Assembly: GCA_900541855.1 (NCBI GenBank)
Contig: UQLD01000001.1
Span: 38,052 to 102,051 of the forward strand
Origin: an uncultured Collinsella sp.
GTDB lineage: Bacteria > Actinomycetota > Coriobacteriia > Coriobacteriales > Coriobacteriaceae
DNA length: 64,000 bases
Direction: 5' to 3'
Below the pieces are notes generated by a model. The model made no database searches. It saw only the letters and a program-made list of their open reading frames with translations, and was not told the DNA's origin. Both the position numbers and the translations under genes were made by a program. Below, one piece after another: positions 1 through 64,000 of the stretch. Position 1 is the stretch's first letter, and the number at the start of each line of letters is the position of its first letter.

Positions 1-786
1 GGTGCCGCGACCCAGGAAGCGAGCGTCCTCAAAGTGCTCGGGGTTGTACTTGGGGTCGAGCATCTTGACGAGGCCCTTGATGTCGGTCGACTCGTCGCAG
101 CCGTTGTTGTTGAGGGCGCGGACGTCGGCGATGATGTCGGCCATCTTGTAAATGGCGTTGTCACCGCGGTCGGGAGCGGAGCCGTGGCAGGAGGTGCCGT
201 GAACGTCGACGCGGATCTCCATGCGGCCGCGGTGACCGCGATAGATGCCGCCGTCGGTGGGCTCGGTGGAAATGACGAACTCGGGCTTAATGCCGTCCTT
301 GTTGTAGATGTACTGCCAGCACATGCCGTCGCAGTCCTCTTCCTGGACGGTGCCGACGACCATGATCTTGTAGCCCTCGGGGATGAGGCCCATGTCCTTC
401 ATCATCTTGGCAGCGTAGGTAGCAGAAGCCATGCCACCCTCCTGGTCGGAGCCGCCGCGGCCGTAGATGATCTCGTCGGTCTCGTAACCCTCATAGGGAT
501 CGGCATCCCAGTTATCGATGTTGCCGATGCCGACGGTGTCGATGTGAGAGTCGATGGCGATAATCTTGTCGCCCTCGCCCATAAAGCCCATAACGTTGCC
601 CAGGCCGTCGACCTTGACCTCGTCATAACCAAGGCTCTCCATCTCGGCCTTGATGCAAGCGACAACCTCACCCTCCTCGCAGGACTCAGAGGGATGGCTG
701 ATCATAGCGCGCAGGAAGCGAGTCATATCAGCACGATGGGACTCAGCAGCAGCCTTGATAGCGTCGAAATCGAGTTCTTTAGCCAT
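1..786 (-). CDS. M20 family metallo-hydrolase, YgeY-like (putative selenium-metabolism hydrolase); 3' end beyond window
   Basis: Reverse-complement translation gives [42 protein letters not shown]...HIDTVGIGN...[21 protein letters not shown]. This is the ArgE/DapE/YgeY M20 fold. ATG at 784-786 on the minus strand. The ORF runs off the window edge so it is not in the track. Sits beside dpaL as in the ygeW-X-Y clusters. Confidence 0.8.
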
Positions 787-890
787 AACAGTCAACCTTT
801 CTACAAGGGTTTACCTACAGGTAGATATTTCAGATAGATCACTTGTGCCAAGTAGCGTGAGGTCGAGCACCCCACAAGCAAGTGGACGTA

Positions 891-1009
891 GGGTGGCGGA
901 GCATATGTTTGCTCCGTCGCGAGTTCCGCACGCAAAGGAAAGCACTTAATGTGCTTTCCGTCTTGCGCAGGACTGTTCGAGCAGGGAGCAAACATATGCT
1001 CCGCCACCC
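891..1009. repeat. Nested perfect-palindrome element, copy 1 (inverted orientation): 25-bp arms GGGTGGCGGAGCATATGTTTGCTCC around a ~60-bp conserved core
   Basis: Arms 891-915 and 984-1009 are exact reverse complements. The core (GTCGCGAGTTCCGCACGCAAAGGAAAGCACTTAATGTGCTTTCCGTCTTGCGCAGGACTG) is the reverse complement of the core at 31.98, 49.26 and 60.26 kb. Confidence 0.85.
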
Positions 1010-1025
1010 GGACAGGTCAGGCCTG

Positions 1026-2240
1026 CTAGCAGGTGGGGTACTCGCCCTCCCAGACGATGCGACGGTACTGATCCGGATCCGTGTCGCCCTCGGTGGAGAA
1101 GCAGAGCACGGAGCTCGTCTTATCCAGGCCGATGAGCTCCTTGAGCTCGGCGTACTCGGGATCGAGCATGAGGGTCTCGACCAGGCCGGTGGTCACAGCG
1201 CCGGACTCGCCGGAGATGACGCGCGGGTCGCCCTTCTCGGGGGCGCCCAGGGTGCGCATGCCGCGAGCGGTGACCCAGTCGGGGCAGGACACGAAGGCGG
1301 TGGTGTGGTTGCGCAGAATATCCCAGCCCAGGATGTTGGGCTCGCCGCAGCACAGGCCGGCCATGATGGAGGGCATGTCGCCGTCCACGATGCGCGGGTC
1401 GCCGTCGCCGGCGACAGCGCCCTTGTACAGGCAGGCGGCCGGAGCGCACTCGACCACAACGAAGGTGGGCGGGTTATCGGGATACAGGTTGGTGAAGTAG
1501 CCCACCACGGCGCCGGCCAGCGAGCCCACGCCAGCCTGGACAAAGACGTGTGTCGGGCGGTTGATGGCCATCTCGCGCAGCTGCTCGGCAGCCTCGGAAG
1601 CCATGGTGCCGTAGCCCTCCATGATCCAGGACGGGATCTTCTCGTAGCCCTCCCAGGCGGTGTCCTGAACGATGACGCCGCGCTCGCAGGCATCGGCCTC
1701 GGCGGCGGCCATGCGCACGCACTCGTCGTAGTTGACCTCTTCGATGGTCACCGTGGCGCCCTCGGCGGCGATGTTATCGAAGCGGGGCTTGGTGGAACCC
1801 TTGGGCATGTGCACGACGGCCTTCTGGCCCAGCTTGTTGGCAGCCCATGCCACGCCGCGGCCATGGTTGCCGTCGGTGGCGGTAAAGAAGGTAGCCTGGC
1901 CAAAATCCTTGGCAAGCTGATCGGAGGTCAGGTAATCGAAGGTGCACTCGGCAACGTCCTTGCCGGTCTCGTCGGCAATGTAGTTGGCCATGGCAAACGA
2001 ACCGCCCAGAACCTTAAAGGCGTTGAGGCCAAAGCGATAGCTCTCGTCCTTAACGCACAGGTTGGACAGGCCCAGGCGCGCGGCCTGGCCATCCAGGCGG
2101 GCAAGCGGAGTGACGGTGTACTGGGGGAACGACTGGTGGAAGGCGCGGGCCTTCTTCACGTGGTCGAGGCTCATGATTCCCAAGTGCTTGTCATCGCTCT
2201 TGGGCATCGTGTTGCCCGCCCACTGGATCTTATCGGCCAT
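1026..2240 (-). CDS. dpaL: diaminopropionate ammonia-lyase (PLP-dependent, YgeX/DpaL-like)
   Basis: 404 aa, PLP fold-type II. Product type, length and the YgeY/SsnA/YgfK neighbourhood fit the known SDMH cluster composition. Confidence 0.8.
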   Translation of the reverse strand: MADKIQWAGNTMPKSDDKHLGIMSLDHVKKARAFHQSFPQYTVTPLARLDGQAARLGLSNLCVKDESYRFGLNAFKVLGGSFAMANYIADETGKDVAECTFDYLTSDQLAKDFGQATFFTATDGNHGRGVAWAANKLGQKAVVHMPKGSTKPRFDNIAAEGATVTIEEVNYDECVRMAAAEADACERGVIVQDTAWEGYEKIPSWIMEGYGTMASEAAEQLREMAINRPTHVFVQAGVGSLAGAVVGYFTNLYPDNPPTFVVVECAPAACLYKGAVAGDGDPRIVDGDMPSIMAGLCCGEPNILGWDILRNHTTAFVSCPDWVTARGMRTLGAPEKGDPRVISGESGAVTTGLVETLMLDPEYAELKELIGLDKTSSVLCFSTEGDTDPDQYRRIVWEGEYPTC

Positions 2241-2332
2241 ACGGTGAACTCCTTAAGTCCTCTCTTGCCGGCCCCCGCATACGCGTTTCAGCCCATTCCC
2301 ATTCATGCGACTGAACTTTTATGTGGATGCCA

Positions 2333-2398
2333 AACAAAAAGTTTGTTAGCACTGTTCTATCACACTTTTTGATTGGAAAACCTAACAAATTGTTTGTT
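2333..2398. promoter_or_regulatory. Pair of 6-3-6 palindromes AACAAA-N3-TTTGTT (2333-2347 and 2384-2398, centres 51 bp apart) in the dpaL/yheO-like divergent promoter; candidate operator pair
   Basis: Two near-identical dyad sites in a 277-bp divergent intergenic region, spaced about 5 helical turns. Confidence 0.45.
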
Positions 2399-2517
2399 GC
2401 CGTAATCGGTACCTTTTCGCCGCCGAACGGTCACATAGCGCAGCGGCGCTTTCGTTATTTGCGAACAGGTGTGGTTTATGGCAAAGTGTGCCCAAACTAA
2501 TTTTTAGGAAGGCACCC

Positions 2518-3171
2518 ATGACCCCCGCACAGATTGAGTTTTACAAGCGCCTTGCACACGGCCTGGCGCTCCAGTTTGGCCCCAACTGCGAAGTCGTCGT
2601 CCACGACCTGGAGACCGAGGACGTGGACCACTCCATCGTAGTGATCGAAAACGGCCACGTCAGCGGGCGCAAACTGGGTGACGGCCCCAGCCATATTGTG
2701 TTTGAGTCCATGCGCGAGGGCACCACCGACGTGCACGACCGCGAGCCATACCTCACCAAAACCACCGACGGCAAGCTGCTCAAGTCCTCGACGATCTTTA
2801 TCCGCAACGATGAGGGCAAACCCGTCGGCATTTTGGGCATCAACTTTGACATTACGCTCATGAAGGCATTTGAGCGCTCGCTCGATGCCTTTACCGGCAC
2901 CGGCAGCACGGGCTACACCGAGCCCGAGCCCATTACCAAAAACATCGGCGATCTGCTCGAAGACCTGCTGCGCGAGTGCGAACAGTTTGTGGGCAAGCCC
3001 GCGGCGCTCATGACCAAAGACGAGCGCATCCGCGCCATTGGCTACCTCGACCGTCGCGGCGCCTTCCTCATCTCCAAGTCGAGCGAACGCGCCTGCGAGT
3101 TCTTTGGCATCTCTAAGTACAGCTTCTATAGCTACCTCAACGAGGCAAAGGCTGCCGCCGGCGACAAATAG
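2518..3171 (+). CDS. YheO/DauR-like PAS-domain transcriptional regulator (paralog 1)
   Basis: RBS AGGAAGG 7 nt before ATG 2518. A paralog is at 19049-19705. YheO-like regulators are found beside selenium-dependent hydroxylase clusters. Confidence 0.7.
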   Translation: MTPAQIEFYKRLAHGLALQFGPNCEVVVHDLETEDVDHSIVVIENGHVSGRKLGDGPSHIVFESMREGTTDVHDREPYLTKTTDGKLLKSSTIFIRNDEGKPVGILGINFDITLMKAFERSLDAFTGTGSTGYTEPEPITKNIGDLLEDLLRECEQFVGKPAALMTKDERIRAIGYLDRRGAFLISKSSERACEFFGISKYSFYSYLNEAKAAAGDK

Positions 3172-3293
3172 TCAGCGCGCCTGCACCTCTCCCCTTTTGG
3201 GCGCGAGTTCTGGAATGCACGAATCCGAGAGTCGGCCGCAAGGCAAGTTCCATATAATCGATGGATGTGAGTATTTCGAAAGGATGGAACAAG

Positions 3294-4298
3294 ATGGGGT
3301 CGAGCAACGCATCACGCAACGGCCGCGGAGGCACCGCTCCTGGCGCCAGGCATGCGAAACACGCGTTTGACGAGGGCGAAGAGGGCCTTTTTGCGCTGAG
3401 CCTCGACGACGTGATGAGCGACCGCCCCTGGACCGCCGAGGAACTCATGGGCGGCGGGGTTCACCCGACAAGCGCAAAGCCCGCACCTTCCGCCATGCCC
3501 GCGCCGGCATCCATGCCCGCGGACGACTTTGCTACCCGTCCCATCGCGCAGACGACGCGCAAAGCCGCCCCTGCACCCCGTCCTGCTAGCGATCCGTCCG
3601 AGACGGCGGCGTTTCTCGCTGCAGCGGCACAGCGCCATGCGCCCAGCAGCACACCCGCGTATGCCGCCCCGCAGCAGCCGACATACGCGGCTCCCGAACC
3701 CCAGCCCGAACCAGAACTCGAGCCGCCCGTTATGGATCTGGACGACCTCGCCAACCGCCAGTTTGCCTTCGATTCATGGGCCGCGGCCGACTTGGACGAG
3801 ACCTCGGCCGGCATGCCGGCGCTCGATATTCCGGTAAACCCCCTGTTTGCGGCTGCCGAGGAACGCAACTCCGCATACGACAACACCGCAGCATACGACA
3901 ACCGCCCGAGCGAACAACCTCGCGCCGGCCGCATCGAAACCGAGGATTACGGCCAAACGTCGAGGGGCTATTCTCGCGACCCGTTTGCCGCCACGCCCGC
4001 TCCCGATTACAACCAAGCGAGCGTAAAGGCAGCTTCGGCATCGTCGTATACCCACGGCGCCGACGATAAGCGCGCTGCCAATTACCACACCGAAGAAGAA
4101 CCGCCGCGCTTTTCGGAGTTTTCGCAGGCGGCAAAGGTTGTCTTTATCGCCCTCATCATCGCTCTGCTCGGCGTGATCGCGTTTGAGGGATTCCAGCTGT
4201 TCCGCGGCCCCACTGCGTCCGAATCGGCAACGCAGCAAAAAGAGGACGACAACCAGTACCTGGACATCACCACCCTCAAGGGCGACCCCAACAGCTAG
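3294..4298 (+). CDS. hypothetical Pro/Ala-rich low-complexity protein with a single C-terminal transmembrane helix
   Basis: RBS AAAGGA 10 nt before ATG 3294. Long disordered P/A/E-rich region, then VVFIALIIALLGVIAFEGFQLF near the C-terminus. Confidence 0.55.
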   Translation: MGSSNASRNGRGGTAPGARHAKHAFDEGEEGLFALSLDDVMSDRPWTAEELMGGGVHPTSAKPAPSAMPAPASMPADDFATRPIAQTTRKAAPAPRPASDPSETAAFLAAAAQRHAPSSTPAYAAPQQPTYAAPEPQPEPELEPPVMDLDDLANRQFAFDSWAAADLDETSAGMPALDIPVNPLFAAAEERNSAYDNTAAYDNRPSEQPRAGRIETEDYGQTSRGYSRDPFAATPAPDYNQASVKAASASSYTHGADDKRAANYHTEEEPPRFSEFSQAAKVVFIALIIALLGVIAFEGFQLFRGPTASESATQQKEDDNQYLDITTLKGDPNS

Positions 4299-4342
4299 GT
4301 TGGAACATAAGCTATGCCGCACCCCTGTTTACGTGCGGTTTT

Positions 4343-4474
4343 ACACTTTTCCGTGATTTCCACGCGCCCATTTCGACACTTTTCCGTAATTTGGGCGGCT
4401 CGAATTTGACACTTTTCCGTACTCTCATACGGCTGATTTCGACACTTTTCCGGATGTTTGCCGAATAAATGCCG
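4343..4474 (+). repeat. Iteron-like array: 4 direct repeats at exactly 33-bp phasing (4343, 4376, 4409, 4442), conserved ACACTTTTCCGT...ATTTCG
   Basis: Units: ACACTTTTCCGTGATTTCCACGCGCCCATTTCG / ACACTTTTCCGTAATTTGGGCGGCTCGAATTTG / ACACTTTTCCGTACTCTCATACGGCTGATTTCG / ACACTTTTCCGGATGTTTGCCGAATAAATGCCG. Conserved 12-nt head and ATTTCG tail with variable middles. Confidence 0.85.
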
Positions 4475-4479
4475 CGTAA

Positions 4480-4545
4480 TCAAGCGCCGTCTGCACATCA
4501 TTTCGCAGGCGGCGCTTGATTTCTGTCCGCGCGCGCTGATAGACT
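4480..4545 (+). promoter_or_regulatory. 10-bp perfect inverted repeat (TCAAGCGCCG-N20-CGGCGCTTGA) overlapping a sigma70-like promoter (TTGATT-17-TAGACT) upstream of ORF 4671
   Basis: IR 4480-4489 / 4510-4519. -35 at 4517-4522 and -10 at 4540-4545 by consensus match only. Confidence 0.4.
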
Positions 4546-4670
4546 CCATCGTGCCCGCAAGGAGTGGGCGCGTTTTATCCAGAGTCGGGGTAGAGAGTTG
4601 GCTCCAAGATCCCGACGCCAACCGGCCAAGAGGCACGGTGGCCCTGCCGACATCGATGAAAGGAGTCCGT

Positions 4671-5093
4671 ATGGACAATTTCTCCGTGCGCAACGAGCGC
4701 AACTTCCACAATCTGGCAGCCAAGCCAAAACGAATGCATCTTCTGGACAAGCCGAACGGCTACGCCTCGGCCATGGTCAAGAGCAGCCTCTCCCACCAGA
4801 TGCGCTTTACGGTACAAAAGCTCGAGGAAGAGCTCTGCGTTGCCGACAATCCGCACGTACTGCAGATCAAGTTGCTCGGAGATGACTCGCGCGAGCCGTC
4901 GAGTTGGAAGCTGTTTGCAGACGGCACGTGCATCGCGGACGGCTCGGGTGACTTTGCCCGCAAGTGTTTCTACGAGGGCGCCGAGGTGTTCCTGGATCTG
5001 TGTCGCGATGCCGTCAACGCCGCCGATCTGCGCCAGTGGAACCAAAGGGAGTACGAGCTGCTGAGTGCCGCGCGCGGGATTGCGGGGGCGTAG
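4671..5093 (+). CDS. hypothetical protein (141 aa), no recognisable family
   Basis: Strong RBS AAAGGAG 6 nt upstream of ATG 4671. The track ORF 4458-5093 extends upstream, but the first 70 codons lack an RBS and overlap the promoter/IR. Confidence 0.5.
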   Translation: MDNFSVRNERNFHNLAAKPKRMHLLDKPNGYASAMVKSSLSHQMRFTVQKLEEELCVADNPHVLQIKLLGDDSREPSSWKLFADGTCIADGSGDFARKCFYEGAEVFLDLCRDAVNAADLRQWNQREYELLSAARGIAGA

Positions 5094-5203
5094 GCAGACA
5101 GACCAGACAGCTCGTCATACTGGTTGACGCTTCGATTCAAACAGCAGGGCGAAGTCGCGCTTACAGTCCCGCCATGCCAAACCGAATGGCGTTCTCAAAA
5201 GGC

Positions 5204-5937
5204 CTACCTCCCCTCCGCCTTCAGCTTCAGCAGCAGATCGCTCAGCTCGGGGCACTTGCTGGAAAGGCGCGTCTGGGGTCGCTCGGCCATCCCCCATCGC
5301 TGGCGGATCTCCTGGGCGCGCGGGCTCACGCGATAGTCCCCGTCCATCATCTGCCTGAGCAACTTTGCGGTCACGCGCGCATCGGCCAGGGCGCTGTGGG
5401 CGTGGCCCGTCGACTCGTCAAACTCGATGCCAAACCACGTTGCCGCGTCGCCCAACGAGACGCACCCGTGGCTGCCCACGTCCATAATCGAGGTGTAAAA
5501 CGCCTGCAGGTCGGCCCAGTCCGTAGGAAATGCGGAAAGGTCGATGTGCTTTGCCTGGCACTCGGTCAAAAGCTGTCGACGGTCCGTCCCGCTCCAACAG
5601 ACCACTTGGGCGGAGTAGCGACCGATCCAATCGCTGAGCCTTTTGATCACCACGTAGAGCGGATCGGCCATCGCGGTATCCACCGCCGATATCCCCGTGA
5701 GCTCGCGGACGGGAAACGCAATGCCTTCGGTAAATTCCGTCTGCACAAACTGCGAGAACTCGCCCATAACGTTGCCGTGGTAATCGAGCTTGACGGCGCC
5801 GACCTCGATGATCTCATTGCGCAGCCCACGGCGCTGGCGTTGCTTTGGCACCGGCGCAAACTCAAAGTCCAGCACAATCTGGCGCGCAAAGTTCGTCGTA
5901 TCGCTAGCCGAGATACACGGCGTCTTTTCAGCTGACA
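5204..5937 (-). CDS. DnaQ-like (DEDDh) 3'-5' exonuclease domain protein, orphan
   Basis: Motifs EIIEVGAVKLD (Exo I), WSGTDRRQL, HSALADARVTAKLL (Exo III with catalytic H). GTG start at 5937 preceded by GGAGAAAGG. The track ORF starts earlier at 6052. Confidence 0.7.
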
Positions 5938-6394
5938 CGGTTAGGGCCTTTCTCCGTTGCCTGCCGCTTGCTACATAGGCGGCTACATTGCCGTAAGGAT
6001 AGGCGCCCGTGCGGACATGAAAGCGGGGCGCAATACCATGCGTCAAGCACACGCCATGCAGACGGCCCCAAGAGAGTCGCCCACTCTATTCAAATGCATG
6101 AAAAAGATTGAGGCCCGGTGACTTGAATCAGAGGTCATCCCGGGCCCATCAGAGCTCGTAGAGCTCTTGGTTGCTTTGGTCTCGCTCTTCACGGCGCTTA
6201 TCGAACTTTCCGAGGCACTCAAGCAGCATTCGAAGCATAACAAGTCGCTGCCATTAAGGCATTGACCTCTTGACCAAGCAACGGCGCTGCCCAGCTCTTC
6301 ACCACTTGGGCTGCCGTCAACTTTATTCTATCCGCGAGCATCTGGTTTACCAAATGGATTTTCGGTAAAGGAAGCCCGACGCCCCGCAAAACCA

Positions 6395-7021
6395 CTACGC
6401 CCCAAGTGCCGCCATGGGGATCACCGCCACGCCGTCGTCGCGTGTGTAGGCAATGCTCCCCTTTCCAACCACGACCGCCAAAAACGTCGGCGCGGCATTC
6501 TGGGCGGCAGGATTGGAGAGCACTTTCCTCTCCAGCGCCTTGAGATTTCTCGCTCCATCGTCTGCTTTCGCATCACTCAGCTTGACCTCGATGGCTCCCC
6601 AGCGCCCGTCGTGCTCAACGATCAGATCGACCTCAAGGCCCTTCTCATCTCGGAAATAATGGACACTGTTATCGACACCGCCATAGGTGGAAAGAAACAC
6701 GCGCACGTCGCGCAGAACGAGGTTCTCAAAGAGCATCCCCAGCGTTTGCATATCGCCAAGCAGCCGCTCAGGGGTAGCCCCCAGAAACGCCGCCGCAAGT
6801 GACGGGTCGCAGAAGTAGCGCTTGGGGCGCACGCGAACGCGGGTCCTCGAGCGCATGGGCGGCTCCCATCCGCACAGGTCCTCGGTCAGCTTGAGTCTCT
6901 TGAAGAGATCCAGGTGCGCAGCGATGGTCCTCTCGTCGGGGCCCGCCTCACCGTACGAGGCGTCCTTTATGAGCGTCTTGTACGTGACAGCCTGGCTCTC
7001 GTTCATGGCAAGAGCTCGCAA
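6395..7021 (-). pseudogene. N-terminally truncated AAA+ ATPase (COG1373/DUF4143 family); only the C-terminal ~208 aa (DUF4143 region) remain
   Basis: The sequence resembles the C-terminal half of ~400-aa DUF4143 ATPases. No Walker A/B region is present upstream. Upstream DNA is instead a 23-bp repeat array. Confidence 0.55.
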
Positions 7022-7054
7022 AAGGCCGTGTGCAAGCTCGGGCGATCATGCGAT

Positions 7055-7146
7055 ATGCGAAATTACGCCATTCTCAATGCTGTTTTTACGCTACTTTCAC
7101 TGTAGTTTTTACGCCATTTTCATTGAAGGTTTTACGCTTGGCATCC
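7055..7146 (+). repeat. 4 direct repeats at exact 23-bp phasing (TTACGCYA at 7063, 7086, 7109, 7132), consensus TTTTACGCCATTTTCA
   Basis: Units: tgcgaaattacgccattctcaat / gctgtttttacgctactttcact / gtagtttttacgccattttcatt / gaaggttttacgcttggcatcct. Abuts the truncation point of the ATPase fragment. Confidence 0.8.
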
Positions 7147-7293
7147 TTAGCGCGACGCTCGCTCAACCCCTGACCACCGGATTGCCCGAATTCCGGGATG
7201 CTGCCTCCGCTCCAAACAAAAGGCCCAGCTCGCGATGAGCTGCCTCCCATTTCTTGAACATTAGAAATGGGAGGCTTTCCGCCCCATGCCTCT

Positions 7294-7545
7294 ATCGGAA
7301 ACGGCATCCCGTCCTGAGCATCGAATCCGGGACGTAGTTTCCGCATGCGGCTTCGTTAGGAAAGCATGTTCCACTCTGAGCGCTCATTCCGGGGTGCAAT
7401 TTCCGCCAGAGACGCCGCCGGGAAAGCACATCCCGGTTTGGAGCCGAAATCTGGGATGTAGTTTCCGCTTGAAGGGCGATCCGGAAAGCACGTCCCATTC
7501 CGAGTGGCAATTCCGGGTCACAGTTTCCGCAGATACCAGCCGACG
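7294..7545 (+). repeat. Tandem array A: ~4 degenerate 62-bp units, each an imperfect dyad (CCGGAAAGCACGTCCCATTC-GAG..-GAATTCCGGGACACAGTTTCCG)
   Basis: Same unit family as array B at 8896-9203, in the same orientation. Preceded by a 10-bp-stem hairpin at 7245-7277. Confidence 0.8.
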
Positions 7546-7825
7546 ATCCGCCGCCTTTATCACATGCCTTCAAATATGCGATCCAGAAACACAAAACAGC
7601 AGATAGATTGCTCTTTTTCGGAAAAGTAAACGTCCCTAAACTTACCAAGGCTTCATATCTAGCTACCGTTCACGGATGCCGATTACCGCCCACCGATTCA
7701 GCTTCAAAAAATGACGTCAAAACCAGGCCATCTACCTGCATGGTTAGATTTTGGTCAGCTTTTGGTCAGCTGAGCGGCAAGTTCCGGCTGATACGTTTTT
7801 GCTACCCAAAAGGAGGCGGTAGCTC

Positions 7826-8824
7826 ATGACCCATTGCAATGACCAACTCATCGACCAACTGCTCACCCAAGCCGAACAAGAGGGGCGCTGTCTGATTCCC
7901 CCGAGCGCGGCGATCCGAAAAGCGCTCCTGCGGCGCATCGGCGACATGGTCGTCTCCCCCATGCCGGGATTGTTCGCGCGCAAAATACGCTGGGATGAAC
8001 TAAACCGAGCGCAACGCCATTGCGAGATTATCCGCGCCCTTGCGATCATCCACCCCGATTGGACGTTCTGCTCGTTTTCGGCTGCCTGCCTGCTGGGGCT
8101 CGAGGTCTCGTGGCGACACCTGAATGTCGTGCATGTCTGCAGCTCGACAAAGCCGTCGGCTCGTCCGGGCGCACATATTCAGCGGCACCAGATTGAGCCG
8201 GCCGGTGCAATACGCAGAGTCGGCATATCGGTAACGCCGCCTATCCAAACGGCCACAGATTGCCTGCTGCAAACTGGTTTTGCCGACGGCATGCCCATTG
8301 CCGATTCGGCGATCTCAAAGCTCGGCCTTACGCGGGAACAGCTGATGGAGGCCGTTGAGCAACGAGCGACTGCCCGCAATGGTCGCGCAATTCGCACCGC
8401 CCTCACAACGCTTCGATATGCCGACGTCCGCGCCGAGAGCGGTGGGGAATCGGTCGCCCGAGCCGTCATGATCGAGACCGGTTTTGCGCCCGACTGGCTT
8501 CAATACGAGCTGACGGACCCCTTCGATTCGACCGAAACCATGCGAACGGACTTTGCCTGGGAGACCCAGGCGCGGGAGCTCACGTTGGGAGAACTCGACG
8601 GGCTCGTCAAATATACCGACCAGGCCATGCTAGCCGGGCGCACCACCGCCGAGGCGCTCGTTGCCGAACGACAGCGCGAGGCGCACCTATCGCTCTACGG
8701 TCACCCTCTGCTGCGCTTTACCATGAACGAGGTCCGCTCGGCAGGAATGCTCACCAAAAAGCTTCAGACGGCAGGCATCCGGCAGACCGCGCTGCCGACG
8801 TGGCTCAACGAAGTGGAGCTGTAG
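7826..8824 (+). CDS. AbiEi-antitoxin-like N-terminal domain protein (332 aa); C-terminal domain resembles restriction-endonuclease-like/DUF559 partners seen in actinobacterial homologs; no AbiEii toxin adjacent
   Basis: Strong RBS AAAAGGAGG before ATG 7826. Motif LLRRIGDMVVSPMPGLFARKI...ALAIIHPDWTFCSFSAACLLGL matches the AbiEi_4 pattern (GVY...SAAxLHGL). Family assignment is from memory. Confidence 0.5.
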   Translation: MTHCNDQLIDQLLTQAEQEGRCLIPPSAAIRKALLRRIGDMVVSPMPGLFARKIRWDELNRAQRHCEIIRALAIIHPDWTFCSFSAACLLGLEVSWRHLNVVHVCSSTKPSARPGAHIQRHQIEPAGAIRRVGISVTPPIQTATDCLLQTGFADGMPIADSAISKLGLTREQLMEAVEQRATARNGRAIRTALTTLRYADVRAESGGESVARAVMIETGFAPDWLQYELTDPFDSTETMRTDFAWETQARELTLGELDGLVKYTDQAMLAGRTTAEALVAERQREAHLSLYGHPLLRFTMNEVRSAGMLTKKLQTAGIRQTALPTWLNEVEL

Positions 8825-8895
8825 GAGCTGCTAGGCCGCGCATCGCCGGATCGCATCCCCCCTATCTGGGCCGCGTTTTCCCAACGGCCACGCCA

Positions 8896-9203
8896 ACGGA
8901 AAGCGCGTCCCATTCTGAGGCATGATTCCGGAACACAGCTTCCGGTTGAGGGGCGATCCGGAAAGCACGACCCGTTCCGAGACCGAATTCCGGGACGCAG
9001 TTTCCGCTTGAGGCTTCAACCGGAAAATGCATCCCAGGCTGAAGCCATATTCCGGGACACACTTTCCATTTGAGGCCTCTACCGGAAAACGAATCCCATT
9101 CTGAGCGTCGAATCCGGGATACAGTTTCCGTTTGAAGCCCGTCCGGAAAGTACGCCCCATTCTGGAGCCGAAATCTGGGACGAATCTTCCGCATGCGGAG
9201 GCG
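8896..9203 (+). repeat. Tandem array B: 5 degenerate 61-62-bp units (8896, 8958, 9020, 9082, 9143), same family as array A
   Basis: Unit boundaries at CCGGAAA. Each unit has an internal GGAAA...TTTCC dyad. 62 is not a multiple of 3, so the array is non-coding and overlapping track ORFs are artefacts. Confidence 0.85.
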
Positions 9204-9245
9204 CTCCAAACAAAAGGCCCCGGCTCGCGATGGAGCTGGGGCCAA
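9199..9245 (-). terminator. Intrinsic terminator of the Mo-hydroxylase operon (minus strand): GGCCCCAGCTCCATCGCGAGCCGGGGCC + TTTTGTTTGG; ~36 bp of it duplicate 7203-7245
   Basis: 11-bp stem hairpin followed by a T-tract when read on the minus strand. GCTCCAAACAAAAGGCCC-GCTCGCGATG-AGCTG is shared with 7203-7245 with 2 indels. Confidence 0.6.
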
Positions 9246-9312
9246 AGGCGCAGCGTATGTAGTTGATGCTGAGCGCGAACGGCCCGTTAGCAATGGCCGT
9301 ACGCGCTCTACC

Positions 9313-12090
9313 CTAGCCGCGGCGACGGGCGCGGCTGTATGGCGTATCCACCATGGGCAGATCCGGACGCAGCTTGCCGTCAAACGCGCGGTAGGCGTTC
9401 TGTACGGCGGGCGCCGTGGGGATCGTTGCGATCTCGCCGATGCCCTTGCCGCCATATGCAACGGGCAGCAGCTCGTCCTTCTCCACGTAAATGGCGTGGA
9501 TATCCGGAATCTCGGGCGCACGGAACAGCCCGAGCGTGCCATACCTTGCCTGGGGCACGCAGTCCTTGAGCGGCCAATCCTCGGTAAGCGCATAGCCCAT
9601 ACCCATAAGCACGCCGCCTTCGATCTGGCCCTGAATGGAGATGGGGTTGACCACCTTGCCGGAATCGTGCGCGGCATAGACCTCGCTCACGCGGCCGTCA
9701 TCGTCCAAAATGACCACGTGCGTGGCAAAGCCGTAGCAGATGTGGCTCTTGGGATTGGGAACGTCGGCGCCCAGCTTGTCGGTCGGCTCCAGGTACACGT
9801 AGCCAAACTCGCATCCCTCGAGCGCCTTGATGGCGGCCGCGGGATCCTGAGGATGCATACCCTGGCCGGCGACGAGCTCCTGCGTGTGCAGCTGATAGGC
9901 GCGACCGTCGTCGTACTCGATCTTGACGCCGTCGCCATGCGCATTCACGGGAGCGGCGGGCGCAGACTTGCCGGCCTCGATGTCAAGCATGGCATCGCGC
10001 AGCAGGAAGGCGGCACCGCGCACGGCCTCGCCGGTCACGACCGTCTGACGCGAGCCAGACGTGGTGCCGGAGTCGGGAGCGTTCTCGGTGGAGCACTCGC
10101 CGTTGGCGATGCAACGAAGCGGCAGACCGCAGGCCTCGGCAACGTCCTGCAAAAAGACGGTGTTACAGCCCTGGCCGATGTCGGACGTGGCGGCGTAGAC
10201 CACGGCGCGGCCATCCTCGATGCGAATCTTGCAGCGGCCGGCATCGGGCAGGCCCACGCCCACGCCGGCGTTCTTCATGGCGCAGGCAATGCCGGCGTGG
10301 CCGGGATGCGCGTAGTAGGCATCCTTGACCTCGAGCAGTGTTTCCTTAAGCGCCGTGGAGCAGTCGGCAATCTGGCCGTTGGGCAGAACCTCACCCGGCT
10401 CGATGGCGTTACGGTAGCGAATCTCCCACGGATCCAGGCCGACCTTCTCGGCCAGCAGGTCGATCAGGCTCTCGAGCGCAAATTCGGACTGGCAAACGCC
10501 AAAGCCTCGGTACGCACCGGCGGGCGGGTTGTTGGTGTAGTAGCCAAAGCCGCGAATGTCGGTATTCTGGTACTTGTAGGGGCCGACGGCATGCGTGCAG
10601 GCGCGCTCGAGCACCGGACCGCACAGCGACGCGTAGGCGCCGGTGTCAAAGTTGATCTCGCAGTCCAGACCGGTAAAGTTGCCCTCGGCGTCGCAACCCA
10701 GCGTAAAGGTGCCGTCCATGGCATGGCGCTTGGGATGGAACGCGAGCGACTCGGCACGCGTGAGCTTGCACTTCACAGGACGCTGGAACTTGTATGCGGC
10801 GAGCGCGGCCAGGTGCTGGATGGACACGTCCTCCTTGCCGCCAAAGCCGCCACCCACGAGCATGGTCTCGACGACCACACGCTCGGGTTCGTTGTCCCAG
10901 CCAAACATGTGGGCGCACTCTTTGCGCGTGTCGTAGGCACCCTGGTCGGTCGACTGCACCTTGACGCCGTTCTTGTACGGGAAGGCGACGGCGCACTCGG
11001 GCTCCAAGAAGGCATGCTCGGTAAAGGGCGTGGTAAAGCGCTGCGTCACGGTAAACGCGCTCTCTGCCAGCGCCTTGGCGGCGTCGCCGCGCGTCACGTG
11101 ACGGCTCTGGCACACGTTGTCCTTGAGCTCCACCGTGTTGCCAAAGGCAAAGAAGCTGTCGTGCAGGCGCGGGGCGTCGGCAGCCCTGGCCTCGGCAATG
11201 TTACGCACGGGCTCCAGCGGCTCGTAATCGATCTTTACGAGCTTCTTGGCCTTCTCGAGCGTCGCCTCGTCCTCGGCAACCACCAGCACGATGGCATCGC
11301 CCACGCAGCGAGTGATATCGCCCTGGGCGATCATGACGTCCCAGTCCTGGATAAGGTGGCCGACCTGGTTGACCGGCACGTCCTCGGCGCGCAGGATGCC
11401 AACCACACCGGGTAGGGCCTCGGCCTTGGAGGTATCGATGGAGAGCACGCGGGCACGCGGATACTTGGAGCGCACGGCGCTGGCGTAGGTCAGGCCCGGC
11501 TGGTCGATCTCGTCGATGTCGTCGGGGTACTTGCCCTCGCCGAGCACCTTCTTGCGCACGTCGATGCGGAAGGCGCGCTTGCCCACGCCGTAGTCGGCGC
11601 CGCGCTCCAGATCCTCGTCGATCTGCTTTTCGCCGCGGAGCACCGCAGCGGCCAGCGCAATGCCCTCGATAATCTTTTTGTAGCCGGTGCAGCGGCAAAC
11701 ATTGCCGCGGATGGCGTACTTGATCTGCTCCTCGGTGGGTTCGGGGTCCTCGGCGATGAGCGCCGCACCCGCCATGACCATGCCGGGGATGCAAAAGCCG
11801 CACTGCACGGCGCCCACGGCGCCAAAGGCGTACACGAAGGCCTCGCGCACGTCCTCGGGCAGGCCCTCGACGGTCACGATGTTGCGGCCGGCGGCAAGCG
11901 CGGTGGTCAGCACGCAGGCCTTGACGGCCGCACCGTCCACGTGGATGGTGCAAGTACCGCATGCGCCCTCGGAGCAGCCGTCCTTGGCGGAATGGATATG
12001 CAGGTCGTCGCGCAGGTAGCGCAGCAGCGGTTTGTTTTGGGTCGTCGTGCGCTCAACGCCGTTAACGGTAAAAGTGAATTCCTGTGCCAT
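9313..12090 (-). CDS. molybdopterin-dependent hydroxylase, fused N-terminal [2Fe-2S] domains + Mo-binding subunit (aldehyde oxidoreductase/xanthine dehydrogenase family; candidate selenium-dependent purine hydroxylase)
   Basis: 925 aa. Both [2Fe-2S] motifs are present (CSEGACGTCT and CGFCIPG). The length is that of a single-chain Mo-hydroxylase. Context is ygfK/ssnA. Confidence 0.85.
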   Translation of the reverse strand: MAQEFTFTVNGVERTTTQNKPLLRYLRDDLHIHSAKDGCSEGACGTCTIHVDGAAVKACVLTTALAAGRNIVTVEGLPEDVREAFVYAFGAVGAVQCGFCIPGMVMAGAALIAEDPEPTEEQIKYAIRGNVCRCTGYKKIIEGIALAAAVLRGEKQIDEDLERGADYGVGKRAFRIDVRKKVLGEGKYPDDIDEIDQPGLTYASAVRSKYPRARVLSIDTSKAEALPGVVGILRAEDVPVNQVGHLIQDWDVMIAQGDITRCVGDAIVLVVAEDEATLEKAKKLVKIDYEPLEPVRNIAEARAADAPRLHDSFFAFGNTVELKDNVCQSRHVTRGDAAKALAESAFTVTQRFTTPFTEHAFLEPECAVAFPYKNGVKVQSTDQGAYDTRKECAHMFGWDNEPERVVVETMLVGGGFGGKEDVSIQHLAALAAYKFQRPVKCKLTRAESLAFHPKRHAMDGTFTLGCDAEGNFTGLDCEINFDTGAYASLCGPVLERACTHAVGPYKYQNTDIRGFGYYTNNPPAGAYRGFGVCQSEFALESLIDLLAEKVGLDPWEIRYRNAIEPGEVLPNGQIADCSTALKETLLEVKDAYYAHPGHAGIACAMKNAGVGVGLPDAGRCKIRIEDGRAVVYAATSDIGQGCNTVFLQDVAEACGLPLRCIANGECSTENAPDSGTTSGSRQTVVTGEAVRGAAFLLRDAMLDIEAGKSAPAAPVNAHGDGVKIEYDDGRAYQLHTQELVAGQGMHPQDPAAAIKALEGCEFGYVYLEPTDKLGADVPNPKSHICYGFATHVVILDDDGRVSEVYAAHDSGKVVNPISIQGQIEGGVLMGMGYALTEDWPLKDCVPQARYGTLGLFRAPEIPDIHAIYVEKDELLPVAYGGKGIGEIATIPTAPAVQNAYRAFDGKLRPDLPMVDTPYSRARRRG

Positions 12091-12102
12091 GGTGATTCCC
12101 TT

Positions 12103-12582
12103 CTACACGCCGGCGGCGATGCCGGTGCGGTCGTGGATAGCGCCATGCGGGCAGACGACGGCGCACATGCCGCACGACAGGCAGTCCGCGCCGTCGATAT
12201 GGGCGCAGTTGTCCTCGATGCGGATAGCGCCGGCGGGGCACTTTTTAGCGCACATGCCGCAACCGATGCAGCTGGTGTCGCAGATCTTGCACGCAATGGC
12301 GCCCTTATCGGTGTTGTTGCAGCGCACCAGGATGTTCTGGTAGCCGGGAACGAAGGCAATCACGCGCTGCGGGCACGCCATGCCGCACAGGCCACAGCCC
12401 GTGCACTTGGAGCGGTCCACACGGGCGACGCCGTCGACCAGCGCGATGGCACCGTGGGGGCAGGCCGTAACGCAGGCGCCACAGCCAATGCAGCCTTCGC
12501 TGCAGCGGGCGTCGCCGCCTGCGGAAGCACAGCCGCTTCCGCAGGCAACGTAGGCCACGTGATGTTGAATGGATTTGGCCAT
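12103..12582 (-). CDS. 4Fe-4S multi-cluster ferredoxin-domain protein
   Basis: Multiple CxxCxxCxxxCP motifs (CIGCGACVTACP, CTGCGLCGMACP, CIGCGMCAKKCP, CLSCGMCAVVCP). Confidence 0.85.
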   Translation of the reverse strand: MAKSIQHHVAYVACGSGCASAGGDARCSEGCIGCGACVTACPHGAIALVDGVARVDRSKCTGCGLCGMACPQRVIAFVPGYQNILVRCNNTDKGAIACKICDTSCIGCGMCAKKCPAGAIRIEDNCAHIDGADCLSCGMCAVVCPHGAIHDRTGIAAGV

Positions 12583-12593
12583 AAGAGACTCGC

Positions 12594-15593
12594 CTATTTC
12601 TTAAGAAGGTACGAATAGTTGTCGCGCACGGCCCTGATGGTCAGGCGGACGGCCTCGGGCAGACCGGTGTTGACGGCATCGACCGAGACGGTGCGGACCG
12701 TGCCGGCGACGCGGACCTTAAAGTGGTCCTCGTCCACGGCCAGGAAGCCCTCGTTCTCGGAGTTCTCCATGTCCTGCTCGCTCCAGAACAGGGTGAGCTT
12801 GTCCTTGTAGGGACGGCCCTCCTGGTAGGGGCAGAACACGGCGCAGTTGCCGCACTCGTTGCACATACCGTCGACGTGGACGACCTGATGCTTGGCCAGG
12901 CCCGGCACCTTAATGGCCACGTTGGCGCGGTTGGGGCACACGTCGCAGCAGACCTCGCACACCGAGCCGCAGCCCAGGCAGCGGGTCTTGGTGCAGTTGC
13001 GCTTGTCGCGGCACAGCGACCCCTTGCGCTCGTAGCAGGTGTCCTCGCGGCCAGCCTGCTCGTTGCAATCGGCGTACTTGTTAAAGTCAACGCCGGCGAT
13101 GGCACGGGCGACCTCGGCGGCGTCGGCGATAGCCTCGACCACGGTGGCAGGACCGCGACGGCAGTCACCTGCAGCCCAGACGCCCTCGACGCCGGTGGAG
13201 GTGGCGGCAAGGCGGCCGCGACGGTCGTGCTCGACGCCCGCGGCATCGTACAGGCTGGCATCGATGCCCTCGCCCACGGCGCAGATCACCGTGGTGGCGG
13301 GAAGCTCAACGGTCTCGCCCGTGGCGACAGGGCTGCGACGGCCGCTTGCATCCGGCTCGCCAAGCTCCATAACATCGCAGGTCAGCACGGCGCCGTTAAG
13401 TGCCTTGGGCGCCAGCAGCTCGCAGAACTCAACGCCATCGGCAAGAGCAAGATCGAGCTCTTCCTCGTCGGCGGGCATCTGCTTCTTGGTGCGGCGATAC
13501 ACCAGGCGCACGTTCTTCACACCAGCCAGGCGCTTGGCCACGCGGGCCGCATCCATGGCGGTGTTGCCGGCGCCAATGACTACGACGTCCTCGCCCAGCT
13601 CGAGCTTCTCGCCCTTCTTGGCGGCCTCGAGGAACTCCAGCACATCGAGCTCGGCACCCTCTCCCAGGCCCGCAGAGCCGGGCATCCAGGCACCGGTGGC
13701 CACGACCACGTCGGTAAAGCCCTGGGCCTTGAGCTCGTCGATGGACTCCACGCGAGCATTGAGCTGCACCTTGGCGCCAAAGGCCAGGCAGAGCTCGGCG
13801 TCGTGGGAGATATCGTCGCTGGCGATACGGAACTCGGGGATCACGTGACGGACCACGCCGCCGAGCGAGTCGCGGGCCTCAAAGATGGTGACGGGCACGC
13901 CGGCGCGCGTCAGGAAGAACGCCGTCGCCAGTCCGGCCGGGCCGCCGCCGATAACGGCAACGTTGTGCTCGCCGTCGTTGGCGATGGCCTGGGCGCGCAG
14001 CTTGGGCAGCACGGCGGTCATGGCCTCGCGGGCGGCCTTGAGCTTGCTGGCGCGAATCTGGGCGCCCTCGGGCTCGTAGAACGCACGCTCGCAGGCACGG
14101 CCGCAGGGATGCGGGCAGATGGTGCCGGTAATGAACGGCAGGGCGTTGCGCTCGATGATGATGTTGAGTGCGTCCTCGTAGCGGCCCTCGTCAACAGCCG
14201 CCAGATAGGCGGGAATATCCTGCTGGATGGGGCAGCTCGTGCGGCACGGCGTGGTAAAGCAGTCGGAAAGCGGGCTCTTGCCGGCGACTTTGCGGTCGGG
14301 CAGCGGGCGCAGCGGCTTCTTGTAGAGCGGGTTGGTGAGCGAGTCGGTCTGGATCGCGGTCACGGCGTCGAGAGAGACGCCCGCGAACGACTTGCCGGCC
14401 AGATCGGCAAACTCGCCGGCCATCTGGCTAAAGCGCTCGTAGCCACCGGGCTTGAGCACGTCGGTCGCCAGGGTGACGGGCCAAATGCCGGCATCATACA
14501 GGGCGCGAATGTTGTAGACCGTGGCGCCACCGGAGTAACTGATGCGCAGCTTACCGTCAAACTGCTCGGTAATGCGGCGGGCAGCCTCGATGGTCAGCGA
14601 GAACAGCGAACGGCCAGACATGTACATCTCGGTGGAAGGCAGCTCGTTTCTCGTCACGTCGACGGGGAAGGTGTTGGTGAGCTTGACGCCAAACTCTAGA
14701 CCGCGCTCGGCGCACAGGGCAATCAGGCGCTCGAACATAGGCACGGCATCGGCCCACTGCAGGTCCTCGCGGAAGTGCGTGTCATCGAAGACGATGTAGT
14801 CAAAGCCCAGCTCGTTCAGACGCTGGCGGGCAAACTCATAGCCCAGCAGCGTGGGGTTGCACTTGATGTAGGTGTTGAGGCCCTTCTCGGTGATCAGATA
14901 GGTCGCGATGCGCTCGATCTCCGCCGGCGGGCAGCCGTGCAGGGTGGACTCGGTGATGGAGTTGGAAACGCGTGCCGGGATGGACTCGACAAACGCGGCG
15001 TCGACATGCTCAAACTTGTCCAGGTTAGCGAGCGCCCAGGTGCGGCACTCGTTCCAAACCTCGGAGCCGCTGGCGTCCTTCATGCCCTCGATGTAGGCGT
15101 CGACCTTGGGGCTCTTGATGCCCTCGAGGTCATAGCCCACGGACATGTTGAAGACAAAGCCGTCCGGGCTTCCCAGGCCGTACTCGCGAGCGATGAGGTG
15201 GCAGGCGAACCATGCCTTCACGTACTCGGCAAAGGCCTGCGGAACCTCGAGCTCGGTCGACCACTCGCAGTTGTAGCACTCGTCCTGTGCCACGATGCAG
15301 GGCTTGTTCACACACTTGGAGAGCTCCTCGCCGTCCATAACCTGAACGGTCTTGAGCTCAAAGAAGCGGGAGCCGGCCACGTAGGATGCCACGATGTTCT
15401 GGGCAAGCTGCGTATTGGGACCGGCGGCCGGGCCAAACGGGGTCTCGATGCGCTCGTCAAAAATGGGAAGCGCGCCCTCCTGGTTGGTCGTGACCATCTT
15501 GCGCACGCCAAAGATGGCGCCCTGAGTCTTGTGCTCCTCGATGATCCAGTTCATCAGCTGCGAAAACGGGATCGGCCTCATGATGTCGCTCAT
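12594..15593 (-). CDS. ygfK: YgfK-like putative selenate/selenium-metabolism oxidoreductase (DPD-like FeS domain + NAD(P)/FAD glutamate-synthase-small-subunit-like domain)
   Basis: MSDIMRPIPFSQLMNWI... matches the E. coli YgfK N-terminus (MGDIMRPIPF). RBS GAGGAG precedes ATG 15593. The track ORF starts 41 codons earlier in an Arg-rich stretch. Confidence 0.85.
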   Translation of the reverse strand: MSDIMRPIPFSQLMNWIIEEHKTQGAIFGVRKMVTTNQEGALPIFDERIETPFGPAAGPNTQLAQNIVASYVAGSRFFELKTVQVMDGEELSKCVNKPCIVAQDECYNCEWSTELEVPQAFAEYVKAWFACHLIAREYGLGSPDGFVFNMSVGYDLEGIKSPKVDAYIEGMKDASGSEVWNECRTWALANLDKFEHVDAAFVESIPARVSNSITESTLHGCPPAEIERIATYLITEKGLNTYIKCNPTLLGYEFARQRLNELGFDYIVFDDTHFREDLQWADAVPMFERLIALCAERGLEFGVKLTNTFPVDVTRNELPSTEMYMSGRSLFSLTIEAARRITEQFDGKLRISYSGGATVYNIRALYDAGIWPVTLATDVLKPGGYERFSQMAGEFADLAGKSFAGVSLDAVTAIQTDSLTNPLYKKPLRPLPDRKVAGKSPLSDCFTTPCRTSCPIQQDIPAYLAAVDEGRYEDALNIIIERNALPFITGTICPHPCGRACERAFYEPEGAQIRASKLKAAREAMTAVLPKLRAQAIANDGEHNVAVIGGGPAGLATAFFLTRAGVPVTIFEARDSLGGVVRHVIPEFRIASDDISHDAELCLAFGAKVQLNARVESIDELKAQGFTDVVVATGAWMPGSAGLGEGAELDVLEFLEAAKKGEKLELGEDVVVIGAGNTAMDAARVAKRLAGVKNVRLVYRRTKKQMPADEEELDLALADGVEFCELLAPKALNGAVLTCDVMELGEPDASGRRSPVATGETVELPATTVICAVGEGIDASLYDAAGVEHDRRGRLAATSTGVEGVWAAGDCRRGPATVVEAIADAAEVARAIAGVDFNKYADCNEQAGREDTCYERKGSLCRDKRNCTKTRCLGCGSVCEVCCDVCPNRANVAIKVPGLAKHQVVHVDGMCNECGNCAVFCPYQEGRPYKDKLTLFWSEQDMENSENEGFLAVDEDHFKVRVAGTVRTVSVDAVNTGLPEAVRLTIRAVRDNYSYLLKK

Positions 15594-15741
15594 AGTGAGC
15601 TCCTCTCTGTAACGCCCGGCGAGACCGCGCGGCGGGCGCAAATACGGTGTAGCGCTAGCACAGCGCCGGCGACCCCGCGGAGGTCGCCTATACGCGCGTC
15701 GGATGCGGCGAAACATCCGGCGCGCGTGAATCTACTTGTAA

Positions 15742-17097
15742 TTAGTAGGCGCGATCGTTGAGCGTGCTCCAGAGCTTCTTGGACTCAGCCATGGTCCACG
15801 CGTTGATCTTTTCCTCATCAATGCCAACGAACTCGCGATCCTTGTACAGGACGCGGCCGTTGATGATGGTGGTGCGGCAGTTTTTGCCCATCATGCCAAA
15901 GAGCATGTGGCCGTCGATGTTCTCCTCGCTCAACGGCGTAAAGGGCTTGTAGTCCATGACGATGACATCGGCGGCAGCGCCGGGCTCGAGCACACCGAGC
16001 TTGCGATCGAAGTACCTGCTGGCCATCTTGGCGTTGTTCTCGAACAGCATGGTCATGGCCTCACACCAGCCCACGTTGGGCATGGCGGCGTTGTGGCGCT
16101 GAATGATCAAGAAGACCTTAAGGCTCTCGAGCATATCGTGAGTGTAGGCGTCGGTGCCCATGCACACGGGGATGCCGCGGCGGAAGAATTCGAGCACGGG
16201 GGCGCAGCCCACGGCGTTGCCCATATTGGATTCGGGGTTGTTGACGAGCCAAGTGCCGGACTCCTTGACGATATCCATCTCGGCAGGCGTCACGTGGATG
16301 CAGTGGCCCAGCATGGTGTCGGGACCCAGCAGGTTGTGCTGCAGCAGGCGCTCGACGGGGTTGATGCCACCGCGGTTGAGGCGGGAGTCCCACACGTCGT
16401 TCATGCCCTCGCACACATGGATGTGGAAGCCGGTCAGGCCGTTGTTGGCCTCGGCCATCTTATCCATGGTCTCGTCCGAAAGCGTAAAGGTAGCATGTCC
16501 GCCAAACATGGCGGCGATCATGTGGTTGTCGTTATCGCGACGCTCCTTGGCGGCCCACTGGGCAAATTCGGCGTTCTCGGCAATGGCCTGGTCGCACTTT
16601 TCCTGGCCGCGGCGATCGGAGACCTCGTAGCACAGGCACGAACGCATGCCCAGCTCCTGAGCTGCATCCTTAATGGTAAAGAGGCTTCCCGGAATCTCGC
16701 AGAAGCTCGCATGGTGATCGAAGATCGTGGTGACGCCATCACGGATGGAGTCCAAAATCGTAGCATAGGCGCTGGCCTTGGTGCCGTCGAGCGTCAGGTT
16801 GTCGTCGATCTTCCACCACTGCTGCTCGAGATTCTCCAAGAAGTTGGTGGGGTTGCAGCCCTTAATGGCAAGGCCGCGGGCCAGACCCGAGTAGATGTGG
16901 GTGTGGCAGTTGATGAGTCCGGGCATGATGAGGTTGCCCTGGGCATCGACGTACTCGGCATCCGGGTACTTGGCCTTGAGCTCGCGCTCGGGGCCCACTT
17001 CGACGATCGTATCTCCGTCAATGGCGACCGCACCGTTTGGAATAAACGGGGTCTGAGCGTTGCGGGTAAAGACGGAACCGTTAGCGACCAGAAGCAT
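15742..17097 (-). CDS. ssnA: SsnA-like amidohydrolase (chlorohydrolase/aminohydrolase family, putative selenium metabolism protein)
   Basis: HxH metal-binding motif (LINCHTHIYSG) and the amidohydrolase fold. RBS GAAGGGAG before the second ATG (17097). Confidence 0.8.
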   Translation of the reverse strand: MLLVANGSVFTRNAQTPFIPNGAVAIDGDTIVEVGPERELKAKYPDAEYVDAQGNLIMPGLINCHTHIYSGLARGLAIKGCNPTNFLENLEQQWWKIDDNLTLDGTKASAYATILDSIRDGVTTIFDHHASFCEIPGSLFTIKDAAQELGMRSCLCYEVSDRRGQEKCDQAIAENAEFAQWAAKERRDNDNHMIAAMFGGHATFTLSDETMDKMAEANNGLTGFHIHVCEGMNDVWDSRLNRGGINPVERLLQHNLLGPDTMLGHCIHVTPAEMDIVKESGTWLVNNPESNMGNAVGCAPVLEFFRRGIPVCMGTDAYTHDMLESLKVFLIIQRHNAAMPNVGWCEAMTMLFENNAKMASRYFDRKLGVLEPGAAADVIVMDYKPFTPLSEENIDGHMLFGMMGKNCRTTIINGRVLYKDREFVGIDEEKINAWTMAESKKLWSTLNDRAY

Positions 17098-17292
17098 GGA
17101 TGCTCCCTTCAACATCAGAGGCGGGGTTTGACACCTCTGACATGGCGGAGTGCGAAGCGCCGGCCTACACCGGAAACGGGCCCTCTCCCGTCAACGCTTC
17201 ACCAAAGGGACAAACCCTTTGAAGTGCGGCTTGGTGCCGCATGGCGTCGGCGGACGAGGCGATGCGTCCGCCGACGAATAGCACCGAATTGG

Positions 17293-18687
17293 TTACTTCT
17301 TGCTCTCGGGCAAGACCAGATCCACGGCAGCGTCCTTGGCAGCATCGATGTGCTGAGCCACGACCGGCGTCTGCGGAAGGATCAGGTTAAGGACAATGGC
17401 CATGATGGCGGTGGGGGTTACGGCATTGGAGCCGATGACGGTGGACACCCAGGCGGGCATACCCTCGCCGGCAAGGCAACCGCTGGCCATCCAGATACCC
17501 AGGCCAAAGACGACGGAGGTGCCGACGATGGTGGTAGTGCGCTGCGTGAGGCCCTCGCGGGTGAACATGCGCACGCCGTTCATGGTGATGGTGCCAAAGA
17601 CGCCGACGGTCGCGCCGCCGATGACGGGCTGCGGGATAGCGGAAAGGACGGCAGAAAGCTGCGGGAACAGACCGGCGATGGCAAAGACGGCCGCAATGAT
17701 CACAAAGACCCACTTGTTGACGACCTTGTTGGAGCAGATGATGCCCACGTTCTGGCCAAGGGCGCTGGTGGGAAGACCGCCCAGCAGACCGCCGACCATA
17801 GAGGTGAGGCCCTGGGACACGATAGCGCCGGAGAGCTCGCGCTCGGTGGGCATACGGTCGATGGAGCCCAGGCAGGCAGCGGAGACGTCACCGATAACCT
17901 GGATGGCAACCATGGGGAACACGACGGCGAGGGTAATGCAGACCTCGGGATCAAACTCGAGCGCGTAGGGCATGAGCTTGGGAAGAGCGAAGACCTGAGC
18001 GGTGGCGACGCTGGAGAAGTCGATCATGCCAAAGGGGATGGAGACGATCATGCCAACGATCATGCCAAAGAACACGGATCCCAGCTTGAGCGTGCCCTTG
18101 CCAAAGTTGGCGAGCGCAAAGACCACGGCGAAGGTGATAAGAGCGACGCACCAGGCCTGCGGGGTGCCCCACAGCGGCGTACCCATACCGCCGGCCATAT
18201 ACTTGACGGCCGTGGGATACAGCGAAACGCCGATGGAGAAGATGACCGTACCGGTCACGACGGGCGGGAACAGCCACTTGATCTTGCTGTAGGCCAGACC
18301 AAAGAGGACCGCGACGGCGCCGCCGACGATCTCGCCACCCAGCAGCGCACCAAAGCTAAAGCCCGAGGCACCCATGGCCTGCAGGGCCGGCAGGAACGCG
18401 AACGAAACGCCCATGACGATGGGCAGGCCGCCGCCGATGCGACGGAAGGGAGCGAAGGCCTGAAGGGCCGTGTCGATCGCCGAAAGAATGAGCGCGACCT
18501 GGATGATGTCGGTACTCTGCTGGCTATTAAAGCCGTAGACGCCGGCCATGATGACCGCCGGGGTAATGATGCCGGCAAACGATGCCAGTACGTGCTGAAG
18601 GGCACACGGGATCATTTCCTTAACGGGAGGCATGCCTTCGCGAGTGAACAGGGCTTCAGTGCCGTTCGTAACCGTCTCCTGGGTCAT
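17293..18687 (-). CDS. NCS2 family nucleobase (xanthine/uracil/uric acid) permease
   Basis: 464 aa, polytopic membrane protein, Gly-rich NCS2-type helices. Confidence 0.8.
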   Translation of the reverse strand: MTQETVTNGTEALFTREGMPPVKEMIPCALQHVLASFAGIITPAVIMAGVYGFNSQQSTDIIQVALILSAIDTALQAFAPFRRIGGGLPIVMGVSFAFLPALQAMGASGFSFGALLGGEIVGGAVAVLFGLAYSKIKWLFPPVVTGTVIFSIGVSLYPTAVKYMAGGMGTPLWGTPQAWCVALITFAVVFALANFGKGTLKLGSVFFGMIVGMIVSIPFGMIDFSSVATAQVFALPKLMPYALEFDPEVCITLAVVFPMVAIQVIGDVSAACLGSIDRMPTERELSGAIVSQGLTSMVGGLLGGLPTSALGQNVGIICSNKVVNKWVFVIIAAVFAIAGLFPQLSAVLSAIPQPVIGGATVGVFGTITMNGVRMFTREGLTQRTTTIVGTSVVFGLGIWMASGCLAGEGMPAWVSTVIGSNAVTPTAIMAIVLNLILPQTPVVAQHIDAAKDAAVDLVLPESKK

Positions 18688-19048
18688 TTGACCACCAATC
18701 CTCGAAGTAGTTGTTTTCGCATCTGACGCTCTATTGTGACGCAGTGCGGGGTTGAGGTTGTGCCTTCATTGCATATCGTATTAAAGATGATTCTCATTCT
18801 CAATAATAATTTTTTGTTATCAGACTATTCTTCAGCTGAAATTACGCATTTCCGCAGGTCAGGAAAGTGTCTTGTCAAAATAACATCTAACATTTCTTTT
18901 GGTCAACCGTTTACCGCTAAATTCCTACCGTTCGTCTGCATTACGCAATGTACCTGCGGATATACGAGATGATGGGCAGCGTGTTACCATGAGAAAAAAT
19001 TGTTATGAACGCCCTCAGGGCATTGGATTTCACCCAAAGGAGTTACCC

Positions 19049-19705
19049 GTGAACGAGACCGTACGTCGCTTTTTGCCGATGGTCGATTTCCTGGAGCAGG
19101 TACTCGGTAAGAACAGCGAGATCGTCCTGCACGATTTCTCGGATCCCGACCACGCCATCGTCGATATCCGCAACGGTATCGTGAGCGGCCGCAAGGTCGG
19201 CGGTCCCGCTACCGATCTGGCACTCAAGATCATGCACGACGCCAAGTATCGCGACCTGCCGTTTATTACGGGCTACGAGGGCCGCGGCGCCGGCGGCAAG
19301 ACGCTGGAGTCGGCGACGTACTTTATCCGTGAGAATGACGAGATTGTCGGTATGCTCTGCGTCAACACCGATCTTTCCACGGTCCGTTCCATCAACGCCA
19401 TGGCGCAGCAGCTCATGACGTGCTTCGACGCGGCGCCGACGCGCACGGAGCCCGCGTCTATCGAGGTCGAAAGCCTTTCGGAGTCCACACAGGAGCTCAT
19501 CGACCGCAGCATTGCCGAGCTGCTGAGCGCGCGCGGGCTGGATGTAGCGTCGCTTGGTCAGAGCGACCGCGTGGATGTCATTCGCCACCTCAACGGCAAC
19601 GGGGTGTTCATGCTCAAGGGCGCCGTGGCCTGCGCCGCCACCGCGCTGGGCATCTCGGAGCCCAGCGTCTACCGCTACCTGCAAAAAGTCCGCAAGGAAG
19701 GCTAA
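19049..19705 (+). CDS. YheO/DauR-like PAS-domain transcriptional regulator (paralog 2)
   Basis: RBS AAGGAG 6 nt before GTG 19049. The region aligning with paralog 1 begins at FLPMVDFLEQVLG, matching FYKRLAHGLALQFG in 2518-3171. C-terminal HTH-like SVYRYLQKVRK. Confidence 0.7.
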   Translation: MNETVRRFLPMVDFLEQVLGKNSEIVLHDFSDPDHAIVDIRNGIVSGRKVGGPATDLALKIMHDAKYRDLPFITGYEGRGAGGKTLESATYFIRENDEIVGMLCVNTDLSTVRSINAMAQQLMTCFDAAPTRTEPASIEVESLSESTQELIDRSIAELLSARGLDVASLGQSDRVDVIRHLNGNGVFMLKGAVACAATALGISEPSVYRYLQKVRKEG

Positions 19706-19760
19706 CCCGCTGACTCCTTGGGGACGGAGGAAAACGGATTATTTTTGTCGCATCGCTTGA

Positions 19761-19797
19761 CAAAAGACCCTGCAGCTCGCACTGCAGGGTCTTTTTG
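19761..19797. terminator. Bidirectional intrinsic terminator between convergent yheO-like and ridA genes (AAAAGACCCTGCAG-CTCGCA-CTGCAGGGTCTTTTT)
   Basis: Perfect 13-bp stem flanked by A-run and T-run. Confidence 0.8.
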
Positions 19798-19825
19798 CAT
19801 GTCATGTTTAGTTGTTGCCAACGCC

Positions 19826-20203
19826 TTAGAGAGCAGCGACGACCTCAATCTCGACCAGACCGCCGGCCGGAAGGGCGGCAACCTGGAAAGCGCTGCGCGC
19901 GGGGAACGGGGCCTCGAACTTGGAAGCGTAGATCTCGTTCACGGCAGCGAAGTCGGCAATGTCGGCCAGGTAGACCGTGGTCTTGACGACATCGGCAAAG
20001 GTGGCACCGGCAGCGGTCAGCAGAGCCTCGACGTTAGCAAGGGACTGCTTAGCCTGGGCCTCAATGCCCTCGGGCATCTTTCCGGTTGCGGGGTCGATGC
20101 CCAGCTGGCCGGACAGGAACACCATGTTGCCGGTCTGGATGCCGGGGGAATACGGGCCGATGGCTGCGGGTGCGTTATCGGAAGACACGACGGTCTTGCT
20201 CAT
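19826..20203 (-). CDS. ridA: RidA/YjgF family reactive-intermediate (enamine/imine) deaminase
   Basis: MSKTVVSSDNAPAAIGPYSPGIQTGNMVFLSGQLG... RBS GGAGAA before ATG 20203. Functionally coherent with the 2-aminoacrylate-releasing DpaL. Confidence 0.85.
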   Translation of the reverse strand: MSKTVVSSDNAPAAIGPYSPGIQTGNMVFLSGQLGIDPATGKMPEGIEAQAKQSLANVEALLTAAGATFADVVKTTVYLADIADFAAVNEIYASKFEAPFPARSAFQVAALPAGGLVEIEVVAAL

Positions 20204-20503
20204 GTTTTTCTCCTTACGATCAATTGAGAGAGCGTGAGCGCGGTGTTCACACCGGGAGGCACAGTTCGGTCTGAACACCGCGCTTGATTGGGATAGTACT
20301 CAAGGTTTCTGTTTGATGCAAGAATATTATCAGCTTGCGAGAATATTTTATCGCCCAACGGTTTCCCCGAACCGCTGAACGGTTCTCATGTGGAGCAGCC
20401 AGTCCAAGCTGCTGAAGACTTTGTCCTGCTTAGGCTGCGGGCGTCGCCCACCGCAGCGACGCCACTATACTTTTGAGTATCTGAGCATTTTGAAAGGCAG
20501 GAT

Positions 20504-22996
20504 ATGACCGCAACCGCCAGTCGAACCACCAACCGCAGACCCGAGCTCTTGGCGCCCGCCGGAGGGCCCGAGCCCTTTGCCGCCGCACTCGCCGCCGGGG
20601 CAGACGCCATCTACTGCGGCATGGGCAGCTTCAACGCCCGCCGCAAGGCCACCAACTTTACCGACGAGGCCTTTGAGCAAGCCTGCCGCGCCGCGCATCT
20701 AGCCGGGTCGCGCGTCTACGTCACGGTCAACATCATCATCAAGCAGTCCGAGATGGGCGATGCACTGCAGCTCATTCATCGCTGCTCCACGCTGGGCGCC
20801 GATGCCTTCATTATCCAGGACTGGGGCCTGTTCTTTGAGGTCAAACGCACCATGCCCGGCATCGAGACGCATATCTCGACCCAGGCGAACATCCACGACG
20901 ACCGCGGAACCCTTTGGTGCCGCGAGCAGGGCGCCGACCGCGTGACCCTCTCGCGCGAGCTTTCCATCGACGAGATTGCCGCCATTCACGATGCCGCGCC
21001 CGATGTGGACCTTGAAGTCTTTAGCCACGGTGCCATCTGCTTTTGCTACTCGGGCCTGTGCCTGCTCTCGAGCTTTGCCATGGCGGGCCGCTCGGCCAAC
21101 CGCGGCATGTGCGCTCAGCCCTGTCGCCTGCCTTACGAGCTGATCGACGAGAACGGCCGCACGCTCTCCCCCGCCGGCCGCGAGCGTGCGCTATGCCCGC
21201 GCGACACCAACACTTCGCAGCTTGTTCGCCGTCTGTATGACGCCGGTGCCGCATCGCTCAAGCTCGAGGGCCGCATGAAGGCGCCCGATTACGTGTACTC
21301 CATCGTTGATGTGTATCGTCGCGAAATTGACGACATGCTATCCGGAGCCACCGTTGCCAAGGACGAGGAAGCCGCCCGCCAGCGCCAGCTCAAGCGCTGC
21401 TTCAACCGCGACTTTACGCACGCCTATCAGGACGGCACCTCGGGCGACGAGATGATGAGCTACGAGCGCTCCAACAACCGCGGCCAGATCGTGGGCACGG
21501 TGCTGGGCAGCCGCCCGGCCAACCGCGATGTGCGTGGCCTCAAGCCCGACGACCGCCGTCGCCGCGCCGCCATCGCCCGCATTGAGCTGTTTGAACCCGT
21601 GGGCAAGGGCGACTTGTTGGAACTTCGCCACGATAACGAGTTTGACCAGTTCCTGACCACCATTGCCGCAGATGATGCCGCCGCGGGCGACATCATCGAG
21701 TGCCGCGTGCCCCGCAGCATGCCCGAGGGCTGCCGCGTGCGCGTCATCCGCAGCCAGCGCGCTATTGACGCCGCCGGCGCCGCGCTCAAGCGCGATGTGC
21801 TGCGCCGCCGAGCTGTTGATGTGTCCGTCGTGGCGCGCCTGGGCGAGCCGTTTACTGTCACGCTTACTTGCTGCGACGACCCATCGCTCACCGCCACGGC
21901 CACGGGCTTTACCGTCGAGGCTGCCAAGACCCGCGCCGTCGAGGCGGCAGACCTGGTTGAGCATGTGGGCCGCATGGGCTCCTCGCCCTTTGAGGCTGCG
22001 AGCTTTGACGTTTCGCTCGACGCCAGCTGTGGCATGGGCTTCTCCGCCGTGCACAAGGTGCGCGCTGCCGCCTGTAAAGCCTTGGAGGAGGCCATTCTGG
22101 CGCCGTACGAGGAGCGCGCGAAAACGCTCGAGTTGCCGGTGCTCGACAAATGTACGCGCGCCATGCCCGCGCATTACCGCGACGAGCCGCAGATCTGCGC
22201 CAGCGTCACCTCGCTCGAAGCTGCCGAGGCAGCCCGCGCGGAGGGTGCGACGCGCATCTACATGACCACCGATGCGCTCGATGCGGCCGGGCTCTCCCCC
22301 GCCGATGCGCTTGAGCAGGGCATCGTACCCGTACTCGACGAGGTCTGCCGCGCCGTCGACCACGAGCGCGTCGATCCCTGGATCAATGCCGGAGCCACGG
22401 TCGCCGTCGGCAATATCTCCGAGCTCGCCGTAGCCGCGCAGGCCGGCGCCACGGCCGAGATTCGCTCTTGCCTGCCGGTGCACAACACGCCCTGCATGGA
22501 GGCGCTTGCTGAGCGCGGCGCCGGTGCGTTTTGGCTCTCGCCCGAAATCACGCTCGACGAGATTGTCTCGCTCGGCGCCGCCGCGCCCGCGGCTCTGGGC
22601 ATCACCGTTTTTGGCCGCCCGCGCGTCATGACGAGCGAGCACTGCATTCTGCAGGTCGCCAACGGCTGCATCCACGATTGCGCCAACTGCCGCCTGCGTG
22701 CCCGCAAGCTCTCGCTCAAGAATATCGACGGAAAGGTCATGCCCGTTCGCACCGACATCCACGGCCGCTCTCGCCTGTACGATGCTTATCCCATCGACCT
22801 TACGCCGCAGGTTCCTCAGCTGCTCGACGCCGGCGTGCGTCGTCTCATGGTGGGCGGAACGCTGCTCGAGACGGATGAGGTGGGCCGTGCCGTCGCCCGC
22901 GTCCGTCGTGCCGTCGAGGCCGCGCAGGCCGGCCGCAAGCCCGCCGCCCGTCTGCGCGGGGCGACCTCGGGCTGCATGTTTGTGGGAATCAGCTAA
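20504..22996 (+). CDS. peptidase U32 family protein (collagenase-like, 830 aa)
   Basis: N-terminal U32 catalytic region ELLAPAGGPE...AGADAIYCG, E..H..S motif, long C-terminal extension. Confidence 0.8.
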   Translation: MTATASRTTNRRPELLAPAGGPEPFAAALAAGADAIYCGMGSFNARRKATNFTDEAFEQACRAAHLAGSRVYVTVNIIIKQSEMGDALQLIHRCSTLGADAFIIQDWGLFFEVKRTMPGIETHISTQANIHDDRGTLWCREQGADRVTLSRELSIDEIAAIHDAAPDVDLEVFSHGAICFCYSGLCLLSSFAMAGRSANRGMCAQPCRLPYELIDENGRTLSPAGRERALCPRDTNTSQLVRRLYDAGAASLKLEGRMKAPDYVYSIVDVYRREIDDMLSGATVAKDEEAARQRQLKRCFNRDFTHAYQDGTSGDEMMSYERSNNRGQIVGTVLGSRPANRDVRGLKPDDRRRRAAIARIELFEPVGKGDLLELRHDNEFDQFLTTIAADDAAAGDIIECRVPRSMPEGCRVRVIRSQRAIDAAGAALKRDVLRRRAVDVSVVARLGEPFTVTLTCCDDPSLTATATGFTVEAAKTRAVEAADLVEHVGRMGSSPFEAASFDVSLDASCGMGFSAVHKVRAAACKALEEAILAPYEERAKTLELPVLDKCTRAMPAHYRDEPQICASVTSLEAAEAARAEGATRIYMTTDALDAAGLSPADALEQGIVPVLDEVCRAVDHERVDPWINAGATVAVGNISELAVAAQAGATAEIRSCLPVHNTPCMEALAERGAGAFWLSPEITLDEIVSLGAAAPAALGITVFGRPRVMTSEHCILQVANGCIHDCANCRLRARKLSLKNIDGKVMPVRTDIHGRSRLYDAYPIDLTPQVPQLLDAGVRRLMVGGTLLETDEVGRAVARVRRAVEAAQAGRKPAARLRGATSGCMFVGIS

Positions 22997-23011
22997 CCGA
23001 AAGGCTTACAC

Positions 23012-23671
23012 GTGAACGAAGAACCTCAAGTCCTCTACTGCGACGCCTGGCTCATGGCCATCGACAAGCCCGCCGGCATGATCGTCCACGGCGACGGCAC
23101 CGGCGAGCGCACACTTACCGACTACGCCAGCGACCTGCTGCTGGCGATGGGCGACGGCTTTGCCGCGACCGACATGCAGCCGCTCAACCGCCTGGACCGC
23201 GACACCACCGGCGTGGTGTTGTTCTCTCTCGACAAGCAGACGCAGCCCGCCTTTGACCAGATGGTCATCGACCACGCTTTCGAAAAGCACTACCTGGCGC
23301 TCGCCGAGGGCAAGATCGACTGGAACGAAAAGCTCATCGACAAGCCCATCGCCCGCGACCGCCACGACAGCCGAAAGATGCGCGTCGGCGCCAGCGGCAA
23401 GCCGTCTCAAACGCGCGTGAAGGTGCTCAAGCGTCTTAAGAGCCGTCGTGGCCTGCCCACGCGCTCGTATATCGATGTCGAGCTGCTCACCGGCCGCAAG
23501 CACCAAATCCGTGTGCATCTGGCCAGCGAGCGTCATCCCCTGGTGGGCGACGAGCTCTACGGCACGCCACGTCCCTGCGGCCTGATGCTCCACGCCCACA
23601 GCGTGTCCTTTACGCATCCCGTAACCGGCGAGCACATCCACATCGAAGCCCCCTGCCCCTGGGAGCCCTAA
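23012..23671 (+). CDS. RluA-family pseudouridine synthase
   Basis: PLNRLDRDTTGVVLF (catalytic Asp motif), HQIRVH motif. GTG start with GAAAGG RBS. Confidence 0.8.
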   Translation: MNEEPQVLYCDAWLMAIDKPAGMIVHGDGTGERTLTDYASDLLLAMGDGFAATDMQPLNRLDRDTTGVVLFSLDKQTQPAFDQMVIDHAFEKHYLALAEGKIDWNEKLIDKPIARDRHDSRKMRVGASGKPSQTRVKVLKRLKSRRGLPTRSYIDVELLTGRKHQIRVHLASERHPLVGDELYGTPRPCGLMLHAHSVSFTHPVTGEHIHIEAPCPWEP

Positions 23672-23710
23672 ACCACCACAATGGGGACAGGCACCTTTGT
23701 GGTGGTTTTG
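23672..23710 (+). terminator. Intrinsic terminator after rluA-like gene (CCACCACAA...TTGTGGTGG + TTTTGG)
   Basis: 9-10 bp perfect stem followed by a T-run on the plus strand. Confidence 0.6.
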
Positions 23711-23724
23711 GCCTTGTCCCGTCG

Positions 23725-24471
23725 CTAGACCGTGATGACGTTGTCCATCGACTGGTACTTGGCGGGTACTTCGCCCGCAGTAATAATCGTTGCGTCGCGG
23801 AAGTCCGCAAACTTGACGGGCGCCACCATGCCAAATTTGCTGGCGTCCGAGATTACGAAGCGTTTGGCGGTATGGCGCATCGAGATACGCTTGACCTGCG
23901 CTTCCTCGATATCCGGTGTGGTGAGACCTTGCTCGGCGGCGATGCCATTGGAACCCCAAAAACCGCAGTTGAAGTTATAGCGGTCCAGGGTTGCCAAGGC
24001 ATCGGGACCGACGAGTGCCTCGGTCTCGGGCTTGAGCTCGCCGCCCAGCACCACGGTGCGCATGCCGCGCAGAGCGAGATGCTGGGCATGGAGCACGGAA
24101 TCGGTCACATAGGTGACGCCCTCAAGGCGCGGAAGATGCTCGATGAGCTTGAGGGTCGTGGATCCCGAATCGATATACACAAAGCTATCGGGCTCCACAA
24201 GCGCCGCGGCGCGGGCGCAGATACGCTCCTTGTCGTCGTTATGGAGATCGCTGCGCTCACTGATCGTTAGGTCGCGCGTCACGTGCGCGCGCTCAAGACT
24301 TGTCGCGCCACCGTGCACCTTGGCGATACGGTGTGCGCGGTCGAGCGCCTGCAGGTCGCGCCGAATGGTAGACGCCGTCACGCCCAGGGCTTCAGCAAGC
24401 TCCGGCACGGTAACCGAGCCGGCCTGCTGCACCATCGTCACGATCGCGTTGAGCCTATCTTCCGCAAGCAT
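23725..24471 (-). CDS. DeoR family transcriptional regulator
   Basis: N-terminal HTH (VTVPELAEALGVTASTIRRDLQAL), C-terminal DeoR sugar-binding domain. Confidence 0.85.
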   Translation of the reverse strand: MLAEDRLNAIVTMVQQAGSVTVPELAEALGVTASTIRRDLQALDRAHRIAKVHGGATSLERAHVTRDLTISERSDLHNDDKERICARAAALVEPDSFVYIDSGSTTLKLIEHLPRLEGVTYVTDSVLHAQHLALRGMRTVVLGGELKPETEALVGPDALATLDRYNFNCGFWGSNGIAAEQGLTTPDIEEAQVKRISMRHTAKRFVISDASKFGMVAPVKFADFRDATIITAGEVPAKYQSMDNVITV

Positions 24472-24474
24472 CGC

Positions 24475-25554
24475 TTACTCCTCCTCGGGGTACACGACTC
24501 CCCAATCGGCGCGAAGCTTGGTCATCAGCTCCATAACATCAGAAGCATAGCCCAGAAGCTCGCACTTCGAATCATCGCCGGCAACGGCCTTCTCCAGGTC
24601 GGCCATCTCGTAGCACAGAGCGTATGCCTCGGTGCCAGCGTGGACCTCCTCACGGCGACCGTCCGCAGTCCATACGATGGTCGCGTGATCGGCGCGCGGA
24701 TAATCGTTGACCTCGATATAGCACTTGTCGAAGCTAATGACCGAACGCTTGGGCTGCTTGGAGTGGAGCGTAAGGCTCACCACGCCCAGCTGCTGCTCGG
24801 CGTTTCGGCAGACAATGCCGCCCGCAACGTCGACACCGGTCTCACAGGTGTTGCCCAGCGAGACAACCTCAGCGGGCTGGCTCGCCATAAAGAGGCGCAT
24901 AACGGAGAGCGCATACACGCCAATATCGAGCATGGCGCCGCCGGCGAGACTACGGTTGTAGAACCGGTTGGTCAGGTCCCCGTACTCCTTATAGCTGCCA
25001 AAGTTGAGCTGGGCGAGGTTCATGCGACCAAAGTCGCCCGCATCCATGCGGCGGCGCAGCTCCTGATACAGCGGCATGTGAAGCACCGTGGTGGCGTCCA
25101 TAAGGACGACGTTGTGCTCGTCGGCGATGGCACGCGCCTCGTCGAGCTCGGCGGAGTTGAGGGTAATGGCCTTCTCGCAAAGCACGTGCTTGCCAGCTGA
25201 CAGAGCGGCGCGCAGGTAGGTGATATGCGTGTTGTGCGGCGTGGTGACATAGACCGCGTCAATGTTCGGATCGGCGTAGAGGTCCTCGACCGTTTCATAG
25301 ACCTTCTCAACGCCATACTGCTCTGCAAAAGCTTGAGCCTTGGACAGAGTGCGATTGGCAACGCCCGCAAGCTTGCGGCCGGCAAGAGCGAGAGACTGGG
25401 CCATCTGGTTGGCGATAACGCCGCACCCGATCACAGCCCAACGAAGCTCGGGAGCCGTAAAAATATCGTCGGGGAACGGCTGATCCTGGACCGAGGCGAA
25501 TGCCGCCTTAGCGGCTGCTTCGGCGTCGAGCGGAGCCTGTTTGGAATCTGCCAT
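24475..25554 (-). CDS. Gfo/Idh/MocA family NAD(P)-dependent oxidoreductase
   Basis: Rossmann motif AVIGCGVIANQ, EKA motif (VLCEKAI). Confidence 0.85.
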   Translation of the reverse strand: MADSKQAPLDAEAAAKAAFASVQDQPFPDDIFTAPELRWAVIGCGVIANQMAQSLALAGRKLAGVANRTLSKAQAFAEQYGVEKVYETVEDLYADPNIDAVYVTTPHNTHITYLRAALSAGKHVLCEKAITLNSAELDEARAIADEHNVVLMDATTVLHMPLYQELRRRMDAGDFGRMNLAQLNFGSYKEYGDLTNRFYNRSLAGGAMLDIGVYALSVMRLFMASQPAEVVSLGNTCETGVDVAGGIVCRNAEQQLGVVSLTLHSKQPKRSVISFDKCYIEVNDYPRADHATIVWTADGRREEVHAGTEAYALCYEMADLEKAVAGDDSKCELLGYASDVMELMTKLRADWGVVYPEEE

Positions 25555-25810
25555 GATGTGCCTCCTAAGTCATCGGAAGTCCTTCATTTCTAACAACCCT
25601 ATATTCGCACAAACACGCGCGTCTGTGCGCGTTTTTGCGTATCTCACCGCTAAACGGTCATTATTGCCCCGTAAACGGCGCATATATACGCATAGGTGCG
25701 TAATTAAACGCAATCTAACGCGCATAAACGCGCACACAAGCAATTTATACAGCACGACCCGCTCATTTATGCTTACCCAGTTAGGGTACTCATTTAAGTC
25801 TGTCCCCAAT
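25555..25810 (-). promoter_or_regulatory. AT-richer promoter/operator region of the oxidoreductase-DeoR operon, with repeated ACGCGC/TAAACG motifs and a near-palindrome GCGCATATATACGC
   Basis: Local GC drop and repeated short motifs directly upstream of the minus-strand operon start. Confidence 0.35.
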
Positions 25811-25820
25811 GAGTAGGGAT

Positions 25821-25856
25821 AGAAAAAGGCCCGGGTGCCTTGGCATCCGGGCCTTT
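25821..25856 (-). terminator. Intrinsic terminator ending the S10-type r-protein operon after rplX (GGCCCGG-loop-CCGGGCC + TTTTTCT on the minus strand)
   Basis: GC-rich 7-bp stem plus T-run on the minus strand, immediately downstream of the rplX stop. Confidence 0.75.
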
Positions 25857-25882
25857 GCTAGCAACTTGATGTTGCGGGCAGC

Positions 25883-26188
25883 TTAGAACTTGTGGCCGCA
25901 CTTCTTGCAGACGCGCAGCTTGTTCTTGCCGTCCTTCTCGTGACCGACGCGGGTAACCTTACCGCACTCGGGGCAAACGAGATTGACGTTGGAGGCGTCG
26001 ATGGGAGCCTCCTGCGAAACGATGCCGCCCTGCTGGTTGGCAGCGTTGGGCTTGACGGCCTTCTTGACGACCGAAACGCCCTCGACAACGACCTTGTTCT
26101 CGGCGGGGAGAGCACGCAGGATAACGCCCTGCTTGCCGCGATCCTTACCAGAGAGAACCTGGACCTTATCGCCCTTCTTGATATACAT
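25883..26188 (-). CDS. rplX: 50S ribosomal protein L24 with C-terminal Cys4 zinc-ribbon variant (CPEC...CKKC)
   Basis: [23 protein letters not shown]... KOW domain. C-terminus [33 protein letters not shown]. Confidence 0.9.
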
Positions 26189-26201
26189 ATATCTCCCCTA
26201 A

Positions 26202-26570
26202 CTACAGGGTCTCGGGAGCGAGCGAGACGATCTTCATGTACTTCTTGTCACGAAGCTCGCGAGCGACGGGCCCGAAGATACGGGTGCCGACGGGCGAACC
26301 ATCGTTGTTGATGACAACGCAAGCGTTCTCATCAAAGCGAATGTAGGAGCCATCCTTGCGGCGGATCTCCTTAACGGTGCGAACGACGACGCAACGGACA
26401 ACGTCCTTCTTTTTGACGTTGGCGCCAGGGGTAGCCTCCTGGACAGCACCGATGAACACATCGCCGATGCCTGCATAACGACGCTTGGAACCGCCAAGCA
26501 CCTTGATGCAGCGAATCTTGCGAGCGCCGGAGTTGTCGGCGACGTTCAGCATGGTTTGCATCTGAATCAT
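26202..26570 (-). CDS. rplN: 50S ribosomal protein L14
   Basis: [28 protein letters not shown]... Confidence 0.95.
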
Positions 26571-26688
26571 GGTAGATGTTCCTCCGAACTAAGAACCGAA
26601 GAGAGGTGCGCAGCCTTTATACGGCCCGTGGTATGCAAGCCAGGCATACGCACATCTTCGGAAACGTACAAGTCGTAAGAGCGACTGC

Positions 26689-26949
26689 TTATTTAGCGCG
26701 CTCGACGACCTCGATGAGGCGCCAACGCTTCATCTTGGACATAGGACGGGTCTCCATAACGCGGACGGTATCGCCCACGCCAGCCGTGCACTCCTCGTCG
26801 TGAGCGTGCAGCTTCTTGGAGCTGGTCATCATCTTGCCGTACTTGGGGTGACGCTTGCGCTCGGTGATGGTGACAACAATGGTCTTGGCACCGGAGACGG
26901 AGGTAACGACACCCGTACGGACCTTACGCGAGTTACGCGAATCAGTCAT
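26689..26949 (-). CDS. rpsQ: 30S ribosomal protein S17
   Basis: RKVRTGVVTSVSGAKTIVVTIERKRHPKYGK... Confidence 0.9.
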   Translation of the reverse strand: MTDSRNSRKVRTGVVTSVSGAKTIVVTITERKRHPKYGKMMTSSKKLHAHDEECTAGVGDTVRVMETRPMSKMKRWRLIEVVERAK

Positions 26950-26965
26950 GTTCTCTCCTTAGGTC

Positions 26966-27181
26966 CTACTCGGCGACAGCGGACTTCTCCGCTGCGATCT
27001 CGCGGGCGCGCTGCTCCGTGAGGACGCGAGCGATGTCCTTCTTCACGGTGTTGACGCGAGCGGTGTTGTCCAGCTGGCTGGTGGCCATCTGGAAACGAAG
27101 GTTAAAGAGCTCGGCGCGCATTTCCTTCAGCTTCTCAACGAGCTGAGCGTCCGAGAGCTCACGAATCTCTGCGGGCTTCAT
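26966..27181 (-). CDS. rpmC: 50S ribosomal protein L29
   Basis: [31 protein letters not shown]... Confidence 0.9.
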   Translation of the reverse strand: MKPAEIRELSDAQLVEKLKEMRAELFNLRFQMATSQLDNTARVNTVKKDIARVLTEQRAREIAAEKSAVAE

Positions 27182-27684
27182 TAGTTCTCCTCCTTGGCGG
27201 CGGCGGCGTCCTCAGCAGCCCACTTGGCCTCGAGAGCGGCCTCCTCAGCCATCTCCTTCTCGATGCGCTGCTCAGCGTTCTTGGCAGCAACAATCTTGGT
27301 CTTGATGGGAAGCTTGTGCTGTGCAAGACGCAGAGCCTCGCGAGCGACCTCCTCGGGCACGCCCTTGACCTCGAACATGATGCGGCCGGGCTTGACGACG
27401 GCTACCCACTCCTCGGGGTTACCCTTACCAGAGCCCATGCGAGTCTCGGCAGGCTTCTTGGTGATGGGCTTATCGGGGAAGATCGTGATGTAGACACGAC
27501 CGCCACGCTTCATGTAGCGGGTCATGGCAATACGAGCGGCCTCGATCTGACGGTTGGTGATCCAATGGGCCTCGAGAGCCTGGATACCAAACTCGCCGAA
27601 ATGCAGCTCGGTATTACCCTTGGCCTGGCCCTTCATGGAGCCACGCTGCACCTTGCGGTGAAGAATACGCTTAGGGGCAAGCAC
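27181..27684 (-). CDS. rplP: 50S ribosomal protein L16 (with ~30-aa Ala/Glu-rich C-terminal extension)
   Basis: [15 protein letters not shown]...[28 protein letters not shown]; 167 aa vs ~140 typical. Confidence 0.9.
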
Positions 27685-28394
27685 TACTGACCCCTCCTCT
27701 CGGAGTTACGACGACGAGGACGGGAAGAGCCCTCGAGTGCAGGGTTGGGAACAGGCTGGCCCGGGAGCTTCTCGCCCAGGTAGATCCAGACCTTCACGCC
27801 GCAAGCGCCCATGGTGGTGCTGGCGACAGCCGTGCCGTAGTCGATCTTGGCACGGAGGGTGTGCAGAGGCACGCGACCCTCGCGGTACCACTCACGACGG
27901 CCCATCTCGGCGCCGCCGAGACGACCGGAGCACTGGATACGGATGCCCTTAGCGCCGGCCTTGCGGGCGGACTGGACAGCCTTGCGCATAGCGCGACGGA
28001 AGGCAACGCGGCCCTCGAGCTGCTCGGCGATAGACTGAGCAACGAGGTTGGCGTCGAGCTCGGGGCGCTTGATCTCGACAACGTCGACGGAGAGCTGGCC
28101 CTTGGAGACGCCAGCGACCTTCTCGAGCTCGGTGCGGAGGGTATCGATCTCGGCACCCTTCTTACCGATGACAACGCCGGGGCGAGCGGTGAGGATGATG
28201 ACCTTCACCTTGTCGCCAGCGCGCTCGATCTCGACGCGGGAGACAGCTGCGCGGGAAAGACGCTTCTCGAGGTACTTGCGGATCTCGAGATCGTTACCGA
28301 GGGTCTTAGCGTAATCCTTCTCTGCGAACCAGCGGGAGCGCCAGTTCTCGGTGATGCCAAGACGGAAGCCGGTGGGGTAGACTTTCTGACCCAT
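27684..28394 (-). CDS. rpsC: 30S ribosomal protein S3
   Basis: [24 protein letters not shown]... KH domain. Confidence 0.95.
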
Positions 28395-28400
28395 ACAGCT

Positions 28401-28772
28401 TTACGCCTCCTTTCGAGGAGCAACGACGACGGTGATGTGGGAAGTACGCTTCAGAATGCGAGAAGCGGAACCCTTGGCGCGGGGACGGATGCGCTTAAGC
28501 GTCGGACCCTCGTCAACATAGGCAGCGGCGACAACCAGGTTGTCGGCACGCAGACCGTTGTTGTTCTCGGCGTTCGCAACGGCGGAACGGAGAACCTTCT
28601 CGACATCCACGGCGACGGCGCGGTCGCAGAAGTGGAGGATGTCGAAGGCCTGAGCGACAGGCTTGCGGCGGATCAGATCGACCACCAGGCGGGCCTTGCT
28701 GGGGGAAACACGCACGTACTTAGCGACGGCGCGAACCTCGGTGGCCTCAGTTTCAATAGACTTAGTTGCCAT
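28401..28772 (-). CDS. rplV: 50S ribosomal protein L22
   Basis: [37 protein letters not shown]... Confidence 0.9.
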
Positions 28773-28786
28773 TTACGGTTAACCCC

Positions 28787-29047
28787 CTATTTGGCCTTGT
28801 GGCCACGGAACGTACGAGTCGGCGCGAACTCGCCGAGCTTGTGACCAACCATGGACTCGGTAACATACACGGGCACATGCTTGCGGCCGTCGTGGACGGC
28901 GATGGTGTGACCAACCATCTCGGGGAAGATGGTGGACGCGCGGGACCAGGTCTTCACGACGTCCTTCTTGCCAGCCTCGTTCATCGCGGTGATACGCGAG
29001 AGAAGGCGAGTCTCCACGAACGGGCCCTTTTTGAGACTTCTGCTCAT
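28787..29047 (-). CDS. rpsS: 30S ribosomal protein S19
   Basis: [19 protein letters not shown]...[32 protein letters not shown]. Confidence 0.95.
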
Positions 29048-29079
29048 AAGTGCTTTCTCCTAAAACTCGGTATCCGAAA

Positions 29080-29910
29080 TTACTTCTTACGGCGACGAAT
29101 GATGTGCTGGTTCGAGACCTTCTTCTTCTTGCGCGTACGAAGGCCCTTCGTCGGCTTACCCCAGGGGGTAACGGAGGGACGACCAGAGGTGTGGTTCTTG
29201 CCCTCGCCACCGCCGTGCGGGTGGTCGACAGGGTTCATGACGGTACCGCGGACGGTCGGGCGCACGTTCATGTGACGCTTACGGCCGGCCTTGCCGATGA
29301 CGATGTTGGAGTGATCGGCGTTGCCGACCTCACCGACGGTGGCGCGGCAGGTAACGAGGATGCGGCGCATCTCGGAGGAAGGCATACGGACGATGGCGTA
29401 CTTGCCCTCCTTACCCATCAGCTGGCAGGAGTTACCGGCGGAACGGGCGATAGCAGCGCCCTTGCCCGGCTGGAACTCGACGGCGTGGATGAGCGTACCG
29501 ACGGGGATGTCGGCGAGGGGCAGAGCGTTGCCCGGCTTGATGTCGGCGTCAGAACCGGACATGATGGTCTGACCGACCTCGAGGCCCTTGGGGGCCAGGA
29601 TGTAGCGCTTCTCACCGTCAGCGTAGTGCAGCAGAGCGATGCGAGCGGAACGGTTCGGATCGTACTCGATCGTGGCAACCTTGGCGGGCACGCCGTCCTT
29701 GTTGCGCTTGAAGTCGATCACGCGGTAACGACGCTTCACGCCGCCGCCCTGGTGGCGGGTGGTGATACGGCCGTTGTTGTTACGACCGGCCTTCTTGGGC
29801 AGGGGCTCGAGAAGAGACTTCTCGGGCTTGGTGCAGGTGATCTCGGAGAAATCGGAGATCGTCTGCCAACGCCTACCAGCGGAGGTCGGCTTAAGGTGCT
29901 TTACAGCCAT
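29080..29910 (-). CDS. rplB: 50S ribosomal protein L2
   Basis: [14 protein letters not shown]... start ATG 29910 with RBS GAAAGGG. The track ORF begins 25 codons earlier. Conserved HPHGGGEGK. Confidence 0.95.
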
Positions 29911-30089
29911 TACAATCCCTTTCAATAGGAATCCGTTAGCCATCGCAGACAGGGATTCGAGGTTCTGCCTCGGGTGCGATGACACCGGACGTATACACGG
30001 TTCCGGGCGTGTCCATTTTATACGCCCAAAACCTTGAGCTCTCGCCTCCCCTATTTGGGAGGCATGAGCTCACTCAACAGCAGCGAGTC

Positions 30090-30377
30090 TTAGGCCTGGT
30101 TGCCAAAGACCTCGATGGTGTCGCCCTCGGCCAGCGTGACGATGGCCTTCTTCCAAGAACGGGTCTTGCCGGCGACATAGCGCACGCGCTTGGTCTTGGG
30201 CTTGACCGTCAGGGTGTTCACGCGAACGACCTTGACGCCGAAGATCTCCTCGACAGCGTCCTTGATCTGATACTTGTTAGCATCCTTGGCGACCTCGAAC
30301 GTGTACTTGTTCAGCTCCATGCCGGAGAAGGAACGCTCGGACACGATCGGACGGATGATGATCTCGTGGGCGGTCAT
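30090..30377 (-). CDS. rplW: 50S ribosomal protein L23
   Basis: MTAHEIIIRPIVSERSFSGMELNKYTFEVAKDANK... Confidence 0.9.
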   Translation of the reverse strand: MTAHEIIIRPIVSERSFSGMELNKYTFEVAKDANKYQIKDAVEEIFGVKVVRVNTLTVKPKTKRVRYVAGKTRSWKKAIVTLAEGDTIEVFGNQA

Positions 30378-31004
30378 TTATGCAAGCACCTCCCCGAAGT
30401 GAGCGGCGATGTCGGCGGGCATCAGCACAGCGTTGTTGTTGACGAGATCGTAGGTGTTGGCCTCGTCGGCAGTGATGATGAACGTCTTGGGAATGTTGCG
30501 GAACGACAGGTAGGCGTTGACGTCCTCATCGCGAACGATGATGGTCAGACGCTTGCCCTCAAGGCCGAGAGCCTTGAGCATGGCGACGGCAGCCTTGGTG
30601 GAAGGCTTCTCGAAGCCGTAGTCGTCGACGAGCACGAGCTCGCCATCGGCCAGCTTGGCGGACAGCGCGGAGCGCATAGCCAGCTTGACCTCCTTGTTGT
30701 TCATACGCTTAGCGTAAGAACGGGGCTTGGGGGCGAAGACAACGCCACCGTGACGCCACTGGGCAGCACGGATGGAACCCTGGCGGGCACGGCCGGTGCC
30801 CTTCTGACGCCAAGGCTTCTTGCCGCCACCGGAAACCTCAGAGCGGCCCTTAGCGGACTGGGTGCCCTGACGCCAAGAGGCCATCTGGCACTTGACGATG
30901 TGGTGCATAACGTGGATGTTCGGCTCGATGCCGTACACCTCAGCGGCGAGCTCGGCCTCGGCGACCTTCTTGCCCTCGCTGTTCTTTACTTCAAACTTTG
31001 CCAT
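30378..31004 (-). CDS. rplD: 50S ribosomal protein L4
   Basis: MAKFEVKNSEGKKVAEAEL... Confidence 0.9.
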   Translation of the reverse strand: MAKFEVKNSEGKKVAEAELAAEVYGIEPNIHVMHHIVKCQMASWRQGTQSAKGRSEVSGGGKKPWRQKGTGRARQGSIRAAQWRHGGVVFAPKPRSYAKRMNNKEVKLAMRSALSAKLADGELVLVDDYGFEKPSTKAAVAMLKALGLEGKRLTIIVRDEDVNAYLSFRNIPKTFIITADEANTYDLVNNNAVLMPADIAAHFGEVLA

Positions 31005-31050
31005 TTAAGTGTTCTCCTTGGTATGACGCTGGGCTAAATGGGCTGGGCCC

Positions 31051-31671
31051 TTAGGCCATACGGATGGCGACGAGACCATTCTTGGCACCCGGGACAGCGC
31101 CCTTGACCAAGATGAGGTTCTGCTCGGCATCGATGCGGACAACGGAAAGGTTCTTGACGGTAACGCGCTCGTTACCCATGTGACCGGCCATCTTGACGCC
31201 CTTGAGGACGCGCGCAGGATAGGCGCACTGACCGATAGAACCGGGGTGACGCTGGAAGTGAGAACCATGCGTCATAGGACCGCGGCGCTGACCCCAGCGC
31301 TTGATGCGACCCTGGAAGCCCTTACCCTTGGAGGTACCGATGACGTCGACCTTCTCGACATCAGCGAAATCAGCGACGGTGACGACCTCGCCGACCTTGT
31401 GCTCCTCGCCGTTCTCGACGCGGACCTCACGAAGGAAACGGACAGGCTCGACGCCAGCCTTGGCGAAGTGACCAGCCATGGGCTTGTTCACGTTCTTGGC
31501 CTTGATGTCGCCGAAACCGATCTGGACGGCGTCATAGCCGTCGGTTGCCTGAGTTTTAACCTGCGAGACAGCGCAGGGGCCAGCCTGGATGACCGTGACG
31601 GGAACGACGTTGTCGTCCTCGTCCCAAACCTGGGTCATGCCAATCTTGCGGCCGAGAATCATGCTGATCAA
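31051..31671 (-). CDS. rplC: 50S ribosomal protein L3
   Basis: [29 protein letters not shown]...[22 protein letters not shown]. Start codon uncertain (TTG at 31671 or the ATG 9 nt downstream). Confidence 0.9.
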
Positions 31672-31938
31672 GATATGATCCCAACTCTCGCGTGGTCTTG
31701 GGACAATGCGTACACCACCGAGCGTACGCCCCTAGAGGACCACTACTTACACGACGTGCTCCCCAGCCTTGTATTGCGTCCGGACTACCTGACAACCCTA
31801 TTAAGCAGGCATTTTGTCCAGCCAGAATACTCCCCTGGTTACACACAGTTGTTTAGTATACACGGCTGCGGGCGTATCCATCGAGATTCATATTTCACTC
31901 ACATTGTTTACGCAGGTAAAGTGCGTGGAGTCGCCTGG
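31672..31938 (-). promoter_or_regulatory. Promoter/5' leader of the rplC-rplX operon (rpsJ is NOT adjacent here); possible r-protein autoregulatory leader
   Basis: ~270-bp untranslated region upstream of rplC on the minus strand. The leader role is by analogy to S10-operon leaders, not verified. Confidence 0.3.
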
Positions 31939-32075
31939 GCTTGGCAGAGGGGCGGCGAAATATATTAAGTTTGCTGCTCTACAGTCCTGCGCAAGACGGA
32001 AAGCACATTAAGTGCTTTCCTTTGCGTGCGGAACTCGCGACAAACTTAATATATTTCGCCGCCCCTCTGCCAAGC
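31939..32075. repeat. Nested perfect-palindrome element, copy 2: 35-bp perfect arms (GCTTGGCAGAGGGGCGGCGAAATATATTAAGTTTG) + conserved core
   Basis: Arms 31939-31973 and 32041-32075 are exact reverse complements. The core CAGTCCTGCGCAAGACGGAAAGCACATTAAGTGCTTTCCTTTGCGTGCGGAACTCGCGAC is identical to copy 3. Confidence 0.85.
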
Positions 32076-32119
32076 TCGGGAGACGACACGTTGATGTCTG
32101 CTTAACTCTGCTCGCTCAG

Positions 32120-32746
32120 CTAATTTCTTTGTTGGGGGTCCACTATTTGCTGGAGAGTGAACTTGCATTGCATTGGCTCGCCCTCTGCTTGTAGTTTTTC
32201 CTCGTCAAAATCGAAGATCATGATGGCGCAGTTGGGGAGTTTTGTTGGGAGCTCGAAGCCCTCTGGGGCTGCAGCCTTGATGAATTGGCGGCTGGCGCTG
32301 CCGTGGCTTACTGCTAGGAGGGTTTCGATGCCCTCGGCTCCCATGAGATTGGTGAGGGTGTCTACCATGCGTTCTTGCAGCGCGCGGCTTCCTTCTCCTC
32401 CAAAGGGGACCAGGTCCTCGCCCGGATCCCAGACGTCGGTGGGCAGCGCGTCGTGCGGGCCTTCTTCGAAGGAGCCGTAGCAGCGCTCGATGATGCCTTC
32501 GCAGGGCTCGACTGCTGCGTCCGGGCCGAGGAGCTCGCATGCGACGAGCTGAGCTGTGTCCATGGCTCGGCCTAAGGGTGATGAGGCCACTTTGTCGGGA
32601 ACGACGTTGTGGGCTTTGAGCCATGCGGCTGCCATCCCGGCTTGCTGACGGCCCAAATCGGTGAGCGGTGAATCGCAACGACCTTGGACGAGCTTTTTGA
32701 CGTTGAATTCCGTCTGGCCGTGGCGGAGCAGATACAGCTTCTTCAT
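32120..32746 (-). CDS. histidine phosphatase family protein (phosphoglycerate mutase-like)
   Basis: LLRHGQTEFN catalytic RHG motif. Confidence 0.8.
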   Translation of the reverse strand: MKKLYLLRHGQTEFNVKKLVQGRCDSPLTDLGRQQAGMAAAWLKAHNVVPDKVASSPLGRAMDTAQLVACELLGPDAAVEPCEGIIERCYGSFEEGPHDALPTDVWDPGEDLVPFGGEGSRALQERMVDTLTNLMGAEGIETLLAVSHGSASRQFIKAAAPEGFELPTKLPNCAIMIFDFDEEKLQAEGEPMQCKFTLQQIVDPQQRN

Positions 32747-32785
32747 AGTCTCCCCTTCTGTATAACTTGCTTTACCGGCGCAGCC

Positions 32786-33940
32786 CTACTCGTGGGTATG
32801 GCCTACGTAGTCTTCATCGATCGTAATCTTGGCAATCGACTTGGGGTATTCCGACTCGACCCGTTTCGCCAACGCGTGCTTTAAGTCTTCGGCGTTCATC
32901 GCCAAATCCGAGGGTCGCACGCAGTCAAAGATCACGTTGGTGTGCGTAGGGCCCGGCACACAGCGCAGGTCGTGAATCGAAAGGCGACTATCGATCTCCT
33001 GAGCCATTGCGTTAATGCGTAAACGCATGCTCGCCACCTTGGGATCGTCGGTCACGATGGGATCGTAATGGAGCGTGACGATCATGCCGTCTTCGTTCCT
33101 AAACGCCTGCTCAATATTGTCGAGCGTGTCGTGACTTTCCATCGGGCTGGCTTCGGCCGCCATCTCGGCGTGAGCGCTTGCGAACTTCCTGCCCGGGCCG
33201 TAGTCGTGAACCATCAAATCGTGAACGCCCAAAACGCCGGGATAGCTCATGATCTTGTCTCGAATGTGCTTGACCAGCTTAGGATCGGGCGTCTGGCCCA
33301 AAAGCGGGCTCACCGTATCCTGGATGAGTTCAAAACCGCTCCAGCCAATATAGGCACCAACGGCAAGGCCGACCCAAGCGTCAAGATTGATGCCCGTCAC
33401 CTGCGAAACAACTGCGCACGCCAGCACGGCACCCGTGGCAAGGACATCGTTCTTGGAATCCTGAGCCGTCGCATGCAGTGTCTCGGACTCGATACGGTCG
33501 CCGAGCTTTTGGTTGAGGGCCGCCATCCAGAGCTTTACGACCATCGAAAGCACTAGAACTGCCACCAGGGCAAGCGAGAACTCGACAGGTTCGGGGTGGA
33601 TGACGCGCTCGACCGAGGACTTCACCAGCTCAACGCCAATCAGCAGCACGAGTGCCGCCACGACCAGACCCGAGAGATACTCGTAGCGACCGTGGCCGTA
33701 AGGATGCTCGGGGTCGGCCGGCTTGCTCGCCAGCTTAAAGCCCAGCACGCTCACGATATTCGAGCTGGCATCGGACAGGTTGTTCATGGCATCCGCAACA
33801 ATCGAAACCGATCCCGAAACCACACCAATTGCACCCTTCGCAGCACAAAGCGCAACATTGGCGACAATACACACCATGCCCGCTAACGTGCCCACACGCG
33901 CACGATCGCCCTGTGCGCGCCCAACAATCCACTCGACCAT
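32786..33940 (-). CDS. cation diffusion facilitator (CDF) family metal efflux transporter
   Basis: 6 TM N-terminal domain with NLSDASSNIVS/HGH motifs, cytoplasmic C-terminal domain. Confidence 0.8.
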   Translation of the reverse strand: MVEWIVGRAQGDRARVGTLAGMVCIVANVALCAAKGAIGVVSGSVSIVADAMNNLSDASSNIVSVLGFKLASKPADPEHPYGHGRYEYLSGLVVAALVLLIGVELVKSSVERVIHPEPVEFSLALVAVLVLSMVVKLWMAALNQKLGDRIESETLHATAQDSKNDVLATGAVLACAVVSQVTGINLDAWVGLAVGAYIGWSGFELIQDTVSPLLGQTPDPKLVKHIRDKIMSYPGVLGVHDLMVHDYGPGRKFASAHAEMAAEASPMESHDTLDNIEQAFRNEDGMIVTLHYDPIVTDDPKVASMRLRINAMAQEIDSRLSIHDLRCVPGPTHTNVIFDCVRPSDLAMNAEDLKHALAKRVESEYPKSIAKITIDEDYVGHTHE

Positions 33941-34089
33941 CTACATCCGCCCCCACGGTACTACCTATATATCTATTGCTCAAACGGATTGTAGTGTAGC
34001 CACTTTGTCCTCAAGATACAAAAGGCCGCAGCCCACACGAGCCACGGCCTTGGAACACGACAAAGGGATCGTCCTTTTGTCGCACAGGT

Positions 34090-35306
34090 TTATGCGCTTA
34101 CTTCAGCAGCGCTCGCCACTGTTTCGGGCGAATCGCCTCCGTCCCCCGTCGCCTGTCCCTTCGCCGGCACCACGCCAAAGCAGTAGCTCAGCGCCGCAGA
34201 CACCGCAAATGCCGTGCCGCCGGCAGCGCAGCACCACAGCAGGTTCGGGATGCCGCCCGTGGCAAAGCCAATGACCATGAGGACATTCGTCATGCCGATG
34301 GTATAGGCCGTAACGTGGCCCACGGCCGCAACAAGGCCTCCGACGGCGCCGCCAATGGCCATGCACGTCAGGCACCTGCCATATTTAAAGCCGCAACCGT
34401 ACAGCGCCGGCTCGCTTACGCCGCCAAGAACACCCGAGATCGAATAGCCCAGCATGAGCGTCTTCTCGTCCTTATCCGCAACGCGGAGCGACGCGCCAAA
34501 GGGCATGCCCCAAACGGCAAACGTTGCCATCGTCGCGGCGATCAGGATGCACGAATCCGTTCCCACACTCATAAACTGCGCATAGGCGAGCGATAGGACA
34601 ACGTTGCTGACGCCGGCGATCTTTAGGAACTCCCAGCCCGCGGCAAGCCCCATGAGCGTGAGCAGCGACACGATGCCACCGGAATTGCCAAGCATAAACA
34701 TAAGCTGGCCCAACAGCATGCCCAAATAGCTACCAGCCGGCGCCGTGATACACAGCGAAACCGGAACCATGAAAAGCATGGTCGCAAACGGAACAAACGA
34801 AAACGCCACGGCCTTAGGGATAACGCGTTTAAAGAAACACTCCACTCGCCATAGCACGGGCACCGAGATGAGAACCGGAATAACGGTCGTCGTGTAATCG
34901 TTGACCGGCGCGGGAAGCAGACCATACACGGAAGTCATCGATGTCCCCGTCGTCGATGCGGCATCGACGAGCTTAAGCAGATCGGGCGCAATCAATACGC
35001 CGCCCAGCATCATGCCCAGCTGCTCCGAGCAACCGAGCTGGCGAGCGGCGGCCCAGCCAAGATAGATGGGCAAAAAGTAGTAGCCGGCGTTATAGAGCCA
35101 ACTGTAGAACAGACGATAGATATCAGAATCGGCAGACCACAGGCCCAGCATGCCTTCGCCCATAATGACAGCGACGGTGCGGAACAACGCCGCGCAGACA
35201 ATAAACGGCAGCGCCGACATCATGCTTTTGGACAGATAGTCCACCACGGCCATGGCGTTTGATGAAACCGACGTTGTAAACGAGGTGTTAGAAACTTGTA
35301 GCATGG
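34090..35306 (-). CDS. PTS transporter subunit EIIC (glucose/sucrose-type), stand-alone C domain
   Basis: Polytopic protein. GVSEPALYG resembles the GITEP motif of Glc-family EIIC. RBS GGGAAAGG before ATG 35306. The track ORF starts 66 codons earlier in a low-complexity stretch. Confidence 0.65.
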
Positions 35307-35344
35307 AACGCCTTTCCCAATATGACATGCGGGCTGTCCCTTTG

Positions 35345-37069
35345 TCACATCGTGCGGTACTGACCGATTGCGCGGTACTTTTCGTAGCGGAGGTTTGTGA
35401 GGGTCGCGTCGTCGAGCTGCCCAAGCGTATCGAAGGCATCAAATGCCGAGGACATGACGGCACCGGCAATCTCCTCATGCGACAGGCCCCTATCGTCAAC
35501 AATGCCGTCGATGATGCCGAGCGCCAACAGATCGGGGGCCGTGAGCTTCAGCGCCTCGGCGGCCTCATTCGCGCGCTCGGTATCCTTCCACAGGATCGAC
35601 GCACAGGCCTCGGGGCTCACGACCGAATAGGCCGAGCTCGAGAGCATCAGGATGCGGTCGGCCACGGACAGCGCCAGCGCGCCACCAGAGCCGCCCTCGC
35701 CTGTCACCACCGAGACAATCGGCGTCTTGAGGCCGCTCATCTCCATGAGATTCTGGGCAATCGCCTCGCCCTGGCCGCGCTCCTCGGCACCGATGCCGCA
35801 AAACGCGCCCGAAGTATCGACCAGACACAGAACCGGTCGACCAAACTTTTCGGCCTGGCGCATAAGGCGACGCGCTTTGCGGTAGCCCTCGGGATGTGCC
35901 ATACCAAAGTTGCGACGCATGCGCTCTTTGGTCGTGGTACCGCGCTCGACGGCGATAACCGTCACGGGTCGCCCGTCTTTCCAGCCAATGCCAGCCACCA
36001 CGGCGGCGTCGTCGCCAAAGTAACGGTCGCCATGCAGCTCCACAAATCCATCCAGGCCCAGCGAGATCATCTCGCCCGCCGTGGCGCGATCTGCCGAGCG
36101 GGTCTGCTTGACAATCTCGAGCGCGGTTTTTGGTGCGGCCGAGCGCTTGAACAAGTGTCCCAACTTTTTGCCGCGGCGACCCGTATGCACGATCTCATGC
36201 GGTGCCCCCAGGCCGGGCGCGTGCCCTTCGTGCAGCGCCAGCAGCTCGCCTACCGTGAGCGCAATCTCGCCACGCGGAACGACGGCATCGCAAAAGCCGT
36301 GCTCCAGCAAAAACTCGGAGCGCTGGAATCCCTTGGGCAGGCGCTTGTGCATGTTCTGCTCGATCACGCGCGGGCCGGCAAATGCCGTCAGGGCATCGGG
36401 CTCGGCCAGGATAATATCGCCCTCCATGGCAAAGCTCGCGGTTACGCCTCCGGTCGTGGGGTCAGTGAGCACCGTGATATACAGGCCGCCCGCCTCGCTA
36501 TGGCACCTAACCGCCGCAGAAATCTTGGCCATCTGCATAAGCGAGGTCACGCCCTCTTGCATGCGCGCACCGCCCGAAACGGTAAAGCCGACAACTGGCA
36601 ATCCCAGCTCGGTCGCACGCTCAAATGCGCGACAGATCTTCTCGCCCACCACGGAGCCCATCGAGCCCATCATAAAGTTAGCGTCCATAAAGAAGAGCGC
36701 GGTATCGCAACCGCAGATTTTGCCCCTGCCGCACACAACGGCATCGCGCTCGCCCGAACGCTCGCTCACGCTCTTGAGCTTATCGGCATAGCCGGGAAAC
36801 GAGAGGAAGTCCTCCGACGCCAGATTGGCATCCCATTCCTCAAACGTGCCCTCGTCGACCGTCATGCGCATGCGCGTGCGACCGCTCACGCGAAAGTGTT
36901 TGCCGCAACGAGGGCAGACCTCGAGGTTGTCGTGCAGGCGTGCCTCATCGATCACGCGGCGGCACTCCGGGCACTTGATAAACACGTGGCGCGCGGGAAA
37001 CTCGGCGCACGACTCGGTCATCGGCCCCTCGAGGACGTTGACCGTCTTCGCTTTTCTATTCATCAGCAT
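35345..37069 (-). CDS. accD: acetyl-CoA carboxylase carboxyltransferase, fused beta (AccD, N-terminal Zn-ribbon CPECRRV...CPRCGKH) + alpha (AccA) subunits
   Basis: 574 aa. N-terminal C4 zinc finger typical of AccD. C-terminal half is AccA-like (GGSGGALA). Confidence 0.85.
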   Translation of the reverse strand: MLMNRKAKTVNVLEGPMTESCAEFPARHVFIKCPECRRVIDEARLHDNLEVCPRCGKHFRVSGRTRMRMTVDEGTFEEWDANLASEDFLSFPGYADKLKSVSERSGERDAVVCGRGKICGCDTALFFMDANFMMGSMGSVVGEKICRAFERATELGLPVVGFTVSGGARMQEGVTSLMQMAKISAAVRCHSEAGGLYITVLTDPTTGGVTASFAMEGDIILAEPDALTAFAGPRVIEQNMHKRLPKGFQRSEFLLEHGFCDAVVPRGEIALTVGELLALHEGHAPGLGAPHEIVHTGRRGKKLGHLFKRSAAPKTALEIVKQTRSADRATAGEMISLGLDGFVELHGDRYFGDDAAVVAGIGWKDGRPVTVIAVERGTTTKERMRRNFGMAHPEGYRKARRLMRQAEKFGRPVLCLVDTSGAFCGIGAEERGQGEAIAQNLMEMSGLKTPIVSVVTGEGGSGGALALSVADRILMLSSSAYSVVSPEACASILWKDTERANEAAEALKLTAPDLLALGIIDGIVDDRGLSHEEIAGAVMSSAFDAFDTLGQLDDATLTNLRYEKYRAIGQYRTM

Positions 37070-38399
37070 AGAGATGCCCCATCAGATCAGTGTGATACAT
37101 GCCCGACAAGAACTCGTCGTTTGCCAGCACGTCGAGCTGAAGCTCGCTGTTTTCGCTCACGCCCTCAATCACGAGCTCGCCCAGGGCCGAGCGCATCTTG
37201 CGAATGGCACCGTCACGCGTGGGCGCGCACACGATGAGCTTGCCGAGCATGGAGTCGTAGTACGGCGGAACGGCGGCCCCGGTAAACATGGCGGAATCCC
37301 AGCGCACGCGCGGACCACCCGGCACACGCAACGCAGTGACCGTTCCGCATGACGGCAGAAAGTCCGGCGTTTCGGCATTGATGCGGCACTCCATGGCGTG
37401 GTTGCGAACCGGCATGTCCTCCTGCTCAAAGGGCAAAGGCTGGCCGGCTGCCACGCGCAACTGCCACTTGACCAGGTCGGTATCGGTCACAAACTCCGTA
37501 ACCGGATGCTCCACCTGCAAGCGCGTGTTCATTTCCATAAAGTAGAAATTGCCATCGTCCGAATACAGGAACTCGATGGTACCGGCTCCTTCGTAGCCAA
37601 CGGCACGAGCCAGGTCACGCGCCGCCTTGTGCATACGGGCACGAATATCGTCGTGTCCGTCGAGGCACGGCGCGGGGCTCTCCTCGATCAGCTTTTGGTT
37701 GCGACGTTGCACCGAGCACTCGCGCTCGCCGAGCGAAAACACATGGCCCTGCTTATCGGCCATAATCTGCACCTCAACGTGGTGCGCCGGCGCGACAAAC
37801 TTCTCCATGTAGCACTCGCCGTCGCCAAAAACGGCCTCGCCCTCGGCACGCGCCTCGATGAACGCCTTTGCCGCATCTTCCACGCGCTCGACCTTGCGAA
37901 TGCCGCGACCGCCGCCACCTGCACGCGCCTTGATGAGCACGGGACAGCCAATGCGCTCGGCCTCGACCGTTGCCTCCTCGGGACTTTTGAGCAAATCGCA
38001 ACCCGGAACGATGGGCACGCCCGCCGCGGCAGCCGTTCGGCGTGCGGCGTCCTTGTCGCCCATGCTGTCGATGACCTCGGCCGAGGGACCAACAAACGCC
38101 AGGCCATACTTGTCGCAGTCGCGCACGAAGCTCGCCTTCTCGGAAAAGAAACCGTAGCCAGGATGGATCGCCTTTGCCCCCGACTTTACGGCACAGGTGA
38201 GCACAGCGTTGTCGTTGAGGTAGCTCTCGGCAAGACGCGGGCCGCCGATGCAATATGCCTCGTCGGCAAGCTGCACGTGCAGCGCGTCCGCATCGGCCGT
38301 GGAGTAGACGGCGACGGTCTTGATGCCCATATCGCGGCACGCGCGGATAACACGGACCGCGACTTCGCCGCGGTTGGCGATGAGCACTTTGTCGAACAT
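37056..38399 (-). CDS. accC: acetyl-CoA carboxylase biotin carboxylase subunit
   Basis: MFDKVLIANRGEVAVRVIRACRDMGIKTVAVYS... ATP-grasp. RBS GGAAGG before ATG 38399. The track ORF begins upstream in an Arg/Ala-rich stretch. Confidence 0.9.
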   Translation of the reverse strand: MFDKVLIANRGEVAVRVIRACRDMGIKTVAVYSTADADALHVQLADEAYCIGGPRLAESYLNDNAVLTCAVKSGAKAIHPGYGFFSEKASFVRDCDKYGLAFVGPSAEVIDSMGDKDAARRTAAAAGVPIVPGCDLLKSPEEATVEAERIGCPVLIKARAGGGGRGIRKVERVEDAAKAFIEARAEGEAVFGDGECYMEKFVAPAHHVEVQIMADKQGHVFSLGERECSVQRRNQKLIEESPAPCLDGHDDIRARMHKAARDLARAVGYEGAGTIEFLYSDDGNFYFMEMNTRLQVEHPVTEFVTDTDLVKWQLRVAAGQPLPFEQEDMPVRNHAMECRINAETPDFLPSCGTVTALRVPGGPRVRWDSAMFTGAAVPPYYDSMLGKLIVCAPTRDGAIRKMRSALGELVIEGVSENSELQLDVLANDEFLSGMYHTDLMGHLYADE

Positions 38400-38409
38400 G
38401 AAGCCTTCC

Positions 38410-38841
38410 TTAACTTTCGTGCATGAGTGCAAAAGACATATCGGCGCGGCAGCAAACCTCACCGTTGACGCTCGCAGTACCCGTCGCAAAGCGGAACGGC
38501 CCGCGCGCACGCGTGATGGAGCACACCAGATCAACCGTGTCGCCCGGGCGCACCGGACGCTTAAAGCGCACCTTGTCCAGACTGGTGTAGAACGGCGTCG
38601 CGCCGCGCGCCTCCTCATCGCCCATCAGCAGCACGCAGCAGTTCTGGGCGAGCATCTCGCACTGAATCACGCCGGGGACAACCGGGTTTCCCGGAAAATG
38701 CCCCTGCAAAAAGTACTCGTCGCCCGTAATCGTGATCTTGCCGTGGGCCTCGTCGCCCACCAGCTCGGCTTCGTCGAGCAAAAGCATCGGCTCGCGATGC
38801 GGCAACAGCTTCTTGAGCTCTTCTTTGTTCATGGATATCAC
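38410..38841 (-). CDS. fabZ: 3-hydroxyacyl-ACP dehydratase FabZ
   Basis: LPHREPMLLLDEA...GHFPGNPVVPGV hot-dog fold motifs. Confidence 0.9.
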   Translation of the reverse strand: MISMNKEELKKLLPHREPMLLLDEAELVGDEAHGKITITGDEYFLQGHFPGNPVVPGVIQCEMLAQNCCVLLMGDEEARGATPFYTSLDKVRFKRPVRPGDTVDLVCSITRARGPFRFATGTASVNGEVCCRADMSFALMHES

Positions 38842-39318
38842 CTATCCGATCCTCATGAGGCAGCTGCCGAACTCCACGAGGTCGCCGTCGGCCACGCAGA
38901 TCTCGAGCACCTCGCCATCCGCGTCGGCCGTCACCTCGTTGAGAACCTTCATGGCCTCGATGATGCAGAGGGTCTCGCCGGCCTTGACCTTGGAGCCCAC
39001 GTGCACAAACGGCTCGTCGCCCGGCGCCGGGGCAGCATAGAACACGCCGACCATGGGAGCGGTCACCTCGGTGCCCTTGGGCTCCGGTGCGGCGGCAGGC
39101 GCCTGCGCGGCGGGCTCCGGTGCGGCGGCAGGCATGGCGACAGGAGCCACCGCCGGAGCAGTCACGGCACCCGGCATAGGCATGGGCACGGCAACCGGCT
39201 GTGCGGCGCTCGCGCGCTCGAGTTCGACCGCGGTGCCATCGGGCTCCTCAACGCGTACGCGCGTGAGGCCGCGGTCCTCCATAACATCGGCTATCTCGGC
39301 AAGTCTTTTGGAATCCAT
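38842..39318 (-). CDS. accB: acetyl-CoA carboxylase biotin carboxyl carrier protein
   Basis: Ala/Pro-rich linker and the biotinyl motif CIIEAMKVLNEV. Confidence 0.9.
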   Translation of the reverse strand: MDSKRLAEIADVMEDRGLTRVRVEEPDGTAVELERASAAQPVAVPMPMPGAVTAPAVAPVAMPAAAPEPAAQAPAAAPEPKGTEVTAPMVGVFYAAPAPGDEPFVHVGSKVKAGETLCIIEAMKVLNEVTADADGEVLEICVADGDLVEFGSCLMRIG

Positions 39319-39321
39319 GCT

Positions 39322-40587
39322 CTAGCTCCTCGTATATCTACGCAGCGCGATGGCGGCGTTGTGTCCGCCAAAGCCCAGGTTGGTCGAAAGCGCCCAGGTA
39401 AGGTCGGCGCGAACCGCGCGATTGGGCGTGTAGTCAAGATCGCAGGCGGGATCGGGCGTGTGGTAGTTAATGGTCGGCGGCACCACGCCTTGTTCGAGCG
39501 CCATGGCGCAGGCCATGACCTCGATGGCGCCCGTGGCACCGATCATGTGGCCGGTCATCGACTTTGTCGACGAGACGTGCGCGGCGCGCGCCGCGTCCTC
39601 GCCGAGTGCACGCTTAATGCCCGCCGTCTCGGACGAATCGTTAAGCTTGGTCGAGGTGCCGTGGGCATTGATGTAGAGACCCTCGGAAGGCTTGACGTCG
39701 CCCTCGGTCACCGCCAGCGATATCGCGCGGGCAATGCCGGCAGCCTCGGGATCAGGACTCGTGATGTGATAGGCATCATCGGTGTTGCCGTAGCCCACGA
39801 CCTCGGCATAAATGTGCGCACCGCGCGCCTGCGCATGTTCCATGCTCTCGAGTACCAGCACGCAGGCGCCCTCGCCCATCACAAAGCCGTCGCGGTCTGC
39901 ATCGAACGGACGGCAGGCCGTCGCGGGATCGGGGTTGGTGGTCAATGCGCGGCAGGACGTAAAGCCCGCAACGGCATCGGGGATAATTGCAGCCTCGGCG
40001 CCGCCCGCGAGGATCGCGTCGGCATAGCCGTGCTTGATGGCGCGGAACGCCTCGCCCACCGCATGGGCCGAGGTTGCGCACGCGGTCACCACGGGCAGGG
40101 TCGGGCCCTTTGCCTTGTGGCGGATTGCGATATTACCCGATGCCATGTTGGGGATCATCATCGCGATCATATAGGGCGATGCGCGGCGGGGCCCACGTTC
40201 GGCAATCGTATGGACGTTGTCGACGAGCGTCGTCATGCCGCCCACGCCCGAGCCCACGTAGACGCCCAGGCGCTCGCGATCGATGGCGCCTTCGACATCA
40301 AAGCCCGCATCGTGCATGGCTTCGTCCGAAGCCGCCATCGCAAACTGAACGCAGGGGTCGAGATGCTTGGCGTCACGCTTGCCAAAGTACTCGTTGCCGT
40401 CAAAGCCCTTGACCTCGGCTGCCACCTTGACGGCAAACGCATCGGTATCGAAGTGCGTAATCGGGCCGATGCCGCACGTGCCGGCGCACATGGCCGCCCA
40501 GGTGGCAAGCGCGGTGTTGCCGAGCGGCGACACGGCACCGATACCGGTGATTGCAACTCTCTGTTCCATCATGGTCTCCTCATCCAA
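39322..40587 (-). CDS. fabF: beta-ketoacyl-ACP synthase II
   Basis: 421 aa thiolase-fold KAS with the active-site Cys region (VVTACATSAHAVGEA). Confidence 0.9.
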   Translation of the reverse strand: MDEETMMEQRVAITGIGAVSPLGNTALATWAAMCAGTCGIGPITHFDTDAFAVKVAAEVKGFDGNEYFGKRDAKHLDPCVQFAMAASDEAMHDAGFDVEGAIDRERLGVYVGSGVGGMTTLVDNVHTIAERGPRRASPYMIAMMIPNMASGNIAIRHKAKGPTLPVVTACATSAHAVGEAFRAIKHGYADAILAGGAEAAIIPDAVAGFTSCRALTTNPDPATACRPFDADRDGFVMGEGACVLVLESMEHAQARGAHIYAEVVGYGNTDDAYHITSPDPEAAGIARAISLAVTEGDVKPSEGLYINAHGTSTKLNDSSETAGIKRALGEDAARAAHVSSTKSMTGHMIGATGAIEVMACAMALEQGVVPPTINYHTPDPACDLDYTPNRAVRADLTWALSTNLGFGGHNAAIALRRYTRS

Positions 40588-40608
40588 GCCGTTCTTCGGC
40601 CCTGGTTT

Positions 40609-41382
40609 CTACATCGCCATTCCGCCGTCGACGCGTACGACTTCGCCCGTAATGTAGGCAGCCGCATCGCTCACTAAAAATCGCACCACACCGGCCACCT
40701 CTTCGGGCTGCGCCATACGCTTAAGGGGAATCTGCTCCTCGGTTACCGTACGCACCTTCTCCGAGAGCTTTGCCGTCATATCCGTCTCGACAAACCCGGG
40801 GGCGACCGCGTTCACTCGTACACCGCGGGGCGCAAGCTCGCGCGCCACCGCCTTGGTCAGGCCGATCACGCCCGCCTTGGAGGCAGCGTAGTTGACCTGC
40901 CCGGCATTGCCCATCAGGCCCACAACCGAGCTCATGTTGACGACGCAGCCGCCGCGCTGGCGCATAAAGGACTTGGTGAGCGCGCGCGTCGTGTTAAACG
41001 TTCCTTTAAGATTGACATCGAGCACGCGATCGAAGGCGTCATCACCCATACGCATGAGCAGGCCATCGCGGGTGATGCCAGCGTTGTTGACGAGCGCCCA
41101 AATGGAGCCAAAGTCGTTGAGGACCGCTTCCACGCACGCGTTGACGGCAGCGGGATCGGCCACGTCGCATTGATATGCGCGAGCTGTGGCACCAGCGGCC
41201 TCGCAGGCTTCGCACGTCTCGCGCGCCGCTTCGACGCTGCCGGCATAGACGACGGCGATATCAAAGCCGTCCTCCGCCAGACCGATAGCGCAGGCGCGGC
41301 CGATACCCCGCGAGCCGCCCGTGACCAGTGCCACGCGACGTGAGTCGTTGCGCTCGAGCGCGCCATTGTTCAAGTTGCCCAT
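40609..41382 (-). CDS. fabG: 3-oxoacyl-ACP reductase
   Basis: SDR, TGGSRGIGRA NAD(P)-binding motif, YAASKAG catalytic motif. Confidence 0.9.
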   Translation of the reverse strand: MGNLNNGALERNDSRRVALVTGGSRGIGRACAIGLAEDGFDIAVVYAGSVEAARETCEACEAAGATARAYQCDVADPAAVNACVEAVLNDFGSIWALVNNAGITRDGLLMRMGDDAFDRVLDVNLKGTFNTTRALTKSFMRQRGGCVVNMSSVVGLMGNAGQVNYAASKAGVIGLTKAVARELAPRGVRVNAVAPGFVETDMTAKLSEKVRTVTEEQIPLKRMAQPEEVAGVVRFLVSDAAAYITGEVVRVDGGMAM

Positions 41383-41412
41383 GTCATTCCTTTCGGGTTA
41401 CAGCCCTGTGGA

Positions 41413-42345
41413 CTATGCGAGCTCGTCGGCAATAGCTGCGACTTGCTCGGCCGTCTCGCACGAATACACACGAACGTCGCTCAACGTACGCTTGACCAGG
41501 CCGGACAGCGTTTTGCCGGGGCCGACCTCAATAAATGTGTCGATGCCTTGATCCTGCAGAGCATGCAGCGTATCGACCCAGCGCACGGCATGGCTCACCT
41601 GATTGGCCAAGACATCCGATGCCGCTCGCGGGTCCGCCGGATAGGGCGCCGCCGTCATGTTTGCCATGACCGGAATCAGCAGCGGAGACGGCGCGTGGCC
41701 GGCTTGGATATACGTCGCCAGCCCCTCGGTCGCCTCTGCCATATATGGGCTATGGAATGCACCCGACACCGCGACTTTCATAGCGCGGCCGCCGGCCTCT
41801 TTTACTAGGACGTCGAGCTCCTGCAGCGCCTCGGACGCTCCGGCCACAACCGTCTGCTGCGGACTGTTGTAGTTGACCGGCCAGCAGTCCTCGCCGGCCT
41901 GCGCAGCCAGGTTCTCGACTTGCGCAGCATCAAGTTTGATGACGGCGCGCATGCCGCCGGGGTGACGCTCGGCCGCCGTGGCCATCAATGCCGCGCGCTC
42001 ACACACAAGCTCAAAACCCGCTTGCGTATCGAATGCCCCCGCAAAGGTGAGTGCAGCGACCTCGCCCAGCGAGAATCCCGCACAGGCGGCAGGCACTACG
42101 CCGCGCTCGCGCAGGGCGACGGCGACAGCCAGGTCGTGCACGAACACGCAAGGCTGCGTGTTCTCGGTCTGCGAGAGCTCCTCCTTGGAGGCGCTCCGGC
42201 ACTGCTCGCTCGTCCCCGGGCGCACCTCATCGGCAATGGCGAACACCTCGGCGGCCGCCGGCGATGTCTCGATCAAGTCGACGCCCATCGCGGGGTGCTG
42301 GGCACCCTGGCCGGCAAACAAAAACGCTACGCCACCCATGTGCAC
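41413..42345 (-). CDS. fabD: malonyl CoA-ACP transacylase
   Basis: FAGQGAQ...GFSLGEVAALTFAG (GxSxG). Confidence 0.9.
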   Translation of the reverse strand: MHMGGVAFLFAGQGAQHPAMGVDLIETSPAAAEVFAIADEVRPGTSEQCRSASKEELSQTENTQPCVFVHDLAVAVALRERGVVPAACAGFSLGEVAALTFAGAFDTQAGFELVCERAALMATAAERHPGGMRAVIKLDAAQVENLAAQAGEDCWPVNYNSPQQTVVAGASEALQELDVLVKEAGGRAMKVAVSGAFHSPYMAEATEGLATYIQAGHAPSPLLIPVMANMTAAPYPADPRAASDVLANQVSHAVRWVDTLHALQDQGIDTFIEVGPGKTLSGLVKRTLSDVRVYSCETAEQVAAIADELA

Positions 42346-43271
42346 GCACCCTTCAGGACGTGCTCGGCGCCCTCGACCAGGTCGTCAACGATTTCGCGTG
42401 CGCTCTGGCGCTCGTTGACCATGCCGGCAATCTGTCCACACAAAAACGAACCCTCTTCGTAGTTGCCGTCCTTGGCGGCCTTACGCAGCGCACCGGTTCC
42501 CATAGCACCGAGCTCCTCGGCACTCGCGCCGGAACCCTCGCTCTTGGCATAGGCGTTGGTGAAGGGGCTCTTGAGGGCGCGCACTGGATGTCCCGTCGAG
42601 CGACCGGTCGCACGCGTTGAAGTGTCGTTGGCCTTCAGGACCATCTCTTTGTACTGCTCCGAGACGGTGCACTCGTCTGCGACCAGAAAGCGCGTACCCA
42701 CTTGCACGCCTTCGGCGCCCAGCATAAAGGCGGCCGCCACGCCGCGGCCGTCGGCAATACCGCCGGCGGCCACGACGGGAATGTCAACCGCATCGACGAC
42801 CTGCGGCACCAGTGCCATCGTCGAGGTCTCGCCAATATGGCCGCCCGATTCGGTACCCTCGGCAACAACCGCCGTGGCTCCACGACGTGCCACGAGGCGC
42901 GCCAGCGCCACCGAGGCAACGACCGGGATGACCTTGATGCCCGCCTCGTTCCACGCCTTCATGTACTTGGCGGGATTGCCGGCGCCCGTCACGACGACCG
43001 GCACTCGCTCGTCAATCACGACCTGTGCAACCTCGTCGGCAAACGGGCTCATGAGCATGACGTTCACGCCAAAGGGCTTATCCGTCTTGGCGCGCAGCTC
43101 ATGAATCTGGTCGCGAAGCCAGTTGGCGTCGGCGTTCATGGCCGCGATGATGCCTAAGCCACCCGCCTCGGACACTGCGGACGCCAGCGAGGCATCGGCA
43201 ATCCAGGCCATACCGCCCTGGAACACGGGCTTTTCGATGCCGAGCAGATCGCAGAGAGGAGTCTTGAGCAT
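42327..43271 (-). CDS. fabK: enoyl-ACP reductase II (FMN-dependent, NPD/FabK type)
   Basis: MLKTPLCDLLGIEKPVFQGGMAWIADASLASAVSEAGGLGII TIM-barrel nitronate-monooxygenase-like fold. Position matches the Streptococcus fab operon. Confidence 0.8.
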   Translation of the reverse strand: MLKTPLCDLLGIEKPVFQGGMAWIADASLASAVSEAGGLGIIAAMNADANWLRDQIHELRAKTDKPFGVNVMLMSPFADEVAQVVIDERVPVVVTGAGNPAKYMKAWNEAGIKVIPVVASVALARLVARRGATAVVAEGTESGGHIGETSTMALVPQVVDAVDIPVVAAGGIADGRGVAAAFMLGAEGVQVGTRFLVADECTVSEQYKEMVLKANDTSTRATGRSTGHPVRALKSPFTNAYAKSEGSGASAEELGAMGTGALRKAAKDGNYEEGSFLCGQIAGMVNERQSAREIVDDLVEGAEHVLKGACTWVA

Positions 43272-43273
43272 CT

Positions 43274-43510
43274 CTACTTCTCCAATGCCGCCTCGACCGT
43301 ATCGGCGAACTCGCCGACCGTCTTGGGGTTCTCCTCGGTATCGAGCTGGATGCCAAACTCGTCCTCGACGGCAACGAGGATCTCGACGGTGCCCAGGCTG
43401 TCGAGACCAATCTCCTCGAGCGTGGACTCGGGCTTCATCTCGACATCGTCAAGACCGGCGGTCTCGCGGATAACGTCGCAAACGCGCTCGAAGGTCTTCT
43501 GATCTGCCAT
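43274..43510 (-). CDS. acpP: acyl carrier protein
   Basis: 78 aa, LGLDSLGTVEILVAVEDEF phosphopantetheine-attachment motif (DSL). Confidence 0.9.
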   Translation of the reverse strand: MADQKTFERVCDVIRETAGLDDVEMKPESTLEEIGLDSLGTVEILVAVEDEFGIQLDTEENPKTVGEFADTVEAALEK

Positions 43511-43561
43511 GGTAGTTCTCCTTTGGTTGTGCCCTAGGGCGTTTTTATTTCCTATGTGCGA

Positions 43562-44524
43562 CTACTTCCAACGAAGCAGATAGCCACCTATATCCAGACC
43601 GGCGCCAAATCCAACCAAGGCGATGGTGTCGCCTGTGTGAAGTGCACCGGCGTTTGCCAGCCGGTCGAGGGCAAGCGGAATGCATGCGCTCGAAATGTTG
43701 CCGGTCTCGCGCAACGTGCGAGCCACGCGCTCGTCCGGCACGCCCAGGCGCTTGACCGCCTGGCTCAGGATTCGTTCGTTAGCCTGATGGAATACAAAAT
43801 GATCGATGTCTTCGACCAAAATGCCCGCATCGATCGCAAGCTTATGGACCGTGTCGCAGATGGCGTTGACGCCGAACTTGAACACGCGGCGGCCATTCAT
43901 GGACAGCACGCTCGCGCTATCTGCGGAAGCCTTAAACGGCGAGGTACCGACCAGACCGGGAACGCGCAACGTCTCGACGTCGGGCGCCGTCGAAAGCTCA
44001 ACGGCAAGGGGACTGTCTCCCCCAGCCTCAATCACTGCGGCGCCTGCCCCATCGCCAAAGAGCACGCAGGTGGCACGGTCGGTCCAGTCGAGCGCGCGCG
44101 TCATCTGCTCGGCAGCAACGACAAGCACGCGCTCGGCGCGACCGCGGGCGATATAGCCCTCGGCGACATCGAGCGCAAATACGAAGCCGGCACAAGCCGC
44201 CGAGACATCGAAGGCAGGGCACGTCGCGCCTAGTCGCTCAGCAACGGCACACGCCTCAGCGGGAACAAGGTGGTCACCCGTCGTCGTCGAACAGACGATC
44301 AGATCCAGCTGGCTCGCGTCGATTCCGGACACCTGGAGTGCCCGCTCACTCGCCGCTACGGCAAGGTCGTCAAGTGACTCGGTGGTGCAGACGTGGCGGC
44401 TCTTGATACCGGTGCGAGTAAAAATCCACTCATCCGAGGTATCGAGGAACTCAGACAGCTCGTCATTGGAAACGCTGCGCTCAGGAAGCGCCGAGCCTGT
44501 TCCAAGAATCGTGAAACCCATCAC
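43562..44524 (-). CDS. fabH: beta-ketoacyl-ACP synthase III
   Basis: MGFTILGTGSALPERSVSNDEL... Cys-His-Asn triad. RBS AAAGGAGG before ATG 44524. The track ORF begins 18 codons earlier. Confidence 0.9.
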   Translation of the reverse strand: MMGFTILGTGSALPERSVSNDELSEFLDTSDEWIFTRTGIKSRHVCTTESLDDLAVAASERALQVSGIDASQLDLIVCSTTTGDHLVPAEACAVAERLGATCPAFDVSAACAGFVFALDVAEGYIARGRAERVLVVAAEQMTRALDWTDRATCVLFGDGAGAAVIEAGGDSPLAVELSTAPDVETLRVPGLVGTSPFKASADSASVLSMNGRRVFKFGVNAICDTVHKLAIDAGILVEDIDHFVFHQANERILSQAVKRLGVPDERVARTLRETGNISSACIPLALDRLANAGALHTGDTIALVGFGAGLDIGGYLLRWK

Positions 44525-44535
44525 TAACCTCCTTT

Positions 44536-44606
44536 GAGTTGTTGACGTGTTTACATCGACCAAGAGAGGATAACGCATTTCAGTCTTTGTTGACGTGTTA
44601 ACATTA
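44536..44606 (-). promoter_or_regulatory. Tandemly duplicated 19-bp motif TTGTTGACGTGTT(T/A)ACAT (44538-44556, 44587-44604) in the fabH 5' region; candidate fab-operon operator
   Basis: Two copies ~49 bp apart between fabH and divergent birA. The proximal copy abuts the fabH RBS. Confidence 0.4.
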
Positions 44607-44697
44607 AATTGTCCAAATGCGACAAAGGCTTCACATTGTGTCTATCTCTCGACACCATTGCGTCATTCACTTATTCAATAAGGAGGTAGCAGCCGCT

Positions 44698-45474
44698 ATG
44701 GATGCCCAATTAACGATTGTCGACGTAACCGGATCGACCAACGATGACCTGCTCGAGGCAGGAAAACAGGGTGCGCCGCACGGCACAGGACTTGCCGCCC
44801 GCGCGCAAACGGCAGGACGCGGCCGGCGCGGCCACAAGTGGGATTCAACCGCCGGCAACCTATTGCTTTCGATTGTCCTGCGTCCATGCGTTAATCCCGC
44901 AAAGTACTCTGGTCTTGCCGCCGTCAGCGGCCTAGCGGTGCTCGAAGCACTCGAAAAGCAGGGTCTTGCAAACGAGATTGGCCTCAAATGGCCCAACGAC
45001 CTGGTCGCGCGAGGACGCAAACTCGGCGGCATTCTGGTCGAGGCCGCACGCGATAACGAAGGCAAACCTTTCGCCGTCTGCGGCATTGGTGTCAACGTAA
45101 ACTACACGCCCCAAGAGGTGCCCGATGGCGGCCTGGCGGCAATTGGCCTCTCGGACCTCAACGAGAGCGTTCCCGCCGTCGACATGCTCCTCGATGAGGT
45201 CTATCACGCAGTTATAGACGCTGTAGATACCTGGGCAGAGCGCCTCAACGCCAAGGAAGAAGACGCCGGTCCGCTCGCGCCCGTCCACGACGAATATATC
45301 GCTCACCTCAATTGGATCGGGAAGCACGTTATCGCCCGCTCCCCCGCTGGAGACGAGCTGGCACGAGGCATATTTAGAACGGTCGACGATTGCGGCCGCG
45401 CATGCATTGAGACCGAGAGCGGCTTGTGCGTCTTCCACTTCGAAGAAGCATCCTTGCGCCCCCTGAGCGAATAG
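44698..45474 (+). CDS. birA: biotin--[acetyl-CoA-carboxylase] ligase (group I BirA, no N-terminal HTH)
   Basis: RBS AAGGAGG before ATG 44698. GRGRRGHKW biotin-binding loop. Divergent from the acc/fab operon. Confidence 0.85.
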   Translation: MDAQLTIVDVTGSTNDDLLEAGKQGAPHGTGLAARAQTAGRGRRGHKWDSTAGNLLLSIVLRPCVNPAKYSGLAAVSGLAVLEALEKQGLANEIGLKWPNDLVARGRKLGGILVEAARDNEGKPFAVCGIGVNVNYTPQEVPDGGLAAIGLSDLNESVPAVDMLLDEVYHAVIDAVDTWAERLNAKEEDAGPLAPVHDEYIAHLNWIGKHVIARSPAGDELARGIFRTVDDCGRACIETESGLCVFHFEEASLRPLSE

Positions 45475-45528
45475 GGCGCCGCAGCCGCCGGCTCGGCAGA
45501 CGAATTCGCTATCCCAAAATCTAAACTC

Positions 45529-45572
45529 AAAACAAAAGGGCCCCGCTACCGTAACGGCAGCGGGGCCCTTTA
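45529..45572. terminator. Bidirectional intrinsic terminator between birA (+) and rpsJ (-): GGGCCCCGCTACCG-TAA-CGGCAGCGGGGCCC flanked by A-run/T-run
   Basis: ~13-bp stem with 1 mismatch. On the minus strand it is followed by TTTTGTTTTGAG. Confidence 0.75.
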
Positions 45573-45590
45573 AGCTATGAGCGATATCGC

Positions 45591-45899
45591 TTAGAGCTTG
45601 ATGTCGATGTCGACGCCAGCGGGGAGGTCGAGACGCATGAGCGAATCAACGGTGCCCGAGGTGGGGTCGAGGATGTCGATGAGGCGCTTGTGGGTGCGCA
45701 TCTCGAACTGCTCACGGGAGTCCTTGTTCACGTGCGGCGAGCGGATAACCGTGTACAGGTTGCGCTCGGTGGGCAGGGGGACAGGACCGGAAACGCGAGC
45801 GCCGGTCTTCTGAGCGGTCTCGACGATGAGCTTCGCGGACTGATCGACGACCTCGTGATCATAGCCCTTGAGGCGAATGCGGATCTTCTGGGTAGCCAA
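45591..45899 (-). CDS. rpsJ: 30S ribosomal protein S10
   Basis: [29 protein letters not shown]... The start codon appears to be TTG. Confidence 0.95.
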
Positions 45900-45960
45900 C
45901 TTAAACCTCCAAAGAGTGCGAGAGATGTTCTCGCAGGATTACGTAACAGAGAGCTCGAAC

Positions 45961-48060
45961 TTAGGCGTTCTTGCTCATGACCTCGTCCACGATGGACTTG
46001 GGCGCGGGCTCATAAGAGTCGAACTGCATCGTGTAGGATGCACGGCCCTGGGTCTGGGAGCGAAGGTCGGTAGCGTAACCGAACATCTCGCCCAGCGGCA
46101 CCTTGGCACGGATGAGCTTGCTGTTCTTGCGATCCTCCATGCCCTCGATCTTGCCGCGGCGACCGGAGAGGTTGCCCATAACGTCGCCCATGTACTGCTC
46201 GGGGGTCTCGACCTCGACAGCCATGATCGGCTCGAGCAGCTGCGGATCGGACTTCTTGAGGGCGTCCTTGATAGCCATGGAACCGGCGATCTTGAAGGCG
46301 GCCTCGGAGGAGTCGACCTCGTGGTAAGAACCGTCGAACAGGGTGACCTTAACGTCGAGGACCGGGAAGCCGGCGATAACACCGGTGTTCAGGGCCTCCT
46401 GGATGCCCTTGTCGATGGACGGGATGTACTCCTTGGGCACGACGCCGCCGACGATAGCGTTGACGAACTCGTAGCCGAAGCCCTCCTCCATCTTCTCGAG
46501 CTTGATGACGGCGTGGCCGTACTGACCGCGACCGCCGGACTGACGGACGAACTTGCCCTCAGCCTTCTCGACGTCGTGACCAGCGGTCTCGCGGTAGGCA
46601 ACCTGGGGCTTACCGACGTTAGCGTCAACCTTGAACTCGCGGAGCAGGCGGTCGACGATGATCTCGAGGTGCAGCTCGCCCATGCCGGCGATGATGGTCT
46701 GACCGGTCTCGTGGTTGGTGGACACCTGGAAGGTCGGGTCCTCCTCGGCGAGCTTGGTCAGAGCAAGGGACATCTTGTCCTGCTCGGCCTTGGTCTTGGG
46801 CTCGATGGCAACGTCGATAACGGGCTTAGCGAACTCGATCTTCTCGAGGACGATCTCCTTGCCCTCGGCGCACAGGGTGTCGCCGGTGGTGGAGTTCTTG
46901 AAGCCGACGCAAGCGACGATGTCACCGGCGGCAGCGTCGTCACGGTCGATACGCTCGGCGGCGTTCATCTCGAGGATGCGGCCGAGGCGCTCGCGCTGAC
47001 CGTTGGAAGCGTTGACAACGTAGGAGCCGGACTCGGCGCGGCCGGAGTAAACGCGGACGTAGGTGAGCTTACCGACGAACGGGTCGGTCATGATCTTGAA
47101 GACCAGGCCGGAGAAGGGCTCGTCGAAGGAAGGATGACGCTGGATCTCCTCGCCGGTGTCCGGATCGGTACCGGTGACGGCCTCGACGTCGAGCGGGCTG
47201 GGCAGATAGTCGACGACAGCGTCGAGCAGCTCCTGAACGCCCTTGTTCTTGTAGGCGGAGCCCACGAAGACGAGGTTGAGCTCGTTGGCCAGAACGCCCT
47301 TGCGCAGAGCGGCCTTAAGCTCCTCGACGGTGAAGTCCTCCTCCATGAGGATCTTCTCCATGAGCTCGTCGTCAAAGCTGGCAGCAGCGTCAAGGAGCTC
47401 CTCGCGCTTGGTGGCAGCGATGTCGGCGAACTCAGCCGGGATCTCGTCCATCGGCTCGGGGTAGGTCATACCCTTCTCGTCGGCCTTGAAGTCCCATGCA
47501 GTCATGGTGACCAGGTCGATGACGCCCCAGAAGTTGTCCTCGGCGCCCATCGGGACCTGAGCGGCCACGGCGTTAGCGTCGAGACGATCCTTCATGGTCT
47601 CGATAGCGTTGAAGAAGTCAGCGCCCACGCGGTCATACTTGTTGATGAAGGCGATGCGGGGGACGTTGAAGGTGGAAGCCTGACGCCAAACGGTCTCAGA
47701 CTGGGGCTGAACGCCGGCAACGGCGTCGAAGACGGCGACAGCGCCATCGAGGACGCGCAGGCAGCGCTCGACCTCGGCGGTGAAGTCAACGTGGCCCGGG
47801 GTGTCGATGATCTGGATGCGGTAGTCCTTACCGTCCTTGTTCCAGAAGCAGGTGGTGGCAGCGGAGGTAATGGTTACGCCGCGCTCCTGCTCCTGAACCA
47901 TCCAGTCCATGGTGGCAGCGCCCTCATGGACCTCACCGATCTTGTGGGTCTTACCGGTGTAGTAAAGAATACGCTCGGTCGTGGTGGTCTTACCGGCATC
48001 GATGTGAGCCATGATGCCGATGTTACGGGTATCGGAAAGCTTGTACTTAGGCTTAGCCAT
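45961..48060 (-). CDS. fusA: elongation factor G
   Basis: 699 aa. [23 protein letters not shown]-domain, full EF-G domain set. Confidence 0.95.
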
Positions 48061-48079
48061 GTTAGTTCCTTACCTTAAC

Positions 48080-48553
48080 TTACCAACGATAGTGAGAGAA
48101 CGCGCGGTTGGCCTCGGCCATCTTGAAGACGTCCTCACGCTTCTTGACGGAAGCGCCCAGGCCGTTGGAGGCGTCGAGGATCTCGTTGGCGAGACGCTCG
48201 GCCATGGTCTTCTCCTTGCGAGCGCGGGAGAAGTTGACGATCCAGCGGATGCCCAGAGCGGTGGAACGACGGGAGTTGACCTCCATCGGGACCTGATAGG
48301 TAGCGCCACCGACACGCTTGGGCTTAACCTCGAGCGTGGGCTTGACGTTGTCCATAGCCTTCTTGAAGGTAGCGAGAGCGTCGCCACCCTCGGACTTCTC
48401 GGCAACGATCTCGAAAGCGGTGTAAACGATGCGCTCAGCGGTGGCCTTCTTGCCGTCAAGAAGGACCTTGTTGATGAGCTGAGTCACCAGGCGGTTGTTG
48501 TAAACGGCGTCAGGCTGAACCTCACGACGATTAGCTGCTGCACGACGCGGCAT
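48080..48553 (-). CDS. rpsG: 30S ribosomal protein S7
   Basis: [36 protein letters not shown]... Confidence 0.95.
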
Positions 48554-48626
48554 GTGAAATCTCCTTAAGTGTCTACCGTGCGGCCCTTAGGCGGCACACG
48601 GCGAAAGTATCAAAACGTTATCTGGC

Positions 48627-49004
48627 TTATTTAGCCTTGGGGCGCTTAGCACCGTACTTGGAACGGGCCTGCATACGGTTCTGGACCGGAGCAGCGTCGT
48701 AGGCGCCACGGATGACGTGATAACGGACACCAGGGAGGTCACGGACACGACCGCCGCGGACGAGCACGATGGAGTGCTCCTGCAGGTTGTGGCCCTCACC
48801 CGGGATGTAAGCAGTAACTTCGATGCCGTTGACAAGGCGAACACGGGCAACCTTACGAAGAGCCGAGTTCGGCTTCTTAGGGCTCGTGGTGAAGACGCGG
48901 GTGCACACGCCGCGCTTCTGGGAGTTGTGCTGCAGAGCAGCGTTCTTGGACTTCTTGGGCACGGAACGACGGCCCTGGCGAACCAGCTGGTTAATAGTAG
49001 GCAA
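48627..49004 (-). CDS. rpsL: 30S ribosomal protein S12
   Basis: [57 protein letters not shown]... Confidence 0.95.
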
Positions 49005-49211
49005 AGCGTACTCCTTCTCGAATGATTCCAGCTTTCTGTAAAGTGCAACGGCTTGAATCGAGGGGTCAGCATCCCCCTACGAAACACGCAGTTCGATAGG
49101 ATACGTGGCGTTAGCTGTGCCGTCAACAGACCACGCCGCCGGGCGTATCCCAAAATGAGCATATTTCCGCAAAGCCTACACAAAAGGAATCCCCTTCTGT
49201 GCGCGGGGGCA

Positions 49212-49348
49212 GATTCCCGGAACGGGCCGCCCGCTGTTTAAGTTTGCTGCTCTACAGTCCTGCGCAAGACGGAAAGCACATTAAGTGCTTTCCTTTGCGT
49301 GCGGAACTCGCGACAAACTTAAGCAGCGGGCGGCCCGTTCCGGGAATC
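49212..49348. repeat. Nested perfect-palindrome element, copy 3: 25-bp perfect arms (GATTCCCGGAACGGGCCGCCCGCTG) + TTAAGTTTGCTGCTCTA + conserved core + CAAACTTAA
   Basis: Arms 49212-49236 / 49324-49348 are exact reverse complements. The inner part is identical to copy 2 over ~85 bp. Confidence 0.85.
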
Positions 49349-49377
49349 CGACGTGCTCGTCGGGGCAACGTTCCTCA

Positions 49378-49415
49378 TCAAAAAAGACCCGCTCCCCTGT
49401 TGGGAAACGGGTCTT
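49378..49415 (-). terminator. Intrinsic terminator after rpoC (GACCCG-loop-CGGGTC + TTTTTT on the minus strand)
   Basis: 7-bp stem; the T-run corresponds to plus-strand AAAAAA 49380-49385. Confidence 0.7.
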
Positions 49416-49442
49416 TGGAAGGACGGTTAACGTACTTGGAAA

Positions 49443-57416
<7,974 letters not shown>

Positions 57417-57647
57417 CAGGTTTTTCCTCCTTCACGGAAATGCTCGGTGGGTTGGCGAGGCATAGCTTCGCCAGTTATCGCAACCTAATAGTTTATCAGG
57501 TACCGACCGTTGGGCAAGAAAAGCCTTGACGCGATTGAGTTTTTGGAGTAGCAAAGTTTTTCGACAGAAAACACGCAGGTAGATGTATGTGTATCGAACA
57601 CCTGTTCATATATTTTCTGTGAACAGAGAGTCGACAATCGCAGCTCT

Positions 57648-57682
57648 TATAAAAAACGGGCGCGAACCGAGGTCCGCGCCCG
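57648..57682 (-). terminator. Intrinsic terminator after galU (CGGGCGCGGACC-TCG-GTTCGCGCCCG + TTTTTT on the minus strand)
   Basis: 11-bp stem with 1 mismatch plus T-run. Confidence 0.7.
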
Positions 57683-57704
57683 GAAATGTCGATGCCCGAA
57701 AGGC

Positions 57705-58613
57705 TTACTTGCGCATCAAGCCGCCGCGCTCGTCAATGGCATCCCAGAAGGCGCTTGCAAAGCGAGGGTCGCTTGCAGCCATGAGGGCGTTGGTGGCCAT
57801 CCAGCCAGAAGGCGTGCCGGTGTCGTAGCCCGACAGCGGGTCGATGACGACAGCGTACATGGCCTCGCGATCGAGCGAACGGGCCATGGCGTCGGTCAGC
57901 TGAATCTCGCCGCCCTTACCGGCCTGCTGGTCGGCCAGTAGATCCATAACCAGCGGGCTCAGCAGGTAGCGACCGACAATGTACAGGTTGGACGGAGCCG
58001 CCTCGGGGGCAGGCTTCTCCACCAGACCGCCGATGCGCCAAACGGCACCGGGCTCAGCGTCGGCAGCATTCTCGAAGCCCTCGAGAGAGCCCACGCGATC
58101 GCCGGCGATAACGCCGTAGCGGCTGACCTCCTCGGGAGCGCACGCGGCAACGGCGATAACAGATGCGCCACCATGCTCCTTGGAGACGGCAAGCATCTTG
58201 TCGCAGATGTCACGGTTGGGCACAACGTAATCGCCCAGAAGAACCAGGAAGTTCTCCCCTGCCACGGCGTCGGCGGCAGAGCGAATGGCGTGACCGAGGC
58301 CCTTGGGCTCGTACTGATAACGGAAGTCGACCGGCATACCACCCGCATGGGCGACGGCATCGGCGTAGGCGTCCTTGCCGCGCTCGCGAAGCAGGTTCTC
58401 GAGCGAGCGATCGGGCTGGAAGTAGCTCAGCAGCTCAGGCTTGCCGGGCGAGGTAACGATGATGGCGTCGTCGACCTCCTCGGGGTCGAGTGCCTCCTCA
58501 ACGACGTACTGGATGACCGGCTTGTCGAGCACCGGCAGCATCTCTTTGGGCGTGCACTTGGTGCCAGGCAGAAAACGCGTGCCAAGACCGGCGGCGGGGA
58601 TGATTGCCTTCAT
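57705..58613 (-). CDS. galU: UTP--glucose-1-phosphate uridylyltransferase
   Basis: MKAIIPAAGLGTRFLPGTKCTPKEMLPVLDKPVIQYVVEEA nucleotidyltransferase motif. The track ORF begins 27 codons earlier. Confidence 0.85.
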   Translation of the reverse strand: MKAIIPAAGLGTRFLPGTKCTPKEMLPVLDKPVIQYVVEEALDPEEVDDAIIVTSPGKPELLSYFQPDRSLENLLRERGKDAYADAVAHAGGMPVDFRYQYEPKGLGHAIRSAADAVAGENFLVLLGDYVVPNRDICDKMLAVSKEHGGASVIAVAACAPEEVSRYGVIAGDRVGSLEGFENAADAEPGAVWRIGGLVEKPAPEAAPSNLYIVGRYLLSPLVMDLLADQQAGKGGEIQLTDAMARSLDREAMYAVVIDPLSGYDTGTPSGWMATNALMAASDPRFASAFWDAIDERGGLMRK

Positions 58614-58863
58614 GTTATTCAAGGATCCTTTCGCAGGCGCAGGATGCGCCCTGTGCGTGCGGCACGGCGGCCGCAGACCAAATTGCGATACCAAAGTATC
58701 TTACCGCCGTGACCAGGCGCTACCGCTAGGCAAACGCCATTCTTCAGCAGGTCAACGCAAATTATTGCTCGAATGGTGCAATTTTATCGCCCAACGGTAG
58801 CGACCCCAAAGCACCGCAAGCGGCAGCAATTTGCATGCCGAGCCAGCAAAATAGAGTGGTCAT

Positions 58864-58900
58864 AACAAAAAAGACGGGGCTCGCAATGCGAACCCCGTCT
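58864..58900 (-). terminator. Intrinsic terminator after rplL (GACGGGGTTCGCATTGCGAGCCCCGTC + TTTTTT on the minus strand)
   Basis: Long GC-rich hairpin plus T-run immediately downstream of the rplL stop. Confidence 0.75.
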
Positions 58901-58927
58901 GCAAAGAAATCTGGCGAGAAAGCCTGA

Positions 58928-59304
58928 TTACTTGAGGGTGACAGCAGCGCCAGCAGCCTCGAGCTTCTCCTTGGCAGCCTCGGCGTCCTCCTTCTTGGCA
59001 CCCTCGAGAACAGCCTTGGGAGCGCCCTCGACGACCTCCTTGGCCTCCTTCAGGCCAAGGTTGGTGAGCTCACGGACGGCCTTGATGACCTGGATCTTGT
59101 TGTCGCCGAAGCCCTCGAGCACGACGTCAAACTCGGTCTTCTCCTCGGCCTCAGCAGCGCCAGCAGCGGGAGCGGCGACAACAGCGGCAGGAGCAGCGGC
59201 GGAAACGCCGAAGGTGTCCTCGATAGCCTTAACGAGCTCGGAAGCCTCGAGAAGGGTCATTTCCTTAAGAGCATCGATGATCTCATCGGTGGTAAGCTTA
59301 GCCA
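58928..59304 (-). CDS. rplL: 50S ribosomal protein L7/L12
   Basis: [34 protein letters not shown]... Ala-rich hinge. RBS AAAGGA before ATG 59304. Confidence 0.95.
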
Positions 59305-59407
59305 TTTCTAAGTCCTTTCGGTTTCCGTGCGGATGCACGGAGATCAGTTAAAACACGGCGCGAATGCGCCAGGGGTGCGGCGTTGCCGCCGCGGGTGAAA
59401 ACAGCGA

Positions 59408-59929
59408 CTAAGCTGCCTTCTGCTCGGAGACCTGCTGGATCGAACGAGCGAGACCAGAGGAAACGCCGTTGACGCAGACAGCGATGTCGCGAGCGAAACC
59501 AGAGATGAGACCGGCAATCTGGCCGAGAAGCTGATCCTTGGTGGGCAGCTCGGCGATAGCCTTAACATCATCAGCGGAAACGGCCTTGCCGTCGGAGATA
59601 CCGCCCTTGATCTCAAGGACGCCCTTGGACTTAGCGGAGAAGTCCTTAAGGGTCTTAGCGGCCTCAACCGGCTCGGTCTCGTAGAACACATAAGCGACGG
59701 GGCCGGCGAGGATCTCGTCGAGCTCGGGCTGCTCCTGGTTCTTGAGAGCGATCTTGACCAGGTTGTTCTTGTAGACCTTCATCTCGGCGCCGCACTCGCG
59801 AAGCTGATGACGCAGCTCCTGAGCCTGCTTAACCGTCAGACCGTTGTAGTTGACGACGAACAGACCGGCGTTCTCGGCGATACGGGACTCGATCTCTGCA
59901 ACCTTGTCGATTTTGTACTGCTGGGGCAT
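59408..59929 (-). CDS. rplJ: 50S ribosomal protein L10
   Basis: MPQQYKIDKVAEIESRIAENAGLFVVNYNGLTVKQAQELR... Confidence 0.9.
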   Translation of the reverse strand: MPQQYKIDKVAEIESRIAENAGLFVVNYNGLTVKQAQELRHQLRECGAEMKVYKNNLVKIALKNQEQPELDEILAGPVAYVFYETEPVEAAKTLKDFSAKSKGVLEIKGGISDGKAVSADDVKAIAELPTKDQLLGQIAGLISGFARDIAVCVNGVSSGLARSIQQVSEQKAA

Positions 59930-60211
59930 GAATTACACCTCCTCGAATTCTTTCCGGGCACGGTCCGCCACAAGGACGTGACGGGGGCATGTCCAAAAAG
60001 AAAGCCCCCGCGCTGCATGAGCGACGGGGGCGAGAAGACATATCTACTCGACCACCTCGGCTGGCGGGATATCCCATTAAGCTCGCGGGCGATGCCCGTT
60101 TGCACCGGCTGTCTCTGGCAGCGGATTCGTGCGTGAACCGAAAGTATTATGGCGGGGACCCCGGCGGCGGTCAACGGGCGCGAGGATTCGTACACAAACC
60201 CTGCATACGCT
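59930..60211 (-). promoter_or_regulatory. rplJ 5' leader (expected position of an L10-leader-type autoregulatory RNA); rplK/rplA are not upstream
   Basis: ~500-nt untranslated region upstream of rplJ. The L10 leader is a known cis-regulatory element in many bacteria, but its structure is not verified here. Confidence 0.3.
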
Positions 60212-60335
60212 CCGGCCGGGAGGGGCAGGGCGAGTTTTCCGCTCGGTCAAGTCCTGGGCTCGCACGAAGGCCACATTAAGTGGCCTTCGGCTCGTGCGGA
60301 ATCTACGGAAAACTCGCCCTGCCCCTCCCGGCCGG
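60212..60335. repeat. Nested perfect-palindrome element, copy 4 (diverged family member): 30-bp perfect arms (CCGGCCGGGAGGGGCAGGGCGAGTTTTCCG) around a variant core with compensatory changes
   Basis: Arms 60212-60241 / 60306-60335 are exact reverse complements. The core keeps AGTCCTG, CACATTAAGTG and GTGCGGAA. The inner stem GGAAAGCAC/GTGCTTTCC is replaced by GAAGGCCAC/GTGGCCTTC. Confidence 0.8.
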
Positions 60336-60433
60336 AGCTACGTTGCCTTTGTTGCGAATCCTCGTGTCCGTTGAGCGACGCACCCCACGCATAACCCTTA
60401 TGTCGGTGGGCTGATGTGTTGCATCCCTAAGGA

Positions 60434-61570
60434 CTACAAGGTCGAAACGAAGGTTGACAGGCGGTGGAGGCCTTCGTCTAGATCTTTGTCGGAGACGCAG
60501 TAGCTTAGGCGGATGTGGCCTTCGGTGCCGAAGCAGTCTCCCGGGACTAGGGCTACGTTTGCCTCTTTGATGGCTTTGATGCAGAAGGCTTCGCTGGTTA
60601 GGCCGAATTGTTTGATGCTGGGGAAGGCGTAGAAGGCGCCGGCTGGTTCCACTACGTCTAGGCTCATGTTATTAAGGGATGCGAGTACGCGTTCGCGGCG
60701 GGCTTGGTAGACTTTGAGCATGGGGGTTGGGTCGACGGTCAGGGCTCGGGCTGCGGCGTCCATCTCGAAGGAAACGGCGCTCGATACTAGGTATTGGTGC
60801 GCCTTTGCGATCTCGGCGATGACGGGGGCTGCCGCTGCGAGCCAGCCCAAGCGCCAGCCGGTCATGGCCCAGGGCTTGGAGAAGCTCTCGATAACTACCG
60901 TCTGATCGCGAAGCTCCGGGTGGCGCTGGGCAAAGCGCTCATAGCCATCCACATAGACCAGACGGTTGTACACGTCGTCGCAGACCACGTAGATGCCCGC
61001 CCGCTTCGCCACGCGCGCCACGGCGTCGAGCGATGCCGCGTTGAGGATGCAGCCCGTGGGATTGTTGGGCGAGCAGATGACGATGGCCTTGGTCGCCGGT
61101 GTCACGCAAGCACGAAGTGCGTCTTCATCAATCTGGAATTGCGCAGGCTCCGTATCCAAAAAGACCGCTTTGGCGTGGTTGGCCACGACGATGCTCTCGT
61201 ACAGGCCAAAGGCTGGCGTGGGGATAATGACCTCGTCGCCGGGGTTGAGCATAGCCATGAATGTTGCCGACAGGGCCTCGGTCGCGCCGTCGGTCAGGAT
61301 TACCTCGTCGGCCGAAAACGTAAGACCCGCGTCCCCCATGTAGGCAGACAGCGCCTCGCGCAGGGCAGGACGGCCGTTGTTGGGCGGATAGTGCGTGTCG
61401 CCGCGGCCCAGCGCGGCGGTCACCTCGGCGCAAATCACATCGGGTGTAGGAAAATCGGGCTCGCCGAGCGCGAGCGCAATGCATCCTGGGTGCTGGGCAG
61501 CGAGCGCGTTAATCCGACGGATGCCGGAGGGCTTGAGCGTGGCAAGCGAGGTATTCATGGGCAGGCGCAT
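60434..61570 (-). CDS. pyridoxal-phosphate-dependent aminotransferase (class I/II, aspartate aminotransferase-like)
   Basis: 378 aa. SFSKPWAMTGWRLGW (PLP-binding Lys), NNPTG motif. Confidence 0.85.
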   Translation of the reverse strand: MRLPMNTSLATLKPSGIRRINALAAQHPGCIALALGEPDFPTPDVICAEVTAALGRGDTHYPPNNGRPALREALSAYMGDAGLTFSADEVILTDGATEALSATFMAMLNPGDEVIIPTPAFGLYESIVVANHAKAVFLDTEPAQFQIDEDALRACVTPATKAIVICSPNNPTGCILNAASLDAVARVAKRAGIYVVCDDVYNRLVYVDGYERFAQRHPELRDQTVVIESFSKPWAMTGWRLGWLAAAAPVIAEIAKAHQYLVSSAVSFEMDAAARALTVDPTPMLKVYQARRERVLASLNNMSLDVVEPAGAFYAFPSIKQFGLTSEAFCIKAIKEANVALVPGDCFGTEGHIRLSYCVSDKDLDEGLHRLSTFVSTL

Positions 61571-61663
61571 GGCGTTCCTTTCGTAAGGGTTGCACTAGGA
61601 TAGCGCGGCGAGGCGCTGCCAGACGGTGTAACCTAAACGGAAACCAACCGGAAAGGAGGCGGC

Positions 61664-62323
61664 ATGGAGACGACCGCGCGCGGGGATGTACCAAAAACGC
61701 TGCAAACCATTGCATATATCAACATTCCCGATAGCGCCGATCTTGAGTTTTTGCTCTGGGACCTCCAGGATGCCATCGCCGCCTATGCACAGCTTTCCGG
61801 CACCGCGCTCCCCCGCCCGGTCGATTTGGAGGCGGATGATGCCGGTGCAGTCGATGGCATGGTGCTCGCTGTTGATGATGCATTTGACGATGAGGCGATG
61901 ATCGCTGTCGAGCAGATACTCGATCCCCTTAGGAATACAGAGACACGCATCTATGTCGTCGTCCAGGCCCTGTCAAAAAACAACAAGCAAGCGGACGAAG
62001 TCCTCGACCGCCTGTACCGGGCATGTCTTCTACGTGACCTGCCATGGTGCGACGGCGTTGTCATCTGTGCCGGCAGCGGCATTGCAGCGCTTCGCCATTC
62101 CCCACGCATGGGCCTCTTGCGCCGACCATTTTCGGAAGCGACGGATAAGCTCGTGGGCGCCGTGCGCATGGGCTGCTCCGTTGAGCATGCGCAGCTGCTT
62201 GGCGGTGGCAATGCCGGTAGCGTCGATGCCGACGGCATGGTGCGCGCCAAGCCCGCGCTGCCCGCACCGATCTGGCATGCCATCATGAAACGCCTCAGCA
62301 CCCATGCTCAATCAAGGATCTAG
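61664..62323 (+). CDS. hypothetical protein (219 aa)
   Basis: Strong RBS GGAAAGGAGG before ATG 61664. No family recognised. Confidence 0.5.
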   Translation: METTARGDVPKTLQTIAYINIPDSADLEFLLWDLQDAIAAYAQLSGTALPRPVDLEADDAGAVDGMVLAVDDAFDDEAMIAVEQILDPLRNTETRIYVVVQALSKNNKQADEVLDRLYRACLLRDLPWCDGVVICAGSGIAALRHSPRMGLLRRPFSEATDKLVGAVRMGCSVEHAQLLGGGNAGSVDADGMVRAKPALPAPIWHAIMKRLSTHAQSRI

Positions 62324-62324
62324 A

Positions 62325-62888
62325 CTACCGTGCGGTCCAGTCAACTGCCTCGCACCAGCGCTCGACAAGACGCTCCAGACGCCAAGCCGCGTTAGCGGGA
62401 CTAGTTGACGGCAATACGACTGCGGACAGACCCGTCCGCTCCTGTAGATAGCGCTTGTAGAGCCGGCCAGCTGTACCACCGTTGCATATCACCTGCTCAA
62501 TGGGAGCTGCGCCGGTAATGCGCTCGATATGTGCCGGCACAACGTTGCGAATGCTCGCGTCGCTCGAGCCCTTAATGTCGCAGCTCTCAATCACATCCCA
62601 CAGGGCCACGCCGCCGTTAAGCAGCATGGATCGCTTGGCAGCAATCGAGGCGTCGAGCGTCGCGGGCTCACCGCTTGCCAAAGAATCGCCCTCGTTAGGC
62701 GGCACAGGCACACTGAGGCACGCGGCCATCACGCGCCAAAAGCGATTCTGAGGGTTGCCGTAATAAAAGGCATTAGCGCGCGAAAGCACCGAAGGAAACG
62801 ACCCGAGCACCAAAACGCGCGAGTGCTGGTCGAACACGGGCTCAAACCCATGCTCAATATGTTGATAGCCCTCGTCGGACACAGCCAT
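62325..62888 (-). CDS. uracil-DNA glycosylase superfamily protein (MUG/DNA-deoxyinosine glycosylase-like)
   Basis: VLVLGSFPS...GNPQNRFW motif characteristic of the family 2/6-like UDG fold. Confidence 0.7.
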   Translation of the reverse strand: MAVSDEGYQHIEHGFEPVFDQHSRVLVLGSFPSVLSRANAFYYGNPQNRFWRVMAACLSVPVPPNEGDSLASGEPATLDASIAAKRSMLLNGGVALWDVIESCDIKGSSDASIRNVVPAHIERITGAAPIEQVICNGGTAGRLYKRYLQERTGLSAVVLPSTSPANAAWRLERLVERWCEAVDWTAR

Positions 62889-62891
62889 GGC

Positions 62892-64000
62892 CTAGGCCCT
62901 CAACAGATAGCGCACCTCGTAGGGCGCAAGCTCAAGGGAGCCAGTCAGCTCGACCGTGGGCACGCCGTCGGCAAGCAGATCGACAAAGGAGCCGTTGAGC
63001 TCGCCGGCGCCAAAGGTGTAAGGCTCGTCTACGGCATTCACCGCCACGAGTACCGTCGCGTCGTCGCAGGCGCGCTCGAACAGCAGCTGCTTGTTCTGGA
63101 TCACCACGTTGCGATAGGCACCGTAGTTGAGAGCACGGGCCGCCGCGTCGTCGGCCGAGCGCAGGTGCGTGAGCTGCTTGATGAAGGCCGTCAGCTCGTT
63201 GGGCGCAGGCTCATCGAGCGCAGGTCGCAGCGCCCAGTCGCCATCGGGGCCGCCCTTTTCGCCGGCAATTCCCCACTCGCTGCCATAGTAGATGCATGGG
63301 ATGCCCGGCATGCCAAAGAGCATGCCATAAGCGGGGCGCAGGCACGACTTGTCGGTGAGGATGCTTGCCAGGCGCGGCACGTCGTGGTTGTCGACAAACG
63401 ACAGCAGGTGCTTGCCGCGGTAGATGCACCAGGGGTCGCCGCCAAACTGACGGTGCAGCGAATGCGCGATCTCGAACATATTGACCGAGTTAAAGCTGGA
63501 GTACAGGCCCTTGTAGCACTCGTAGTTGGTGCAGGAGTCGAGCATCTCGTCGTTGACGATCTGGTTGTAGTCGCCGTGGAGCGTCTCGCCGATCAGCACG
63601 AAGTCAGGCTTGAGCTCACGGGTAAAGGAGTGTAGGCGGCGCATAAAGTCGCGGTCGAGCATATAGGCAACGTCCAGGCGCAGACCGTCGACGCCAAAGA
63701 CGTCGGCCCAACGGCGCACGGACTCAAGCAGGTAATCGACCACAGCGGGATTTTGCAGGTTGAGTTTCACGAGCTCAAAATGGCCTTCCCAGCCCTCGTA
63801 CCAAAAGCCGTCGCCATAGCAGGAGTCGCCGTCAAAGCTAATGTGGAACCAGTCCTTGTAGGGCGAATCCCACTTGCGCTCCTGCACATCGCGGAAGGCC
63901 CAAAAGCCACGGCCCACATGGTTGAAGACCGCATCGAACACCACGCGGATGCCATGGGCGTGCAGTGTCTCGCATACGGCGGCAAAATCGGCATCCCCAC
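62892..64000 (-). CDS. glycoside hydrolase family 13 (alpha-amylase family) protein; 5' end beyond window
   Basis: Region I LHAHGIRVVFDAVFNHVG continues in-frame to the window edge. GLRLDVAYML (region II), IGETLH, FVDNHD (region IV). Confidence 0.8.
   Translation of the reverse strand, partial: GDADFAAVCETLHAHGIRVVFDAVFNHVGRGFWAFRDVQERKWDSPYKDWFHISFDGDSCYGDGFWYEGWEGHFELVKLNLQNPAVVDYLLESVRRWADVFGVDGLRLDVAYMLDRDFMRRLHSFTRELKPDFVLIGETLHGDYNQIVNDEMLDSCTNYECYKGLYSSFNSVNMFEIAHSLHRQFGGDPWCIYRGKHLLSFVDNHDVPRLASILTDKSCLRPAYGMLFGMPGIPCIYYGSEWGIAGEKGGPDGDWALRPALDEPAPNELTAFIKQLTHLRSADDAAARALNYGAYRNVVIQNKQLLFERACDDATVLVAVNAVDEPYTFGAGELNGSFVDLLADGVPTVELTGSLELAPYEVRYLLRA

Follow-up and report, generated by a model that had tools for sequence, protein, structure and literature searches.

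The window, by which we mean the whole analysed stretch of 64,000 nucleotides from a contig of an uncultured Collinsella sp. (G+C content 61%), carries four long palindromic elements that share a common core. One of them adjoins a gene for a PALP (diaminopropionate ammonia-lyase-like) protein, whereas the other three lie next to operons of the ribosomal protein genes rplC, rpsL and rplJ. The elements and the neighboring regulatory features are the following:

891-1009, minus strand: copy 1, with perfect arms of 25 bp at 891-915 and 985-1009, core at 916-984 and apical hairpin at 937-959
31939-32075, plus strand: copy 2, with perfect arms of 35 bp at 31939-31973 and 32041-32075, core at 31974-32040 and apical hairpin at 31998-32020
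49098-49126, minus strand: sigma-70-like promoter match of rpsL (TTGACG-17-TATCCT), between copy 3 and rpsL, a consensus match only
49212-49348, plus strand: copy 3, with arms of 35 bp (1 mismatch) at 49212-49246 and 49314-49348, core at 49247-49313 and apical hairpin at 49271-49293
49381-49419, minus strand: rpoC terminator, a canonical hairpin with T-tract
60146-60174, minus strand: sigma-70-like promoter match of rplJ (TTGACC-17-CATAAT), between copy 4 and rplJ, a consensus match only
60209-60338, plus strand: copy 4, with perfect arms of 33 bp at 60209-60241 and 60306-60338, core at 60242-60305 and apical hairpin at 60266-60288

Copy 1 lies 16 nt past the stop codon of the co-oriented PALP gene (1026-2240, minus strand). 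In relatives that lack the element at this locus the two flanking genes are 62-73 nt apart, and they probably form an operon; the location of the copy inside such a probable operon argues against a strict terminator role. Copy 2 is flanked by a His-phosphatase gene (32120-32746, minus strand) and rplC (31051-31671, minus strand) and is antisense to both. Its perfect arms are continued by a decayed outer stem, which can be followed out to 31924 and 32090 and gives 50 nt of 90% complementarity. Copy 3 sits between the rpoC terminator and the promoter-like site of rpsL, antisense to both genes, with the terminator being a separate structure that is situated upstream of it in the direction of transcription. 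Copy 4 begins 35 nt upstream of the -35 hexamer of the promoter-like site of rplJ.

The original prediction, which was made from this stretch of DNA by itself, described four palindromic loci with a common core. All four are indeed present, and the last is now delimited as 60209-60338 instead of 60212-60335. Their arms had been regarded as exact Watson-Crick inverted repeats; this is correct for copies 1, 2 and 4 (25, 35 and 33 bp), whereas copy 3 is not strictly perfect because T49237 stands opposite G49323 in its 35 bp. The three copies near r-protein genes had furthermore been placed in transcribed 5' leaders. However, those of rpsL and rplJ are upstream of the predicted promoters and thus appear not to be leader elements, a scan of the copy 2 locus found no promoter-like site for rplC, and all three are antisense to the operons in question. 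Promoter scans of the four window elements found no promoter-like site inside them, and terminator scans of the same elements reported no site.

In each window copy a conserved asymmetric core of about 65-70 nt is enclosed by arms of 25-35 bp. The core motif AGTCCTG..CACATTAAGTG..GTGCGGAA occurs four times in the window as against zero in 100 shuffles. Folding energies of -80 to -108 kcal/mol (z = -12 to -15) are predicted for the four copies, each of which folds as a single rod-like hairpin on either strand, with the sense strand folding slightly better in three of the four by means of G·U pairs in the core. The apical module comprises a 9-bp hairpin closed by CAC-ATTAA-GTG, the conserved strands AGTCCTG and GTGCGGAA, and two unequal loops, CTGCTCTAC and CTCGCGA, which in the divergent subfamily represented by copy 4 are CGCTCGGTCA and TCTACG. 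Across the family the element measures about 120-185 bp with a spacer (the core) of 64-85 nt, and its basal stem is a G+C-rich, essentially perfectly paired structure of 25-50 bp, whose sequence has diverged from locus to locus. The median stem length over 115 complete copies is 31 bp and the maximum 49 bp. A hidden Markov model (HMM) recovers variants beyond the strict pattern, namely GGTCCTG, CATATTAAGTG and CACATTGAGTG, in addition to truncated halves; hence, the seemingly invariant motifs are strongly conserved but admit exceptions.

A pattern scan of one genome per species detected the element in at least 120 contigs among the matches listed, at about 35 distinct intergenic loci, and thereby bears out the earlier proposal of a repeat family with copies beyond the window. 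The hosts among these listed matches are nearly all Collinsella or Coriobacteriaceae. Two contigs of a bin labelled Methanobrevibacter and a few labelled "uncultured bacterium" are the exceptions among them. The HMM built from the copies yielded 168 strong matches in the collected loci. Many contigs terminate inside the element, as is expected of a dispersed repeat. The idea of a phage-borne element was rejected, as only two viral contigs contain it. The open reading frames located between paired copies in L059, L074, L091 and L117 are of ordinary size, all of them having at least 105 codons and most having more than 300. Certain copies (L040, L062, L115, L119, L156, L198 and L234) have non-complementary, "chimeric" arms; these are a mere lead for recombination between elements because joins at a repeated core of 65-85 nt can be assembly artefacts.

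A search of the whole window against Rfam 15 at gathering thresholds returned no family for the elements. The sole match in the window at these thresholds was a SAM riboswitch at 4572-4662. When copies 1, 3 and 4 were searched at E<=10, they gave either nothing or sub-threshold matches, on both strands, to eukaryotic miRNA-precursor models (for example, MIR1437 with 45 bits against a gathering score of 168), which signal only a generic long hairpin. Collinsella-1 (RF01700) was never among the Rfam matches of the elements. Likewise, a search of the literature and one supplement for the motif or for a Collinsella repeat found no description of it.

The placement of the elements relative to genes depends on their orientation. 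None of the approximately 35 loci is in a gene interior, and their gene contexts comprise 14 convergent, 9 antisense-tandem, 3 sense-tandem and 2 divergent arrangements. Where the upstream gene is co-oriented with the element, the stem starts 0-46 nt past its stop codon at 17 of 18 such loci, whereas no anti-oriented gene has its stop codon closer than 35 nt, and for most of them the distance is 78-300 nt. The placement is thus strand-specific and tied to gene 3' ends. A T-rich tail follows merely 4 of 61 unique copies in the sense direction and 2 of 61 in the antisense direction, on account of which we reject a canonical intrinsic terminator. Putative terminators of their own are found for 12 of 41 opposing genes.

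The arms had earlier been held to be unrelated between copies and to look like ordinary genomic DNA, but comparison across the family reveals a different picture. Read outward from the core, the proximal 8-13 nt of the arm are conserved throughout the family, with the first eight corresponding to T[AT]AG[GT]TT[GT], and positions 17-28 are about 90% G+C with an excess of G on the 5' arm. A set of 31 independent arms can be aligned to a degenerate consensus, ..CCCGGGAGGGGCGGGGC-ATAAGGTTTG, and 16 of these 31 contain CCCG[AG]/CCGGG as opposed to 7.2 +/- 2.1 (maximum 14) in 1000 composition-preserving shuffles. Non-orthologous loci never have an arm in common; what they share is limited to G-rich 11-mers, and there is therefore no sign of recent transposition. 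On the basis of these sequence features the arms appear to belong to the element as diverged descendants of a common arm, rather than being duplicated target DNA.

Orthologous sites with and without the element provide a further view of the origin of the arms. Presence/absence polymorphism of the whole unit is seen at the L117 locus and at the PALP locus, with the latter having occupied, partly occupied and empty alleles, and the rpsL locus has deletion derivatives. One clean comparison is available for the question of whether one arm exists prior to insertion: L117 is occupied and L008, L024, L026, L077 and L112 are empty, with neither arm at the empty site. Together with the shared consensus and non-genomic composition of the arms, this runs counter to the earlier suggestion that an unrelated target flank is copied in inverted orientation upon insertion. 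The insert in L117 is a block of ~155 nt directly after the stop codon TAG, and its alignment with L026 and the others shows a possible duplication of TAG or CTG..TAG, along with 17 + 7 nt of extra non-palindromic sequence, although this is a single pair and the other loci are too old to be read in this way. At the rpsL locus L121, L125 and L130 lack the core and retain ~20 nt of one arm; we rejected them as pristine empty sites and consider them deletion derivatives because the ancestral flank present in the window is also gone. The PALP locus displays a graded series. Relatives with a PALP protein of 86% identity have neither element nor arms; L163 (92% identical PALP) has only GCCCCGCCACACCC, which resembles the right arm; in L158-162 (96% identical PALP) outer arm sequence forms a small imperfect hairpin, GGGCGGAG..GCTCCGCCACC; and the element-bearing alleles combine perfect arms with 77 extra nt. 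Two histories are compatible with this series: the element may have inserted into a small hairpin whose left arm was corrected afterwards, or an occupied allele may have suffered a deletion and then decayed. Under the first of these, a minor version of the earlier idea that the core targets pre-existing palindromes would hold. Exact-protein look-ups of PALP and the His-phosphatase returned only occupied alleles.

We next consider how the two arms change at orthologous loci. The copies can be assigned to 24 ortholog groups, which become about 35 loci when one complex region is split, and within these groups 785 arm columns contain 80 mirrored changes, 45 of which are transversions, versus 30 unmirrored states. 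Mismatches affect 66 of 3485 arm pairs (1.9%), with G·T (18) and C·A (21) being similarly represented and no G·U bias on either strand; an RNA stem would be expected to tolerate wobble pairs, and neither strand does so. The apical hairpin behaves in a comparable manner: in an alignment of 27 sequences five of its pairs vary, and all of the dozens of changes are two-sided with none one-sided. RNAalifold finds two-sided changes in 18 of 25 pairs. In the same ortholog pairs the arms have diverged by 6.1% as against 16.8% for 4-fold degenerate sites, and gapped alignments over all pairs give an arm divergence of 11.9%. Hypermutable arms were rejected, since 6-12% is below the 16.8% of the 4-fold sites, and this slower evolution points to some constraint on the arms. 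Selection for pairing and mechanical homogenization cannot be cleanly separated here. By the reasoning of compensatory evolution and population genetics the arms diverge far too fast for independent double substitution under strong selection, and weak selection would leave far more than 1.9% of the pairs mismatched; a copying mechanism is therefore required.

The core itself bears marks of such copying. In a sample of ten strains with an identical L10 protein, the locus upstream of rplJ has a flipped core in L135 and L139 relative to L133, L134, L138, L140 and L142, and in the flipped copies neither the arms GCCGCGCCGCCGAAGGCCAGGCGCAAGGTTTT nor the asymmetric sequences immediately beyond them are reversed. 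A third flipped core was found in the metagenome contig L291, and the unflipped comparators further include L178, L194, L212, L248, L252 and L262. The metagenome scan used a 16-mer of the arm at this locus as its query, which was too unspecific, with 9 of the 120 listed matches being genuine. Of about 19 sequences at this locus 3 are flipped, and no other locus showed flips; two of the three flipped sequences belong to assemblies whose contig names and sizes suggest long-read or hybrid data. No flips were observed in about 115 copies of the 24 ortholog groups, in the element-bearing rpsL sequences (7 of 10 collected) or in 9 intact sequences of the rplC locus. In one further case, the core at 4822-4910 of L111 (a single low-coverage MAG contig), the left half AGTTCCGCACGCAAAGGAAAGCAC is the exact reverse complement of the right half GTGCTTTCCTTTGCGTGCGGAACT. 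Outward growth of the arms by copying of native flank is indicated by L005 and L094, in which the arm takes in the T-tract of the upstream gene's terminator and an inverted copy of it is present on the far side, and by L067, in which the left arm covers a stop codon. Template switching is known to homogenize and extend inverted-repeat arms and to invert spacers (PMC5941160, PMC8794818, PMC8604942). The flipped and palindromized cores are published footprints of template switching or of arm-to-arm recombination between inverted repeats. Template switching, which had been named as a mechanism in the original prediction, is the best candidate given the footprints of homogenization, extension and spacer inversion, though arm-to-arm homologous recombination would be expected to leave similar marks.

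Taken together, these observations favor, with a probability of roughly 0.6, a Collinsella-specific non-coding palindromic repeat family resembling REPs and MITEs, in which pairing of the arms is maintained at the DNA level and a very stable hairpin is provided at gene 3' ends or between operons. The component of this reading that concerns DNA-level maintenance of arm complementarity is strongly supported. A mutation in one arm would be followed by template switching across the hairpin, or by arm-to-arm recombination, which would copy the mutated arm onto the other, and such copying during replication or recombination would keep the two perfectly complementary. The same process could occasionally invert the core and palindromize parts of it. 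The intergenic placement, after a co-oriented stop codon or between a terminator and the next promoter, suggests that the hairpin acts at the transcript 3' end or between operons, where it could form a barrier to 3' exonucleases and to read-through; judged from position alone, this is the most likely function. The conserved asymmetric core may serve as a protein recognition module.

Two alternatives, each of which we regard as unlikely, differ from this proposal in where they place the origin of the arms and the level at which pairing is maintained. It is conceivable that a mobile short core inserts into the genome with the flank being then copied in inverted orientation, or enters the loop of a native hairpin, such that the arms are derived from the target. 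The element-less PALP alleles with arm-related sequence (the hairpin of L158-162 and the right-arm-like GCCCCGCCACACCC of L163) can be read in this way, as can the native flank included in the arms of L005, L094 and L067, which amounts to outward growth. However, these PALP alleles are equally well explained as deletion remnants of the occupied alleles with their 77 additional nt, the rpsL "empties" are deletions, and the clean empty sites corresponding to L117 are without both arms. Moreover, unrelated loci share the arm consensus and its ~90% G+C composition, and at orthologous loci the arms turn over in place between conserved flanks. The other of the two sees the element as a structured non-coding or cis-regulatory RNA, for instance an RNase III-processed leader duplex or an r-protein riboregulator, with its stems under RNA-level selection. 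The core has conserved unpaired nucleotides and a fixed asymmetry that would suit a specific ligand, placement directly after co-oriented stops is strand-specific, the sense strand folds slightly better in three of the four window copies owing to the G·U pairs of the core, and two-sided changes extend over the 18 of 25 pairs in RNAalifold. Yet such covariation is uninformative in this case because mirroring at the DNA level yields it without any RNA. The arms have no excess of G·U over C·A, the apical pairs never change on one side, and transversions make up more than half of the mirrored changes. The r-protein copies are antisense, with those of rpsL and rplJ being upstream of predicted promoters; the same core adjoins unrelated genes, and no Rfam family matches it. 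The absence of a wobble strand bias, the 45 transversions among 80 mirrored changes, the exclusively two-sided apical changes and the flipped and palindromized cores instead agree with the earlier argument for DNA-level copying over RNA-level selection.

Less probable still is a programmed DNA switch, in which the arms or their conserved proximal 9 nt would be the inverted repeats of an invertase and the core an orientation signal, so that the family would consist of miniature invertons. Both core orientations do occur upstream of rplJ (L135, L139 and L291 versus about 16 others), the family as a whole conserves the proximal arm sequence and copies adjoin promoters; but no flips are seen in the 24 ortholog groups or in the rpsL and rplC sequences, and hence orientation relative to genes is stable, which is unlike phase-variable invertons. 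The core lacks a promoter-like site, and its 64-85 bp are fewer than in the segments that known invertase systems are reported to invert. We attach hardly any credence to the notion that the arms are acquired guides or spacers in a hairpin-encoded memory of foreign DNA. It could account for the variation of arm sequence between strains at the same locus, but the arms have a G-rich consensus and evolve more slowly than 4-fold sites, and a comparison of 40 arms with 50,697 phage records produced only a chance-level match (E = 0.5), for which reason phage-derived guide arms are disfavored.

Returning to the DNA-maintained repeat family, a bolder extension can be put forward only tentatively. The core might be recognized by a hairpin-specific protein, such as a RAYT-like domesticated transposase or an RNA 3'-end factor, which places or uses the elements in one orientation behind stop codons, and self-correcting arms together with recombinase-free flips might then constitute genome-wide orientation-dependent switches. 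If true, this would represent a REP-like system new to Actinobacteria with a maintenance logic of its own, acting at transcript 3' ends and operon boundaries.

The genus Collinsella is both abundant in the human gut and very diverse, and a repeat that is present at dozens of intergenic sites per genome and breaks assemblies may also mediate inversions and deletions. The family offers an unusually clean natural experiment on how long perfect stems are maintained, as mirrored transversions, missing wobble intermediates, spacer inversion and palindromization can all be read from the orthologous loci of a single family. It also serves as a warning for RNA motif discovery, in that DNA-level mirroring can mimic covariation, and covariation of this origin lends no support to a functional RNA. 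Should the hairpins set the 3' ends of transcripts or insulate strong r-protein promoters, they would be relevant to operon annotation and expression engineering in Collinsella.

Among known repeats, the closest parallels are with the REP, BIME and REPIN elements of proteobacteria, which are mobilized by RAYTs. Like them, the Collinsella repeat is a short, non-coding, multi-copy extragenic imperfect palindrome, and like REPs it is found after stop codons, between convergent genes and inside operons, and forms a stable hairpin on either strand. The REPs of E. coli lie near stop codons, and REP hairpins are established barriers to 3' exonucleases. However, REPs and REPINs conserve the paired arms, whereas the Collinsella repeat conserves its center and has basal arms that are locus-specific beyond the proximal 8-13 nt. 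Its arms are also far longer (25-50 bp) and essentially perfect, a GTAG-type 5' tetranucleotide is not evident in it, and its host is an actinobacterium of the Coriobacteriia rather than a proteobacterium. The Correia elements of Neisseria and MITEs in general are similar in being long-hairpin units (about 100-160 bp) of intergenic DNA that are dispersed close to promoters and terminators and at which assemblies break; the transcripts of Correia elements are cleaved by RNase III. The terminal inverted repeats of MITEs are, in contrast, near-identical between copies, whereas the Collinsella arms share only a degenerate consensus. MITEs further have direct target duplications and a known parent IS, as opposed to the possible TAG at one site and the lack of visible recent transposition in the Collinsella repeat, for which neither a clear target-site duplication nor a partner transposase or parent element was found.

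With respect to the manner in which arms are maintained, correction of quasipalindromes was reportedly described by Ripley in 1982. The Collinsella elements resemble template-switch-maintained inverted repeats in their homogenization with multi-base and transversion changes, outward extension and spacer inversion. Published evolutionary cases of template switching mostly involve arms of 5-16 bp with spacers of 2-8 nt in yeast, or short rRNA and miRNA stems (PMC5941160, PMC8794818, PMC8604942). The present family differs from these in combining arms of 25-50 bp with a spacer of 64-85 nt that is itself conserved as a module, and in repeating the pattern at about 35 of its loci.

At the level of transcripts, the elements are comparable to the U-tract-less ("I-shaped") terminators and TRIT-like 3' hairpins of actinobacteria, which are similarly long and G+C-rich, are devoid of a T-tail, and lie directly after stop codons and between convergent genes. 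In Streptomyces and Mycobacterium such U-tract-less hairpins past stop codons are enriched between convergent genes. We know of no conserved asymmetric apical module in these hairpins, nor of arms with 30-50 perfect bp. Finally, the elements share with invertons a segment between perfect inverted repeats that occurs in both orientations in natural strains, but differ from them in that this segment is very short and promoterless, flips are rare and the orientation is stable at most loci. The Collinsella repeat thus clearly illustrates, in a natural setting, a mutational mechanism that is already known; it is not a new kind of genetic system, and the family is a previously undescribed member or variant of the REP/MITE-like repeats.

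In many Collinsella strains, rpoC and rpsL are separated by an ECF-type sigma-70 gene together with another that encodes 358 aa (L121-L130, compared at the rpsL locus, and the contigs L089 and L111). The resulting ~2-kb insert is flanked in L111 by two copies of the palindromic element region, and probably likewise in L089. Because two such copies bracket the insert, this arrangement suggests that the palindromic repeats have a part in the rearrangement.

A further observation concerns the tip of the element core, where a 9-bp stem encloses an ATTAA loop. In several copies (L030, L077, L059, L076 and L006 6705-6793) the two halves of this apical hairpin derive from differing sequence variants, as in GGAGGCCAC..GTGCTTTCC. 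As the sides of the hairpin differ while the arms of these copies still match, mixed hairpins imply short conversion tracts or switch points at the ATTAA loop. At the rplJ-upstream locus, among the strains with an identical L10 protein (L133-L142), the allele with arms GCCGCGCCGCCGAAGG.. has an additional perfect 18-bp inverted repeat, AACGGAAAACCGGGCTGC/GCAGCCCGGTTTTCCGTT, which is located ~25 nt beyond the element arms with non-complementary sequence in between and constitutes a third level of nesting. A different nested structure occupies the spacer between PALP and peptidase M20 in relatives whose PALP is 88% identical (L164-L166, 1949-2052). Here GGCGCCCCGC/GCGGGCGCC form a long-range inverted repeat, CCGGCCTCACCGCGAG occurs as a direct repeat, and some fragments (GCTCGAAC, GCGAGAGTTTC) look like the loops of the palindromic element; the structure may represent a degraded or rearranged copy of that element.

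Besides the palindromic element we observed a second dispersed repeat of ~45 nt, TTTCCCCAGATAAAACCGACCAAAATAAACCTGTCCCTTTTTG, with 24 matches across the compared loci and none within the window. Examples are:

L005 2645-2687, ~45-nt repeat
L123 1080-1128, ~45-nt repeat
L044 4948-5031, ~45-nt repeat

It often adjoins the palindromic element, for which the rpsL locus is one example and the gap separating head-to-head pairs another, and is also found solo and as an inverted pair.

The palindromic element was also recovered on two contigs (L034, L104) from a bin labelled Methanobrevibacter smithii, most likely reflecting contamination of the bin.

Across the whole window the only Rfam match, barely over its gathering threshold, was:

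4572-4662, + strand, SAM riboswitch (RF00162), 44.5 bits against a threshold of 44.4

An identical 11-mer, CGGGCGTATCC (gene strand: GGATACGCCCG), preceded by AAATATG, is found next to the rpsL and rplC promoter regions, immediately on their upstream side (window 49140-49150 and 31869-31879, respectively), and may be an r-protein promoter motif or UP-type motif common to the two. The r-protein gene order in the window is itself unusual: a histidine-phosphatase gene, in place of rpsJ, precedes rplC (31051-32746), and a class I/II aminotransferase gene, in place of rplK-rplA, precedes rplJ (59408-61570).
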